Made by a program: the position numbers and the translations under genes. This document shows positions 1 through 64,000 of a stretch of DNA of 64,000 bases, piece by piece; position 1 is the first letter of the stretch, and each line of letters begins with the position of its first letter. The notes under the pieces are model-generated. The model did no database searches, was not told the origin of the DNA, and worked only from the letters and a program-made list of their open reading frames with translations. The stretch covers positions 16,171 through 80,170 of the forward strand of contig CAJWNO010000002.1 of NCBI GenBank assembly GCA_913044115.1. The letters run 5' to 3'. The stretch comes from an uncultured Gammaproteobacteria bacterium. Lineage in GTDB: Bacteria; Pseudomonadota; Gammaproteobacteria; Magnimaribacterales; TMED112.

Positions 1-537
1 TTGTCTGTTGTTATAGATCCTCCTGCCCTAGAAACAAGAACAGCTATTTTGTTAAAAAAGGCAGAAGAGATGAATCTACAGCTGCCAGAAGATTGCGCCT
101 TCTTCATAGCACAACAAGTCAAATCAAATGTAAGAGAGCTAGAAGGCGCTCTTAAAAGAGTTGCTGCTAATGCAAAGTTTGCAAAATCAGAAATAGACAT
201 CAACCTTATTAAAGAGTCTTTGAGGGATGTGTTGGCGATACAAGCCAAAATGGTAACTATCGGAAACATCCAAAGGGTGGTGGCAGACTATTACAACATC
301 AAGCTTAGTGATCTTTTGTCTAAAAGAAGAAATAGATCGATCGCAAGACCAAGACAGGTAGCCATGGCATTAGCAAAAGAACTAACAAATCATAGCCTTC
401 CAGAGATTGGGGAAGCTTTTGGTGGGCGCGACCACACAACAGTTATACATGCTTGTGAAAAAACAAAAGAACTTAAAAAGGACAACTTAGAAATTGATGA
501 GGATTATAAAAAACTAAGAAGAAGTCTTTCAGCATAA
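1..537 (+). CDS. dnaA: Chromosomal replication initiator DnaA, C-terminal part (gene starts upstream of window)
   Basis: Frame is open from base 1. C-terminal DNA-binding domain motifs are present ([34 protein letters not shown]). The stop overlaps the dnaN ATG (TAATG). Gene order is dnaA-dnaN-recF-gyrB. Confidence 0.95.
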
Positions 538-1634
538 TGAAATTTTCTATAGACAAATCAGAAATCATAAATGAGTTTCAATCTCTAGCAGCTGTTGCTG
601 ACAAAAAACAAACACTACCAATATTGAGCAACATTTTAATAAGGTGCGAGGCAGACAATATAAGAATGTTAAGCACAGACCTTGAGGTTGAGCTAGACAT
701 AAGCCTTAAGGGGGCCAACATTGTGTCACCAGGAGAGACAACAATTCCAGCCAAAAAAGCCGCAGACATTATCAGAGAGCTTCCCGAAGGAGAGGTGTCT
801 TTTGAGCTCAATGATGACAGCTCCAAACTAACAGTTAAGTCTTCATCGGGCAGATACAATCTGGCAACCATACCAGGATCTGATTTTCCCGACTTCGATG
901 TTGTAAAGAGCGATATTGTGCACAAAATTACCACAGAAAAGCTCATTGAATTATTCCACAAAACATCTTTTGCAATGGCCAACCAAGACTGGAGACATTA
1001 TCTCAATGGGTGTTTGTTTGAAAAAAGCGAAACAGCACTAAATATGGTGGCTACAGACGCCCACAGGCTGGCTATTTATAAATCAAATCTAGAAACACAG
1101 GGAGACTTTTCTGGAATAATACCAAGAAAAACAGTTGTAGAGCTGATGAAAATTTTACCCAAACAAGAAGAAGAAATAGAGTTCTATATAAATGCAAATA
1201 ATATAGTTTTTATGTCTAAAAAATTTACATTTAAATCAAAACTTATAGACGGAAACTATCCAAACTACAACCAGGTGGTTCCTCAAGGGGAGGGGGTGAA
1301 AATAACCTTTAACAGAAGAAACATGCTTGACTCTTTATCACGAGTTTCTGTGCTTACAAGTGAAAAATTTAAAGGCGTAAAGCTTAAGTCTGACAATGGG
1401 GTTCTTGATGTTTCAGCACACAACCCTGACCAAGAGTCAGCCGAAGAAAAGCTTGACGTTACTGGAGATCCAAGCTCATTCGACATAGCTTTTAATGTAA
1501 ATTATCTAAAAGAGGTGTTAAGCACCATAGAAGATGAAGAAATTTCATTAATTAGTTTTGGCAGCGACAAAAGCGCGCTTGTACAAAGCAGCGACTCAAA
1601 CCAGGTCTTAGTATTGATGCCATTGCTTCTATAA
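537..1634 (+). CDS. dnaN: DNA polymerase III beta sliding clamp
   Basis: 365 aa, the typical clamp length. C-terminus is ...VLVLMPLLL. It sits between dnaA and recF. Confidence 0.95.
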   Translation: MKFSIDKSEIINEFQSLAAVADKKQTLPILSNILIRCEADNIRMLSTDLEVELDISLKGANIVSPGETTIPAKKAADIIRELPEGEVSFELNDDSSKLTVKSSSGRYNLATIPGSDFPDFDVVKSDIVHKITTEKLIELFHKTSFAMANQDWRHYLNGCLFEKSETALNMVATDAHRLAIYKSNLETQGDFSGIIPRKTVVELMKILPKQEEEIEFYINANNIVFMSKKFTFKSKLIDGNYPNYNQVVPQGEGVKITFNRRNMLDSLSRVSVLTSEKFKGVKLKSDNGVLDVSAHNPDQESAEEKLDVTGDPSSFDIAFNVNYLKEVLSTIEDEEISLISFGSDKSALVQSSDSNQVLVLMPLLL

Positions 1635-1637
1635 TCT

Positions 1638-5963
<4,326 letters not shown>

Positions 5964-6009
5964 TATTTTTCCTATAGTATGTTTATTAGGCTATTTTATT
6001 ACTTTAGAT

Positions 6010-6825
6010 ATGTTTAGCATACTTTTTGGTTTAATTTCCCGCACACCTCTTCGAGTCCTAAGAGGGATGTCTTTGATTTTGACAAAATTTCTAATTCTTT
6101 TTAAAGCAAAACAATACCAAGTTACGCAAAAAAACATTAATCATTGTTTTGGGCAAAATTCTGAACTAATAAACAATAGTTTTAGAGAAACAATAGACAT
6201 GTCATTGGTTTTTCCTTTCATTTGGGGAAAAAAAGATAACTTTAAAAAACTTTTAGACACAGACTACATTCAAAACAAAACTCTGGACAACGGTAGGCCA
6301 AAACTGTTCTTTACTCTTCACATGGGTTGTGTGGATATGCTCGTTTTTATAATGGGTGAATTACTGTCACAAATAAATATTTTGTATACGCCAGCAAAAA
6401 ATAAAAAACTAGAAGCAAAACTAAAAAAAATTAGAGAAAGCGGGGGAGCAAAAATGTTGCCTGCCACCGATAATGGCGTAAAAGAGCTATATAAAAGGTT
6501 TTTAGCAGGTGAAAATTTATTGATAGCATCAGACCTGGTGCCTCATAAAAAAGGAGTATATGAAAAATTTTTTAACAAAGAATGTTTCTGTATTGATTTA
6601 ATAGAGAAGCTTTCACAAAAAAATACTCACGATCTTTACATGGTCTATTTAACAAAAGGCAAGGAAAAAAAATATAGCTTTAAAGTGAAAAAAATTGAAA
6701 ACCAAATAACAACAAAAGAAATGAACAGGCATTTCGAAGAAGCAATCTTAGGTGCTCCAGAAATTTATGGATGGGAGTACAAAAAATTTAGAAAATTAAG
6801 ACCAAACAATACCAATATTTATTAA
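6010..6825 (+). CDS. Lipid A late acyltransferase family protein (LpxL/HtrB-like)
   Basis: HX4D acyltransferase motif (HMGCVD), an N-terminal hydrophobic segment and NINHCF (compare NL..CFP). I moved the start to the ATG at 6010 because the track start at 5935 overlaps the glyQS 5' end. A similar gene lies near gyrB in Pseudomonas (from memory). Confidence 0.6.
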   Translation: MFSILFGLISRTPLRVLRGMSLILTKFLILFKAKQYQVTQKNINHCFGQNSELINNSFRETIDMSLVFPFIWGKKDNFKKLLDTDYIQNKTLDNGRPKLFFTLHMGCVDMLVFIMGELLSQINILYTPAKNKKLEAKLKKIRESGGAKMLPATDNGVKELYKRFLAGENLLIASDLVPHKKGVYEKFFNKECFCIDLIEKLSQKNTHDLYMVYLTKGKEKKYSFKVKKIENQITTKEMNRHFEEAILGAPEIYGWEYKKFRKLRPNNTNIY

Positions 6826-8258
6826 TTTTTCCAAAAAGAAGGAATCATTAAAATCAGAACACCAAACAACTCAAGCCTTCCAACTATCATTGCCATAGTG
6901 AGAGCAAGCTTCCCACCGCTGGTTAAGCTTGAATAGTTTTCAGATAGATCGCCTAAACCCGGACCTAAGTTATTTATGGCAGCAGCAGTTCCTGAAAAAG
7001 CCGAGTAAAAATCAACATCTTGAAAAACAAGAACAAACAGAAAGAATAAAAAGAAAGTTATATAGATTGCTATAAAAGAAAAAACAGCTTCTATCTGAGA
7101 AGAGACTACCTTTTCTCCATTTAGTTTCACGCTGCTTACGGCATTTGGGTGCATTATTTTAGTCATGTTTGAAAACCCTACCTTTAACATCAACAAAACT
7201 CGCCATGCTTTCATGCCTCCACCAACCGAACCAGAACAAGCCCCTATAAAAGCTATGATAAAAATAAGAAAACCAACAGAGCTTCCAAGTGCTGTTAGGG
7301 GCTCAAGCGTAAAACCAGTGGTAGTTACAATGGAAATGGTTTGAAAAACACCATACCTTAAAGCGCTATCAAAAGAAAAACCTTCTTTAACATAAAGAGT
7401 TAAGACAGAAACAAAAACAGCAAACAGCACAACAACTAAGAAAAATTTGAGCTCATCGTTTCTCAAATAATATCTAAAGCTTGCTTTAGTAAAAGACAAG
7501 AAATGTAAACCAAAGTTGGTTGCAGAAATCATCATAAAAACAACAGCTACAAGCTCTATGGTCTGATTATTGAAGTATCCAAAATTCTCGTTATATATAG
7601 AGAAGCCTCCAATAGAAACTGTGCTGAAAGAGTGGCAAAACGCTTCAAACCAAGACATTCCAGCCAGCCAATAAGAAACTACACAAGCCAAGGTGATAAG
7701 AAAATAAAACTTTAGTAGTGATCTAGCAGTTTCCCTTAGTCTTGGGGAAAAGGTTTTATCTGCAAACCCAGATGTTTCTGCTTGTAGAACTTTCATTCCT
7801 CCTGAAACAGCAGGAATAATCGCCAATACAACTATAACCAAACCTACACCACCAGCCCACTGTAAAAGCTGCCTATACAAAAGAATATGATCTGGAAGTC
7901 TAGACAAGTCCTCTATAACTGTTGAGCCTGTGGTCGTTAACCCAGAAACAGCCTCAAACAATGCATCAAAGAAGCTCATATTGCTATTAAGGAAAGGCAT
8001 GGCTGCCAAAACCGATATAAAAACCCAAGTTAAGAAAGTAATTATGAAGCCATCTCTAGGCGAATAAGAGAATTTTTGCCTTCTTAGTGTGAACATGATT
8101 AGCAATGAATATGCAATACAGAACACATATGTCCACAACAATTCACTATCAACTAAATTGTTAAAATAACTCATTAACAAAGGTGGCAAAACAACAAAAG
8201 ACCCAAAGAATAAAAGAGTGGGCCCAAGAAACCGCAGGAGCTTAAGAGTAGTTATCAT
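6822..8258 (-). CDS. trkH: Trk-type K+ uptake protein TrkH
   Basis: 478-aa polytopic membrane protein with repeated pore-like segments (TTTGST, SGGMKV, TTTGFT, GGGMKA). Adjacent to trkA. Confidence 0.85.
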   Translation of the reverse strand: MITTLKLLRFLGPTLLFFGSFVVLPPLLMSYFNNLVDSELLWTYVFCIAYSLLIMFTLRRQKFSYSPRDGFIITFLTWVFISVLAAMPFLNSNMSFFDALFEAVSGLTTTGSTVIEDLSRLPDHILLYRQLLQWAGGVGLVIVVLAIIPAVSGGMKVLQAETSGFADKTFSPRLRETARSLLKFYFLITLACVVSYWLAGMSWFEAFCHSFSTVSIGGFSIYNENFGYFNNQTIELVAVVFMMISATNFGLHFLSFTKASFRYYLRNDELKFFLVVVLFAVFVSVLTLYVKEGFSFDSALRYGVFQTISIVTTTGFTLEPLTALGSSVGFLIFIIAFIGACSGSVGGGMKAWRVLLMLKVGFSNMTKIMHPNAVSSVKLNGEKVVSSQIEAVFSFIAIYITFFLFFLFVLVFQDVDFYSAFSGTAAAINNLGPGLGDLSENYSSLTSGGKLALTMAMIVGRLELFGVLILMIPSFWKN

Positions 8259-9595
8259 CTAAATTTTTCGTAAAAAGAATCAATATCATCTTTATTTTTA
8301 TAAAACACTATCAAATGATCATCTTCATGAATTTGGGTGTCTCCATGAGCCATTATTACTTCATCTCCCCTCATAATTGCTGGAATATTTATGTTCTCAT
8401 CTAGACCAAGATCTGATATTAGTTTGTCTTTAAGTTTTTCAGAAGAAGAATCAACCCCAATCTCTATTGCTTCAGCCATTCCTTTTTTAACTTTATGAAC
8501 GTTTGATACAGAGCCTTTTCTGATAAATTTTAAAACATGCGAGACAGTAATTTGAACAGGTGAAATAATTATGTCTAGCTCATTTTTTCCAACAAGATCA
8601 AAATACGCCTCTTTGTTTATGATTGTAATTGTTTTTTTTGAGCCTAATTTCTTTGACATTAGAGAGCACAAAACATTTGACTCATCATCTTGGGTTACAG
8701 CCACAAAGACATCACACTCTGATATGCCTTCAGATGACAAAAAGTCCTTATCAGCTGCGTCAGCATTTAAAACCAAAACACCATCGAGCTCTTCAGATGC
8801 GACTTCACACTTATCTATATTTTTTTCAATAAGCTTTGTATTAAAATCATCGTTTATTTTCTTTGCTAATGACTTTCCAATATTTCCTGCTCCAGCAACA
8901 TAGATATTTTTGTACTGGCTCTCAAGTTTTTGCAATTCCTTAGTCACATCTTCAATATGTTTTTCGTCAGCAATAAAATAAACCTCATCACCCTCATTTA
9001 TAGTGGTGCTTCCTGTAGGAATTATTAATTCATCATCTCTGTAAATTGCCGGTATTCTTGTTTCATATTCTGGCAAATCATCTTTTAGTTCTTTTATTTG
9101 TCTTCCAACTAAAACGCCAGTTGGTTTCGCATAGACACTTACAAGCTTAATTTTTCCATCGGCAAAATCTAAAATTTCAAGAGCCCCTGGATGGTGAAGT
9201 AGGCTTTTTATTTCTTCTGTTATTAGGTCTTCAGGGTTAATGAAAAAATCTACAAAAGGCGTAATTTCTTTTGCAATATTTTTATATTCTGGCCCTTTTA
9301 GTCGACAAACTATTCTTCCAGCATTGAACTTCTGTTTACCAATTAAAGAGGCTAATAGGTTGGTTTCTTCAGAGTCTGTTAAACACAACAATAAGCTCTC
9401 TTCATCTAAACCTGCTTTGGCTAGAGTTCTTGGAGAAGAGCCATTTCCATGAATTGTTTGAATGCCCTCAACCCCTTTAATAGGCTCAAGGTTATCGTCG
9501 TTATTGTCTATTACAACAACATCATTTTCTTCTGAAGAAAGCTCTTTGGCTACACTTCCACCAATAGAACCACCCCCCAATATGATTATTTTCAA
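8255..9595 (-). CDS. trkA: Trk system NAD-binding component TrkA
   Basis: Two Rossmann glycine loops (ILGGGSIGGS and VAGAGNIGKS) in a tandem RCK architecture. 446 aa. Confidence 0.9.
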   Translation of the reverse strand: MKIIILGGGSIGGSVAKELSSEENDVVVIDNNDDNLEPIKGVEGIQTIHGNGSSPRTLAKAGLDEESLLLCLTDSEETNLLASLIGKQKFNAGRIVCRLKGPEYKNIAKEITPFVDFFINPEDLITEEIKSLLHHPGALEILDFADGKIKLVSVYAKPTGVLVGRQIKELKDDLPEYETRIPAIYRDDELIIPTGSTTINEGDEVYFIADEKHIEDVTKELQKLESQYKNIYVAGAGNIGKSLAKKINDDFNTKLIEKNIDKCEVASEELDGVLVLNADAADKDFLSSEGISECDVFVAVTQDDESNVLCSLMSKKLGSKKTITIINKEAYFDLVGKNELDIIISPVQITVSHVLKFIRKGSVSNVHKVKKGMAEAIEIGVDSSSEKLKDKLISDLGLDENINIPAIMRGDEVIMAHGDTQIHEDDHLIVFYKNKDDIDSFYEKFR

Positions 9596-10530
9596 ATCAA
9601 TAAATCTCCTTTAGAAATTATATCTCTTTTTGAGTTAAAGAAATCTAAAGAACTAATAACTTTTTTTCCTGGAAACTGAACGGCAGTAATTGAGACAACA
9701 CCATCTTTACAAAAAATATCTAAAGACTGTTTATCAAAAGCACAAACCTCTCCTGGTCTTCCAGTTCTGCTAGTGTCTATATCAAGAGACAATATTTTTG
9801 TTTTTTCGCCTTTTAAATCAAAATAACATTGCGGCCATTTTTTAAATGCACGAAATTTGTTTTTAATATGAGCTGATGGCAGATGCCAATTTATCTTGCC
9901 TTCATCTTTATCAATTTTTTCAGCATATGAAGCTTTTGAGTGGTCTTGGTTTTGTGCTTCAAGGCCATCTTGTATGCTTTCGATCACTGAACCAATTTTA
10001 TTTATGGAACTTTCAAGCAACAAATCTTCAACCTCATAAAAATCTTTATTTTCTATATTTGTTACAACCTTTTCATATACTGGCCCCTCATCTAATCCTT
10101 CGTCCAGCTTCATAAAACTTACGCCTGAAACTTTGTCACCATTAGCTATTGCTCTTTGCATCGGAGCGGCTCCTCTATGCTCTGGTAGCAGAGAAAAATG
10201 CACATTTAAGCAACCGTTTTTTGGGTGAGTTAACAACCAATTTGGAATTAACTTTCCATAAGCAACAACAACCATAAGGTCTATGGCGTGTGAGCAAATT
10301 AGATCTTTTGCAGACTGTGAATTTAGGTTTTCTGGTTGGTAAACCGGGATCTTATTGTTTTGGTTGGCAAACAAAGACTCTTTTTGTGTGAGCCCTCTTC
10401 CAGATGCTTTATTAGGCTGTGTTAATACAAACTCAATAGATATATTGTCTATTTCTAGAAGCTTAGAGAAATGATCAAAGGCAATTTTGGGCGTGCCAGC
10501 AAAGCCAATCCTAACCTTTGTTTTTACCAT
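9592..10530 (-). CDS. fmt: Methionyl-tRNA formyltransferase
   Basis: HFSLLPEHRGAAPMQRAI motif. Lies downstream of def. Confidence 0.95.
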   Translation of the reverse strand: MVKTKVRIGFAGTPKIAFDHFSKLLEIDNISIEFVLTQPNKASGRGLTQKESLFANQNNKIPVYQPENLNSQSAKDLICSHAIDLMVVVAYGKLIPNWLLTHPKNGCLNVHFSLLPEHRGAAPMQRAIANGDKVSGVSFMKLDEGLDEGPVYEKVVTNIENKDFYEVEDLLLESSINKIGSVIESIQDGLEAQNQDHSKASYAEKIDKDEGKINWHLPSAHIKNKFRAFKKWPQCYFDLKGEKTKILSLDIDTSRTGRPGEVCAFDKQSLDIFCKDGVVSITAVQFPGKKVISSLDFFNSKRDIISKGDLLI

Positions 10531-11023
10531 CCTTCATTTTTGTTAGTTTTTCTTTTATACGACCTCTTTTTAGGGACGACGCATAATCAACCAATAATTT
10601 ACCATTAAGATGATCAATCTCATGCTGAATGCAATAGCCCAAAAGACCATCAGCTATAAGTTTTTCACTCTCTCCCTTAAGATTTTGGTAGCTCAACTCT
10701 ATTTCTTTTGCTCTAGGCACCTCTTGTTGGAAGGTTGGGATGGATAAACAGCCCTCCTTGGATATTTCTTGTGTATCATCAAGCACCTCATAGCTTGGGT
10801 TTACAATAAATATTGGGTCTGATCTGTCTTCAGACAGGTCAATAACTATTAGTCTTTCATGAATGTCAACTTGAGTAGCAGCCAAACCGATTCCCTTATC
10901 TTCATACATTGTAAAAAGCATATCCTCTGCTTTTTTTTGCAAATCTTCATCAAAGCTCGTAATTGTAGATGCTTTTTTTCTTAACCTTGGGTCAGGAAAT
11001 GTTAAAATATTCAGCCTATTCAT
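10511..11023 (-). CDS. def: Peptide deformylase
   Basis: All three PDF motifs are present: GIGLAATQV, EGCLSIP, QHEIDHLNG. Confidence 0.97.
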   Translation of the reverse strand: MNRLNILTFPDPRLRKKASTITSFDEDLQKKAEDMLFTMYEDKGIGLAATQVDIHERLIVIDLSEDRSDPIFIVNPSYEVLDDTQEISKEGCLSIPTFQQEVPRAKEIELSYQNLKGESEKLIADGLLGYCIQHEIDHLNGKLLVDYASSLKRGRIKEKLTKMKDGKNKG

Positions 11024-11049
11024 AGATTAATTATTATAGTTTTATATAT

Positions 11050-11544
11050 ATGGACAATATACAAGTTTCTGTAATTCTCGGTTCCGATTCTGATGTGGAT
11101 CTCGGTAAAGCAGCAATCAAATCTTTAAGAAGCTTTGACATCTCATGTGAGCTTAAAGTTATTTCTGCTCACCGATCTCCAGATGTATTAGTAGATTATC
11201 TAAAAACCTCAAAAGAAAGAGGCTGCAAAGCTTACATTGCAATTGCTGGTATGGCAGCACACTTAGCCGGCGCAGTAGCAGCACATTCGTCAAGCCCAGT
11301 TCTTGGTGTTCCGACCGAACATAGCCTTAACGGCCTTGATGCAATTTTATCAACCTTACAAATGCCAGCTGGAGTACCTGTTGCAACTTTTGCAGCCGGA
11401 ACAGCAGGCGCAACTAATGCAGGCATATTCGCTGCCCAAATGCTTGGAATAGAAAATGGTGATATGGCTGAAAAAATGATCGATTTTAAGAAAGAGCTTA
11501 GAGAGAAAACCATTAAGAAAGATCAAAATCTTGATAGAGATTGA
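11050..11544 (+). CDS. purE: N5-carboxyaminoimidazole ribonucleotide mutase
   Basis: Motifs GSDSD, ISAHRSPD, AGMAAHLAG. 164 aa. Confidence 0.95.
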   Translation: MDNIQVSVILGSDSDVDLGKAAIKSLRSFDISCELKVISAHRSPDVLVDYLKTSKERGCKAYIAIAGMAAHLAGAVAAHSSSPVLGVPTEHSLNGLDAILSTLQMPAGVPVATFAAGTAGATNAGIFAAQMLGIENGDMAEKMIDFKKELREKTIKKDQNLDRD

Positions 11545-12059
11545 AGACTACAACTAGAATTGATGTCGCCACTGATTGGGCGCTAGATAGGCGCATAATT
11601 GCATATCCTACCGAAGGGGTTTGGGGTTTAGGCGGCTTAAATTTGCCTGAAATAACCAAAGAACTAATGCATATAAAATCCAGGCCAAACGAAAAAAAAT
11701 TCATACTTTTATTCCACAGCTCAGAGCAGTTAAAAAAAACCCTAAATATAAATTCTGAATATTTTGATCTTATTGAAAAACATAAACACACTTTTACAAC
11801 AATGATTATTCCAACCGCAACAGAGAAAGTAGCGGCAAGAATCCCAGGAAACAGTGCTTTGCTTAAATTTCTAAAATTAATCAATAAACCGCTGATATCA
11901 ACGTCTGCTAACATTTCTGGAGAACCTGTTTGTAAAGACATACACGAGATAAAGAAAGTCTTTGATGGTAAAATTTATGGGGCTTTAGATGCGCCACTAG
12001 GCGGGGAAAACCAACCATCAAAAATTATTGATTTGGAAAAAAATGAATATATTAGATAG
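11541..12059 (+). CDS. tsaC: L-threonylcarbamoyladenylate synthase (short YrdC/TsaC type)
   Basis: IAYPTEGVWGLGG and ISTSANISGEP motifs. TTG start overlaps the purE stop. Confidence 0.8.
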   Translation: MKTTTRIDVATDWALDRRIIAYPTEGVWGLGGLNLPEITKELMHIKSRPNEKKFILLFHSSEQLKKTLNINSEYFDLIEKHKHTFTTMIIPTATEKVAARIPGNSALLKFLKLINKPLISTSANISGEPVCKDIHEIKKVFDGKIYGALDAPLGGENQPSKIIDLEKNEYIR

Positions 12060-12963
12060 ACAAAACAACATCGCAAGTGCATTTGAAAATATACACAAAA
12101 ACGTTCTTTTAGAATTTAAGGTGTATGAGAATAATGAAAACATTGTGAATGACAAATGGGAGAAAGAAGGTTTAGGTAATGGCCATTCTGTTGTAATTGA
12201 TGATGGGAGTTTTTTTGATAAGGCTGGAATTAACTTTTCAAAGATCAGCGGTAAAAAATTGCCAGAGTCTTCTATTGGCAGGACCAATGAATCCTCAGGA
12301 TTGCCATATTTTGCTACCGGAGTCTCTGTCGTTTTTCATCCCAAAAACCCAAACATCCCAACCTCACACCTCAATGTAAGATATTTTTGTACTTATAAAA
12401 ATGATGAAGTTTTTGAGGAGTGGTTCGGTGGTGGTTTTGATTTAACACCATATTTTTTTGATCATACAGATTGTGTTAGCTGGCATAAAGCAGCAAAAAA
12501 AGCTTGTGACACATTAGGCGAAGAGAAATACAAAGAATTTAAACGGAATTGCGATGAATATTTCTTTCTGCCCCATAGAAAAGAGCACAGAGGTATTGGA
12601 GGAATATTTTATGAGAAACAAGAATTCCAAAATATTGAAGCTGGGATAGAGTTTTCAGATAAGGTAAGCAGCGCCTATATAGAAGCTTATAAAAATATTG
12701 TTGATAAAAATAAAGATAAAGAATACTCAGATGATGACAAAAAATTTCAAAGATTTAGAAGGGGAAGGTATGTTGAGTTTAATCTTGTTTATGACAGAGG
12801 AACTCTTTTTGGGCTTCAATCTGGCGGAAGAATAGAATCGATTTTAATGTCATTGCCAAATGCGGTAGAGTGGCATTATAAATTTGATGCTGATTTAACT
12901 AAAGAACAAATGATGCTCTATAGAGTGCTTAAGCATCCTGAAGACTGGATAAAAAATGTATAA
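12043..12963 (+). CDS. hemF: Oxygen-dependent coproporphyrinogen III oxidase
   Basis: GGGFDLTPYF and RRGRYVEFNLVYDRGTLFGLQSGGR motifs. I chose the ATG at 12043 rather than the TTG at 12028. Confidence 0.93.
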   Translation: MNILDRQNNIASAFENIHKNVLLEFKVYENNENIVNDKWEKEGLGNGHSVVIDDGSFFDKAGINFSKISGKKLPESSIGRTNESSGLPYFATGVSVVFHPKNPNIPTSHLNVRYFCTYKNDEVFEEWFGGGFDLTPYFFDHTDCVSWHKAAKKACDTLGEEKYKEFKRNCDEYFFLPHRKEHRGIGGIFYEKQEFQNIEAGIEFSDKVSSAYIEAYKNIVDKNKDKEYSDDDKKFQRFRRGRYVEFNLVYDRGTLFGLQSGGRIESILMSLPNAVEWHYKFDADLTKEQMMLYRVLKHPEDWIKNV

Positions 12964-13711
12964 GCTTGGCATTATAGGAAAAGGGATCAGCTATTCTCTC
13001 TCCCCTTTAATCCATCAAAATTTTGCAAAGCAGTTTGATATAGAAGTTGATTATCAAATATACGATATTAAAGATGACCCTGTTGCATTCGTAGAAGAAT
13101 TTTTCGCAAATAATGGCTACGGCTTAAATATAACAAAACCATACAAAGAAGCTTTTTCAGATAAATTTCCGGATACGGCAAAATCAATTAATTGTTTATA
13201 TGAAAATGGGAATAAGGCTGCATCTACAGACGGGCTAGGTCTAACAAAAGACCTAGATTCAAAAGAAATTGATTATTTAGATATGAATATATTGGTATAT
13301 GGATTAGGTGGCGCATCAAAGTCTATATTGAATAGCATCAAAAACTCAAAAAATGTTTTTATTGCCAATAGATCTGAAGAAAAGCTAAAAAATGTGCTGA
13401 TGAAAGAAAAAAAACTAAAAAAATATGATGGACAAAGCCTAGATCTTATAATTTCATGTACTCAAGGTTTAGATTTGAACACTATAAAATATTTTGAACA
13501 CTTAAATATCAAGGATGATGCTGTCTTATATGATATAAACTACTCAAACCAAACAAATGCCTTATTTTCAGAGCTTTCACTCGTGAAAGAAAGCAATTAT
13601 TATGATGGTGTCGGTATGTTGGTTGAGCAAGCAGCAGCCTGTTTTTATCTATGGTTTGGAAAAAGCCCAGAGGTTGAGGGCATGAAGAAAGAGCTAAATG
13701 AAAGGATATAA
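12956..13711 (+). CDS. aroE: Shikimate dehydrogenase
   Basis: SLSPLIHQNF, GLNITKPYKE and GLGGASKS motifs. hemF-aroE synteny as in Pseudomonas. Confidence 0.85.
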   Translation: MYKLGIIGKGISYSLSPLIHQNFAKQFDIEVDYQIYDIKDDPVAFVEEFFANNGYGLNITKPYKEAFSDKFPDTAKSINCLYENGNKAASTDGLGLTKDLDSKEIDYLDMNILVYGLGGASKSILNSIKNSKNVFIANRSEEKLKNVLMKEKKLKKYDGQSLDLIISCTQGLDLNTIKYFEHLNIKDDAVLYDINYSNQTNALFSELSLVKESNYYDGVGMLVEQAAACFYLWFGKSPEVEGMKKELNERI

Positions 13712-13883
13712 GTTTATAGCTGGAGCGGTTTGTCCGTCTTGCGGTGACCTTGACTCGGTAATGCTTAAAAATGACGATTCAATGATTAAATGTGTTTCAT
13801 GTAATTATTTTCAAAAAAAGGAAGATGAGTTTGATAAAAAAGGCAATGAAATCATAGAATCTATTAAGATTCTTAACGACTAA
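13698..13883 (+). CDS. yheV: YheV-family zinc-ribbon protein
   Basis: 61 aa. KFIAGAVCPSCGDLDS...CVSCNY matches the E. coli YheV pattern (RFIAGAKCPAC..DS...CV.CG). Confidence 0.6.
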   Translation: MKGYKFIAGAVCPSCGDLDSVMLKNDDSMIKCVSCNYFQKKEDEFDKKGNEIIESIKILND

Positions 13884-13948
13884 AAAACCCTATATTACTA
13901 CCGTTTATTACTCGACATTAACAGTATTTATAGTAGTATATTGCGTAC

Positions 13949-15100
13949 ATGAAGAACAAGCTCTGGGCACTTATTCTTTACCCCATATCACTTTTCATAT
14001 CTGCCGATTGGTTAGATGTGAATATGCCAGTTGGTGTAACGGATATCAGTAAAGAAGTATTTGGGTTGCATATGGCAATTTTCCTTGTCGTTGTGGCAAT
14101 TGGAGTCATTGTGTTCGGCTTTCTTTTTTGGTCAATGTGGAAGTACAGAAGATCAAACAATAAAACACCAGCAAAATTCACTGAAAACCATACTTTAGAG
14201 ATTTTATGGACCTTAATACCGACACTTATATTGGTTGCCATGGCAGTGCCAGCATCAATTACCCTAAAGAAAATCTATGATCACGAGGCTGAAGAGGGCG
14301 GTATAGATATTCAGGTAGTCGGTTGGCAATGGAAGTGGCAATACAAGTATTTGGACGAACAGGTTGGAAACAAGCCCCTTAGCTTTTTCTCAAACTTAAC
14401 AACACCACCTGATCAGTATGAATTCAATAGGGTTGAAAAAACTGAAAGCTATCTGCTGGAAGTTGATGAGCCTGTTGTTATCCCAGTTGATACACCAGTG
14501 CGTTTCTTAATAACTAGCAATGACGTAATCCATTCATGGTATATGAGTGATTTTGCTGTAAAACAGGATGCGATACCAGGATTTATCAATGTAGCAAAAA
14601 CGAAAGTTAATGTTCCTGGCATTTATAGAGGTAACTGTACTGAGTTGTGCGGAGAAAGACACGCATACATGCCGATTGTTGTAAAAGCAGTTACTCAAGA
14701 GGAGTACGAAATGTGGTTACAGGAAAAAAGAGATCTTGCAGAGCAAATTGCCTATCTGACTGAGAAAGAGTGGACCTCTGAGGAATTATTAGCAACTGGT
14801 GAAGAGATATATGAAACTAGATGCGCTGCCTGTCACCAAGCAAATGGTTCAGGAATTGCTGGATTTTATCCTGCTCTAGTCGGTAGTGATGTGGTTATGA
14901 ATGACAAAGCAAAACAAATTGAGATATTAATGGAAGGTATTAGAGGCAGCCAAATGCAATCCTTTGCTGAGCAACTAAATGAGGTTGAAATGGCATCTGT
15001 TATTACCTTCACTAGATTGTCATGGGGTAATGATAGATCAGGAGACGGAGAGGTTGTTATACCCAAAGACATTGTCGAATACAAAGAGGCAAATTTATAG
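13949..15100 (+). CDS. coxB: Cytochrome c oxidase subunit II with C-terminal cytochrome c domain
   Basis: CuA site HSWYM...CTELCGERHAYMP. C-terminal heme-c motif CAACHQ. Two N-terminal TM helices. Confidence 0.95.
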   Translation: MKNKLWALILYPISLFISADWLDVNMPVGVTDISKEVFGLHMAIFLVVVAIGVIVFGFLFWSMWKYRRSNNKTPAKFTENHTLEILWTLIPTLILVAMAVPASITLKKIYDHEAEEGGIDIQVVGWQWKWQYKYLDEQVGNKPLSFFSNLTTPPDQYEFNRVEKTESYLLEVDEPVVIPVDTPVRFLITSNDVIHSWYMSDFAVKQDAIPGFINVAKTKVNVPGIYRGNCTELCGERHAYMPIVVKAVTQEEYEMWLQEKRDLAEQIAYLTEKEWTSEELLATGEEIYETRCAACHQANGSGIAGFYPALVGSDVVMNDKAKQIEILMEGIRGSQMQSFAEQLNEVEMASVITFTRLSWGNDRSGDGEVVIPKDIVEYKEANL

Positions 15101-15109
15101 GAGTTATAT

Positions 15110-16693
15110 ATGAGCGCAGTAGTTGAAAACCACGACCATCACGATGATCACCACGGTCCAAAAAAAGGGATTATGAGATGGTTAACCACAACAAACCACA
15201 AAGATATTGGGACATTATATTTATGGTTTAGTTTTGCAGCATTCCTTTTGGGGGGTGCTTTTGCCATGGGCATAAGAGCTGAGCTTTTTGAGCCTGGACT
15301 ACAACTTATGGACCCAATAAGATACAACCAGCTTGTTACTATGCACGGCTTAATAATGATTTTTGGTGGAGTTATGCCTGCTTTTGTTGGTCTTGCTAAC
15401 TGGTTGATACCTCTACAGATAGGCGCTCCTGATATGGCAATGCCAAGGATGAACAATCTAAGCTTTTGGTTGTTGCCTACTGCTTTTGGAATACTGCTTT
15501 CTACAGCATTTATGGAAGGAGGCATGCCAGGATTTGGATGGACCTTCTATGCGCCACTTTCAACAAATTACCCTAACGTGGCCTACTTTGTCTTTGCAAT
15601 CCATATCATGGGTGCATCATCCATCATGGGATCCATAAATGTAGTTGTAACAATTATGAACATGAGAGCGCCAGGAATGACGTTAATGAAAATGCCTTTG
15701 TTTGTTTGGTCATGGTTAATAACAGCCTATCTATTAATTGCTGTTATGCCGGTTCTTGCAGGTGCAGTAACCATGTTGCTTATGGATGCTTATTTTGGAA
15801 CATCATTTTTTGATGCTGCTGGTGGTGGTGATCCTGTTTTATTCCAGCACGTATTTTGGTTCTTTGGCCACCCAGAAGTTTACATTATGATTCTCCCAGC
15901 TTTTGGAATCACTTCACACATAATTTCAACCTTCTCAAGAAAACCGCTATTCGGACACTCCTCAATGGTTTATGCGATGGTATCCATTGCTGTGCTTTCT
16001 TTTGTGGTTTGGGCTCACCATATGTTTACAGTTGGAATGCCATTAGTAGCTGAACTATTTTTCATGTGGGCTACAATGCTTATTGCTATCCCAACGGGTG
16101 TAAAAGTATTTAATTGGTGCGCAACAATATTTAAGGGCTCAATAACTTATGAAACACCAATGCTATTTGCGATTGCATTTGTTGTGTTATTCACAATTGG
16201 TGGTTTCTCAGGCCTAATGTTGGCAATAACACCAGCAGACTTTCAATACCATGATACATACTTTGTGGTAGCACACTTTCACTACGTCCTGGTCCCTGGA
16301 GCCGTATTTTCTATTATGGCCGCTGTGTACTATTGGTTGCCAAAATGGACAGGTAACATGTACGACGAAAAGATGGGTAAATTGCATTTTTGGCTGTCAT
16401 TTATTGGAGTAAACATAACGTTCTTTCCTCAACACTTTGTTGGTTTGGCTGGAATGCCAAGAAGGTATGCTGATTACGCACTTCAATTTGCGGAGTGGAA
16501 TGCTGTTTCTTCAGTAGGAGCTTTTTTGTTTGGCTTATCGCAGCTTTTATTTTTATACATTGTAGTTAAAACTGTTTTTGCTGGGAAAAAAGCAACTCCA
16601 CAAGTATGGGATGGTGCAGATGGTTTAGAGTGGACCGTAGACTCACCAGCTCCTTACCACACCTTTGATGTACCACCGAAAATAAATGGCTAA
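15110..16693 (+). CDS. coxA: Cytochrome c oxidase subunit I
   Basis: [10 protein letters not shown] and VAHFHYV motifs in a 12-TM-like protein. His-rich N-terminus as in Pseudomonas CoxA. Confidence 0.98.
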
Positions 16694-17240
16694 AGGACCT
16701 CTACATAATAAAATTTTTGTTTCACTTGTTGGTGCGGTAGCTTTTATGTTTCTTTTCTCATTTATGTTGGTGCCCTTATATAATGTTTTTTGCGAGGTAA
16801 CTGGTTTGAATGGAAAAATCTACGGACCAGCAGACTTTTTTAAGAAAAAAAATGAAACTTATGAAAGACAAGTAAATATAAGGTTTTTAAGCACTGTCAA
16901 TGGATCTGCTCCAGTTACATTTTATCCAACAGAAACAAACATAGAGGTGATGACTGATAAAGTTAGTAAAACCTCTTATGTTGCTACTAACAATACAAAC
17001 AAACGCCTAACACTTTCAATCGTGCCTTCAGTTTCACCAGGATTAGCAGCAGAAAACATTAAAAAGATACAATGCTTCTGTTTTACTGAACAAACATTAG
17101 AGCCATATGAGACACAAGAGTGGCCAATAAGATTTTACGTAGATTCTGAGCTAACAGACAATGTAAATAACGTTTATTTATCATATACTTTGTTTGAAAA
17201 AGAACGAGAGGAAGCAATAGTTGCAAGCCATGAACACTGA
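16686..17240 (+). CDS. ctaG: Cytochrome c oxidase assembly protein CtaG/Cox11
   Basis: Single N-terminal TM plus the CFCF copper motif ([11 protein letters not shown]). Confidence 0.9.
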
Positions 17241-18156
17241 AACAACAGGACACCAAAAGTACTACGTGCCAGAAAGCAGCTCAATACCGATTGTTTTCGC
17301 AGTAGCCATGCTTTTTTTTGGTGTTGGAGCAGCTGACGCTGTAATGGGCAAAGGAACAACATTATTTTTTGTAGGAGTGGTTGCAGTAGTTAGCACAATG
17401 GCTTATTGGTTTTCAGTTGTAACAAGAGAATCACACGCTGGCTTAGATACACCACAACTTAACACTTCATACGTATATGGTATGGCTTGGTTTATTTTCT
17501 CAGAAGTAATGTTCTTTGCCGCATTTTTTGGAGCACTTTTTTACATAAGAACATTTTCAATACCTTGGCTGGGAGGCGAAGGTGCAACTGCAAAGGGTAT
17601 GGCCGGCGATCTTTTATGGCCAGATTTTGAGGCAACATGGCCTCCAATGATTACACCAGAGCAAAGTTTATTGGGTGACCAAGCTGTTACTAAAGGGCCC
17701 GGAGAGAGCATGTATTTGCACAGCATAAGAAACATAGCTACATGGCTTCCTCTATATAACACAATTGTTTTATTATCATCTAGCGCTACCGTTCATTTTG
17801 CTCACATGGCTTTGAAAGAAAATAATAGAAAAAGGTTTAATTTTTGGCTTGGAATAACTGTTTCGCTGGCTTTTATTTTTGTCATTTTGCAAGCCTTGGA
17901 ATATTACGAAGCATACAGCCACTTAGGCCTTACTTTAGACACAGGTGTTTATGGAACTACATTCTTTATGCTCACCGGATTTCATGGCATGCATGTTTTA
18001 ATTGGCGGTATATTTTTGGCCACTCAGCTCGTTAGATCGACAGGGTTTAATCATTTCACTGACAAAGAACATTTTGGCTTTGAAGCAGCTTCATGGTACT
18101 GGCATTTCGTTGATGTTGTCTGGGTCTGCTTGTTTCTTTTTGTATATATTCTCTAG
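17221..18156 (+). CDS. coxC: Cytochrome c oxidase subunit III
   Basis: GFHGMHVLIGGIFL and WYWHFVDVVW motifs. Confidence 0.92.
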   Translation: MQAMNTETTGHQKYYVPESSSIPIVFAVAMLFFGVGAADAVMGKGTTLFFVGVVAVVSTMAYWFSVVTRESHAGLDTPQLNTSYVYGMAWFIFSEVMFFAAFFGALFYIRTFSIPWLGGEGATAKGMAGDLLWPDFEATWPPMITPEQSLLGDQAVTKGPGESMYLHSIRNIATWLPLYNTIVLLSSSATVHFAHMALKENNRKRFNFWLGITVSLAFIFVILQALEYYEAYSHLGLTLDTGVYGTTFFMLTGFHGMHVLIGGIFLATQLVRSTGFNHFTDKEHFGFEAASWYWHFVDVVWVCLFLFVYIL

Positions 18157-18365
18157 TCCCAAGGGGCCTGATTACCTAACTGACCAGTAGAAATACCATA
18201 GATAATGAGAACTATTAAAATTGCGCCAAGGGTTACACGAAAACCTAGACCATATAAGATGCGTTTTTTTGTTGGGTTGCCACGATCTACGAACAGAAAA
18301 AATAAACTGGAAGCCAAGCTTATTAAAACCAATATAAGTAAAATAATAATGATAGTTTTTAACAC
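18153..18365 (-). CDS. Twin-transmembrane-helix small protein (DUF2909-like)
   Basis: 70 aa with two hydrophobic helices separated by DRGNPTKKR. It lies between coxC and SURF1, where such a protein occurs in gammaproteobacterial cox clusters (from memory). Confidence 0.5.
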   Translation of the reverse strand: MLKTIIIILLILVLISLASSLFFLFVDRGNPTKKRILYGLGFRVTLGAILIVLIIYGISTGQLGNQAPWD

Positions 18366-18380
18366 GGAGATATTAAAACA

Positions 18381-19070
18381 TTGAATAGCTTTAAATCAAA
18401 GATATTAATTTTTGCAATTATTTTTGTTCCTATAACAATCAGCCTTGGTTTATGGCAAATACAAAGAGCAGATGAAAAAAGAGAAATAATAGCTAACTAT
18501 GATGAGCTTCTTACTTCTTCACCGGTTAATATCGAAATTAAAACAAATTACCAGAACTGGCAACCAGTTGAAACTATTGGGACATATAAAGATCTAGTTG
18601 TATTTGAGGACAATGCGATCCTCAACGGTAAGGCAGGTTTCAAAATTTATCATCTTTTTCAAAACGGCGATGGCTCTATGATATTTGTACATAGAGGCTT
18701 CATTGAAAGAAACCTTATAAAAAATAATTTGCCAAATGTTGATATCCCAAAAGGAAAAAAAATGCTTGGAGGTAGTGTTCTTATTAAAAACAACAATACA
18801 TTCGTTAAAGATGTTGAGGAGTCTGATTTTAGAATTATTCAGGAATTTAATACTGATTCGTTAATAAAAAAATTCCCTCTATTGAAAGACAACTATTTGC
18901 ACCCATTTTTACTAAACCTAGACACGAGGAATGAAAATAAATTTTTATCAATTGAAAAGCCAGTTAATATGACTGCAAGTAAACACATAGGTTACGCGAT
19001 ACAGTGGTTTGGTTTATGTGCAGCCTTGATTATATTGACGATTTACGCATATAGGAGAAAGGATGGATAG
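18381..19070 (+). CDS. SURF1-family cytochrome oxidase biogenesis protein
   Basis: N-terminal TM followed by LGLWQIQRADEK, plus a C-terminal TM. TTG start. Sits in the cox cluster. Confidence 0.85.
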   Translation: MNSFKSKILIFAIIFVPITISLGLWQIQRADEKREIIANYDELLTSSPVNIEIKTNYQNWQPVETIGTYKDLVVFEDNAILNGKAGFKIYHLFQNGDGSMIFVHRGFIERNLIKNNLPNVDIPKGKKMLGGSVLIKNNNTFVKDVEESDFRIIQEFNTDSLIKKFPLLKDNYLHPFLLNLDTRNENKFLSIEKPVNMTASKHIGYAIQWFGLCAALIILTIYAYRRKDG

Positions 19071-19617
19071 ACAATACAGATTAGCACTATTAATTTTGCT
19101 TATACCTCTCATTACACTAACAGCCTCAACCTTGACGTATTTTCTTGGATATAAGCCAACGATAAACACTATGGGCACTCCTATTGAGCCAAAGATCGAA
19201 ACAAAAAATATTGTCCTTACCTCTGAAGATGGTAGCAAGTTTGAATTTGTTCCTGGCAAGTTTTATTTCGTTTATTTTGATAATTTTGAAGATGTAGAGC
19301 TGAGTGCAAAAAAATACGAAATAGCTCGAAGCTCTAAACTTACTCTTAGAAGAGAAGGACATAGATTGTTAAGAATTGTGGTTTATAAAAATAAAGAAAT
19401 GTTTAAAAAAGCAAAAAGTCTTAGATCAGAATATCCTGGCGTAGTTTTTTTGTACGATGAGGGCGATTTATTTAACAAAAATATTTCGGACAGACTTGAA
19501 GATCCATATTCTTCAAACTCATTATTTATAGTTGACTCTTTCGCGCTTGTTATTTGGGAGTTTCAGGATGATTTAACATTCAATGATATTTTTGAGGAGG
19601 TTAAGGAAATATTATGA
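19063..19617 (+). CDS. Membrane-anchored hypothetical protein, possible cysteine-less SCO1/thioredoxin-fold paralogue
   Basis: N-terminal TM. GKFYFVYFDNFEDVEL aligns by eye to LSFLYFGYSSCPTECP of the SCO1 gene in this window. SLFIVDSFALVIWEF aligns to HLIVVNSDAEVIGIF. No Cys is present. Overlaps both neighbouring genes. Confidence 0.55.
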   Translation: MDRQYRLALLILLIPLITLTASTLTYFLGYKPTINTMGTPIEPKIETKNIVLTSEDGSKFEFVPGKFYFVYFDNFEDVELSAKKYEIARSSKLTLRREGHRLLRIVVYKNKEMFKKAKSLRSEYPGVVFLYDEGDLFNKNISDRLEDPYSSNSLFIVDSFALVIWEFQDDLTFNDIFEEVKEIL

Positions 19618-20597
19618 ATCTTTTAACAACAAAAGCCTTCTCAGCTATAGGTATAGCTTTTTGTTTTGTGGTCATTGGTCTTGGTGCTTGGACGAGGCTG
19701 GCAGATGCTGGTCTGGGTTGTCCCGATTGGCCTGGTTGTTATGGCTTTGTAACTTTCCCTACCACCCCTGATGAGATAGCCATTGCAGAAAATCTGTTTC
19801 CAGACTCGCCAGTTGAAATAGACAAGATTATCCCTGAAGTTGTACATAGGTATTTTGCAGCTTCTTTAGGTCTTTTAGCGATAGCTTTGCTTTTCATCTC
19901 ATTCAGAGAAAACAAACTAAAACTAGAATCAGCTGCACTGCTTTTAATAATTATAGGACAAGGAATTTTTGGGTATTTGACAGTAAGCCTGAAACTGCAC
20001 CCATTAATAGTTACTTCGCACCTATTTGGAGCAATGATTACAACGTCATTATTTCTTGTAATCTTTATGAAGTCCTTAAAAATCTCAAAGACTTATGACA
20101 TTTTAGTGCGCAACAAACCATTAATAATAATTGGTTTTATATTAATAATTTTACAAATCTTTTTGGGTGCCTGGACATCAACCAATTATGCAGCAAGAGC
20201 CTGTTTAGATCTTCCTTACTGCCAAGGCCAACTAATACCAGAAACTGACTTCAAAGAAGGATTTAATTTATTTCAATCTATAGGCCCCAACTATCTTTAT
20301 GGCCAAATGAGCTATGAGGCCAGAGTAGCCATCCATCTTACACACAGAATTGGGGCAATAGTTGTTTTCTTTTATTCATTATTTTTGGCGGCGAAGCTTT
20401 GGTCGGAGCAAACCAAACCAATCATTGTTGGATTTTTAGCAGTTTTATTTATACAAGTCTTTTTAGGAGTGAATAATGTACTAAGCTCCCTTCCTTTATG
20501 GAACGCAGTTGCGCACAATATAGTGGGGGTGATGTTGTTTTTATCTTTCGTGATAATGACTTTTTTAGGCTTTAGGAGAACCAATGGGAATGTCTAG
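19614..20597 (+). CDS. ctaA: Heme A synthase (COX15/CtaA)
   Basis: Eight-TM-like protein with conserved His sites (VVHRYFA, LTHRIGA) and paired cysteines (GCPDWPGC). Confidence 0.85.
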   Translation: MNLLTTKAFSAIGIAFCFVVIGLGAWTRLADAGLGCPDWPGCYGFVTFPTTPDEIAIAENLFPDSPVEIDKIIPEVVHRYFAASLGLLAIALLFISFRENKLKLESAALLLIIIGQGIFGYLTVSLKLHPLIVTSHLFGAMITTSLFLVIFMKSLKISKTYDILVRNKPLIIIGFILIILQIFLGAWTSTNYAARACLDLPYCQGQLIPETDFKEGFNLFQSIGPNYLYGQMSYEARVAIHLTHRIGAIVVFFYSLFLAAKLWSEQTKPIIVGFLAVLFIQVFLGVNNVLSSLPLWNAVAHNIVGVMLFLSFVIMTFLGFRRTNGNV

Positions 20598-21450
20598 CTT
20601 TATTGAGCTTTGCAAGCCAAAAATAGTCCTGTTATTAACAGTAACAGCACTTGTTGGGATGTTGCTAACAGTTGAATTTTATTCAAATGTATTTGATAGC
20701 ATGGCAAGCTTATTAGGTTTTGCTCTTCTTGCTGCATCATCTGCTGCTTTAAATCAAATTTTTGACAGAGAGTCTGATAAGAACATGGCTAGGACAAAAG
20801 GAAGGCCGCTAGCATCTGGTGAAATATCTTTGTTTCAGGCACTTACTTTTACAGCCATATTGTTGTTTGTTGGTTCTAGTTTATTGTTATATTTTTCTAA
20901 TTTGATGACTTTAATGATCACTACTTTTGGCTTTATTTTTTATAGTTTGGTTTATACCATTTATCTAAAATGGGCCACCCCTCAGAATATTGTAATTGGT
21001 GGCCTATCAGGCGCCTTGCCACCATTGATAGGATGGACAGCTGTTACTAATGAAATTTCTTTACTGCCACTAATTCTAGTTTTAGTCATTTTTCTTTGGA
21101 CCCCACCTCACTTTTGGCCGCTAGCTATAGATAGGCTAGAAGAGTATAAAAAAGAAGGGGTACCAATGATGCCAATAGCAAAAGGGGTTACTAGGACAAA
21201 AAAAGAAATGGTTGTTTATGCTGTATTGCTTTTAGGTGCCTCTTTGGCACCATTCTTTTATGGTCTAACAGGGCTATTTTATCTAATTTCAACAACAGCT
21301 CTTAATTTATATTTTATTTATCTTTGTATCGCTTACTTAGGAGACAAAGAGAACACTCTATCAATGAAGATTTTTAATTTCTCAGTCCAATATATGCTTT
21401 TATTTTTCCTAGCCACATATATAGACTTCCTAATAAAACTTTATGTCTAA
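20584..21450 (+). CDS. ctaB: Protoheme IX farnesyltransferase (heme O synthase)
   Basis: UbiA-family motif NQIFDRESDKNMARTKGRPLASG. Adjacent to ctaA. Confidence 0.93.
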   Translation: MGMSSFIELCKPKIVLLLTVTALVGMLLTVEFYSNVFDSMASLLGFALLAASSAALNQIFDRESDKNMARTKGRPLASGEISLFQALTFTAILLFVGSSLLLYFSNLMTLMITTFGFIFYSLVYTIYLKWATPQNIVIGGLSGALPPLIGWTAVTNEISLLPLILVLVIFLWTPPHFWPLAIDRLEEYKKEGVPMMPIAKGVTRTKKEMVVYAVLLLGASLAPFFYGLTGLFYLISTTALNLYFIYLCIAYLGDKENTLSMKIFNFSVQYMLLFFLATYIDFLIKLYV

Positions 21451-22066
21451 AAACTTACTTACCTTCATTCTTTTTAGTGTTGTTTTATTCTTATCTGTTT
21501 ATTCTGTTTGGAGAATTAGTCAGCCTAGAATCTTGTCCCCAGATGAAATGAAAGTTAATGGCTTTTATCAATATGGTTCTTTTGAAGAACTTAGAGATTT
21601 TCAGCTTATCAACCACAATAATGAAGCCTTTTCAAAAGAGGATCTAAAGGCTAATAGTTTAAGTTTCTTATATTTTGGTTACTCTAGCTGCCCAACAGAG
21701 TGTCCAGTTATGATGTCTGTGATGAGACAGGTTTATGACAAAATGGAGACAGATGAAATTGCTTACTATCTTATAAGCTTTGACCCAGAAATAGACACTA
21801 TTGATAGGTTGAAAAGTTATGTTACTGCATTCAATCCAGAATTTATGGGAGTTTCTGGAGAAATCTCAGAAGTTGTTAAATTAGGCTATCAATTGGGTGT
21901 TGAAAAATTGGCACCTATGGAAAACCATATGAACCAAAGAATAATTTCTCACACCAATCATTTAATTGTTGTTAACTCAGATGCTGAAGTAATAGGAATA
22001 TTTAAGGCTCCATTTGAAAGCTCATCTATGACCTTAGTTATTAAATCTCTATTGTCATCACAATAG
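21443..22066 (+). CDS. SCO1/SenC copper chaperone
   Basis: N-terminal TM, CPTECP (CxxxC) motif and a downstream His (SHTNH). Last gene of the cox cluster. Confidence 0.85.
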   Translation: MSKNLLTFILFSVVLFLSVYSVWRISQPRILSPDEMKVNGFYQYGSFEELRDFQLINHNNEAFSKEDLKANSLSFLYFGYSSCPTECPVMMSVMRQVYDKMETDEIAYYLISFDPEIDTIDRLKSYVTAFNPEFMGVSGEISEVVKLGYQLGVEKLAPMENHMNQRIISHTNHLIVVNSDAEVIGIFKAPFESSSMTLVIKSLLSSQ

Positions 22067-22078
22067 AAGTTGACGTTT

Positions 22079-23080
22079 TTACTTATTTACTAGAACCACT
22101 TTGCCGACAACACCTCTGCTCCCTATAAGCTTTATTGCGTCGATTGCATGCTCCATTGGAATTTCTTTGGAAATAAGTGGTTTTATTTGGCCTGTCTGAA
22201 GCATGTTGTTTATATCCGCTATATTTTTTTGATTTTCTTCAGACTCTCTTCCTGTATATGCTCCCCAGAACACACCTACTATTGAAGCACCTTTAAGGAG
22301 AGTTAGGTTTATAGGTAGTTTTGGTATTTCTCCTGCTGCAAAGCCAACTACCAAATACTTGCCTTTCCAACCTATTGATCTAAATGCTGGCTCAGCATAA
22401 CAGTCACCTATTGGGTCATATATAATATCAAATCCACCTTTAGTGCTTTTAGATTTTAGTTCTGCGGAAAATGCTTTTGATGCATCTTTATCTTTTGGTC
22501 CCTCGCCATAAATTATTACTTCATCTGCTCCATATTCTCTGCAGATTTCAGCCTTTTCCTCTGTTGAGACCCCAGCAACTACTCTTGCTCCCTTTGCTTT
22601 TGCAATATCAACAGCTGCCAAACCAACTCCTCCTGATGCGCCTAGCACTAAAATCTCGTCATCTGTTTTTAGTTCGCCTCTTTGCATCAAAGCATGGTAG
22701 CTTGTCCCGTAAGCCATTTGGTAAGAAGCAGCCAGTTCAAATGAAACATCATCAGAAATTGAAAATACTTGGAATTCATTCAAACATGCTTCCTCAGCAA
22801 ATGCCCCATAAGGTGCCATAAAATAAACCCTATCTCCTTCTTTAAATCTTGTAACATTTTTACCAACTTTCTTAATAATTCCAGCACCTTCATTGCCAGG
22901 AGCAAATGGAAGTTCTGGTTTAAACTGATAAAGACCTTGAACTATAAGAAAATCTGGAAAATTAAGTGCAGCAGCTTTTATGCTAACTAATACTTCATTA
23001 TCTTCTGGCTCTTTTGAATCTATGTCTTCCCACACAAGGTTATCAATGGGCCCATATTCTTTGCAATGTAATATTTTCAT
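22079..23080 (-). CDS. qor: NADPH:quinone oxidoreductase / zinc-type alcohol dehydrogenase family
   Basis: MDR fold with LVLGASGGVGLAAVDIAKAKGARV nucleotide-binding motif. 333 aa. Confidence 0.8.
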   Translation of the reverse strand: MKILHCKEYGPIDNLVWEDIDSKEPEDNEVLVSIKAAALNFPDFLIVQGLYQFKPELPFAPGNEGAGIIKKVGKNVTRFKEGDRVYFMAPYGAFAEEACLNEFQVFSISDDVSFELAASYQMAYGTSYHALMQRGELKTDDEILVLGASGGVGLAAVDIAKAKGARVVAGVSTEEKAEICREYGADEVIIYGEGPKDKDASKAFSAELKSKSTKGGFDIIYDPIGDCYAEPAFRSIGWKGKYLVVGFAAGEIPKLPINLTLLKGASIVGVFWGAYTGRESEENQKNIADINNMLQTGQIKPLISKEIPMEHAIDAIKLIGSRGVVGKVVLVNK

Positions 23081-24570
23081 TTAATTTCTCCCCTGAAAGC
23101 ATCTAAGTATTCTTCAAATGATATCTCATCTTCATTTATTTCTCTCTTATATTCCTTTTCCGATAATTCTTTTTCTTTTATAAATATTGATAAATTTGAC
23201 GCATCAACCTTTTTATTGCTTTGCTGAGATTTCTCTAGAATTAGTGGAAGAACCCCACCAGCTTTGCTTGCATCAGCTATAAATCTTGAAGATAGCGGGT
23301 CTTTATTTCTGCTTTCGAACTCAGCAAACATTTTTTCTTTTCCATTTGAGCTGTTAATTTGATCAGCAAAATCTTTAAGGTTGTTTAAAAATATTTCAGA
23401 TTGGGCCTGAGCTGAGATCTCACCTTCTTCTCCATCTAGGCTCATAATGAAGTTACAATTTTGTCCAGATTCTGATGCTCTTCTAATATTTTCTTTTATA
23501 TATACACTTTCAGTATTGTTTATTTCAGGTGAGTCAGACAGAGCACAATACATTGAAACAAGCTCAAGAAACTCTATATCTTCGATGCTTATTCCGATAT
23601 CTGAATAAGGATTTAAATCAATTGATCTAATTTCTAAATACTCAATTCCACCTTTTTTAAGCTGATTATAGGCACGAATATCTTTTGAAATTATTCCCTT
23701 GGGCCTTATGTGATTATAGAGCTCACTTTCCATCTGAATGGTCCCATTGTTTACTTGCTGCTTTAGATCTAAAGAAATATCCTTGAATTTTTCATTTGGT
23801 TGATTGATATAGCTCTTAATAGTATCGAGGTAGTCATCGAGTGTATTAAAGGTGATAAATTTTTCATCTTGTTCCTCAGAATAATATCCAAGGCGGCTTA
23901 CACGCAGTGATGTTGACTTTGGCAAATAACAATCTTCCTCATTTAGGGCTTCAATATTAATATTTCTGCCTTTTAAAAAAGATTTATGAGCAATTGGCGA
24001 GCAACCCATTAACCTCAGAACTATTGGAAATAGTCTCAAGAAATTTCTACAAGTTCCTAAATAAAGATTTGTTTTTGTGCAGTCCAATTCGGCTAGCACT
24101 GACTCCGAGAATGAAAAATTAAAATGTATGCCTGCGGTACTTTGCATTTTATCCCCATATCTATTTCTTAGGCCAAGTCTATAAAGATGTGCAAGTTTAG
24201 TTTTGTTGGTTTCTCTGTGAGGAGGAAGTTTAATATATTTGCTTTTAAATTTTGGCGGCATTGAATAGTTCCACAACACATCTCCATCTAAATTTTCTTC
24301 TACATGAGCATGAAGATCGTGTAGAAAATTAAGGGCATCAAGGTTGCTTGAAAAAGGAGGTGTAACAATCTCTAAATGCGGCTCAGAGTAGTCTAAAGTA
24401 ATATATCTATTATAATTGTGCACTCCAAATTCATCAGGAAATGTTTTATTTGATATTTTTCCTTCTTTGTCTGATCTGAGATTTTCTTTTTCTAAGCCTT
24501 TATAAGTCACCTTATCAGACTTAAGAAATTTTTTAATTTTTGATTGGTTGGGTGCAACCATATTAATCAT
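23077..24570 (-). CDS. gshA: Glutamate--cysteine ligase
   Basis: 497 aa. Proteobacterial GshA-like segments (SEPHLEIVTPP, TAGIHFNFS, RLGY). Confidence 0.8.
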   Translation of the reverse strand: MINMVAPNQSKIKKFLKSDKVTYKGLEKENLRSDKEGKISNKTFPDEFGVHNYNRYITLDYSEPHLEIVTPPFSSNLDALNFLHDLHAHVEENLDGDVLWNYSMPPKFKSKYIKLPPHRETNKTKLAHLYRLGLRNRYGDKMQSTAGIHFNFSFSESVLAELDCTKTNLYLGTCRNFLRLFPIVLRLMGCSPIAHKSFLKGRNINIEALNEEDCYLPKSTSLRVSRLGYYSEEQDEKFITFNTLDDYLDTIKSYINQPNEKFKDISLDLKQQVNNGTIQMESELYNHIRPKGIISKDIRAYNQLKKGGIEYLEIRSIDLNPYSDIGISIEDIEFLELVSMYCALSDSPEINNTESVYIKENIRRASESGQNCNFIMSLDGEEGEISAQAQSEIFLNNLKDFADQINSSNGKEKMFAEFESRNKDPLSSRFIADASKAGGVLPLILEKSQQSNKKVDASNLSIFIKEKELSEKEYKREINEDEISFEEYLDAFRGEIK

Positions 24571-26090
24571 TTAGGCCCAGAGTCTATTATCTCTTGCGGT
24601 ACATCGAACCTTTTAAAGTTTTCTTTAAACCTATGACATAGTGCCTCACACTCTTGGTCATAAGCATCTTCTGATTCCCAACAAGCCCTTGGATTAAGGT
24701 AGCTAGTATCTACGCCCTCTAATTCTTTTGGAATATATAGGTTAAGTTTATCTAGATAATCTAAATTATCTGTATCTATTTTATTGTCTTGGATAGCATT
24801 TATTATTGCTCTTGTTACAGGGATAGGAAATCTAGACCCAACACCAAAACCACCGCCTGTCCAGCCTGTGTTAACCAGAAATATTTTTGTGTTGTTGTTT
24901 TTAGCTCTCTTAATAAGCAGATCTGCATAAACACCAGCAGGTCTTGGAAAAAATGGTGCTCCAAAACAAGTTGAAAAAGCAAAATCCATAGATTTGGATG
25001 CCCCCATTTCAGTTGAGCCAACTTTAGCGGTATATCCGCTTAAAAAATGATAAGCTGCAGCATTTTCACTAAGCACACTTACTGGTGGCAATACACCTGA
25101 TAGGTCGCATGTTAAAAAAATTATATTATCTGGCTCTGCGCCCTCATTTTCTGGTACTGCCCCTTCAATGAAATTTCGAGGATAGCAGACTCTAGTATTC
25201 TCTGTATATTTGCTATCAGAATAATCTGGAACACCTGCATCATCGATTACTACATTCTCAAGAATGCTACCAAATTTGATGGCATCCCAAATCAAAGGCT
25301 CATTTTCCTTTGAGAGATTAATGCATTTAGCGTAACATCCGCCTTCAAAATTAAATACCGTTCCATCGCCCCATCCATGTTCATCATCTCCAATGAGTGA
25401 ACACTTTGGATCTGCTGAAAGGGTTGTTTTCCCTGTGCCTGACAAACCAAAAAATAATGTCGTTCTGTTATCGGATGTTTGGTTTGCAGAACAATGCATT
25501 GGTAGAACGCCTTTCTCGGGTAATAAAAAATTTTGAACAGCAAACATTGATTTTTTCATTTCGCCTGCGTACTTCATTCCAGCAATAAGGACCTTTCTTC
25601 TTAAAAAATTAATAACAACACATGACTCTGAATTTGTATGATCTTCTTCAGGGTCGCATACATAATTTGCGGCTGTAACAATTTTCCAAACCTCTTTATT
25701 CTCTTCATTAAAACTTTCAGGAGAGATGAAGATTAATTTTGAAAAAAGTGAGTGCCATGCAAGTTCAGACTTAACTTCAACTGGGATGTAATGATCTTTG
25801 TTAGAGCCAACATGCACATTTGAAACATAGTTATCTCTATCGTCTAGGTAGTTATTAACCTTATCCCATAATTTATCAAAATGATTTGCTTCAAACGGCC
25901 TATTAACTTCACCCCAATCGATTTTGTCTTTGGTGCTGCTTTCCTCAACAATAAATCTATCTTTTGGGCTTCTTCCTGTTCTGTTTCCTGTCAGCGAAAG
26001 CAAAGCCCCAGTATGGGTAAGCTCACTTTCATTATTGGCAACAGATTTTTCTATTAATTCAGAATTAGTAAGAACTAGAGATCTAGACAT
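24567..26090 (-). CDS. pckA: Phosphoenolpyruvate carboxykinase (ATP)
   Basis: Kinase-1a motif FFGLSGTGKTTLS, plus TGRSPKDRFIV and IGDDEHGW. Confidence 0.95.
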   Translation of the reverse strand: MSRSLVLTNSELIEKSVANNESELTHTGALLSLTGNRTGRSPKDRFIVEESSTKDKIDWGEVNRPFEANHFDKLWDKVNNYLDDRDNYVSNVHVGSNKDHYIPVEVKSELAWHSLFSKLIFISPESFNEENKEVWKIVTAANYVCDPEEDHTNSESCVVINFLRRKVLIAGMKYAGEMKKSMFAVQNFLLPEKGVLPMHCSANQTSDNRTTLFFGLSGTGKTTLSADPKCSLIGDDEHGWGDGTVFNFEGGCYAKCINLSKENEPLIWDAIKFGSILENVVIDDAGVPDYSDSKYTENTRVCYPRNFIEGAVPENEGAEPDNIIFLTCDLSGVLPPVSVLSENAAAYHFLSGYTAKVGSTEMGASKSMDFAFSTCFGAPFFPRPAGVYADLLIKRAKNNNTKIFLVNTGWTGGGFGVGSRFPIPVTRAIINAIQDNKIDTDNLDYLDKLNLYIPKELEGVDTSYLNPRACWESEDAYDQECEALCHRFKENFKRFDVPQEIIDSGPK

Positions 26091-26597
26091 TTAATTTTTT
26101 TGGCCCTTAAAATTTATTAAGACGTATCTTACCAATAATAATGAGATCATAGAAGCAAAAAATAGAAGGGCCCATTCAGGGATGTTTAGCCCCAGAAAGA
26201 CCCACGATTCCTCAGCACATTTACTGCTGCCTTGAAAAACTTTTCCAAGCGCATCAAAAAATGGGTACATGTTAAAGAGGAAATCAAAAGGTATATCACA
26301 GTAACCACCAGAAAGTTGATCTGATGGAAGGTTCTGTAAATATATTTGTCTAATACTTGCTGAAGAGCCAAATAAAAGTGCAGCTAAACCTAATACATCA
26401 AAAACAATTTTAAATTTAGGAATGACCATCTTAATTAGAAAAATAAGAAAAACTGCTTGAACTGAATACTTTTGAAGCATGCACAGGTTGCATGGCTCTA
26501 GCCCAACAATATTTTCAAGGTAGTATTGGCCTACCATCACTATCGTTGCGCAAAAAGTGATTAGGAAATCACCATAATGTTTAATTATTTCTTTCAC
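26091..26597 (-). CDS. dsbB: Disulfide bond formation protein DsbB
   Basis: Four-TM protein with first-loop CNLC and a second cysteine pair (YCD...KCAEE). Confidence 0.85.
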   Translation of the reverse strand: MKEIIKHYGDFLITFCATIVMVGQYYLENIVGLEPCNLCMLQKYSVQAVFLIFLIKMVIPKFKIVFDVLGLAALLFGSSASIRQIYLQNLPSDQLSGGYCDIPFDFLFNMYPFFDALGKVFQGSSKCAEESWVFLGLNIPEWALLFFASMISLLLVRYVLINFKGQKN

Positions 26598-26622
26598 TAT
26601 TAAGTATTATATATATAGTCCA

Positions 26623-29277
26623 ATGATATTTAGACCAGATTTAATTTTAATTGATGGAACTTCCTATATATACCGTGCATTTCATGCACTTCCTCCCTTA
26701 ACAACTTCCACTGGCAAACCAACTGGAGCTACCAGAGGCTTTGCATCTATGTTAAGAAAACTAATTTCAAAGTATCCAGGCGTGCCAATGGTAATGGTGT
26801 TTGATGCAAAGGGCCCTAATTTTAGAAATGACTACTACAGCTCATATAAAGCAAATAGGCCTCCAATGCCAAATGAGCTTAGAGTTCAGATTGAAGACAT
26901 TAAGCGACTCTCAAATTTATTCAATTTTTCAGTTGAAGAAGTTGAAGGTGTTGAGGCTGACGATGTTATAGCAACACTTGCAAATAAATTTAAAAGTGGC
27001 AAAAAAATTCTTATTTCTTCTCCTGATAAAGATCTTACACAATTGGTAGAGGAAAACGTTATTCAGCACAATTCCATGTCAAATGAATTTTTTAATAATG
27101 AACATGTAAAAGAAAAATTTGGCGTTGAACCTAATAAGATTGCAGAGCTTTTGGCATTAGTTGGTGATAAAGCAGACAACATTCCAGGAATCACAAAGGT
27201 TGGTAATAAGACAGCATCAAAATGGTTAAACCAATATGGCACTATTGAAAATATTCTAAAAAATATAAATGAAATTACCGGTGTAGTTGGGCAAAATTTA
27301 CGAGAAGAACAAGACTTTCTTCAGCGCAATCTTTTTTTAGTTTCCTTAAAGAAGGATATTGATCTAAATGTTGAATTCAAAGACATTAGCACCCCATTAA
27401 CCAGCAGTGAAGAGCTCAAAAGCTTTTATAAAGAGCTTGAATTTAATTCCTTTATTGGCGAATCAAACGAAAAACGAGTAACTCAGTATCGTTCTATAAA
27501 AGACATAGACGAGCTGAAAAAGATTGAAGATGAAATTGAGCATGCAAGTTATTTTGCTTTTGATACTGAAACGACTTCGTTGAATGCATATGAAGCAGAA
27601 CTAGTTGGGGCATCCTTTTCTTTTAAAAAAGATACTGGGGTGTATATTCCAATCAATCATGTTGAACAAACCGAGCTTAATGCAAATGAGGTGATATCTT
27701 GGTTAAAGGGGGTCCTTGAAAAAAATCAAAGCAAGATAATAGGCCAAAACCTAAAGTATGACATTGGTGTTCTTAAAAAGTATGGCATAAATATTATGGA
27801 GTTTTATGCAGACACTATGCTCATGTCTTATTCACTGAATAGCACTGCTACTCGCCACAATATGGATGCAATGTCAGAACACTATTTAAATATAACGACA
27901 ATTAAATATGAAGATGTAATTGGCAAAGGAGTAAATAAATATAAAAACTTCAGTGAAGTTCCAATTAAAGATGCTACAAATTATGCAGCAGAGGATTCAG
28001 ATATAACTCTTCAGTTATTCGAGAAGATGAACAGCCTTCTTGATGACAAAACAAAAAAACTTTTAAAAGAATTAGATTACAAGTTGCTTTTTGTGCTTCT
28101 TGAAATGGAAGAAAGAGGCACATTAATTGATATAAGTCATCTAAACAACCTGTCGAAAAAATTCGGGGCTAAATTGATGAACTTGGTTCAAAAAATTCAT
28201 AATATCTCAGGGGTTGTTTTTAATATAGATTCACCAAAACAGCTTAGTGAGGTTTTGTTTGAAAAACTTAACATTGACTCCAAAGGATTAAAGAAAACAT
28301 CAACAGGTTATTTCTCAACCTCTGAATCAGTGCTACAAAAATTATCAGGAGACAACGAAATAATTGCTGATATTCTTGAATATCGCTCTCTTGCAAAATT
28401 AAAAAGCACTTATACGGATAAGATTTCTGAGATTTGTGATCAGCATTCTCGAGTTCACACCTCTTATCATCAAGCGGTAACATCTACAGGCAGGCTTTCT
28501 TCTTCTGACCCAAATTTGCAAAACATTCCAATTAGAACCAAAGAGGGCATAACAATAAGAGAGGCATTTATAGCACCAAAAAATAAGAAAATTCTAGCTA
28601 TGGATTACTCTCAGATCGAATTGAGGTTGATGGCGCACTACTCTGAAGATGAGATAATGTTGAAGTCTTTTAAAAACGATGAAGATATTCATAAGAGGAC
28701 AGCTTCAGAAATTTTCGGAGTGAATATAGATGATGTCGATAGCGAAATGCGTAGAAGAGCAAAAACAATTAATTTTGGTCTTCTCTATGGCATGAGTGCT
28801 TTTGGCTTATCAAACCAACTTGGTGTCTCCAGGCCAGAAGCAGAAATTTTCTTAAACAATTATTTTGATAGATATAGCGGCGTTAAACAATTTATGCATG
28901 ACATTGTTGAAAACTCCAAACCAACAAAATATGTGGAAACTTTATATGGGCGAAAAATTCATGTCCCCAATATTACTGCTAGCAATTATATGGTTCGACA
29001 AGCAGCAGAAAGAGCTGCTATTAATGGCCCATTACAAGGGAGCGCTGCAGATATTATTAAATATGCAATGGTAGAAATAAATAAATGGATTAATGATAAT
29101 CAGTTCGATATAAAAATGATCCTGCAAGTTCATGATGAACTAGTATTTGAGGTTCCTGATGACTTTGGTGAGTCTGATATGGCACCAATATTGCAATTAA
29201 TGGAGAATACTACTGAAATAGCTGTCCCTCTCAAAGTAGAATATGGTTTTGGAGCTAATTGGAGAGAAGCTCATTGA
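26623..29277 (+). CDS. polA: DNA polymerase I
   Basis: 5' nuclease N-terminus, a 3'-5' exo motif (FAFDTETTSL) and pol motifs DYSQIELRLMAH, RRRAKTINFGLLYGMS, QVHDELVFEV. Confidence 0.97.
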   Translation: MIFRPDLILIDGTSYIYRAFHALPPLTTSTGKPTGATRGFASMLRKLISKYPGVPMVMVFDAKGPNFRNDYYSSYKANRPPMPNELRVQIEDIKRLSNLFNFSVEEVEGVEADDVIATLANKFKSGKKILISSPDKDLTQLVEENVIQHNSMSNEFFNNEHVKEKFGVEPNKIAELLALVGDKADNIPGITKVGNKTASKWLNQYGTIENILKNINEITGVVGQNLREEQDFLQRNLFLVSLKKDIDLNVEFKDISTPLTSSEELKSFYKELEFNSFIGESNEKRVTQYRSIKDIDELKKIEDEIEHASYFAFDTETTSLNAYEAELVGASFSFKKDTGVYIPINHVEQTELNANEVISWLKGVLEKNQSKIIGQNLKYDIGVLKKYGINIMEFYADTMLMSYSLNSTATRHNMDAMSEHYLNITTIKYEDVIGKGVNKYKNFSEVPIKDATNYAAEDSDITLQLFEKMNSLLDDKTKKLLKELDYKLLFVLLEMEERGTLIDISHLNNLSKKFGAKLMNLVQKIHNISGVVFNIDSPKQLSEVLFEKLNIDSKGLKKTSTGYFSTSESVLQKLSGDNEIIADILEYRSLAKLKSTYTDKISEICDQHSRVHTSYHQAVTSTGRLSSSDPNLQNIPIRTKEGITIREAFIAPKNKKILAMDYSQIELRLMAHYSEDEIMLKSFKNDEDIHKRTASEIFGVNIDDVDSEMRRRAKTINFGLLYGMSAFGLSNQLGVSRPEAEIFLNNYFDRYSGVKQFMHDIVENSKPTKYVETLYGRKIHVPNITASNYMVRQAAERAAINGPLQGSAADIIKYAMVEINKWINDNQFDIKMILQVHDELVFEVPDDFGESDMAPILQLMENTTEIAVPLKVEYGFGANWREAH

Positions 29278-29836
29278 TTAGACTTATCAAGCTGCCTATA
29301 GATTCACGATCTTTAATTGAAAAATTTAAAACAAACCCATAAGCGTCCTGCAATGTATTTTTAATTTCTAAAGCTTCTTTTTCAGCGATCTTATCGCTTT
29401 TTGTTAGCACTATTAGAACAGGGATTTGTCTTGCATGAAGCATCTCAAACATAGAAATATCATGTTCTCGCATAGGATTTCTAATATCAGTAAACAGAAT
29501 AGCCCCTACAAGAGCTTCACGTGAATCAAAATATTTCGGAAGCTCAACAGCCCATTCTTTTTTTTGAGATTTTGAGACTTTTGAATACCCATAGCCTGGA
29601 AAATCAACAATATAACCAGCGCTAAGTCTAAAAAAATTAAAAAGCTTTGTTTTGCCTGGCGTCTTGCTAATTTTTGCTAGTTTTTTTTGGTTTGAAATGG
29701 CATTTATTGCTGAAGACTTGCCAGCATTAGAGGCCCCAACAAACGCTATCTCTGGTTTTTCATGGAGAAGGCATTGATCGTATTCTGCTGCGCTTTCAAC
29801 AAACTCAAGACCAAGGTATTTAAAATCAATTTTCAT
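29255..29836 (-). CDS. engB: Ribosome biogenesis GTPase EngB/YihA
   Basis: G1 GASNAGKSSAIN, G3 DFPGYG, G4 TKSDK. Converges on and overlaps the polA end by 23 nt. Confidence 0.9.
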   Translation of the reverse strand: MKIDFKYLGLEFVESAAEYDQCLLHEKPEIAFVGASNAGKSSAINAISNQKKLAKISKTPGKTKLFNFFRLSAGYIVDFPGYGYSKVSKSQKKEWAVELPKYFDSREALVGAILFTDIRNPMREHDISMFEMLHARQIPVLIVLTKSDKIAEKEALEIKNTLQDAYGFVLNFSIKDRESIGSLISLINELLSN

Positions 29837-29881
29837 TAATAAATTATATCCAACTTGTTATATAATCATTCTCGCATACTT

Positions 29882-30469
29882 ATGATATATAAAATTTTTG
29901 ACATTAAAGCATTATTGCTTTTTTTATCTTTGTCTGTTGTAGCAGAACCTCAACAAGGCAGAGACTATCAACTTATTCCTTCTGATCTAGTAGAAGAAGG
30001 ATCAATTACAGAAGTCTTTGGCTACTGGTGTAACGCATGTTTTAGTTTTGAAACGACAGTAATGAAGCTTAAGGAACAAAGACCTGATGCAAAAGTAGTA
30101 CAGATACCTGCTGGAAATGAAGTATACGCTCGACTCTTTTATACAATACAAGCATTAAATCTGGGCAAGGAAGCACACTTAAATGTATACAAAGATATTC
30201 AGTTGCTTAGAAAAAACTTAAACAGCGTAACTGATGTAGAAAAATTCGCAGCAAGACATAACTATGACCTAACTAAATTTATGAATGTATACAATTCTTT
30301 TGGTATCGGAATAAAAGCTAATAACGCGTTAAGAACTGTAAGAGATTTAGGCAATGCCGGTGTTCTTGAGGGTGTGCCAACTATTATCATTAACGGAAAA
30401 TATAAATTTCGAAGAACAGCAGATGCTCAAAAGAATATTGATAATATGCTATATCTCTATGACAATTAA
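29882..30469 (+). CDS. dsbA: Thiol:disulfide interchange protein DsbA
   Basis: Signal peptide, then the redox motif WCNACF. GVPTIIING near the C-terminus. I moved the start to the ATG at 29882. Confidence 0.8.
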   Translation: MIYKIFDIKALLLFLSLSVVAEPQQGRDYQLIPSDLVEEGSITEVFGYWCNACFSFETTVMKLKEQRPDAKVVQIPAGNEVYARLFYTIQALNLGKEAHLNVYKDIQLLRKNLNSVTDVEKFAARHNYDLTKFMNVYNSFGIGIKANNALRTVRDLGNAGVLEGVPTIIINGKYKFRRTADAQKNIDNMLYLYDN

Positions 30470-30504
30470 CTTGAAATTTTTTGCCTAGTAACAACAAATA
30501 AGAC

Positions 30505-30915
30505 ATGAAAAACTTTTTACCTTTTCTTCTAACAGCTGCAATATCCTTTATTGTTTTGGCTGATTCTTATGAGGATGAAGTAAGAAAAAGACTTGGTTTG
30601 CTAAAGGATGTGCCAGTAGTTTCAATGCCTGGTATGGAAACAGCAGTAGCTGACGAAAATGCAGGCAGGTCTGGAGAAGCTGTATACAACCAAGGCTGCG
30701 CAGCATGCCATACGGCAGGTTTGGCCGGAGCGCCAATGCTTGGAAATATAGCTCAATGGGAAGGCAGATCAGACAAGGGGCTTGATATGCTTACGGTGAA
30801 CGCCTACAGCGGATACAATGCCATGCCAGCAAAAGGCATGTGTATGGATTGTTCAGAAATTGAAATTGAAAGATCAGTACAGTACATGCTTGATGCATTA
30901 ACTGTGGTTGAATAG
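30505..30915 (+). CDS. Cytochrome c5-family monoheme cytochrome
   Basis: Signal peptide, CAACH heme site and a downstream MPAKG Met ligand. Confidence 0.8.
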   Translation: MKNFLPFLLTAAISFIVLADSYEDEVRKRLGLLKDVPVVSMPGMETAVADENAGRSGEAVYNQGCAACHTAGLAGAPMLGNIAQWEGRSDKGLDMLTVNAYSGYNAMPAKGMCMDCSEIEIERSVQYMLDALTVVE

Positions 30916-30916
30916 C

Positions 30917-31090
30917 TTATCTTCTCTCTAACTCGTTAACTTTTTTCTCTAATGAATCAATTCTTTGCAAAGCACTATCAAGCTCCTCTTTTTTCACAAA
31001 ACCAGAATCTTTCATAAATTTTTCTAAGGCTGGTTTAACCATTTTCTCCATGCCTTTCATATCTTTGCCCATACTAAACGGATTAAACAT
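30917..31090 (-). CDS. ubiK: UbiK/YqiC (BMFP)-like small coiled-coil protein (not in ORF track, 57 aa)
   Basis: I translated it myself: MFNPFSMGKDMKGMEKMVKPALEKFMKDSGFVKKEELDSALQRIDSLEKKVNELERR. The C-terminal half parallels the E. coli YqiC segment LVSREEFDVQ...LEQRISELE. It exactly fills an otherwise empty 167-nt gap. The start overlaps the upstream stop (ATGTTTAA). Confidence 0.45.
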   Translation of the reverse strand: MFNPFSMGKDMKGMEKMVKPALEKFMKDSGFVKKEELDSALQRIDSLEKKVNELERR

Positions 31091-31811
31091 TTTCTTTCTC
31101 CAAAATAAAATTCTTATTTATTATTTCATAAAGATCTTTCCAGTTTTTTGCCTGAAGATCACAGGGAAATATTTCATCCCATTTATGCTTCTCACAATTA
31201 AACCATATGGTGTTTATATTGCAATTTCTTGCACCCCCAATATCATTTACTGGGCAATCGCCAACATGAATAGCTTCATCAGCACTACATGAAGCTAATT
31301 CGAGAGCTTTTAAAAAATGTGGAGGAGATGGTTTGTTGCTGGACACGTCTTTTGAGTTAATTGCAAAATTAAAAAAGCTATCTATGCCAATAATCCCTAA
31401 ATCAGCATTACCATTTGATAATGAGCCAACCAAAACTTTTCTGTGTAGGCGTTCTAAAATAATTTTTGCGTCTTTATAGAGTTGAACCTTATTCCTTACT
31501 TTAAAAAATTCATTAAAACTTTCATTGCTGTAATAGATTGCCTCATTAGTATCAAGCCCTAATGAGAGCAGCAATTCTTTAACAACTTCTTTTCTAAATT
31601 TAGTTAAATTGAACTTTAATGATGGATCTTTTTCAACCAAGCTTACTCGTATTTCATTTATTGCAGCTTCATTAAAATCATCTTTTAATTGAGGGACTTT
31701 GTTAAGGAGAAAATTCCATAGCGCTTTTTCAGCATCTAAAATTACCTTCTTATTCGGCCATACAGTATCGTCAAGATCAAATGTTATTAGTTTTATTTTC
31801 TTTCTTGCCAT
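31083..31811 (-). CDS. HAD-superfamily hydrolase (YigB-like position)
   Basis: DxDxT motif (ITFDLDDTV) and a late motif VGDCPVNDIGGA. It lies downstream of xerC, as yigB does in E. coli. Confidence 0.75.
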   Translation of the reverse strand: MARKKIKLITFDLDDTVWPNKKVILDAEKALWNFLLNKVPQLKDDFNEAAINEIRVSLVEKDPSLKFNLTKFRKEVVKELLLSLGLDTNEAIYYSNESFNEFFKVRNKVQLYKDAKIILERLHRKVLVGSLSNGNADLGIIGIDSFFNFAINSKDVSSNKPSPPHFLKALELASCSADEAIHVGDCPVNDIGGARNCNINTIWFNCEKHKWDEIFPCDLQAKNWKDLYEIINKNFILEKENV

Positions 31812-32670
31812 GCGGGTGTGATTTATCGTAAATTTTCGCTAATTGTTGGAAGTTTAATTTAGTGTAAATTTGAGTTGTACTCAAGCTACTATGGCCAAGC
31901 ATTTCCTGAATTGATCGTAAGTCACCACTTGACTCAAGAATATGAGTAGCAAAACTATGTCTTAGCATATGTGGGCTTACTGGAGACATGCCTTGTGAAA
32001 TTGAGATCTTATATAGTCTTTCTTGCATAGCTCTAATTGAAATACGATTTCCATATTTATTAAGAAATAGAGCGTCAGAAGTGCTTGTTATTTCGCTGCG
32101 CTTTGCTATCCATGTGGTTATTGCATCTTTAGCAAACTTACCAACTGGAAGCATTCTTTCTTTCTGGCCTTTACCTAAAACTTTTACAAAACTAAAGTCT
32201 GATTCAAATGAAGCTATATTAACGTTCACTGCCTCAGAAACTCTAAGCCCTGATGAATACAAAAGCTCTAAAAAAGCTTTATCTCTTATGTCAGCAAGTG
32301 TCTTTGGTTCAAAAGAAAGAAGCTTCTCAACATCTTCTGGTGTAAGTGCTTTTGGCAAAGTTTCGCCAATTTTCGGAGATTGAACAGATTCAAAAAAATT
32401 TGTCTCTATCAACCCACTCTTGAATAAGAATTTATAAAAATTTTTTAGGGATGATATATTTCTTTGAATTGACCTATTGCCTAAACCTAATTTTCTAAGA
32501 GAGATTATCCACTTGGTGATAACAGAGTTTGTAAGGTCTTCAGGATCAACTTTATCAGTTTCTAAAAATTTCAGGAATCGGTTTATATCTCTTTCATAGC
32601 TCGAAATTGTATGATCAGAATAATTCTTGATTTTTAAAAACTCTTTAAGTCTTTTTTTTAGTTCATTCAT
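31777..32670 (-). CDS. xerC: Tyrosine recombinase XerC
   Basis: Catalytic region HMLRHSFATHIL...LGHSSLSTTQIYT. dapF-xerC-HAD synteny. Confidence 0.9.
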   Translation of the reverse strand: MNELKKRLKEFLKIKNYSDHTISSYERDINRFLKFLETDKVDPEDLTNSVITKWIISLRKLGLGNRSIQRNISSLKNFYKFLFKSGLIETNFFESVQSPKIGETLPKALTPEDVEKLLSFEPKTLADIRDKAFLELLYSSGLRVSEAVNVNIASFESDFSFVKVLGKGQKERMLPVGKFAKDAITTWIAKRSEITSTSDALFLNKYGNRISIRAMQERLYKISISQGMSPVSPHMLRHSFATHILESSGDLRSIQEMLGHSSLSTTQIYTKLNFQQLAKIYDKSHPHGKKENKTNNI

Positions 32671-33376
32671 TTAGGTAGCCCTGTTCAATTATTACTGCAT
32701 CTGCGCTTGAGGAAATGCTTACATCATCTTTATAAACTTTAGTTTTGCCGCCTCTTGATGTAAATAACAATTCGTTTTTATTAGTGCCTTTAAGCAATGC
32801 ATAAGCAACTGATATTGTTGCGGATCCGCATGACAATGTTTCTCCAGCCCCATTCTCATAGGTTCTAATGTCTATCTGATCTTTTGATATTTGAAAAACA
32901 CTTAGATTAAAATTGGGAACCTCTTTAAATTTTTTAGAACTTTTTAGTTTTAAGTATTCATCTTCTAGATCAATTAAATTTATATCGTTATGTTCTTTAG
33001 CTATATGGTTGTTGCCAAATTTTATTATGTAGTGATCATTGTGTTTTTTAACTTGTGGCAATGATCCTGTAACAGTGGCACCTTTCTCATCACTATCAAC
33101 AATAAATTTATTATCTTTAATAAGAATCTCTTTGTGTTTTAACCCATAGAGGTAAGCAATACACCTTAATCCATTAATGCAGTTATCTGCTTCTGAACCA
33201 TCCGAATTAAAAACTAAAATTTCAAAGGGTTCTTGATTTTTAATATATAGAAGTTGGTCAAAACCTAGCCCATTTTTTTTGTTTCCTAAAGTCTTTATTT
33301 TAGCTAATTGTCTAATATCATCTGTAATAAGAAACTCATTCCCATTTGAGTGCATTTTTGTGTACTTAGTTTTCAT
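32663..33376 (-). CDS. dapF: Diaminopimelate epimerase
   Basis: KMHSNGNEFLI (GNDF-type) motif and two catalytic Cys contexts (DNCINGLRC, SCGSATIS). I chose the ATG at 33376 over the TTG at 33394. Confidence 0.85.
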   Translation of the reverse strand: MKTKYTKMHSNGNEFLITDDIRQLAKIKTLGNKKNGLGFDQLLYIKNQEPFEILVFNSDGSEADNCINGLRCIAYLYGLKHKEILIKDNKFIVDSDEKGATVTGSLPQVKKHNDHYIIKFGNNHIAKEHNDINLIDLEDEYLKLKSSKKFKEVPNFNLSVFQISKDQIDIRTYENGAGETLSCGSATISVAYALLKGTNKNELLFTSRGGKTKVYKDDVSISSSADAVIIEQGYLNE

Positions 33377-33432
33377 ATTGTGATCATTTCTCAATTAAGG
33401 ATTATATAATTGTCTTAAACATATACCCTACT

Positions 33433-35394
33433 TTGATTACTAATAAGTTAGTTAATGCTCTTAGATTCTTGTCAGCAGATGCTGTAGAAAGAGCTAACTC
33501 TGGTCATCCTGGTATGCCCCTTGGTATGGCAGATATAGCCGAAGTTTTATGGAGAGATCACCTCAATCACTCCCCTGAAAATCCAAAATGGTTTAATAGA
33601 GACAGGTTTGTATTGTCAAACGGCCACGGCTCAATGCTTATTTACAGCCTGCTTCATTTAAGTGGATATAGTCTTACTATTGATGACTTAAAGGACTTTA
33701 GGAAATTAAAATCTAAAACTCCTGGTCACCCTGAATTTGGTGTTACAGATGGAGTTGAAACAACTACTGGACCATTAGGCCAGGGTATAGCAAATGCAGT
33801 TGGGATGGCACTTGCAGAGAAGATTCTGGCTGAAAAAATTAATACTAAAAACATTAAAGCTATTGATCATATGACTTATTGCTTCCTAGGTGATGGTTGT
33901 TTGATGGAGGGTGTTTCACATGAAGCAATGTCCTTAGCTGGTGTGTTAAATCTAAATAAATTAATTTGTTTTTATGATAGCAATGGAATTTCCATAGATG
34001 GAAAAATTGATGCTTGGTACAAAGATGATATTTCTAAAAGATGCGAAGCATATGGTTGGAACGTAATAGACCATGTCGATGGCCACAACAGAGAAGACGT
34101 TGATCAAGCTATAAAAAAAGCAAAAGACTCCAACAAACCAACAATGATTGTATGTAAGACTTCCATTGGGTACGGTGCCGGGCAGAAACAAGATAGTGAA
34201 TCATCACATGGTGCTGCATTAGGTCAAGAGGCGTTATCAATATTAAGACAAAACCTTTCATGGCCATATGAGCCATTTGAGCTTGATGACGAGATTTATG
34301 AAAACTGGGATGCAAAAGAAGCAGGAAGTGCAAAAGAGGCAGAATGGGCTAGTATTTGTGATCAGTTAAAAGCAGAAGATCCTAAAAAGTTTGATCTTTT
34401 GCACAGGCTGTCATCTGAAACAATGCCTGAAGACTTCGATCAGAAATTCGACAAATTCATTTCTGATTTAGCTCAAAACCAAGATTCACTTGCAACGAGA
34501 AAAAGCTCTCAAATGGTGCTTGAATTTCTTCAGGCACACCTACCAGAACTTATTGGAGGATCGGCAGATTTAAGTGGTTCAAATAATACAATTTCAAAAT
34601 CCTCAGTTTCATTGAATGAGAATGACAACGGAAACTATATTTATTATGGGGTAAGAGAGTTTGGTATGAATGCTGTCATGAATGGAATGGCGCTGCATGG
34701 TGGAGTGATACCTTATGCAGGAACCTTTCTTGTGTTTATGGATTATGGAAGAAATGCAGTAAGGATGGCGGCCTTGATGGGCATAAGAGTAATATTTGTT
34801 TTCTCTCATGATTCTATTGCACTGGGAGAAGATGGTCCAACACATCAACCTATCGAGCATCTTACAACACTTAGATCTACTCCGAATATGCATACATGGA
34901 GACCTGCTACTCTGGTAGAAACAGCGGTAGCTTGGAAACATGCCATAGCAAACAGAAACGGACCCTCATCCATTATTCTTTCAAGACAAAATTTAGATAA
35001 TTTCGACGTATCAAGTTTGAAGGAGCTTGAGATTGGCGGTTACTTTGTTTCAGAACAAGAAGAAGCAAATGTTAACCTGATTGCTACCGGCTCAGAAGTT
35101 AGTTTGGCTATAGAGGCAGAAAGAATTCTTAAAGAGGACGGTTTAGTCTGCAATGTGGTAAGCATTCCATGTCTCGAAGCCTTGATAAAAAATGATCAAC
35201 AATATAGAAAAATTTTTAACCCCAATACTACTAATATCGTCATAGAGTGCGGTCATCCTAATTCTTGGTATAAGCATACCAAGCATGTAATTGGTATTGA
35301 AACATTTGGTGAATCAGGGACAGGCCCCGATTTAATGAATCACTTTGGGTTTTCGCCTGAAAAAATTGCAACAAAAGTTAAAAAGTTGCTATGA
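33433..35394 (+). CDS. tkt: Transketolase
   Basis: SGHPGMPLGMA, the ThDP motif GDGCLMEGVSHEA, and EDGPTHQP. TTG start. Confidence 0.97.
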   Translation: MITNKLVNALRFLSADAVERANSGHPGMPLGMADIAEVLWRDHLNHSPENPKWFNRDRFVLSNGHGSMLIYSLLHLSGYSLTIDDLKDFRKLKSKTPGHPEFGVTDGVETTTGPLGQGIANAVGMALAEKILAEKINTKNIKAIDHMTYCFLGDGCLMEGVSHEAMSLAGVLNLNKLICFYDSNGISIDGKIDAWYKDDISKRCEAYGWNVIDHVDGHNREDVDQAIKKAKDSNKPTMIVCKTSIGYGAGQKQDSESSHGAALGQEALSILRQNLSWPYEPFELDDEIYENWDAKEAGSAKEAEWASICDQLKAEDPKKFDLLHRLSSETMPEDFDQKFDKFISDLAQNQDSLATRKSSQMVLEFLQAHLPELIGGSADLSGSNNTISKSSVSLNENDNGNYIYYGVREFGMNAVMNGMALHGGVIPYAGTFLVFMDYGRNAVRMAALMGIRVIFVFSHDSIALGEDGPTHQPIEHLTTLRSTPNMHTWRPATLVETAVAWKHAIANRNGPSSIILSRQNLDNFDVSSLKELEIGGYFVSEQEEANVNLIATGSEVSLAIEAERILKEDGLVCNVVSIPCLEALIKNDQQYRKIFNPNTTNIVIECGHPNSWYKHTKHVIGIETFGESGTGPDLMNHFGFSPEKIATKVKKLL

Positions 35395-36512
35395 ACCATC
35401 TAATAGAGACAAACATAGAAGATAAAAGAGTTGGTCTTAGGGTTGATCTGAATGTTCCAATTGAAAATGGTGAAATACTCAATCATGAAAGACTTTCAGC
35501 AGCGCTTCCGACTATACTCTACATTCTCAAACATACAAAAAAACTATGTATTATTAGCCATCTGGGTAGGCCAGACGAAGGCAGCTTCAATGATAGTTAC
35601 TCTTTAGAACCTATTAGAAAGTGGTTTGAAAAAAGACTGAATCAGGAAATACCATTAATAAAAACTTTTGATGAAGTTCCAAACTCTTTATCTATTATGG
35701 AAAACATTAGGTTTTTTAATGGCGAAAAAGAAAACGCTCTGGAGCTATCAAAAAAGATAGCAGGTTCATTCGATGTTTACGTAATGGATGCATTTGCAAC
35801 ATCTCATAGAAAGTCAGCGTCAACATATGGGGCAATTGTTGAAGCACAAGAAGCTTGTGCTGGTTTATTATTCTCAAAAGAAATAAAAAGTCTTGAGGCT
35901 GCGCTTAATGACTCTAAAAATGTTTTAAGCATAGTTGGAGGATCAAAAGTTTCTACAAAACTGAATGTTATCCAAAATTTAATTTCAAATTCTTCTAATA
36001 TTTTGGTGGGAGGTGGAATTGCAAATACTTTTTTAAAAGCTGCAGGTAAAAATGTAGGGCTTTCATTAGTTGAGGATGAAATGCTAGACATTTCCAAAGA
36101 TTTATTAAGAACCGGTAAGATTATGCTTCCTAAAAACGTATATGTTGCAAATTCAACTCAGGCAAGCTTGGCTGATCTTGTATCGGTAGATGAAGTAGAT
36201 GACGATAAAATGATTTTAGATATTGAACTAAACAACGAAATTAGTTCTATTGTTTCTTGTGATTACATTATTTGGAATGGTCCTCTAGGAATATTTGAAA
36301 TAGAACAGTTCTCTAATGGCACCCAACAATTAATAAATTTTCTAGAAAATACAAGCTCAAAAGTTATAGCTGGGGGTGGTGAAACTATATATGCAATTAG
36401 TAAATTCTCTGACATAAATAAATTTCATTATGTATCTACTGCTGGAGGGGCTTTTTTAGAGTATTTATCAGGGCATAAGCTTCCATCGATAGAAGCTTTG
36501 AGGTTAAAATAG
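35391..36512 (+). CDS. pgk: Phosphoglycerate kinase
   Basis: RVDLNVP, SHLGRP and GGGETIYA / STAGGAFLEYL motifs. Confidence 0.95.
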   Translation: MNHLIETNIEDKRVGLRVDLNVPIENGEILNHERLSAALPTILYILKHTKKLCIISHLGRPDEGSFNDSYSLEPIRKWFEKRLNQEIPLIKTFDEVPNSLSIMENIRFFNGEKENALELSKKIAGSFDVYVMDAFATSHRKSASTYGAIVEAQEACAGLLFSKEIKSLEAALNDSKNVLSIVGGSKVSTKLNVIQNLISNSSNILVGGGIANTFLKAAGKNVGLSLVEDEMLDISKDLLRTGKIMLPKNVYVANSTQASLADLVSVDEVDDDKMILDIELNNEISSIVSCDYIIWNGPLGIFEIEQFSNGTQQLINFLENTSSKVIAGGGETIYAISKFSDINKFHYVSTAGGAFLEYLSGHKLPSIEALRLK

Positions 36513-36519
36513 CACACTT

Positions 36520-37533
36520 ATGAAATTCTCAAATTTATCGGAAATCGCAACTTATATAGTATCAGATGGCAAGGGCATTCTGGCTGCTGACGAAAGCAAC
36601 CCAACTTGCAAAAAGAGATTTGACACAATCTCAGTAGAAAGTAATGAACAAAACAGAAGAGACTACAGAGAACTTCTTTTTTCATCTAATGGCATGGTTG
36701 GGAATATTGGGGGTGTAATTCTATTTGATGAGACAATTAGACAGAAAACAGATGCCGGCCAATCGCTAGTTGACCTAATCCTTGAAGCTGGAGCTTTGCC
36801 AGGAATAAAAGTTGATAAAGGGCTAGCGCCTTTTAATGGCTCAGATATCGAGACATTAACCCAAGGCCTAGATGATTTAGACGAAAGGTGCAAAGAGTAT
36901 GCAGAATTAGGAGCAAAATTTACTAAGTGGAGAGCGGTAATAAATATTGGAAACGGTATACCTACACAAGAATGTATAGATGCAAATATGGAAGCTTTAG
37001 CTAAATACGCAAAAATTGCACAGAAAAATGGAATGGTTCCTATAGTTGAGCCTGAAGTGCTTATAAATGGAAATCACTCAATTCAAGATTGTTACGATGC
37101 AACACTAAGATCAATTAAATCCTTATTCGATTATCTCAATAGCTACGATGTAGATATATCTGGCACAATTTTAAAACCAAACATGGTAACAGCTGGTTCT
37201 GATTCTGAAGTCAAATCGTCAGTAGAAGAGGTAGCGAACATGACAATAAAATGTCTAAATGATTCTGTGCCTGATGAGCTTCCGGGAGTTGCATTCTTAT
37301 CAGGGGGGCAAACAGAAATCGAGTCAACCGAACATCTTGATAAAATGAATAAAATTGGCGGCTTTTCATGGAAACTAAGTTTTTCATATGGAAGAGCCTT
37401 GCAACAATCTGCATTAAATGCATGGCTAGGTAAGCCAGAAAACAAAAAGGATGCACAAGAAGCTTTTGCACATAGAGCAAAAATGAATAAGCTTGCCTCT
37501 CTTGGAAACTGGAGCGCAGATCTCGAGAAATAA
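36520..37533 (+). CDS. fba: Fructose-bisphosphate aldolase, class I (eukaryote-type glycolytic family)
   Basis: GKGILAADESNPTCKKRF, LPGIKVDKG and FSYGRALQ motifs are characteristic of class I Schiff-base aldolases. Confidence 0.9.
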   Translation: MKFSNLSEIATYIVSDGKGILAADESNPTCKKRFDTISVESNEQNRRDYRELLFSSNGMVGNIGGVILFDETIRQKTDAGQSLVDLILEAGALPGIKVDKGLAPFNGSDIETLTQGLDDLDERCKEYAELGAKFTKWRAVINIGNGIPTQECIDANMEALAKYAKIAQKNGMVPIVEPEVLINGNHSIQDCYDATLRSIKSLFDYLNSYDVDISGTILKPNMVTAGSDSEVKSSVEEVANMTIKCLNDSVPDELPGVAFLSGGQTEIESTEHLDKMNKIGGFSWKLSFSYGRALQQSALNAWLGKPENKKDAQEAFAHRAKMNKLASLGNWSADLEK

Positions 37534-38073
37534 GTGAAATCTGCCGGCATTTTTCTATCATCTCGAAACCCAAATTTTAAGATAGATTCTGATCTTGAAG
37601 TTTTTGCAAAATTTCTCGTACAGTCTGAGATAAAGCTTGTATATGGTGGCGGAAAGTGCGGTTTAATGGGAAAACTCTCAGAAGAGGTGGCAAATAATGG
37701 TGGAAAGATTAAGGGAATATCTTTGCCAATGTTTGATGATATTGGTGTTACACCAACTTATCTAGATGAATTAGAAATTCAGGAAAATTTTTATAGTCGA
37801 AAAAAAAGCCTAATCGACCAATCTGATTTTTTTGTAATTATGCCAGGAGGTGTGGGCACTGCCGATGAATTTTTTGACGTGCTTAACCATGTTGCATTGG
37901 GGCTAATAGATAAAAATATTTATATTTATAACAAAAATAATTGTTGGACAGACATGCTTAACTGGATTGAAAACAATGTTGAACAAAACATGCTAAGCAA
38001 AAAACCTGATAGTATTTATATATCTGAATCAATTGAAGATTTGATGAAGAATATAGAGACTTATGAAATTTGA
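37534..38073 (+). CDS. LOG-family (TIGR00730-type) nucleotide phosphoribohydrolase
   Basis: LVYGGGKCGLMG and PGGVGTADEF (PGGxGTxxE) motifs. GTG start immediately after the fba stop. Confidence 0.8.
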   Translation: MKSAGIFLSSRNPNFKIDSDLEVFAKFLVQSEIKLVYGGGKCGLMGKLSEEVANNGGKIKGISLPMFDDIGVTPTYLDELEIQENFYSRKKSLIDQSDFFVIMPGGVGTADEFFDVLNHVALGLIDKNIYIYNKNNCWTDMLNWIENNVEQNMLSKKPDSIYISESIEDLMKNIETYEI

Positions 38074-39973
38074 TATAAAAAATTTTAGTAATCCTCACCT
38101 AGCAAGTTTTGATGATTACCTTTCGATGTATGAGGATTCTATCAAGAACCCAAGCAATTTTTTCTTAGAACAGGCAAGAAATGAAATTGAATGGTTTAAA
38201 ACACCAAAAACTGGTTATTCAGGAGAACTTACTAAGCCCATTTGGTTTGAAGACGGTAAACTCAATATTGCTTACAACTGCATTGATAGGCACGCTAAAA
38301 CAACTCCTGATAAAACTGCCATTATTTGGCAAGGCGACGAAAAGAATATAAATAAAAAAATAACTTATAAGCAGCTTTTAGTTGAGGTTTCTAAGCTAGC
38401 TAATGGCTTAAAGTCCATAGGAGTCAAAAAGGGAGATAGGGTTTGTATTTATATGCCTATGGTTCCTGAAGCTGCGTACTCCATGTTAGCCTGCATGAGA
38501 ATTGGTGCAATTCATTCTGTAGTTTTTGGTGGCTTTTCTCCTGAAGCAATTAGTTCTCGTATTATCGATGCAGATTGCCAATTTGTGATAACTGCAGATG
38601 AGGGTATACGAGGAGGAAAAAAAGTTCCGTTAAAAGATAATGTTGATACTGCTTTGAAAACCTGTCCACAGGTTCAGAAAAATATTGTATTCAAATACAC
38701 AGGCGCCAATGTGAAGTGGAATGATCATATTGATATTTCTTATCAAGATTTAATTGAAGGCATGGATGAGAGCTGTTCTTGTGAAGAAATGAACTCAGAA
38801 GACCCTTCTTTTATTTTGTATACCTCAGGTTCAACAGGCAAACCAAAAGGAGTTATGCACACAACAGGGGGCTATTTATTAGGAGCAACTTTAAGCTTTA
38901 AATATATTTTTGGACATCAAAAAGATGATATTTATTGGTGTACTGCTGACGTTGGTTGGATAACAGGCCACACCTATATACTATATGGACCATTATCAAA
39001 TGGCGGAACCACACTTATGTTTGAAGGTGTGCCGACATATCCAAATCCTTCTAGATTCTGGGAAATTTGTGATCAACATAAAGTAAATATCTTCTATACC
39101 GCTCCAACAGCAATTAGAGCCCTTATTGCAAAAGGGGACCAATATCTAGATGGGTATAGCCTTTCATCTCTAAGAGTCCTTGGGACTGTTGGAGAACCAA
39201 TTAATCCTGAAGTTTGGGAGTGGTATTTTGAAAAAGTTGGCAAATCGAATTGTGAAGTTATTGATACTTGGTGGCAAACAGAAACAGGATCTGTCCTTAT
39301 AGCACCAATTGCCGGAATAACATCAAAAAAACCTGGTTCGGCTACTTTACCTTTCTTTGGTATTAAACCCACATTGGTTGATAAAGAGGGGAAAGAGATC
39401 ATTGGCGAAGGAAAAGGTAACTTATGTATAAATAACTCTTGGCCAAGTCAAATCAGAACTGTATACGGAGATCACGATAGAATGGTTCAAACATATTTCA
39501 CACAATACGAAGGAAAATATTTCACAGGAGACGGCGCAAAGCGAGATGAAGATGGGTATTTTTGGGTAACTGGCAGAGTTGATGATGTCTTAAACGTGTC
39601 AGGACATAGAATAGGTACAGCTGAAGTTGAAAGCGCTATTGTTACTCATAACAATGTTGCGGAAGCGGCAGTTGTTGGTATTGAGCATCAGATAAAAGGC
39701 CAGGCTATATATGCTTTTGTTATCTTGAAAGATTCCGATATAGATAAAGCTGAACTACATAGTGAGATCCTTGATGCTGTAACTGTGTCCATAGGCAAAA
39801 TTGCAAAACCAGAAGTCATTCACTTTACGCGCGACCTTCCAAAAACCAGATCAGGAAAAATTATGAGGAGAATCCTGAGAAAAATAGCAAACAATGACAC
39901 TGAAAATCTTGGTGATGTAACTACACTTGCTGATCCAAGTATTGTAAAAGAATTAATTGAATCAAAAGTCTGA
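38063..39973 (+). CDS. acs: Acetyl-CoA synthetase
   Basis: AMP-binding motif YTSGSTGKPKG, WWQTETG, and C-terminal SGKIMRRILRKI. Confidence 0.97.
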   Translation: MKFDIKNFSNPHLASFDDYLSMYEDSIKNPSNFFLEQARNEIEWFKTPKTGYSGELTKPIWFEDGKLNIAYNCIDRHAKTTPDKTAIIWQGDEKNINKKITYKQLLVEVSKLANGLKSIGVKKGDRVCIYMPMVPEAAYSMLACMRIGAIHSVVFGGFSPEAISSRIIDADCQFVITADEGIRGGKKVPLKDNVDTALKTCPQVQKNIVFKYTGANVKWNDHIDISYQDLIEGMDESCSCEEMNSEDPSFILYTSGSTGKPKGVMHTTGGYLLGATLSFKYIFGHQKDDIYWCTADVGWITGHTYILYGPLSNGGTTLMFEGVPTYPNPSRFWEICDQHKVNIFYTAPTAIRALIAKGDQYLDGYSLSSLRVLGTVGEPINPEVWEWYFEKVGKSNCEVIDTWWQTETGSVLIAPIAGITSKKPGSATLPFFGIKPTLVDKEGKEIIGEGKGNLCINNSWPSQIRTVYGDHDRMVQTYFTQYEGKYFTGDGAKRDEDGYFWVTGRVDDVLNVSGHRIGTAEVESAIVTHNNVAEAAVVGIEHQIKGQAIYAFVILKDSDIDKAELHSEILDAVTVSIGKIAKPEVIHFTRDLPKTRSGKIMRRILRKIANNDTENLGDVTTLADPSIVKELIESKV

Positions 39974-39979
39974 TTGATT

Positions 39980-40009
39980 CAACTGATACGGCCTAAGCCG
40001 TACCAATTG
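39980..40009 (-). terminator. 13-bp stem hairpin downstream of the 40017-40310 gene (no U-tract)
   Basis: CAATTGGTACGGC-TTAG-GCCGTATCAGTTG on the minus strand pairs fully, with 2 G-U wobbles. The same positions are A-C and C-A mismatches in the plus-strand RNA. This suggests it functions in the minus-sense transcript. Confidence 0.35.
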
Positions 40010-40016
40010 AGAGGTA

Positions 40017-40310
40017 TTAAGATTTCTCTAGGGCGCCCCATTTGCAAGTTTTAAGGCCCGAGGCATCCATAATTACGAATGAATTACCAACAAGATCATC
40101 CGTGAAATATATTTTGTGATAATTTCTTTTAATAGGACATGTTCTCTTCGTTAAGACCGATCCTTCAAAAGCATCACCATTATTTAGCTCAAAAATAATT
40201 GTATTGTTATCAGTGAACAAAATATTTTTTATGTCGGACTTACTAAAATGATGGTCTGCATTTGCTGTAAACCCGACTAACAACAAGGCAGAAATAAATA
40301 GTTTAAACAT
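40017..40310 (-). CDS. Small secreted hypothetical protein (97 aa from ATG at 40310)
   Basis: Signal-peptide-like N-terminus MFKLFISALLLVGFTANA and two Cys. A G-rich SD (GGGGGA) lies 6 nt upstream of this ATG. I recognise no family. Confidence 0.5.
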   Translation of the reverse strand: MFKLFISALLLVGFTANADHHFSKSDIKNILFTDNNTIIFELNNGDAFEGSVLTKRTCPIKRNYHKIYFTDDLVGNSFVIMDASGLKTCKWGALEKS

Positions 40311-40335
40311 TACATTTCCCCCAATATACAAATAA

Positions 40336-40353
40336 TGTCACATATTTGTCACA
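40336..40353. promoter_or_regulatory. Direct repeat TGTCACA-TATT-TGTCACA (11-bp periodicity), candidate operator
   Basis: An exact 7-mer repeated 11 bp apart. It lies just downstream of the predicted promoter and TSS of the 40017-40310 gene. The layout resembles winged-helix (PhoB/OmpR-type) direct-repeat sites. Confidence 0.3.
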
Positions 40354-40360
40354 CAAATGT

Positions 40361-40389
40361 AATATAGATGTTTCAGATAATTAAGTCAA
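40361..40389 (-). promoter_or_regulatory. Near-consensus sigma70-type promoter for the secreted hypothetical gene
   Basis: The minus strand reads TTGACT-17 nt-TATATT. The -35 overlaps the stop codon of the ArfA-like ORF. Confidence 0.45.
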
Positions 40390-40520
40390 TTTTCGTCTGG
40401 TGAAAGCAGATCTGATTTCAATTGATTTTTTCGGCTATATTTTTTCTTGCTAGCAGCTACCTTGAGCTTATACTTTGGTGTTCTAAGATCTTTAGCTAGT
40501 GGGTTTCGCTTTTTTTTCAT
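40386..40520 (-). CDS. ArfA-like small basic protein (44 aa, not in ORF track)
   Basis: I translated it myself: MKKKRNPLAKDLRTPKYKLKVAASKKKYSRKNQLKSDLLSPDEN. NPLAKDLRTPKYKLKV..KKK-YSRK aligns by eye to E. coli ArfA [29 protein letters not shown]. It fills most of a 160-nt gap in a very compact genome. The start lies inside the last 9 codons of tatC. Confidence 0.35.
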   Translation of the reverse strand: MKKKRNPLAKDLRTPKYKLKVAASKKKYSRKNQLKSDLLSPDEN

Positions 40521-41202
40521 AGCTAAATAATAATCCTATCTCAAACAGCACATACATTGGTATCGCCATCATAAATTGCGAGATAATATCAGGAGGTGTA
40601 AAAATCATTCCAAAAATGAAACACATAACTAGAACGGCGCCTCTATAAGCTTTTATTTTTGATTTTGGCACAATGCCTAAGACTATAAGTGCATTTACTA
40701 GAATGGGTATCTGAAATGCTAGACCAAAACCAAAAGCCATGGAAAGAACAAAATTCATAAAATAACTAATGTCTGTGCTAACAGTAATAATGCTTGGGCC
40801 AACTGTTTGAAAAAAATTAAGCACATTTGGCAACACCACCAATAAACAAAAAATTACACCCAAGTAAAAAAGTATTGCGCCAAGAATTGTTCTCGAAAAA
40901 ATCACTGACCTTTCTTTGGGATAAAGACCTGGGGACATAAAAGCCAATATTTGAAAAATAAAAAAAGGCATAGCTATTAATGCAGCCAAATATGCAGTTA
41001 ATTTAAGAGGCACTATAAATGGAGAAGCAACTTCTACTGCAATAAGCTCAATCTGTATGAACGGATCAAGATAGTTTACTAGATCATCAAATACAAAATT
41101 ATTGAAGGGGTATATACAAAGAAAACTAACTACAAAAAAACATAGAGAGTATAAAACTCTATTTCGCAACTCAATGAAGTGTGTCGCTAAGCCGTTAGAC
41201 AT
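40492..41202 (-). CDS. tatC: Twin-arginine translocase subunit TatC
   Basis: 236 aa with six TM segments. N-terminal HFIELRNR motif. tatA-tatB-tatC order. Confidence 0.9.
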   Translation of the reverse strand: MSNGLATHFIELRNRVLYSLCFFVVSFLCIYPFNNFVFDDLVNYLDPFIQIELIAVEVASPFIVPLKLTAYLAALIAMPFFIFQILAFMSPGLYPKERSVIFSRTILGAILFYLGVIFCLLVVLPNVLNFFQTVGPSIITVSTDISYFMNFVLSMAFGFGLAFQIPILVNALIVLGIVPKSKIKAYRGAVLVMCFIFGMIFTPPDIISQFMMAIPMYVLFEIGLLFSYEKKAKPTS

Positions 41203-41425
41203 CTTTATCTAACTCCTTCATTCTTTTTTCATTATGAATATCTTGTTTAATTTCTGTAATTTTGAGCTCTTTTTCAAGGTCATCTTTGGTTGTGGAAAAA
41301 AAATTCTGAATAGTAAGAAGGTATTTGTAAAAAGTTTTAATATAGCCTTGGATATTTTCTGGTTTAACAGAAAATAAAGTTATTAGAATTACTATAAAGA
41401 GCTCAGGAATCCCTATCTGGATCAT
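41195..41425 (-). CDS. tatB: Twin-arginine translocase subunit TatB (short, 76 aa)
   Basis: MIQIGIPELFIVILITLF parallels E. coli TatB MFDIGFSELLLVFIIGLV and is followed by an amphipathic region. Lies between tatA and tatC. Confidence 0.6.
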   Translation of the reverse strand: MIQIGIPELFIVILITLFSVKPENIQGYIKTFYKYLLTIQNFFSTTKDDLEKELKITEIKQDIHNEKRMKELDKDV

Positions 41426-41561
41426 CTTCCTCTTTAATTTCTTTTTTGAACCCTTTAAAAGCCTTGCCTAAATCTGAGCCAACAGATTTTATCCTTGATG
41501 ATCCAAAAATTACTAAGATCAGTAATAAAACTACCAGTATTTGCCAAAATCCAATACTCAT
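41403..41561 (-). CDS. tatA: Twin-arginine translocase subunit TatA (52 aa, not in ORF track)
   Basis: I translated it myself: MSIGFWQILVVLLLILVIFGSSRIKSVGSDLGKAFKGFKKEIKEEDDPDRDS. It closely parallels E. coli TatA (...[38 protein letters not shown]). Its ATG overlaps the ubiB stop (ATGA). Confidence 0.85.
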   Translation of the reverse strand: MSIGFWQILVVLLLILVIFGSSRIKSVGSDLGKAFKGFKKEIKEEDDPDRDS

Positions 41562-42949
41562 ATTTCTTCTACATTGCCTTCTTCAAATTTATACCTAGAT
41601 TCCTCTATCTTTTTAAGAATCATATATGTAAGTATATGTTTTTTTGAAACAAGATACTTAATTAAACCCTTCACACTGTATTTTTCAGTTATCCATCTAT
41701 TTATAAATGGTTGAGCAATAGACCAAAAATCAAGTTCTGGATATATCTGTCTTCCCATACCTTCTATATGAACTAAAGTCTTAACTAAAAGAACCAAATC
41801 ATTATCAAGATATAAATCAAACTGTTTCATTCCATCAAATAGGTTAAGCAACAACTCACCAAATAAAATTTGCGATAGAGGCTTATCTAGTAAAGTTTCA
41901 CAGTTGGCGCGCAAGACAGCTTCAAGTTCTTCAGTTTTTGTATCTTCTTTCACCCAATCAGCAAAAATAAATAATTGAGCCAATGAGTAGAAGTCTCTTT
42001 CTAATAAACAGGAAATCATTTGAGCTAATAGAATTTGATTTGATTCGGTAAGTGAGCCACAAATAGCATAATCAACAGCATAGTAGTACGGATCATTTGG
42101 CCTATCTTTGGCAGCAAAAATATTTCCTGGGTGCATATCAGCATGAAAGAAATTATCGTCAAAGACTTGCTTTAAAAATATTTTTACACCATTTTCAGAC
42201 AAAGTTTTTAGGTCTAAACCTAATCTCTCAAGCTCACCGATCCCTGTTATTGGGACCCCATCAATATATTCCATAACAAGGGTTTTTCTTGTAGTGAATT
42301 CATCAAATACTTCAGGCACATATAGGTGCTTTGTGCCCGTGAAATTGTTATATGTTTTTTTTGCATTTGCAGCTTCAATTCTGAAATCTAACTCATTTAA
42401 AATTACTCGTTCGTAATCCTCAACTACTGAGTTCAGGTCAATTCTTGGATAGCCTTTATAAAAAATTCTGATTATTTTTGCTGCTAATTTAATCGCATTT
42501 ATATCTCGTGAAATAAAGTTTTCAAGGCCAGGTCTTTGAACTTTAACTACTAATTCTTTTCCTTCGAAGCTAAATCTGTGAACTTGGGCCAATGATGCTG
42601 ATGCCAAAGGGCGCGGATCAATGCTCTCTAAAATTAATTGCGATTTTTTGCCTAAGTTTTTTACAAGCTGATCCTTAATGAACGAGTATTCAACTGGTTC
42701 GCAGCTATCAGTAAGCTTTCCCAACTCTTGAGAAAGATCCTGAGAGATCAAATCAGTTCTAGTAGATAAAAGTTGACCTAGTTTAATAAAAACTGGCCCT
42801 AATCCTTCAATCGCTTGCTTGAACTCATGCTCAATGTTCTCTTTCTTATTTACAGTCTTGAGTAAGGGGTTAAATCCTTTAATAAATAAGTTAAATATTC
42901 CTGAATTTCTTATTGAAAAAAAAATTTTAAGAAGACGAAAGAATCTCAT
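41558..42949 (-). CDS. ubiB: Ubiquinone biosynthesis atypical kinase UbiB
   Basis: ABC1/UbiB-family motifs (LGPVFIKLGQLLSTRTDL, ASASLAQVH, HADMHPGN). Lies between ubiE and tatA. Confidence 0.9.
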   Translation of the reverse strand: MRFFRLLKIFFSIRNSGIFNLFIKGFNPLLKTVNKKENIEHEFKQAIEGLGPVFIKLGQLLSTRTDLISQDLSQELGKLTDSCEPVEYSFIKDQLVKNLGKKSQLILESIDPRPLASASLAQVHRFSFEGKELVVKVQRPGLENFISRDINAIKLAAKIIRIFYKGYPRIDLNSVVEDYERVILNELDFRIEAANAKKTYNNFTGTKHLYVPEVFDEFTTRKTLVMEYIDGVPITGIGELERLGLDLKTLSENGVKIFLKQVFDDNFFHADMHPGNIFAAKDRPNDPYYYAVDYAICGSLTESNQILLAQMISCLLERDFYSLAQLFIFADWVKEDTKTEELEAVLRANCETLLDKPLSQILFGELLLNLFDGMKQFDLYLDNDLVLLVKTLVHIEGMGRQIYPELDFWSIAQPFINRWITEKYSVKGLIKYLVSKKHILTYMILKKIEESRYKFEEGNVEEI

Positions 42950-43695
42950 TTTGTTCCTCTATGTAAAGCAACTATCCCTTTAAAGATATTTTTATAATCA
43001 CAATCTAAATAACCTGCATCTTCGAAAAGACTCAGCATTGCCTCCTGGTCTTCATGAGTTCTTATTGACTTAACAAGATATTCATAGCTCTTCCTATCGC
43101 CTGTAACCAAATCTCCGATTGTTGGAATAAAGTTATAACTATAAAAGTCATAAATTTTTGAGAAATTTTCTCCTTGGCTTTTTGAAAATTCAAGGATATG
43201 GAGTTTACCTCCTTTTTTAAGTACTCTTTTGATTTCTTTAAGACTGCCTTTTTTATCTGAAAAATTTCTAAACCCAAAAGAAATAAACACATGGTCAAAT
43301 GTCTCTTTTTTATAAGGTAGTTTTTCAGCACTAGAAACATCAAAAAAACATTTTTGATAGAAGCCTTCATTTAATGACCTCTCTTTTGCTTTCTCGATCA
43401 TCTCATTATTTTGATCACACAAATATACAGTTTTGCCTCTAACTTTTTTTGAGATTAGTTTGGCAATATCTCCAGTACCTGCAGCTAAGTCTAAGCAATT
43501 CTCATTCTTTTTTATGTTAGCAGCGTCTATAAATGATTTTTTCCAAAACCTATGCATTCCTGCTGACATAAGATCATTCATTAGGTCATAGTTTTCAGAT
43601 ACCTTTGTAAATATACTTTCAACGCCATCTTTCTTGTTTTGTTTAGTAACTTTTTTATCGCCAAAGTATACTTTTTGATTATCTTTAGTGCTCAT
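42946..43695 (-). CDS. ubiE: Demethylmenaquinone/ubiquinone C-methyltransferase UbiE
   Basis: YDLMNDLMS and SAM motif LDLAAGTGD. Ends with the HRG motif (...VALHRGTK). Confidence 0.93.
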   Translation of the reverse strand: MSTKDNQKVYFGDKKVTKQNKKDGVESIFTKVSENYDLMNDLMSAGMHRFWKKSFIDAANIKKNENCLDLAAGTGDIAKLISKKVRGKTVYLCDQNNEMIEKAKERSLNEGFYQKCFFDVSSAEKLPYKKETFDHVFISFGFRNFSDKKGSLKEIKRVLKKGGKLHILEFSKSQGENFSKIYDFYSYNFIPTIGDLVTGDRKSYEYLVKSIRTHEDQEAMLSLFEDAGYLDCDYKNIFKGIVALHRGTK

Positions 43696-43728
43696 ATAGT
43701 ATTATTGTGTTGAGAACAAAAAGTATAA

Positions 43729-44268
43729 ATGACAAATTCAAATTTACTAGCTTGGATAGACCTTGAGATGACTGGGCTTGACCCAGAAAAACATCATATT
43801 ATTGAAATAGCCTGCCTGGTGACAGATTCAGATCTTAATATAGTGGCTGAAGGGCCTGAAATAGCAATTTATCAAAATGATGATGTATTAGGCCTTATGA
43901 ATGAATGGAATATTAATCAACACACATCTTCAGGACTTGTTGAAAAAATTAAAGCTAGCGATATAGGCTTGAAGGAAGCTGAACAGCAAAGCTTGAATTT
44001 CTTTCAAACACACATAAAACAACACAAATCACCACTATGTGGAAGTAGCGTTTCACATGATAGAAGATTTCTAATAAAACATATGCCCAAATTAGCAAAT
44101 CACTTTCATTATCGACACATAGATGTGAGCTCATTTAAAGAAGTAATCAAAAGATGGAAACCAGACGCAGATGAATTTAAAAAACAGTCTTCACACAGAG
44201 CAATGGACGATATCAAAGACTCAGTGAACGAGCTTAGGTTCTACAGGGAAAAATTTTTTAAAAATTAA
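43729..44268 (+). CDS. orn: Oligoribonuclease
   Basis: LAWIDLEMTGLDPE exo motif I, then HDRRFL and HRAMDDI. Confidence 0.93.
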   Translation: MTNSNLLAWIDLEMTGLDPEKHHIIEIACLVTDSDLNIVAEGPEIAIYQNDDVLGLMNEWNINQHTSSGLVEKIKASDIGLKEAEQQSLNFFQTHIKQHKSPLCGSSVSHDRRFLIKHMPKLANHFHYRHIDVSSFKEVIKRWKPDADEFKKQSSHRAMDDIKDSVNELRFYREKFFKN

Positions 44269-44274
44269 ATAAAG

Positions 44275-45600
44275 ATGCCAAAAAAACTATTCGTAAAAAC
44301 CCATGGCTGCCAGATGAATGAATATGATTCTGCAAAAATGATTGATCTTTTGAAAGCGGAAGAAGATTTTGAACTTGCAGAATCAGAAGATGATGCTGAT
44401 TTGCTTATTCTTAATACATGTTCCATAAGAGAAAAAGCCCAAGAAAGAGTTTTTCATCAAATAGGCAGATGGAGAAAAATTAAAGATGAGAAACCAGATC
44501 TTAAAATTGCAATTGGTGGGTGTGTTGCATCTCAAGAAGGCGATAAGATCATAAAAAGAGCACCAGCAGTAGATATAGTTTTTGGTCCTCAATCACTACA
44601 CAATCTTCCAAAACTATATAACGATAAAAACTCAACAAAAAAACCTCAAGTAGATATTTCTTTTCCTAAATTAGAGAAATTTGATCATATTCCCATGCCT
44701 GATAAAGGTGAGGCTTCATCTTTTGTTTCGATTGTGGAGGGGTGCAACAAATATTGTTCTTTTTGTGTAGTTCCGAAAACAAGAGGGCACGAAGTCTCAA
44801 GAAGTGTTGAAGATATTTTAAGAGAGGTTTCAATTTTAGCTGAAAAAGGAACAAAAGAAATTCATTTTCTTGGACAAAATGTTAATAACTTCAAAGGATT
44901 ATATAAAGGTGAGAAATCTTCCCTAGCCAAGCTTATAGAATTAACAGCTAAAATAGAGAATATTGAAAGAATAAGGTTCACAACAAGTCATCCCCATGAA
45001 TTTAAAGATGATCTTGTGGAGGCATATGCAAAAGTGCCTGAATTAGTGAGCCATGTGCACCTTCCTGTCCAAAGTGGTTCTGATCGAATATTAAAATTGA
45101 TGAGACGAAGATATACAGCAGAAAAATACTTAATCCTTATTGATAAATTAAAAAAAGTTAGGCCTGAGATGAAGTTTTCATCTGATTTTATAGTCGGTTT
45201 TCCTGGCGAAACAAAACAAGACTTTGAAGATACTATGAATATTATCAATGAAGTAAAGTTTGATGAGTCATATAGCTTTATATATAGCGCGAGACCAGAC
45301 ACACCAGCGGCTGTTATGGAAGATGATGTATCACAAGAAGAAAAAAAACAAAGACTCAATATCTTGCAAGAGAGATTAAATCAGTTAGCCTTCGGTTATA
45401 GCAGAAAACTGGTTGGAACCACACAAAACTGTTTAGTTACTGGAATTTCAAAAAGAGACCCAGGCCAACTACAGGCCAGAACAATCTGCGATAGAGTAGT
45501 CAATTTTAGGTCAGATAGTATTGATTTAGTTGGACAATTGATTAATATTCGAATAAATGATGCACTACCAAACTGCCTTAGAGGAACTATAGAAAATTAA
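44275..45600 (+). CDS. miaB: tRNA-2-methylthio-N6-dimethylallyladenosine synthase
   Basis: UPF0004 N-terminal domain (THGCQMNEYDS), radical-SAM CNKYCSFC and a C-terminal TRAM domain. Confidence 0.95.
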   Translation: MPKKLFVKTHGCQMNEYDSAKMIDLLKAEEDFELAESEDDADLLILNTCSIREKAQERVFHQIGRWRKIKDEKPDLKIAIGGCVASQEGDKIIKRAPAVDIVFGPQSLHNLPKLYNDKNSTKKPQVDISFPKLEKFDHIPMPDKGEASSFVSIVEGCNKYCSFCVVPKTRGHEVSRSVEDILREVSILAEKGTKEIHFLGQNVNNFKGLYKGEKSSLAKLIELTAKIENIERIRFTTSHPHEFKDDLVEAYAKVPELVSHVHLPVQSGSDRILKLMRRRYTAEKYLILIDKLKKVRPEMKFSSDFIVGFPGETKQDFEDTMNIINEVKFDESYSFIYSARPDTPAAVMEDDVSQEEKKQRLNILQERLNQLAFGYSRKLVGTTQNCLVTGISKRDPGQLQARTICDRVVNFRSDSIDLVGQLINIRINDALPNCLRGTIEN

Positions 45601-45605
45601 AAATC

Positions 45606-46550
45606 TTGTATAGTCATCAATTAAATTTCTCAAACCTTCCGCCAGAGCAGTTGATGCTTTTATGCGGCGAATTAAATAAAAATCTAAAACAAATTGAAAA
45701 GGCGCTTAAGATTAAAGTGATTCAAAATGGTACAGAGTTTAGTTTATCGGGCGATCAAGACGATGTAAAAATGGGCATTTCAGCACTTACAGACTTGAAA
45801 CAAAAACTAGAAACCAACTCATCGATAACTCCAGATGTAGTGCATTTAAGCCTGCACACAGCAAAATTTTCAGATGCTGAAAAAATTGATGCCAATCAAG
45901 TACACATTAAAACACCAAGAGCATCGGTTACTGCTCGAGGTAAAAATCAAAAAGATTACCTGACAAACATAGCCAATTCAGACCTAACTTTTGGCATAGG
46001 TCCATCAGGAACAGGTAAGACTTTTCTTGCAGTAGCTCGTGCAGTAGATGATTTAATTAAAGAAAGAATTAGAAAGATAGTTTTAGTTAGGCCTGCAGTC
46101 GAAGCCGGCGAAAAACTTGGTTTTTTGCCTGGTGACTTGAGCTCAAAGATCGACCCTTACTTAAGACCGCTCTACGATGCTCTACACGATATGCTTGGCG
46201 CAGAAAGAGTTAATAGATTAGTTGAAAGAGATATTATTGAAATAGCGCCTCTTGCTTATATGAGGGGAAGAACATTGAGAGAAGCATTTATAATCATGGA
46301 TGAGGGCCAGAATACTACCATTGAGCAAATGAAAATGTTCTTAACTAGGCTAGGATTTGGCTCAAAAGCTGTTGTAAATGGAGACCTAAGCCAAATAGAT
46401 TTACCAAAGAGCACGAAGTCCGGATTAAAGCATGCCATAGAAGTTTTAAAAGACGTTGAATCGATTAAATTCACAAAATTCACTGCAAGAGATGTGGTAA
46501 GGCATTCGCTGGTGCAAGAAATAGTAGAGGCTTATGATAATTTCGAATAA
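45606..46550 (+). CDS. ybeZ: PhoH-like ATPase YbeZ
   Basis: Walker A GPSGTGKTFLA and IIMDEGQN. TTG start. miaB-ybeZ-ybeY-corC-lnt synteny. Confidence 0.9.
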   Translation: MYSHQLNFSNLPPEQLMLLCGELNKNLKQIEKALKIKVIQNGTEFSLSGDQDDVKMGISALTDLKQKLETNSSITPDVVHLSLHTAKFSDAEKIDANQVHIKTPRASVTARGKNQKDYLTNIANSDLTFGIGPSGTGKTFLAVARAVDDLIKERIRKIVLVRPAVEAGEKLGFLPGDLSSKIDPYLRPLYDALHDMLGAERVNRLVERDIIEIAPLAYMRGRTLREAFIIMDEGQNTTIEQMKMFLTRLGFGSKAVVNGDLSQIDLPKSTKSGLKHAIEVLKDVESIKFTKFTARDVVRHSLVQEIVEAYDNFE

Positions 46551-46998
46551 GAAATTAAATGTAGAGTTTTTTGATCAACCAAATTACGTCACAGAGTCTA
46601 AAAAAAAATTTGAAAACCTTTTACTTGAATTCTTAGATTTTTTTTCTGTTGCAGAAATTAACTTAGAGATAAGTTTCTGTACATCTAGTGAAATAAAAAA
46701 AATTAATAAAGAATTTAGAAGTAAAGACAAACCAACTAATGTTTTATCCTTTCCGGATGAAGAAATAAAGACAGTTTCAAACTCATGTAATGGCGAAATA
46801 CTCATATGTAATGAGGTGCTCGAAAAAGAAGCCCAAGATCAAGATAAAGATCTTTTAGACCACTTTCAACATTTGGTAATTCACTCTATGCTGCACATAC
46901 TTGGCTATGGGCATGATGAGACAAATGATGCTATATTAATGGAAAATAAAGAAGTTAAGTTTTTATCAAAAATTGGAATATCTGACCCATACAAATAA
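46534..46998 (+). CDS. ybeY: rRNA maturation endoribonuclease YbeY
   Basis: Metal-binding motif HSMLHILGYGH. Confidence 0.93.
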   Translation: MIISNKKLNVEFFDQPNYVTESKKKFENLLLEFLDFFSVAEINLEISFCTSSEIKKINKEFRSKDKPTNVLSFPDEEIKTVSNSCNGEILICNEVLEKEAQDQDKDLLDHFQHLVIHSMLHILGYGHDETNDAILMENKEVKFLSKIGISDPYK

Positions 46999-47789
46999 TG
47001 CCTGACGAACCATCGCAATCGTTTCTATCATATTTAAAAAACCTTATTGGTATTGGCACCAACAAAGAAGAGCCATTAAAAAATATAGAACCCGAAGATG
47101 AGAGAATAGAAGAACTCATTGAAAATGTCTTAAACATAAGGGACTCAGTTGTTAAAGAAATAATGATTCCAAAAATTAATATTTCTTTTATTAAGGAAGA
47201 CGATAACCTAGCTGAAATCTACGCTGTAGTTAACAACACAAAACACTCTAGGTATCCTGTTTTTGATAGTGAAAATAATAGAGCGATAGGAATTTTACAC
47301 GTTAAGGATCTGATAGGTTCTGATGAAGAAGCTTTTAAACTTGCCGATATATTAAGAGAAGTAAAATACATACCAGAGTCACAATCAGTTACATCTTTGC
47401 TTGAAGATTTTAAAAAAGACAGAGTTCATTTAGCTATAGTTTTAGATGAATACGGAATGATATCTGGACTAATTACAATTGAAGATATTTTAGAAGAAAT
47501 TGTGGGTGAGATTGAAGATGAATTCTACGAAGAAAAAAATAATGAGATCATTAAAATAAATGATAAAGAATTTATTGTTTCATCTACTATTGAAAAAGAG
47601 AAATTTGAGGAATTCTTTTCACATGAACTTAATTGTCCAGATGTAGAGAGTCTTGGTGGCTTTGTTCTTAAGGAATTTGGCCATCTGCCAAAAGTTGGTG
47701 AGAAGATTGAGGTCGGAAATTTAGAAATGACTATTACATCTGCAGATCAACGAAAAATTAAAAAAATAACAGTACGCAAAGTTGATTAA
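46998..47789 (+). CDS. corC: CBS-pair / CorC_HlyC domain Mg/Co efflux-related protein CorC
   Basis: Tandem CBS segments followed by a C-terminal transporter-associated domain. Synteny supports the call. Confidence 0.85.
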   Translation: MPDEPSQSFLSYLKNLIGIGTNKEEPLKNIEPEDERIEELIENVLNIRDSVVKEIMIPKINISFIKEDDNLAEIYAVVNNTKHSRYPVFDSENNRAIGILHVKDLIGSDEEAFKLADILREVKYIPESQSVTSLLEDFKKDRVHLAIVLDEYGMISGLITIEDILEEIVGEIEDEFYEEKNNEIIKINDKEFIVSSTIEKEKFEEFFSHELNCPDVESLGGFVLKEFGHLPKVGEKIEVGNLEMTITSADQRKIKKITVRKVD

Positions 47790-48999
47790 ATATTTTCTTG
47801 TAGGCTGGTTTTCAGCTTTTCTTTTTTGGGCCTTTTCAATTTCATGGCTCTTTGATGCAGTCAACTATTATGGAGCAGGCAATCTATTAAGTGGTTTTAT
47901 TACGATTCTTTTAGTGAGTTACATTTCAATATATTTTGGAATTTTTACTATGGCTGTTAAATACTTTCAAAACTCTAGGTTTAGATTTCTTATATTGCCC
48001 TCTGTATTTTTTTTATTAGAGTGGCTTAGGTCTTGGATAATATCAGGATTCCCATGGTTAAATCTTGGTGCTATCAATGAATATTTATGGGGGGCATTGC
48101 CTCTTGTAGGAGCCGCTGGGACATCTTTCATTATTGTCCTTGTAATCGCCTTATTCTTTGAAAAAAATAATAAAGCTTTTGCTCGAACTCTTGCGATAGG
48201 TCTATGCCTTCTCATGGCTTTTGGCCCTGGTTTTACCCAAAAGGCTGGTCAAGAGCAACTGCAAATTTCTGTCATTCAGCCAATTGATACCAATTTGAAC
48301 GAAATTATCAATATGACAAAAGAAGCAAATTCAGATTTGGTTGTTTGGCCCGAAGCAGTTGCTCTATACGATAAAACTATTATTGATAGGATAGGTGAAA
48401 AAAATGTTATTGGAGGTTTTTTTAGACAAGAGGGCGAGAACATATATACATCTGCAATAAATTTAGAAACACAACATTTTCACGACAAAAGGAATCTAGT
48501 ACCATTTGGAGAGTTTCAACCATTTGGGAATCTGCTCTCATCTGTTAACGAATTTTTTAATATCCCTAATTCCAATTTAGATAGAGGAGCATCAACACAA
48601 AAAAAAGCAGATTGGTCAGCTCTTATTTGCTGGGAACTAGTTTTTAATAATACTTTTACGAAAAGGGCTAGAGGCACAGACTACATAATTCATATGAGTA
48701 ATGACATGTGGTATGGAGATGGAATGTCTGAACAGCACTTAAAACATGCACGGATGAGGGCAGTTGAATCAAACAAATGGGTTGTTAGAGCTACAATAGA
48801 TGGCATTTCTCAGATAATAAGCCCTAGAACAGAGGAGTCATCTAAGAAGCTGGATAAAAAAACAAAGGGATCGATAACACATACTATTACACTTAACAAA
48901 AAAGATACCTTTTATCTGAAATACGGAGATATGCCATTACTCATCTTATCAATTGTATTTCTGGCCATTGGTTTACTTAATAGAAGATATGAAAAGTAG
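47782..48999 (+). CDS. lnt: Apolipoprotein N-acyltransferase (short, 405 aa)
   Basis: Nitrilase-type triad contexts are present: WPEA (Glu), DKRNLVPFGE (Lys), LICWE (Cys). N-terminal TM helices and one C-terminal TM. TTG start. Confidence 0.8.
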   Translation: MIKYFLVGWFSAFLFWAFSISWLFDAVNYYGAGNLLSGFITILLVSYISIYFGIFTMAVKYFQNSRFRFLILPSVFFLLEWLRSWIISGFPWLNLGAINEYLWGALPLVGAAGTSFIIVLVIALFFEKNNKAFARTLAIGLCLLMAFGPGFTQKAGQEQLQISVIQPIDTNLNEIINMTKEANSDLVVWPEAVALYDKTIIDRIGEKNVIGGFFRQEGENIYTSAINLETQHFHDKRNLVPFGEFQPFGNLLSSVNEFFNIPNSNLDRGASTQKKADWSALICWELVFNNTFTKRARGTDYIIHMSNDMWYGDGMSEQHLKHARMRAVESNKWVVRATIDGISQIISPRTEESSKKLDKKTKGSITHTITLNKKDTFYLKYGDMPLLILSIVFLAIGLLNRRYEK

Positions 49000-49516
49000 A
49001 TTTTTATTTATAATCCTATTGATGTGTTCTCTGCAAGCAAAACAAATAGAAATATCAATTACTGATCAAAAACTTTATCTCTATGACTCTGGAGAGCTTG
49101 TTAAAGAATACATTATTTCATCCTCTAAATATGGAGAAGGTTCTGAAGACGGTTCATTTAAGACCCCATTGGGAAAGCACAAAATAAGTAAGATGATAGG
49201 GGGAGATCAACCACATGGTATGCGTTTCATAGGCAGGATCCCTAGTGAAATATACCCTATTTACTCAGAGGAAAAGGTTTTTGTCACCGATGATGTGGTT
49301 CAATCCAGAATTATATGGCTTACAGGCCTGGAAGAGGGTATAAACAGTGGTTCCGGCATAGATTCATATGCAAGATATATCTATATTCACGGCACCCCAG
49401 AAGAATGGCTTTTAGGAGAAAAGGCTTCTAAAGGCTGCATTAGAATGTCAAATTCAGATGTTATTGAGCTTTTCAATCAGCTAGAAGGCAATGAAAGCGT
49501 TCAAATCAATAAATGA
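48989..49516 (+). CDS. L,D-transpeptidase (YkuD) family protein
   Basis: Signal peptide MKSRFLFIILLMCSLQA and catalytic motif HGTPEEWLLGEKASKGCIRMSN. I moved the start to the ATG at 48989. Confidence 0.75.
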   Translation: MKSRFLFIILLMCSLQAKQIEISITDQKLYLYDSGELVKEYIISSSKYGEGSEDGSFKTPLGKHKISKMIGGDQPHGMRFIGRIPSEIYPIYSEEKVFVTDDVVQSRIIWLTGLEEGINSGSGIDSYARYIYIHGTPEEWLLGEKASKGCIRMSNSDVIELFNQLEGNESVQINK

Positions 49517-49558
49517 GACTTATTTATATAAATAATTAATATTTATTTATAAAAACTA

Positions 49559-49586
49559 TTGATATTATAAAATAACTATTTATTAT
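49559..49586 (+). promoter_or_regulatory. Candidate sigma70-type promoter upstream of the GC-rich element
   Basis: TTGATA-16 nt-TATTAT. A predicted start lies near the GG at 49591-49592. The AT-rich context makes chance matches likely. Confidence 0.3.
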
Positions 49587-49591
49587 AGTAG

Positions 49592-49651
49592 GTATTAGTC
49601 AGTCTCTCCTCTCCCCCCATGACTGACAAGCTAGGGGCTTCGGCCCCAAGC
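49592..49651 (+). ncRNA. Candidate structured RNA (two adjacent hairpins); class unknown, strand tentative
   Basis: Hairpin 1 is GTCAGTC (49598-49604) paired with GACTGAC (49621-49627), enclosing the 16-nt loop UCUCCUCUCCCCCCAU. Hairpin 2 (49630-49651) is GCUAGGGGC-UUCG-GCCCCAAGC. The element is a local GC-rich island in an AT-rich 259-nt spacer. Confidence 0.3.
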
Positions 49652-49666
49652 ACTTTGAGAGAAATT

Positions 49667-49750
49667 ATGGATAAATTTGCTGATAACATAGAACTTTTAA
49701 TACTTTTTACGATATTTGCCGTTTTATTGCTTGGCATTTCCTCAGTCTAG
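49667..49750 (+). CDS. Candidate 27-aa hydrophobic small protein
   Basis: I translated it myself: MDKFADNIELLILFTIFAVLLLGISSV, which has one predicted TM helix. It is preceded by GAGAGA 5 nt upstream of the ATG and ends 25 nt before the gpx ATG. Confidence 0.25.
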   Translation: MDKFADNIELLILFTIFAVLLLGISSV

Positions 49751-49775
49751 CCTCATATATATCTTAGGTAGAAAT

Positions 49776-50306
49776 ATGAAAAATTTTTTAATTACATCAC
49801 TGCTCTTTTTTGGTCTGCACGCTTTTAGTTGTAATGATCTTTTAGATACAGATGTAAAAATTCTTAATGAAAAAGAATATAAGAATTTGTGCGAGTACAG
49901 CGATCACACAATACTAGTTGTAAATACTGCAAGCAAATGTGGTTTCACATATCAGTATGAACAATTGGAAGCATTGCAAAGAAGATTTAAAGACCAAAAA
50001 TTTACTGTATTAGGGTTCCCTTCAAGAAATTTCATGGGCCAAGAGTATAGTGACGAAGAAAAAGTAAGTGAATTTTGTAAATCAACATTTGACGTCTCAT
50101 TTCCACTCTTTTCTATTACAAATGTAAAAAATTCTACAAATCACCCTTTCTATAAAAAGCTATACAAACAAACTAGAGAGAGGCCATCTTGGAATTTTCA
50201 TAAATATCTAATAACTTCTACTGGAGAAATTAAAAGTTTTTCACACAGAATAGATCCAGAAGATGCACAGATCGTTAATGCCATTCAAGAATCAATTAAT
50301 CTGTAA
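49776..50306 (+). CDS. Glutathione peroxidase (Cys-type, secreted/periplasmic)
   Basis: Signal peptide. Motifs NTASKCGFT (Cys encoded by TGT, not TGA), LGFPSRNFMGQE and WNFHKYLI. I moved the start to the ATG at 49776. Confidence 0.9.
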   Translation: MKNFLITSLLFFGLHAFSCNDLLDTDVKILNEKEYKNLCEYSDHTILVVNTASKCGFTYQYEQLEALQRRFKDQKFTVLGFPSRNFMGQEYSDEEKVSEFCKSTFDVSFPLFSITNVKNSTNHPFYKKLYKQTRERPSWNFHKYLITSTGEIKSFSHRIDPEDAQIVNAIQESINL

Positions 50307-50944
50307 CCTGAATCGCTGCCAACCACCACTGTCGTAGGACTATCTACAGAGAAAATACCAACATCAACTACACCGTTAATAGAAAGAACTTCATGTTCAA
50401 TTTTGAGAGGGTCTTCTATCATAAAGTTATGGATATCATAAAGGTGGTTGCCATTATCGCTTAAACCATCTCTTTTAATAATCTTATTGGAGTATTGCGC
50501 AAGAGATGAAATTGCTTCTTCAGACTCCTCAGATTCAATTTCTACTGGTAGAGGAAATTTCCCCAAGGTATTTACTAATTTTTCATCGTCGACTATACAA
50601 ATAAACCTTTGTGCTTGTTTGGCTAGTTTCTTTTCATTAGTGTGAGCGCCCCCGCCGCCTTTAATTAGATTAAGATTATCATCTACCTCATCTGCACCAT
50701 CTATATACACATCTAGCAAATTATTGGGCTTATATTCTGATACCTGAAAACCTAATTTAAGCAGTAGTTCACTGGTTCTATCTGAGCTTGAATACAGTGA
50801 TTTGATTTTTTCTCCTAGTAACGGTAAAAAATTTTCAGTAAAGCAATCAGTTGTGCTGCCAGTCCCTATCCCAACGCTCAGAGGACCATTTAACTGTTTT
50901 AAAATTTCAAATGCACCAGCTGCCGCATTGTTCTTTTTAGACAT
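50285..50944 (-). CDS. rpiA: Ribose-5-phosphate isomerase A
   Basis: GIGTGST, DGADEVD and KGGGGAHTNEK motifs. Confidence 0.92.
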   Translation of the reverse strand: MSKKNNAAAGAFEILKQLNGPLSVGIGTGSTTDCFTENFLPLLGEKIKSLYSSSDRTSELLLKLGFQVSEYKPNNLLDVYIDGADEVDDNLNLIKGGGGAHTNEKKLAKQAQRFICIVDDEKLVNTLGKFPLPVEIESEESEEAISSLAQYSNKIIKRDGLSDNGNHLYDIHNFMIEDPLKIEHEVLSINGVVDVGIFSVDSPTTVVVGSDSGYRLIDS

Positions 50945-51482
50945 AAACTCCTTTGTCAGTAACTACTTTATTTAATCTTACATCATGCAATGATTGAAAA
51001 TGCCTATTAGTCTTTAAGAAATCATAACTCAAGCCAATTAAGAGAGGACGATCGTCCTTTTCTCTAAAGCAGGAGAACGTTTTATCGTAAAAGCCACCAC
51101 CATACCCAACTCTAAATAGTTCGTCATTGAATGCTATAAGAGGGACAAGAAATATATCAATCTCATTTAAGGGTAATGACTTTGAGTCAAGGGGTTCTTT
51201 TATACCATACTGGTTAGTTCTAAAATTTTTTGAGTGCTTATAAAAGACTAATTTTTCTCCCTTTATTTTTGGATAGTAATATTCTTTATCGTCTTTGATT
51301 TTGATAATGACTTCATTATTGATTGGATAGTAACAGCCAATTTTGGTAGCTTGCATATATTCATCTTGCTTAATTAAATTTTCATTTATAGCTGTAGATA
51401 AAGAGATTACGCTTTCGGCACAAAGATTATCTCTAAGTTGCTTAAATTCTTTTCTGATTTTAATTTTAGACATCTGAACCAT
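50937..51482 (-). CDS. ygfA: 5-formyltetrahydrofolate cyclo-ligase
   Basis: GYGGGFYDK motif. Lies downstream of 6S RNA as in E. coli. The start is the ATG at 51482 or 51473, and both lie inside the 6S 3' arm. Confidence 0.8.
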   Translation of the reverse strand: MVQMSKIKIRKEFKQLRDNLCAESVISLSTAINENLIKQDEYMQATKIGCYYPINNEVIIKIKDDKEYYYPKIKGEKLVFYKHSKNFRTNQYGIKEPLDSKSLPLNEIDIFLVPLIAFNDELFRVGYGGGFYDKTFSCFREKDDRPLLIGLSYDFLKTNRHFQSLHDVRLNKVVTDKGVYV

Positions 51483-51637
51483 TGCTTTCAGTCACCCTGA
51501 ACCCTAAGGTCAGGTGGGCAACTCTTTTACCTAGTAAGGCCTCCTTTTTTAAGTAACGCACAGCTAAATAAAATCTGTTTCCCTAAATTTATATTATCGG
51601 TTCTAAAGTAAATTCTGAAAACCGATGATTCAGACAC
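51471..51637 (-). ncRNA. ssrS: 6S RNA (ends approximate)
   Basis: Lies in the zapA-ygfA spacer. The minus-strand segment CACCUGACCUUAGGGUUCAGGGUGACUGAAAGC matches E. coli 6S CACCUUGAACCAAGGGUUCAAGGGUUACAGCC. CCGAUAAUAUAAA matches CCGAUAUUUCAUA. AGGCCUUAC matches AAGCCUUAA. A long closing stem forms between 5' GUCUGAAUCAU..UUUCAG and 3' CUGAAAGCAAUGGUUCAGAU. Confidence 0.8.
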
Positions 51638-51641
51638 TTTA

Positions 51642-51669
51642 AATATAACTATTTGGAATAATTTTGTAA
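51642..51669 (-). promoter_or_regulatory. Candidate 6S RNA promoter
   Basis: The minus strand reads TTACAA-16 nt-TATATT, immediately after the zapA stop and 5-8 nt upstream of the predicted 6S 5' end. Confidence 0.4.
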
Positions 51670-51954
51670 CTATTGATTAAGAAATATTTCTACTTTTTTT
51701 ATAAGCTCTGATAGCTGTTCATCTGACTCGGTATTTTCCTCAGTCTCCTTTGTTTTCAGCTTCTCATTTTCAATTGCTAACTGCAGAGCAGAATAAACTA
51801 TTGCATCATCAAGTTGCTCTTCTGTATGTTCAATATTCTCAACAAGCTCTATTATCTTTTTTTCAGCTTTTTTAAATGGGACATAATCATTAAAGGGAAT
51901 CATAAAAGAAAACTTTCTTTCTTTAATTAGCAGCTCCACTCTTTGCTCATTCAT
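51670..51954 (-). CDS. zapA: Cell division protein ZapA
   Basis: 94 aa. The N-terminal pattern V-L-I--R-F and the coiled-coil C-terminus resemble E. coli ZapA. It sits directly upstream of 6S RNA. Confidence 0.6.
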   Translation of the reverse strand: MNEQRVELLIKERKFSFMIPFNDYVPFKKAEKKIIELVENIEHTEEQLDDAIVYSALQLAIENEKLKTKETEENTESDEQLSELIKKVEIFLNQ

Positions 51955-52679
51955 CCTAGAGATTTACCCCCATCTATATTTATATTTCTTCCTGTCATAT
52001 AGGTATTTTTTGTTAATAAATAATCAATAATTGCAACTATATCGCCTTCATTTCCTATTCGTTTCATAGGAATACTAGCTAAAATTTCATTTTTCTTTTC
52101 TTCAGTAGGCTCATTAACATCCCATAAAATAGCTCCTGGACTTACTGAGTTTACTAACACTTCAGGAGCCAACTCTTTAGCTAATGATTTGGTAAAATTC
52201 ATTAGCCCAGCTTTTGCAGCAGTATATATTGAGTAGTCTTTGAGGCCTTGTTCAGCATGTATGTCTACGATATTTATTATTTTCCCTTTATTCTTCTTGA
52301 GTTCATCAGAACAAATTTTTGAAATGAAGATTGGCTGGTAAAGATTAGATGTTGTTAATTTTATCCAATCATCATGCGATGATTCGCTTAGCTTTTTAGG
52401 ATAAAAAGTAGAAGCATTATTTATTAATGCGGTTAGGCCTGGTATGTGTAATTTAAGTTCTTCATAAAAATTTTCAGATGATTTTTCATCGTCAAAATCA
52501 CACTGAATTGTTTGGCATGAGTTAGGCCGTATCTTGTTTAAGGAATCCTGAATGCTTATTGCTTCTGTTTTTGAAGATCTGTAATGAAATAGAATATCCC
52601 AACCAATTGAATGGAAGTGATGGACTAAAGCTTTACCAATACGTTGTGCCCCACCTGTTATAAAAACTTTATTTTTCAT
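51951..52679 (-). CDS. Short-chain dehydrogenase, pteridine/dihydromonapterin reductase-like (FolM family)
   Basis: ITGGAQRIGKAL cofactor motif with HYRSS. Catalytic YTAAK. Confidence 0.65.
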   Translation of the reverse strand: MKNKVFITGGAQRIGKALVHHFHSIGWDILFHYRSSKTEAISIQDSLNKIRPNSCQTIQCDFDDEKSSENFYEELKLHIPGLTALINNASTFYPKKLSESSHDDWIKLTTSNLYQPIFISKICSDELKKNKGKIINIVDIHAEQGLKDYSIYTAAKAGLMNFTKSLAKELAPEVLVNSVSPGAILWDVNEPTEEKKNEILASIPMKRIGNEGDIVAIIDYLLTKNTYMTGRNINIDGGKSLG

Positions 52680-53673
52680 ATTTTTTTATTATTTCTTTTA
52701 ACACTTCCATTTTAACAGACTGCGCATCTTTATTTTTATCTAATAAAAGCTCTCCAAAGTTATAATTAGCGTACTCCTTAATAATCGGAATGCATTCAAT
52801 TTGAATTTCTTTAAAATACTTTAAAGTGAAGATGCTTTCCTCTAAATTATTTTTTGAAAAAGCACTAAAAAAATCTAGCTTATACTCAATATTGCCTTCT
52901 AATTTGTAACCATGAAACCTTTTCCACATTAATAGCTGTCTGGAGAAGCTATTGGGAACCTCAAGTTGTTTTGCAAACTTAAAGTCATTGACATCCGAGA
53001 CATAACACCACTTAATTTCAGGCATATCGGATTCTATTTCTGGTATTTCGACTAGTTCCTCAAACCAAGGCTCTGTTAATTGAAAAGATCTAATTACATA
53101 AAGAAATTCTTCAAACTTATTATTAAGGCTTTTTTGAACTTCACCCCAAACCCTATCATTTGATAAGTGCCTCAGTTCACCAGATTCTGCAATTTTTCTT
53201 AGAACATCTTGTGTTGAGTCATGAATTTGAAATTCAGGCATTTGAGACTTAAATCTGGCAACCCTTAAAGCTCTCAAGGGGTCTTCATAAAATGCTTCTG
53301 ATACATGTCTAAAAATTCTATTTTTAATATCAGCCTGACCATTAAAAGGGTCTATTAGTTCACCATTGCTAGATCTCGCAATTGCATTAATGGTTAAATC
53401 CCTTCTTTCTAAATCTTCTTCTATGGTTATATCTGGCGTAAAGATAAAATCAAAATTCTTATAGCCATGACCAGACTTAAGCTCCTTTCTAGCTAAGGCA
53501 TATTCTTCATTTGTTTCTGGATGCAGAAATACTGGAAAGTCTTTTCCAACTTGTTTATAGCCAAGACTTAACATTTCTTCAATTGATGAGCCTACTACAA
53601 GCCAGTCATTATCTTTTGGCTTAAGGCCTAAAAGCTCATCTCTTACAGCGCCTCCAACCTTAAAAATCTTCAT
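52669..53673 (-). CDS. cca: tRNA nucleotidyltransferase (CCA-adding), short form without recognisable HD domain
   Basis: N-terminal GGAVRDELLG..PKDNDW and RRDLTINA motifs. 334 aa. Confidence 0.85.
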   Translation of the reverse strand: MKIFKVGGAVRDELLGLKPKDNDWLVVGSSIEEMLSLGYKQVGKDFPVFLHPETNEEYALARKELKSGHGYKNFDFIFTPDITIEEDLERRDLTINAIARSSNGELIDPFNGQADIKNRIFRHVSEAFYEDPLRALRVARFKSQMPEFQIHDSTQDVLRKIAESGELRHLSNDRVWGEVQKSLNNKFEEFLYVIRSFQLTEPWFEELVEIPEIESDMPEIKWCYVSDVNDFKFAKQLEVPNSFSRQLLMWKRFHGYKLEGNIEYKLDFFSAFSKNNLEESIFTLKYFKEIQIECIPIIKEYANYNFGELLLDKNKDAQSVKMEVLKEIIKKYEK

Positions 53674-54488
53674 TTAATAGAATCCACAGTAACTATTGAT
53701 TTATCCTCGATATTTATAGCCGCCAAAGAGCCGCCCCAAACACAACCCAAATCAATTCCTTTTATATTGTTATGGTTTGTAACTCCGTTAAGAGCTGCCC
53801 AATGTCCAAATATTATATTTTCAACTTCTTTGAGACACTTATGTTCGTAGGCAAACCATGGCTGAAATTTATTTGAGCCTGATTTTTTTACTTTTGTTTG
53901 TAGATCAAGCTTATTGTTCTTTGATAAGAAGCGCATTCTGGTAAATACATTTATTAAATACCTACGTCTATTTTTTTTATTTGTTGATTTAGAGATCGCT
54001 TTGCTACGATCACTGTACATGGTAGAAAAGAATTTTTCAGGATCATTTTTCAAGCTTTCAGTTAACTCTTCATTAGCACTAAGAACATTTTCTAATGACC
54101 ATGTAGGCAAAATTCCAGCATGCACGATAAGAGATTTCTTATTGTTATTAGAGATAACTTTAGCAAAAGGAAACTGTGAGAAATAATCGATTATTTCAAC
54201 TGCCTTATTTTTATTAATGATACGCATCATTGTGTCCTTTTTTTTATTATGTTTTTTTGCACCTATTAATATTGCCATAAGGTGCAAGTCATGATTTCCC
54301 AAGACACTTTTAACATTATTTTCAAGCACAAAATCAACTACTTTTTCCGATTCAGGCCCTCTGTTAACAAGATCACCGACACAAACGAACTTATTTTCTT
54401 TTTTTGGATCAATAAGCTTTATCAGGTTTTTGAATTCTTTATAACAGCCTTGAATATCGCCAATTATAAATTTAGATTTGGCTTTCAT
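53670..54488 (-). CDS. apaH: Bis(5'-nucleosyl)-tetraphosphatase, symmetrical
   Basis: Metallophosphatase motifs GDIQGC, GDLVNRGP, GNHD, and GH near the C-terminus. Confidence 0.9.
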   Translation of the reverse strand: MKAKSKFIIGDIQGCYKEFKNLIKLIDPKKENKFVCVGDLVNRGPESEKVVDFVLENNVKSVLGNHDLHLMAILIGAKKHNKKKDTMMRIINKNKAVEIIDYFSQFPFAKVISNNNKKSLIVHAGILPTWSLENVLSANEELTESLKNDPEKFFSTMYSDRSKAISKSTNKKNRRRYLINVFTRMRFLSKNNKLDLQTKVKKSGSNKFQPWFAYEHKCLKEVENIIFGHWAALNGVTNHNNIKGIDLGCVWGGSLAAINIEDKSIVTVDSIK

Positions 54489-55227
54489 ACTGCATTAGTA
54501 TTTCAAAATAATCGTTAATCTCAAGCTCTTCAGCTCTGCTATTCACATCAAAGCTTAAATCTTCAGGATTTATATTGAGGTTCTTAATTGCATTAGATAT
54601 TTTTTTTCTAGGATTAGCAAAACAAATAGATAAAACTTTTTTAAAGCTCTTATACCTTGAACGATGCTCACTAAATTGATTGTGAGGAGTAATTTTAATA
54701 ACTGTTGAAACTACTTTTGGCACAGGATCAAAAGCTTCTGGTGGAATATCAAAAAGTGATTCAATATCGCAAAATAACTGGCTTTGTATCGATATTTTTG
54801 ATGATTTTACACTTGCAATAAACCTATTTGCCAGTTCCTTTTGAATTAAAAAAATACAGTGTTTATAGTTTATGCAGGACTCTATAATATTTAAGATTAT
54901 TTGCGATGATACGTTATAAGGTAAATTTCCCATGACAATTGCTTCATTAGGAATATGATCATTAAGGTTGATTGTTAAAAAATCTTGATTAACAACTTTT
55001 AAATTTTTATCAGAATATTTTTGCTTTAGAAATTCACTAAATCTTGTATCTATTTCAAATGCTTTAAGATTTTTGCATTTTTTTAGAATCAAGTCTGTCA
55101 GAGCACCATCGCCTGGACCTACTTCAATAACTTCACTATTTTCATCTATTTGTGAACTATTAATTATTTTATCTAGATAAAAAAAGTCTTTTAAAAAATT
55201 TTGCCCTAATGATTTTTTAAGCTGCAT
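54472..55227 (-). CDS. rsmA: 16S rRNA (adenine1518/1519-N6)-dimethyltransferase
   Basis: LGQNFL, EVGPGDGALT and GNLPYNVSS motifs. Confidence 0.93.
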   Translation of the reverse strand: MQLKKSLGQNFLKDFFYLDKIINSSQIDENSEVIEVGPGDGALTDLILKKCKNLKAFEIDTRFSEFLKQKYSDKNLKVVNQDFLTINLNDHIPNEAIVMGNLPYNVSSQIILNIIESCINYKHCIFLIQKELANRFIASVKSSKISIQSQLFCDIESLFDIPPEAFDPVPKVVSTVIKITPHNQFSEHRSRYKSFKKVLSICFANPRKKISNAIKNLNINPEDLSFDVNSRAEELEINDYFEILMQYESQI

Positions 55228-56212
55228 GATTCTTTAGGGAAATAAGCATAGCTTCTAACATGCTCTCATTATTTGCGGAATAAGAAGCAGCAATATTTTC
55301 GGCCGTACCATGATCTACAGAAACTCTTAAAAAAGGTAAGCCTAGTGTTATATTTACTGTTTTATTGAAATCCAGAGTTTTTATGACAGGCAATGCTTGA
55401 TCATGATACATAGACAAAACAGCATCATGATTTCTAATTGCAAAGGCAGTATCTGCTGATAATGGCCCAATTGCGTTATAACCGTCAGCCAGCAACTCTT
55501 TTATGGCAGGTGAAATAATCAGCTGTTCTTCTTTACCAATGCTGCCAGATTCACCTGCATGAGGATTAAGACCAAGAACAGCAATTTTAGGATTTATATA
55601 TCCAAAAATACTCTCAAGCCCGTCGTGCAATAAATGAAATTTATTTACGATAAGATCTTTTGTTATCGAGTTTGGTACTTTAGAAAGTGGTATATGTGTT
55701 GTTGCTATTCCTAAGTGTAATTCACTATTTGTAAGAAACATAAGAACTTCATCTACACCAAACTTATTTTTTAAATATTCAGTATGACCAGAAAAATTTT
55801 GAAGATGAGTGCTAATGATTTTTTTATTAATTGGCCCTGTAATAAGACAAGATTTATTTTCATTGGCTAGTTCAGCTGCTTTTGAAAGACATTTTAAGAT
55901 ATAACCAGCATTTTCTTCATTCGGTGAACCTAATTCATAATCGAGGCAGCCATCAACATTCTGAACATTAATTGCATCATCTGAAAGATTATCAAAGTTT
56001 GAGACTTCATTTATCTGAATCGTCTTATTAAGATCTTTTATAGCTTTGTGCACTACATCTGTAGAAGAAATTACGACGAAAGAATTTAAGTTTTTTTGTA
56101 TTTCTGGATTATTTAAAGACTTTACAAATACTTCAGGGCCAATTCCAGAAGGATCGCCTAAAGATATAAAGATTGGGTTACTAGTCAAGCTCCTTGATCT
56201 CAATAAATGCAT
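55217..56212 (-). CDS. pdxA: 4-hydroxythreonine-4-phosphate dehydrogenase
   Basis: GDPSGIGPE, GHTEYL, LNPHAGE and SVDHGTA motifs. Confidence 0.92.
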   Translation of the reverse strand: MHLLRSRSLTSNPIFISLGDPSGIGPEVFVKSLNNPEIQKNLNSFVVISSTDVVHKAIKDLNKTIQINEVSNFDNLSDDAINVQNVDGCLDYELGSPNEENAGYILKCLSKAAELANENKSCLITGPINKKIISTHLQNFSGHTEYLKNKFGVDEVLMFLTNSELHLGIATTHIPLSKVPNSITKDLIVNKFHLLHDGLESIFGYINPKIAVLGLNPHAGESGSIGKEEQLIISPAIKELLADGYNAIGPLSADTAFAIRNHDAVLSMYHDQALPVIKTLDFNKTVNITLGLPFLRVSVDHGTAENIAASYSANNESMLEAMLISLKNHAA

Positions 56213-57428
56213 CAGCTCTTAGCTCTTGCAAATCTGTCTCTAACTCTTCTTCAAACTTTCTATTAAACAGATAAGAAAATGCTCTATCTTCTATTCTCTC
56301 ATTGGTTTTATCTTCAACTCGGGTGTCTAGCACTTCTAATATATGCCACCCAAACTGACTTAAAAAAGGATCTGTAATTTCATTTAAGTTAGATTTAATC
56401 ATCTGTCTTTCAAACTCTTCATCATAGGTTCCTTCTCCTGCCCAGTCTAAGAGACCACCCTCTTGTTTAGACCCAGGGTCATCAGAATACTCTGAGGCTA
56501 GAGCTTCAAAACTTTCCCCATTTTCTATTCTGGCTTTTATTTCACTAATAAGTTTTTCACTTGCTTCATCTGGTCTGATTCTATTTGGTATTAATAAGAT
56601 ATGCCTTAGTTTCCATTGTTTCTCAAAAGTAACCGTTGGTCCTCTTTTGTCTTCCAAGAACAATAGATGCTTCCCAGCACCACTTGTTATTGGCTGCGAT
56701 AAATCACCTATTTTCATATCTTTTATTGTGTCCGCAAATAACTCAGGGAATCCAGGGAGTTTTCTCCATCCAAGATCTCCAGAGCCATTGTCTTCGGAAA
56801 ATTCTGAAATGAAGTTCTCTATATTTTTGCCCTCTGAAAGACCTAATAAAACCGCCCCATACACATCATCAACATTTTGTGATGAATTATTTCTAATTAA
56901 TATCTGTCTTACTTTCAGCTCAGGACCTAATTGATTTTGAGCTTCTTCAGTATTTAGGAAATTTTCTAATTCTTCTTTACTAATTTGAATTTTATTCTGA
57001 ATTCTTCCTTGTTGAACCCTATTGATTTTTAAGCTTCGTCTTATTTCCTCTCTAAGTTCTGAATATGAGTCTCCTCTATCTTCAACTACTTTAATAAAAC
57101 CTTCGATATCAAGATTGTTTTGTTGAGCTAGTCTTTTGACTGTCATATTTAATTCTTCATCGCTAATTTTTATGCCAACTTTATCTGCTATTTGTAGTTG
57201 TAGTTCACTGATTATTAGTTGATCTAAGACATCTTCTCTTAGCACATCATCAGCTGGAATTTTTTGGCCATTGAGTGTGGCATTCTTTTTAAATTCTGAT
57301 ATTTTTTGCTGAATATCAGATTCCAAGACAACTCCGTCGTTGACGATAACTGCTACCCTATCTAGTTCTTGTGCTGAAACCATGCTTGAGACAAACAGGA
57401 TAGTAAAAAGTCTAATTAAAAAGTCCAT
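56181..57428 (-). CDS. surA: Periplasmic chaperone/PPIase SurA
   Basis: Signal peptide, an N-terminal SurA domain and parvulin-like segments (RHILL, GWHILEV). lptD-surA-pdxA synteny. Confidence 0.85.
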   Translation of the reverse strand: MDFLIRLFTILFVSSMVSAQELDRVAVIVNDGVVLESDIQQKISEFKKNATLNGQKIPADDVLREDVLDQLIISELQLQIADKVGIKISDEELNMTVKRLAQQNNLDIEGFIKVVEDRGDSYSELREEIRRSLKINRVQQGRIQNKIQISKEELENFLNTEEAQNQLGPELKVRQILIRNNSSQNVDDVYGAVLLGLSEGKNIENFISEFSEDNGSGDLGWRKLPGFPELFADTIKDMKIGDLSQPITSGAGKHLLFLEDKRGPTVTFEKQWKLRHILLIPNRIRPDEASEKLISEIKARIENGESFEALASEYSDDPGSKQEGGLLDWAGEGTYDEEFERQMIKSNLNEITDPFLSQFGWHILEVLDTRVEDKTNERIEDRAFSYLFNRKFEEELETDLQELRADAFIEIKELD

Positions 57429-59280
57429 TATTTATAATATTATCTATTGGAGTAAGTATATTAGTAAGTCCAATCAACTCAAATTCAAAACTAAGGTTAT
57501 TTTTTACTTTAGGATTAGTCAAATATATTAAGTCATAATATGACACTTCAGCATAATCAGGATCAACAAAAGGAAAAAATCTGGCTCTTTCCATACTTAA
57601 CCTCAGTCGCAAACAATCATATTCCCATTCAAGGCCCAAAATATTTTCATTCATTGTTTTTTCATCTCTTGAATATTGAGCTCTAGAAAAGACTTTAAAA
57701 CTGTCAAAATCTCTTTTGAATTTAAGCACATAGTTATCTAAGGGCATTAATGGGAAGCTTGAAGGAATTAAGTTTGTTTTTTGTAAGGATAATGATGTTT
57801 TATCATCTGTGTATCTTGCTCCTGCCATTAAGCCCATAAAGTCACTTTTCTCAGTACTGTAGTTGCCCATTGCAAAAAAGTTTAAATGTTTATTTTTAGT
57901 ATTTAATGAGAAGAAAATAGGTTTTTTATCGTAGAACTTTTTGAAAATCATGCTTTCTTGAGCGAAGTTATATTTTTCATATAGGTTAGTTGACACTGAA
58001 AAATCTAAGTTTTTACCTTTCCAACTTTTAAAAAGAAATATTTTTCTAGAATTAGTTGCTCTATCCTTGCCAACCCATGGATTTAAAGAGATGTTTGATT
58101 CTGGTGATGGGTTTAAAGGATATGAATCTATTATCGGCAAGTTGCTTTCATCTGAAAAAGATGACCAAATAAAACCAAGCTTTAAGCTCTTATCACTTTG
58201 AAAAGAAAAGACCTGTTGTGTCGCAAAATTATTTGATTCTAAATCATCATCTGAACTTATAACCTTATATTCTCGGGTAGAGACTAAAAACTTAGAACTA
58301 TAACTAAAACTGTTAAATTCGAATTTTTTATATAGATTTATATCTCTGGAATATCTCTCAACCTCATCAAATATTTGATATGGCATTGCTAGATCTTGTG
58401 AAGTGTTGTTCTTAAATTTTGCAAATTCTGAGTTTAATTCAATTTCCCAACCAGAATAGGTAAAAAATCTATCGTATGTAATAAAGTCTTTTGAATGTGA
58501 TACTGGTCTGAGTGCTCCAATATTTAAAAAGTTATCTGAGAAGATTGAAAAACTTCTATTATTTTTTGTTACTGCTAGCCCAACAGATTGTTTGAGATCA
58601 AGACTTCTTCTATTGATGTCTAAATATCTATAACCATAATTTTGAATAAGTGAGTTTCCACTCAGGTCAGAATAATCAAGTGTAAAGGAGACAAAATCAC
58701 TGAGATTGATAACTGAATCAATGTCGTAGACCCATGAACTATTTTCATCATCAATTGCCAAGCTCTTGAAGTTAAAATTATTTCTTCCATCGTCATAACC
58801 ATAATTCATAGAAAGGCCAAAAGAAGAATTTGTATAAATAGGCTCTAAAACAAATTGGGAGTTTTCAGATTTCGTTTTAAATTTGTAACTTATATCCAGA
58901 TTAGAATCAGTTACTCCTAAGTTTGGGATATTAAAGCTGTCATCTTCATTAAGGCTGACTTCACCTAACCAAAAAATTGGCACATCAAAAACTCGCAGTT
59001 TTGTATTCTGAATTGTAAGATTATTGCCATCTATTTGAGCATTCTCTGCAGTTAAGGCCCAGACTGAACTATCCTTACAAGAAGTCACTTTGACATTCTT
59101 TAACTCAAGCTCATCTTCATTGCTGATAGCTTCTTTAAAAGTTAAATTTATATTTTTAGATATTTCAATATCGCCATCTTCAATTTTTACATCAGGTTGC
59201 GCTGTATCTTCACACTCCTCTGAAAAAGATAAAGTGCTAAAAAATATTAATCCAAACAAGATATTATTAACTTTTTTCAT
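57412..59280 (-). CDS. lptD: LPS-assembly outer-membrane protein LptD (short, 622 aa)
   Basis: Signal peptide and beta-rich sequence with alternating aromatic residues. C-terminus is ...GLFN. It lies upstream of surA and divergent from amgK-murU, as in Pseudomonas. Confidence 0.75.
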   Translation of the reverse strand: MKKVNNILFGLIFFSTLSFSEECEDTAQPDVKIEDGDIEISKNINLTFKEAISNEDELELKNVKVTSCKDSSVWALTAENAQIDGNNLTIQNTKLRVFDVPIFWLGEVSLNEDDSFNIPNLGVTDSNLDISYKFKTKSENSQFVLEPIYTNSSFGLSMNYGYDDGRNNFNFKSLAIDDENSSWVYDIDSVINLSDFVSFTLDYSDLSGNSLIQNYGYRYLDINRRSLDLKQSVGLAVTKNNRSFSIFSDNFLNIGALRPVSHSKDFITYDRFFTYSGWEIELNSEFAKFKNNTSQDLAMPYQIFDEVERYSRDINLYKKFEFNSFSYSSKFLVSTREYKVISSDDDLESNNFATQQVFSFQSDKSLKLGFIWSSFSDESNLPIIDSYPLNPSPESNISLNPWVGKDRATNSRKIFLFKSWKGKNLDFSVSTNLYEKYNFAQESMIFKKFYDKKPIFFSLNTKNKHLNFFAMGNYSTEKSDFMGLMAGARYTDDKTSLSLQKTNLIPSSFPLMPLDNYVLKFKRDFDSFKVFSRAQYSRDEKTMNENILGLEWEYDCLRLRLSMERARFFPFVDPDYAEVSYYDLIYLTNPKVKNNLSFEFELIGLTNILTPIDNIINNGLFN

Positions 59281-59320
59281 ATGCTTGTATTATAGGACTT
59301 ATACTATAAAAAAAAGTTTA

Positions 59321-60178
59321 ATGAGCCTTAAAGATAAAGTAATTTTCATGACTGGTGGAAGCAGAGGTATAGGACTATCTATTGCTTTAAAAGCTGCAGC
59401 AGATGGGGCTAAGGTCGCAATTGCTGCTAAGACTGTTGAGCCACACCCTAAACTAGAGGGAACAATATTTACTGCTGCTGAAGAAATTGAAAAAGCTGGC
59501 GGAGAAGCTTTGCCAGTCCAATGTGACATTCGTTTTGAAGAAAGCATTCAAAGTGCAGTAGATCAAACAGTTGAAAAGTTTGGCGGTATTGATATTTGTG
59601 TGAATAATGCCTCAGCAATAAGCTTAACCCCCACTCTTCAAACTGACATGAAAAGATATGATCTCATGCACAATATCAATGGAAGAGGAACCTTTCTAAC
59701 AAGCAAGTTATGCATTCCTCACTTGCTGGAATCCGAAAATCCTCATATTTTAAACCTATCACCGCCATTGGATATGAACCCAATTTGGTTCCAAGGTTCA
59801 CTTGCATACACCATGGCAAAATACAATATGAGCATGTGTGTTTTAGGAATGGCAGCAGAATATCAAGGTAAGATTGGGGTAAATGCTCTTTGGCCAAGAA
59901 CAGCAATCAAAACCGCTGCAGTATCAAATGTTTTGGGTGGCAATGAGATGTTTGAAAAATCCAGAAACCCAGAAATAATGTCTGATGCAGCATATATTGT
60001 CTTTAATAAAGACCACAAAACATTTAGTGGAAATTTTTTAATAGATGACACTTTGTTAGCAGAACATGGCGAGACAGATTTTAGTAAATACGCTGATTAT
60101 CCATTTGACGAGCTTATGCCTGATTTTTTTGTGCCTGCAGATGGCTACCCAGTACCTAAAGTAGTCAAAGAGAGTTGA
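59321..60178 (+). CDS. SDR-family oxidoreductase, HSDL2-like
   Basis: TGGSRGIGLSIALKAAADGAKVAIAAKTVEPHPKLEGTIFTAAEEIE and NNASAISLT closely parallel the human HSDL2 SDR domain as I remember it. I moved the start to the ATG at 59321. The track's N-terminal extension is antisense to lptD. Confidence 0.85.
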   Translation: MSLKDKVIFMTGGSRGIGLSIALKAAADGAKVAIAAKTVEPHPKLEGTIFTAAEEIEKAGGEALPVQCDIRFEESIQSAVDQTVEKFGGIDICVNNASAISLTPTLQTDMKRYDLMHNINGRGTFLTSKLCIPHLLESENPHILNLSPPLDMNPIWFQGSLAYTMAKYNMSMCVLGMAAEYQGKIGVNALWPRTAIKTAAVSNVLGGNEMFEKSRNPEIMSDAAYIVFNKDHKTFSGNFLIDDTLLAEHGETDFSKYADYPFDELMPDFFVPADGYPVPKVVKES

Positions 60179-61101
60179 AAAAAAATCTAATAGAAATTAC
60201 AGACTGGTTGAGCAGTGTCGTTGGAACAACTACTTTTAACTTAGAATCACTTAGAGAAGAAGCAAGTAACAGAAAATATTTTCGTGTTCTAACGGATAAC
60301 AGCTCATACGTTCTTGTTGATAATTCAGATAATAAAGCGCAGGCAGCTAATTTTTTATATGCAAGCAAGTTACTCAAAAACTCATCTGTAAACGTACCAG
60401 AAACTTTTGCATTTTCTGAAGACTTAAGATTCATGCTTTTACAAGACCTGGGGGACAATACATTGGATTTAGGATCTCAAATTAAAGAAGATGAAATTCT
60501 GAAGATGGCATTAAAACAGTTAGGACTGATCTATTTTTGCGATCAAGACATTCTTAAAAGCAGTTCTAGAGAAAGTTTATTAATGCAAACAAAAGCTTTT
60601 ATTGAATTTTGCAATGAACAGGGTTGTTCAGCAGAACAAATCAAAGAGGTTGAATTGCTTAGAGAGGAACTTGTTGATGCATTATTGAGCCAACAGTTTC
60701 TCCCAATGCACAATGATTTTGAACGAAGGAATTTAATGCTATATCAAGATGAAATATTTGTAATAGATTTCCAAGATCTCAATGTGGGACCAATTGGAAT
60801 AGATCTAGCTTCTATATTGTTTGAACATAACTTTGATTACTCAGAAGAGCTTATTGAAGAAGTTTTAGCTGAGCACATTAAGAACTCTGGCCTGCAGACT
60901 CATACTCATGAACTTATGGAGCAAATAATGGTAGCACTTTCACATAGATCAATGAGAGTTGTGGGAACATTTAATAGATACTTTAAAGAGGGAAAATTAC
61001 TTAATAGAAAACAAGATTTACAAAAGTTTTTATCAAGAATATCTAAGGGCTTAAGATATCTCAAAAAACCTCAAAATGAGATAATTGAAAAGATGATATG
61101 A
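60175..61101 (+). CDS. amgK: Aminoglycoside-phosphotransferase-fold kinase, AmgK-like (anomeric MurNAc/GlcNAc kinase)
   Basis: APH-type catalytic region HNDFERRNLM...VIDFQD. It is coupled (overlapping) with a MurU-like nucleotidyltransferase next to lptD, as in Pseudomonas. TTG start. Confidence 0.65.
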   Translation: MKKNLIEITDWLSSVVGTTTFNLESLREEASNRKYFRVLTDNSSYVLVDNSDNKAQAANFLYASKLLKNSSVNVPETFAFSEDLRFMLLQDLGDNTLDLGSQIKEDEILKMALKQLGLIYFCDQDILKSSSRESLLMQTKAFIEFCNEQGCSAEQIKEVELLREELVDALLSQQFLPMHNDFERRNLMLYQDEIFVIDFQDLNVGPIGIDLASILFEHNFDYSEELIEEVLAEHIKNSGLQTHTHELMEQIMVALSHRSMRVVGTFNRYFKEGKLLNRKQDLQKFLSRISKGLRYLKKPQNEIIEKMI

Positions 61102-61739
61102 AAGCAATGATATTAGCTGCTGGCTTTGGGAAAAGGCTTGGGGCACTAACAAAAGAAAGGCCAAAACCTCTTCTAGAGATCAAAGGAAAACCCCTCATCG
61201 ATTATCATCTTGAAAAACTTGTTTCAGCAGGCTTTGAATCCGTTGTGGTTAATGTCCATTATCTTGGTAATGACATTATTAATCACGTAAAAAATCAATT
61301 CTCCGACAAGATAAATTTAGTTTTTAGTCACGAAGAGGAAATCTTGGGAACTGGAGGAGGTATACTCAAAGGCACTTCAAATTTCGGCGCAGAAGACTTC
61401 TTAGTACTTAATTCAGATATTTTTTCAGACTTTGATTACAAAGAATTTTTAAAGAAAAAATCTAATACCTTATTTGCGGTGGAAGCGAGAGCAGGGGCTA
61501 GCGGAGATTTTGCAGTGAAAGAAGGCCTTGTGGACTTGGAAGATGAAAAAGATTTCATCTGGACTGGATTCAGTGTAGTAAATAGGTCAATTTTTAAAAA
61601 CATTACAGAAACAAAGTTTCATTATTGGCATGATTGCTTAAAGAAAATTGCGCAAACAAAAAAATTACACGCAGAAATTTTAGATATAAATTGGTATGAT
61701 GTCGGTAACCCTGAAACACTTACAGAATTAAATAAATAA
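61098..61739 (+). CDS. murU: Sugar-1-phosphate nucleotidyltransferase, MurU-like
   Basis: N-terminal MILAAGFGKRLG...KPL motif. 213 aa. Downstream of the amgK-like gene. Confidence 0.7.
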   Translation: MKAMILAAGFGKRLGALTKERPKPLLEIKGKPLIDYHLEKLVSAGFESVVVNVHYLGNDIINHVKNQFSDKINLVFSHEEEILGTGGGILKGTSNFGAEDFLVLNSDIFSDFDYKEFLKKKSNTLFAVEARAGASGDFAVKEGLVDLEDEKDFIWTGFSVVNRSIFKNITETKFHYWHDCLKKIAQTKKLHAEILDINWYDVGNPETLTELNK

Positions 61740-62398
61740 TGAAAAAAATTATTGCTCCCTCAATACTTTCAGCAGACTTTTCGAGACTAGGAGAAGAGGT
61801 AGATTCTGTACTTAAGGCCGGTGCTGACTGGGTGCATTTTGATGTAATGGATAACCATTACGTACCAAATCTAACTATAGGGCCAATGGTGTGTAAGTCA
61901 TTGAGGAGTTACGGGATTACTGATTTTATTGACGTTCATTTAATGGTTAAGCCTGTTGATCCTTTAATACGAATGTTTGCTGATGCTGGCGCGGACCTAA
62001 TTTCTTTTCACCCAGAAGCAACCGATGATTTAGATAAATCTGTTGCTTTAGTGAAGGACCTAGGATGTAAAGTTGGTTTTGCTGTAAATCCTTCAGAAGA
62101 TTTAACGCATGCTAAAAATTATATTCAGGATCTGGACCTAGCCTTATTAATGTCGGTTAATCCTGGTTTTGGCGGTCAGAAATTTATAGAAACCGTACTG
62201 CCAAAAATTTCAGAAATGCGAGAGTGCATCGACCAATGTAAAAAAGAAGTTAGATTAGAAGTTGATGGCGGCATTAACCCCCAGAATATTAAAACTGTTT
62301 GTGATGCCGGTGCAGATACATTTGTTCTAGGGTCAGCTATTTTTAATACAGATGATTATGCGAATACTATTACTGATCTTCGTAACAATATCGGCTAA
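61739..62398 (+). CDS. rpe: Ribulose-phosphate 3-epimerase
   Basis: PSILSADF, HFDVMDNHYVPNLT, MSVNPGFGGQKF and VDGGI motifs. Confidence 0.95.
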   Translation: MKKIIAPSILSADFSRLGEEVDSVLKAGADWVHFDVMDNHYVPNLTIGPMVCKSLRSYGITDFIDVHLMVKPVDPLIRMFADAGADLISFHPEATDDLDKSVALVKDLGCKVGFAVNPSEDLTHAKNYIQDLDLALLMSVNPGFGGQKFIETVLPKISEMRECIDQCKKEVRLEVDGGINPQNIKTVCDAGADTFVLGSAIFNTDDYANTITDLRNNIG

Positions 62399-62762
62399 CG
62401 CCAATCCTAATTTAATTGAAGCTAACATTGGCGATAAGACAATTATGTTAGAAGTAGCCAATACACAAGCTCTGAGATCTAAGGGTTTAATGGGCATCAC
62501 AGATCTTGATGAAAATAATGGAATGATATTTTTTTGGCCAGGTGCTGCCAGAAGATGTATGTGGATGAAAAATACCTATATCGAGCTTTCCGTTGCTTTT
62601 ATAAACAGAGATAAAAAGATCGTAGAAATTTTCGATTTAGTACCAGAGAGTCTTGATTCAGTCTGTTCAGATAGCAGAGATATAATTGCTGCTATTGAAA
62701 TGAAAAAAGGTTGGTTTGATAAGAATAATATCGAGATTCTTTCTACTATTGAGCTGCCTTAA
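62352..62762 (+). CDS. DUF192-family secreted protein
   Basis: Signal peptide and an RSKGLMG...GMIFFW pattern typical of DUF192. Overlaps the rpe end by 47 nt. Confidence 0.6.
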   Translation: MIMRILLLIFVTISANANPNLIEANIGDKTIMLEVANTQALRSKGLMGITDLDENNGMIFFWPGAARRCMWMKNTYIELSVAFINRDKKIVEIFDLVPESLDSVCSDSRDIIAAIEMKKGWFDKNNIEILSTIELP

Positions 62763-63361
62763 AAGTACCTGCTTAGAGTCGTCATTATCTTTGAAGTTGC
62801 TGTCATCATCCCTCTAACAGGTGGCGGCAGTTCTTCACTTCCATGGTCTTTGGCTTCTTGCCCATGTATTTCTTCTTCTTCCAACATTTTCTGAAGAATT
62901 TCTCTACTCTTCTCATCTTTGGGTGACATTTCTTTCAAATGCCTTTTTAAATGCTCAACTACTTGTTTCTCAGTTTCCTCTACAAAACCAAGACTAGTCC
63001 CATCACCTATTAATGCTGCAATTGATCCCAACGTAAAAGAACCAGCATAATAAAAAGGGTCCAAAATAGATTTTTTTCCTCCTAGTTCATCTAGCCTTTT
63101 ACTGCACCAGACAAGATGGTCAAATTCTTCATCACCAGCTTTTATCAAATGCTTTCTTACATCAGGAGTTTTGGTAAAAAATGCTTGGCCTCTATAAAGT
63201 GCTTGTGCTGACACTTCCCCAGAAGCATTTACTCTCATTAAAGATATAGATTTCTGTCTTTCTTCATCATTAAGAGTATTATCCAAATCACCTTTGTTTT
63301 CATAAGTGATAGTTTTTAAAAAATGATTTAACTCTGTTGCTAATTTATCGCTAAGACTCAT
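62759..63361 (-). CDS. coq7: Demethoxyubiquinone hydroxylase Coq7 (di-iron)
   Basis: Di-iron carboxylate motifs are present (GEVSAQALYRGQ, EEFDH, EETEKQVVEH, EEEEIHG). About 200 aa. Confidence 0.85.
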   Translation of the reverse strand: MSLSDKLATELNHFLKTITYENKGDLDNTLNDEERQKSISLMRVNASGEVSAQALYRGQAFFTKTPDVRKHLIKAGDEEFDHLVWCSKRLDELGGKKSILDPFYYAGSFTLGSIAALIGDGTSLGFVEETEKQVVEHLKRHLKEMSPKDEKSREILQKMLEEEEIHGQEAKDHGSEELPPPVRGMMTATSKIMTTLSRYF

Positions 63362-64000
63362 AAATTTTTCCTATATCTGTTCTGTATATATTGCCATCAA
63401 ATTGTATTTCTTCAATATTTTTATAAATGTACTCAGAGCAATCTTTAAGGTTATCGTCATAATAATTTATAGAAAAAACTCTACCGCCTGAAGTTTTTAA
63501 TTCTGCCCCATCTAATGTTGTTCCAGCATGGAAGATTTTTAGGTTTCCTGTATTTCCAAATTTTACAGTACATCCTGTCTTATAGGTTCCAGGATATCCA
63601 GCAGATGCCATTACCACCCCCACAGATGCACCTTTTTTCCAATCAATTGTTACCTCTTCATCATTAAGAGCATCAATTAGGCAGCTAAGAAGATCAGATT
63701 CCATTTGCATCATAAGGCATTGAGTCTCCGGATCTCCAAGTCGACAATTAAACTCAAGAACCTTGGGATCATTGTCTTTAACCATCAAACCAAAATACAT
63801 AAAGCCATAATATTTAACTCCAAGCTTATTAAGCCCATCTATAGTTGGCTGAACAACATTTTGCATAATAGCTTTTTTTAAATCCTCATTCATAAAAGGA
63901 GAGGGCGATATACAACCCATGCCGCCTGTATTTGGTCCGAAGTTATTGTCTTCTAATGGTTTGTAGTCAACACTAGTTTCAAAAGGTATAAATTCTTTTG
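63351..64000 (-). CDS. purD: Phosphoribosylamine--glycine ligase, C-terminal part (5' end beyond window)
   Basis: The frame stays open to the window edge. GPNTGGMG is followed by EFNCRLGDPE and SGGRV motifs. The track's Met at 63920 is internal. Confidence 0.9.
   Translation of the reverse strand, partial: KEFIPFETSVDYKPLEDNNFGPNTGGMGCISPSPFMNEDLKKAIMQNVVQPTIDGLNKLGVKYYGFMYFGLMVKDNDPKVLEFNCRLGDPETQCLMMQMESDLLSCLIDALNDEEVTIDWKKGASVGVVMASAGYPGTYKTGCTVKFGNTGNLKIFHAGTTLDGAELKTSGGRVFSINYYDDNLKDCSEYIYKNIEEIQFDGNIYRTDIGKIYES

What the first reader, a model, noticed from the sequence alone, without database searches (positions are those of the whole stretch)
49592..49651. GC-rich two-hairpin RNA element of unknown class in the largest unexplained spacer
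The 259-nt ldt-gpx spacer is the longest unaccounted stretch in a genome that otherwise leaves almost no spacer. After a promoter-like TTGATA-16-TATTAT come two adjacent hairpins. The first has a 7-bp stem (GUCAGUC/GACUGAC) presenting a 16-nt pyrimidine loop, UCUCCUCUCCCCCCAU. The second is a 9-position stem with one A-A mismatch, capped by a UUCG tetraloop. UUCG loops and local GC enrichment in AT-rich DNA are typical of selected RNA structure. No U-tract follows, so it is not a standard terminator. The C-rich loop resembles an anti-SD sequence. It could pair with the GAGAGA ahead of the downstream 27-codon ORF (in cis) or with G-rich SDs such as UGGGGGA of the orphan gene at 40310 (in trans). 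I could not match it to 4.5S, tmRNA, RNase P or any riboswitch consensus that I remember.
Basis: seen in the sequence. Interest (0 to 1): 0.55.

Follow-up and report, generated by a model that had tools for sequence, protein, structure and literature searches.

The report
Conserved SAR86 leader RNA before gpx
The two hairpins are a real, previously undescribed structured RNA conserved across the abundant uncultured marine SAR86 bacteria; it sits between a promoter and a tiny membrane-peptide gene plus glutathione peroxidase, and displays an invariant C/U-rich loop that probably base-pairs with G-rich RNA.

Summary
Hairpin 1 (49598-49627) and hairpin 2 (49630-49651) exist as described, follow a TTGATA-16-TATTAT promoter, occur once in the window and match no Rfam family.

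The window is SAR86. In 20 related loci the same module recurs:
- promoter;
- hairpin 1, with a 14-23 nt loop that always contains CUCUCCCCC;
- a GC-rich hairpin 2;
- a 27-31 aa membrane-peptide gene;
- gpx.

In the window's own group of lineages the 30-nt hairpin 1 is identical, although gpx fourfold-degenerate sites are saturated (about 40% identity). A more distant group has different but still complementary stems in both hairpins, which is real covariation.

In most relatives hairpin 2 carries a U6-U9 tract and is therefore an intrinsic terminator. The window has lost most of that tract. Only 11-27 nt separate hairpin 2 from the peptide start codon, so the element is the 5' leader of the peptide-gpx operon.

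Best reading (confidence about 0.45): a leader that yields a roughly 60-nt RNA by premature termination, whose exposed C-rich loop acts as a pairing seed. This resembles CyaR, RsaE/RoxS and CcsR in mechanism but not in ancestry.

No target was found.

The parts
49546..49564 (+). Conserved A/T-rich upstream block plus the -35 hexamer (TTATAAAAACTATTGATA; TTGATA = 49559-49564)
   Evidence: Nearly invariant in the canonical lineages and in clade C; L010 is the exception. The promoter scan finds it. The extended motif AAAAACTATTGATA, allowing 2 mismatches, is over-represented in the window (10 sites against 3.2 expected), so it looks like the general strong-promoter consensus of this genome.
49581..49586 (+). 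-10 hexamer TATTAT. The inferred transcription start is about 49592-49594.
   Evidence: TA(T/A)TAT is conserved at this position in relatives, while the segment between the -10 and hairpin 1 is variable, as expected around a transcription start. The start position is inferred, not mapped.
49598..49627 (+). Hairpin 1: 7-bp stem GUCAGUC/GACUGAC and a 16-nt loop (49605-49620). The family-wide core CUCUCCCCC lies at 49609-49617.
   Evidence: The hairpin is identical in all 10 canonical lineages, apart from the C-run length (5-7), the last 1-2 loop bases and one A->G change in the 3' arm of L017 that keeps the pair as G-U. Stems are replaced by UCAGCAA/UUGCUGA, ACCAACA/UGUUGGU or GUCAGC/GCUGAC in clade C with the loop core kept. 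The probability that the core is unpaired is 0.75-1.0.
49630..49651 (+). Hairpin 2: GCUAGGGGC-UUCG-GCCCCAAGC. It is the terminator hairpin in relatives.
   Evidence: The core GGGGC-UUCG-GCCCC is invariant in the canonical lineages and the outer pairs vary, for example A-A becomes A-U in L010. In clade C it is replaced by GGAGGGC/GCCCUCC-type stems with other loops.
49652..49658 (+). Degenerate U-tract (ACUUUGA). The match to covariance model R1 ends at 49658.
   Evidence: Relatives have U4-5 (L001-L003), U6 (L012, L021) or U7-9 (clade B) at this position. The R1 match is 49596-49658, 80.7 bits.
49657..49662 (+). GAGAGA Shine-Dalgarno of the small ORF
   Evidence: It is present only in the window's closest relatives.
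49667..49750 (+). Unannotated gene for a 27-aa single-helix membrane peptide, MDKFADNIELLILFTIFAVLLLGISSV
   Evidence: 10-13 synonymous against 0-1 non-synonymous codon changes in the four closest lineages (L001, L002, L003, L006), and homologues in every lineage. No Pfam or NCBIfam match. In clade B its stop codon overlaps the gpx start codon.
49776..50306 (+). gpx (glutathione peroxidase, PF00255) with a lipoprotein-type signal peptide; last gene of the unit

Best explanation
The two hairpins are the promoter-proximal part of the 5' leader of a two-gene operon (a 27-aa membrane peptide, then a lipoprotein glutathione peroxidase). The arrangement is conserved across the SAR86 order.

**Proposed mechanism**
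1. Transcription starts about 5 nt before hairpin 1, from a strong sigma-70-type promoter.
2. Hairpin 2 is an intrinsic terminator of lineage-dependent strength: strong in clade B and in L021, weakened in this window.
3. The promoter therefore has two outputs. One is a short RNA of about 60 nt made of hairpin 1 plus the terminator hairpin. The other is the read-through operon mRNA.
4. Hairpin 1 holds the absolutely conserved CUCUCCCCC in a fully single-stranded apical loop. This loop acts as a seed that base-pairs with G-rich, Shine-Dalgarno-like sequences (complement GGGGGAGAG) in other RNAs and represses their translation. C-rich loops work this way in CyaR, RsaE/RoxS and CcsR.

**Shown**
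- The structure, its conservation and covariation, and its strand.
- The promoter motif.
- The terminator in relatives.
- Physical linkage to the peptide-gpx unit.
- The absence of space for a second promoter.

**Inferred**
- The transcription start.
- That a discrete short RNA accumulates.
- That the loop acts by base pairing, and that it acts in trans.
- The link to oxidative stress, which rests only on gpx being the neighbouring gene.
For: **Conservation far above neutral**
- Hairpin 1 is identical in lineages whose Gpx proteins are 58-76% identical.
- Their gpx fourfold-degenerate sites are only about 40% identical, which is saturation.

**Covariation**
- There are four different hairpin 1 stems, all complementary, and hairpin 2 stems are also exchanged.
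- On alignment A4, 7 pairs have changes on both sides and 88.4% of cells are paired, against 22-43% when the partners are slid by 1-3 columns. No shuffle out of 500 reaches the observed covariation score.

**A conserved unpaired core flanked by covarying stems, the usual signature of a pairing seed**
- CUCUCCCCC is present in all lineages.
- Its unpaired probability is 0.75-1.0.

**Strand**
- UUCG changes to UCCG, both UNCG loops.
- U-tracts follow hairpin 2 on the + strand only.
- Fold z-scores are -3.7 to -5.1 on the + strand in relatives. In the window the minus strand gives -0.02.

**Terminator**
- L013 is scored as an intrinsic terminator, TGGGGCTTCGGCCCCA + CTTTTTTTGT.
- U6-U9 tracts are present in L016, L017, L018, L020, L024 and L021.

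**Linkage to the downstream unit, not the upstream gene**
- In clade C a fadB-like gene on the opposite strand separates ldt from the element, yet promoter, hairpins, peptide ORF and gpx stay together.
- Only 11-27 nt separate hairpin 2 from the peptide start codon.
- The peptide stop codon overlaps the gpx start codon in clade B.

**Copy number**
- There is one copy per locus in 169 kb searched with covariance model R1.

**Functional analogues in the literature**
- The C-rich apical loop of CyaR sequesters the ompX SD (PMC8862304).
- The C-rich regions of RsaE/RoxS pair with G-rich SDs (PMC4409812).
- CcsR hairpin loops carry the CCUCCUCCC anti-SD motif. These RNAs are stress-induced, raise the glutathione pool, and derive from the 5' or 3' UTR of a small-protein gene (PMC8034643).
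Against: - No target was identified.
- Start regions of the 68 crude genes in the window are not enriched for complementarity to the loop (5.9% beyond the background 5th percentile).
- Sites matching GGGGGAGAG with at most 1 mismatch occur at chance frequency (5 against 3.9 expected).
- The two strongest nearby candidates, inside ldt and upstream of the ZapA-like gene, are not conserved in orthologues.
- No transcript data were available, so neither the short RNA nor its ends are demonstrated.
- In the window itself the U-tract is only UUU, so little short RNA may be made here.
- A terminator placed between the only promoter and the operon is equally the hallmark of a purely cis-acting attenuator.
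- The stem of hairpin 1 is invariant throughout the canonical lineages, while clade C stems vary freely at similar divergence. A loop-only seed model does not explain this; it hints at a sequence-specific partner such as a protein or a longer duplex.
Confidence: 0.45

Rival explanations
1. It is a purely cis-acting transcription attenuator. Hairpin 2 terminates most transcripts before the peptide-gpx operon. An unknown factor (a protein, small molecule or RNA) recognises the invariant hairpin 1 and sets the level of read-through, so that gpx responds to, for example, redox stress. The short RNA is only a by-product.
For: - A strong terminator lies directly between the only available promoter and the first ORF. 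In clade B the AUG is 11-12 nt after the hairpin.
- The element is strictly linked to the operon even where the upstream gene changes.
- The whole of hairpin 1, stem included, is invariant in the canonical lineages, as expected for a sequence-specific binding site.
- There is a single copy per locus.
Against: - No competitive antiterminator structure exists. The minimum-energy and centroid folds are always the two hairpins.
- The only complementarity to the terminator is the loop C-run against the GGGG of the 5' arm of hairpin 2. With hairpin 1 closed, this would be a pseudoknot whose linker of 1-2 nt in clade B cannot span a 7-bp stem (my geometric inference).
- The U-tract is lost or weak in several lineages (the window, L010, L025) that keep hairpin 1 unchanged. 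Hairpin 1 is therefore selected independently of termination.
- The loop of hairpin 2 and the linker between the hairpins are not conserved between clades.
Confidence: 0.27
2. It is a structural 5' leader without regulatory specificity. A hairpin near the 5' end protects the operon mRNA from 5'-end-dependent decay. The pyrimidine-rich loop serves as a ribosomal protein S1 or ribosome standby site, helping translation of a peptide ORF that often lacks an SD.
For: - Hairpin 1 begins about 0-6 nt after the inferred transcription start.
- The peptide ORF has no recognisable SD in L010, clade B, L021 and L025.
- The loop is single-stranded and pyrimidine-rich.
Against: Neither stabiliser hairpins nor S1 sites need a defined sequence. 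That cannot explain 30 invariant nucleotides across saturated divergence, or a 9-nt core kept across the order.
Confidence: 0.1
3. One reading: the C/U-rich loop pairs with the GAGAGA Shine-Dalgarno of the downstream 27-codon ORF and masks it.
For: GAGAGA (49657-49662) is complementary to CUCUC in the loop. It is present in the window and in L001, L002, L003 and L006.
Against: - Lineages with an identical loop lack any purine-rich SD there (L010 and clade B). So do L021 and L025.
- The best cis duplexes are -0.9 to -5.6 kcal/mol in the window, L006, L010, L012, L021 and L025. Clade B gives stronger values (-9.9 to -12.5 kcal/mol), but at sites 92-136 nt upstream of the gpx start rather than at an SD, and no site keeps its position between lineages.
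Confidence: 0.05
4. It is a DNA-level element. The inverted repeat GTCAGTC...GACTGAC is an operator for a dimeric regulator, or a recombination site, overlapping the start of transcription.
For: It is a perfect 7-bp inverted repeat, invariant in the canonical lineages, lying just downstream of the promoter.
Against: - The spacing between the half-sites varies from 14 to 17 bp among close relatives (C-run of 5-7, loss of A), which a dimeric operator would not tolerate.
- In clade C the half-sites change in a base-pair-preserving way while the 'spacer' core stays conserved. That is the opposite of what an operator would show.
- The + strand-specific features (UNCG loop, U-tract) point to RNA.
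Confidence: 0.03

Closest known systems
CcsR / 'cuckoo' sRNAs (Rfam ar14 group) of Alphaproteobacteria
   Same: - Short hairpins present a C/U-rich anti-SD-like motif in the loop.
- They are encoded in the 5' or 3' UTR of a small-protein gene and co-transcribed with it.
- They are linked to oxidative and other stress and to the glutathione pool (PMC8034643).
   Different: - The motif here is CUCUCCCCC, not CCUCCUCCC, and it is present in only one hairpin. The other hairpin is a UUCG-capped terminator.
- There is a single copy rather than tandem repeats.
- The neighbouring ORF is a 27-31 aa transmembrane peptide with no DUF1127 or other Pfam match.
- The host is gammaproteobacterial SAR86.
- No ar14 or other Rfam hit appears even at E<=10.
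- It is an analogue, not a member.
CyaR (RyeE) of Enterobacteria
   Same: [quoted passage not shown] It also has its own promoter and an intrinsic terminator.
   Different: - There is no sequence or covariance-model similarity.
- CyaR is a free-standing gene, not an operon leader.
- From my own knowledge, CyaR depends on CRP and Hfq. Neither could be tested here.
RsaE / RoxS of Firmicutes
   Same: C-rich regions in unpaired positions pair with G-rich SDs, and the RNA is connected to redox homeostasis (PMC4409812).
   Different: - RsaE/RoxS has several C-rich regions, against one here.
- The phylum is different.
- There is no Rfam match.
- It is not a 5' leader.
sRNAs released from 5' UTRs by premature termination, and attenuator or riboswitch leaders
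   Same: The layout is promoter, then structured leader, then intrinsic terminator, then ORF, with no second promoter.
   Different: No alternative antiterminator fold and no known aptamer are present. Terminator strength varies between lineages while hairpin 1 does not.

Membership tests
Any Rfam 15 family | The covariance-model score reaches the family's gathering threshold | tested here: not met
   There are 0 hits in the whole window at the gathering threshold. At E<=10 on the spacer, and on L021 and L013, only chance-level hits appear, 7-21 bits against gathering scores of 34-208 bits.
CcsR / cuckoo (ar14) | Two or more hairpins, each with CCUCCUCCC in the loop | tested here: not met
   Only hairpin 1 has a C/U-rich loop (UCUCCUCUCCCCCC; the family core is CUCUCCCCC). 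The loop of hairpin 2 is UUCG, UCU, UUCAU or CCCUAU.
CcsR / cuckoo (ar14) | Adjacent to a DUF1127 small-protein gene (the CIN1 context) | tested here: not met
   The adjacent small ORFs have no Pfam or NCBIfam hit at E<=10. They are hydrophobic single-helix peptides.
CyaR / RsaE-RoxS | Sequence and structure homology to the family model | tested here: not met
   Neither family appears among the hits at E<=10.
Base-pairing sRNA with a C-rich seed (functional class) | A conserved single-stranded seed, an own promoter and an intrinsic terminator | tested here: met
   The seed core is conserved and unpaired. The promoter is conserved. A terminator is present in most lineages, though degenerate in this window.
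Base-pairing sRNA with a C-rich seed (functional class) | Conserved complementary target sites, typically at start regions | tested here: inconclusive
   There is no enrichment in the 64-kb window, and local candidates are not conserved.
Base-pairing sRNA with a C-rich seed (functional class) | A discrete short transcript accumulates | not testable with these tools
   No transcriptome data were available.
Intrinsic (Rho-independent) terminator | A GC-rich stem-loop followed immediately by a U-tract | tested here: not met
   This verdict applies to the window, where 0 terminator-like sites are scored and the tail is CACUUUG. The feature is met in orthologues: L013 is scored as a terminator, and U6-U9 tracts follow the hairpin in L016, L017, L018, L020, L024 and L021.
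Riboswitch / regulated attenuator | Mutually exclusive terminator and antiterminator folds, plus a conserved ligand-binding core | tested here: inconclusive
   The ensemble is dominated by the two-hairpin fold and no competing helix is conserved. The invariant hairpin 1 could still be a binding site for a protein or a ligand.
Type I toxin-antitoxin | A small hydrophobic toxin ORF plus an antisense or complementary antitoxin RNA, with patchy and mobile distribution | tested here: not met
   The peptide gene is syntenic across the order, under purifying selection, and translationally coupled to gpx in clade B. The loop has no conserved complementarity to the peptide mRNA. Antisense transcription was not testable.

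The most novel reading that the evidence does not exclude
Hairpin 1 is the sensor of a new class of attenuator or riboregulator. On this reading, a 30-nt hairpin that is invariant through its stem across saturated divergence binds a specific partner. That partner could be a protein, a metabolite or a redox-sensitive factor. It would decide between releasing a roughly 60-nt regulatory RNA and reading through into the peptide-gpx operon. A genome-streamlined, transcription-factor-poor, globally abundant bacterium would thereby gain an RNA-based oxidative-stress switch with both cis and trans outputs.
Probability: 0.15. Interest if true: 0.8.

Novelty: new variant of a known kind. Interest (0 to 1): 0.6.

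Why it matters
SAR86 is among the most abundant heterotrophic bacterial groups in the surface ocean (my own knowledge). Four searches of the held paper library found no paper describing this element or any SAR86 small RNA.

- **A concrete, clade-wide RNA.** This is a short, near-invariant motif with covariation support, a defined promoter and terminator, and a defined genomic partner (a new micro-peptide gene plus gpx).
- **An entry point into regulation.** It offers a way into post-transcriptional regulation and peroxide defence in a streamlined genome.
- **A testable prediction.** G-rich sites matching GGGGGAGAG should be conserved targets.
- **A practical marker.** The invariant 30-mer identifies SAR86 in metagenomes. 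It also appears to break assemblies.
- **Two other unannotated features nearby.** The analysis also exposes a conserved 27-31 aa membrane peptide and a sub-threshold 6S RNA.

Tried and rejected
- **Rfam.** I scanned the whole window at the gathering threshold, and the spacer plus two divergent orthologues at E<=10. Nothing turned up.
- **Repeats.** A search for further copies in the window with up to 3 mismatches found none. A covariance-model search over 169 kb of held sequence found only the one copy per locus. The single extra hit, window 4386-4445 on the minus strand at E=1.9, is chance.
- **Viral contigs.** The canonical 20-mer has no match.
- **43-aa ORF from the ATG at 49619.** Rejected. 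Indels break the frame in L001-L003, the ATG is ACG in L006, and it is absent in L010.
- **Minus-strand 53-aa ORF 49576-49737.** Rejected. The variable C-run length would shift its frame, and the strand-specific RNA features lie on the + strand.
- **Cis anti-SD pairing.** Rejected as a family feature.
- **Loop to hairpin 2 pseudoknot as an antiterminator.** Rejected for clade B, because the 1-2 nt linker is too short (inference).
- **Candidate trans sites.** GGGGGAGAT inside ldt (49199) and GGGGG upstream of the ZapA-like gene are both coding-constrained and not conserved.
- **Start-region enrichment in the window.** None found.
- **Metagenome scan with the promoter + loop pattern.** It returned 9 stretches, of which only 3 are true (L025, L028, L030). 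L026, L027, L029, L031, L032 and L033 are chance matches in unrelated contexts.
- **L004 (Alishewanella) and L005 (Saprospiraceae) gpx loci.** Neither carries the element.
- **L034.** Its contig is too short to reach the spacer.
- **Small peptides against Pfam and NCBIfam.** No hits.
- **Literature.** Searches for SAR86 sRNAs and for the motif strings found nothing relevant.

Full report
**1.

- TTGATA, a 16-nt spacer, then TATTAT. The promoter scan recovers this site with 10 of 12 matches.
- A 7-bp hairpin, GUCAGUC/GACUGAC, with the 16-nt loop UCUCCUCUCCCCCCAU (49598-49627).
- A second hairpin, GCUAGGGGC-UUCG-GCCCCAAGC, with one A-A mismatch (49630-49651).
- No U-tract.
- GAGAGA, then a 27-codon ORF (49667-49750).

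RNAfold returns precisely these two hairpins (-25.4 kcal/mol). On its own the window sequence is only marginally better than shuffles: z = -1.78 on the + strand and -0.02 on the minus strand. The case therefore rests on comparative data. The element is unique in the window. It matches no Rfam family at the gathering threshold or at E<=10.

**2. Where the window comes from, and the orthologous loci**

The gpx product finds SAR86 genomes at 86-91% identity. A protein search gave a graded series of Gpx homologues from 100% down to 45% identity. Fetching their contigs showed a stable gene order, lnt-ldt-[spacer]-gpx-rpiA, with a 250-325 nt spacer in every case.

**3. Conservation**

In the alignment of twelve lineages, AGUCAGUCUCUCCUCUCCCCC...GACUGAC is identical throughout. 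The only differences are:
- the length of the C-run (5-7);
- the last one or two loop bases;
- one A->G change that turns a U-A pair into U-G (L017).

The core of hairpin 2, GGGGC-UUCG-GCCCC, is also invariant, while its outer pairs vary.

These same genomes are only 58-76% identical in Gpx protein. At fourfold-degenerate gpx sites they are about 40% identical, which is saturation. The flanking ldt 3' end and the gpx 5' end are visibly more variable than the spacer. This is strong purifying selection on non-coding sequence.

**4. A divergent clade supplies the covariation**

A Gpx homologue at 48% identity (L021-L023) carries the same module. So do two metagenome contigs (L025, L030), found with a promoter + loop pattern that excluded the canonical sequence, and L035. 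The stems, however, are different.

| Lineage | Hairpin 1 stem | Hairpin 2 |
|---|---|---|
| Canonical | GUCAGUC/GACUGAC | GGGGC-UUCG-GCCCC |
| L021 | UCAGCAA/UUGCUGA | UUGGAGGGC-CCCUAU-GCCCUCCAA |
| L025 | ACCAACA/UGUUGGU | GUGGAGGGU-UUCAU-ACCCUCCAC |
| L030 | GUCAGC/GCUGAC | UGGAGGGC-UCU-GCCCUCCA |

- The hairpin 1 loop is 18-21 nt in my 8-column alignment, or 20-23 nt counted from the 6-7 bp stems. It still contains CUCUCCCCC.
- My manual structural alignment shows compensatory double changes at four hairpin 1 pairs and at several hairpin 2 pairs.
- On the model-fitted alignment A4, 7 pairs change on both sides and 88.4% of cells are paired. Sliding the partners by 1-3 columns gives 22-43%. 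None of 500 shuffles reaches the observed score.
- That alignment was fitted to the structure, which favours it. The manual table shows the same picture independently.
- Fold z-scores in relatives are -3.7 to -5.1.

The structure is real and lies on the + strand. UUCG changes to UCCG, both UNCG loops, and U-tracts occur only on the + strand.

**5. Hairpin 2 is a terminator in most lineages**

- In clade B (L013, L016, L017, L018, L020, L024) the hairpin is followed by U6-U9, and the scan calls it an intrinsic terminator.
- L021 and L012 have U6, and L001-L003 have U4-5.
- The window (UUU), L010 and L025 have little or none.

**6. The element belongs to the downstream unit**

- In clade C a fadB-like gene on the opposite strand lies between ldt and the element. 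Promoter, hairpins, small ORF and gpx remain contiguous.
- The distance from hairpin 2 to the small-ORF start codon is only 11-27 nt in every lineage. No separate promoter fits there.
- The small ORF is a genuine gene. It shows 10-13 synonymous against 0-1 non-synonymous codon changes in the four closest lineages (L001, L002, L003, L006), and has homologues in all lineages. It has no Pfam or NCBIfam match.
- In clade B its stop codon overlaps the gpx start codon (ATGGCTAA / GTGGTTAA), which indicates translational coupling.

The hairpins are therefore the 5' leader of a peptide-gpx operon. Covariance model R1 finds exactly one copy per locus in 169 kb. It finds none at the gpx loci of Alishewanella or a Saprospiraceae genome.

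**7. How it most likely works**

The pattern is a 9-nt unpaired core conserved across the order, flanked by covarying stems, with its own strong promoter and a terminator. That is the standard signature of a base-pairing seed.

The loop is predicted to be fully accessible, with unpaired probability 0.75-1.0. Its complement, GGGGGAGAG, is SD-like.

I therefore favour a dual-output leader. Premature termination at hairpin 2 releases a roughly 60-nt RNA whose C-rich loop pairs with G-rich sites in trans. Read-through gives the operon mRNA.

Three known RNAs use the same principle:
- CyaR (PMC8862304);
- RsaE/RoxS (PMC4409812);
- CcsR/cuckoo (PMC8034643). These also sit in the UTR of a small-protein gene and are tied to oxidative stress and glutathione.

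The resemblance is functional only. The defining features of those families were tested and not met.

**8. What weakens this reading**

- I found no target.
- Start regions in the window show no enrichment for loop complementarity.
- Sites matching GGGGGAGAG occur at chance frequency.
- Two local candidates are not conserved.
- Cis pairing with the SD is not conserved.
- No transcript data exist here.
- A terminator between the sole promoter and the operon fits a purely cis-acting attenuator just as well. I rank that second, at 0.27.
- Against the attenuator, no antiterminator fold competes with the two hairpins. The loop to hairpin 2 pseudoknot is sterically implausible with the 1-2 nt linker in clade B. 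Hairpin 1 also stays invariant in lineages that have lost the U-tract.
- A DNA-operator reading is contradicted by the variable half-site spacing (14-17 bp) and by base-pair-preserving changes.

**9. One observation remains unexplained**

Across the canonical lineages the stem of hairpin 1 never covaries, down to 58% Gpx identity. Clade C lineages at 57-60% Gpx identity have largely different stems. Something beyond base pairing constrains the canonical hairpin. A sequence-specific partner would explain it. This is the basis for the more novel reading, to which I give 0.15.

**10. Verdict**

This is a real, strongly selected, previously uncatalogued structured RNA family of SAR86. It is the leader of a micro-peptide-gpx operon, with a terminator hairpin and an invariant C-rich loop. 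It is new as a family but of a known kind: a C-rich-loop riboregulator, or an RNA derived from a 5' UTR. I score its interest at 0.6.

Noticed in passing
window 51467-51639 (-): A probable 6S/SsrS RNA. RF00013 matches over the full model at 31.4 bits (gathering score 46.4), E=6.3e-05. It lies in the 187-nt spacer between the ZapA-like gene (51670-51954) and 5-formyl-THF cyclo-ligase (50937-51482), which is the classical zapA-ssrS-ygfA arrangement. The gathering-threshold scan of the window missed it.
   Followed up: partly
window 49667-49750 (+); homologues in L001-L035: An unannotated gene for a 27-31 aa single-helix membrane peptide (MDKFADNIELLILFTIFAVLLLGISSV). It always sits directly upstream of gpx, is under strong purifying selection, and has no Pfam or NCBIfam match. 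In clade B its stop codon overlaps the gpx start codon.
   Followed up: partly
L013 1805-1909 and the equivalent positions in L016, L018, L020, L024: Clade B has an additional conserved 34-aa ORF (MKSYLENLKYFVRNYPVYAAGFFSCGFIIGEIYL) between the terminator and the peptide homologue. It starts 11-12 nt after the terminator hairpin, at the end of its U-tract, without a recognisable SD.
   Followed up: no
window 49776-49850 (+): The SAR86 Gpx carries an N-terminal lipoprotein-type signal peptide (…LHAFSC…, with equivalents in all lineages). It is therefore probably an exported, membrane-anchored peroxidase with a Cys rather than a Sec active site.
   Followed up: no
window 49520-49535: A perfect 16-bp all-A/T palindrome, TTATTTATATAAATAA, lies 4 nt after the ldt stop codon. 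It is conserved only in the window's closest relatives. It could be a weak ldt terminator or part of an UP element.
   Followed up: no
window 49613-49618; L001-L003: The C-run in the hairpin 1 loop varies in length (5, 6 or 7) among very close strains. This could be homopolymer slippage or sequencing noise, and the element evidently tolerates it.
   Followed up: no
L015 1-10, L019 1-10, L035 1-10: Three independent metagenome contigs begin inside hairpin 1. The invariant 30-mer shared by co-occurring SAR86 strains apparently acts as an assembly breakpoint.
   Followed up: no
window, 10 sites including 6512, 21793, 30430 and 49551: The extended -35 motif AAAAACTATTGATA, allowing 2 mismatches, is over-represented (10 sites against 3.2 expected, with 0 of 100 shuffles reaching 10). 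It is probably the consensus of strong promoters in this genome.
   Followed up: no
L021 1838-1870: In L021 the 5' arm of the terminator is a perfect SD (GGAGG), followed at the right distance by an AUG in the hairpin loop, which opens a 9-codon ORF (MPSKIFCMI). This is not conserved in L025 or L030 and is probably fortuitous.
   Followed up: no
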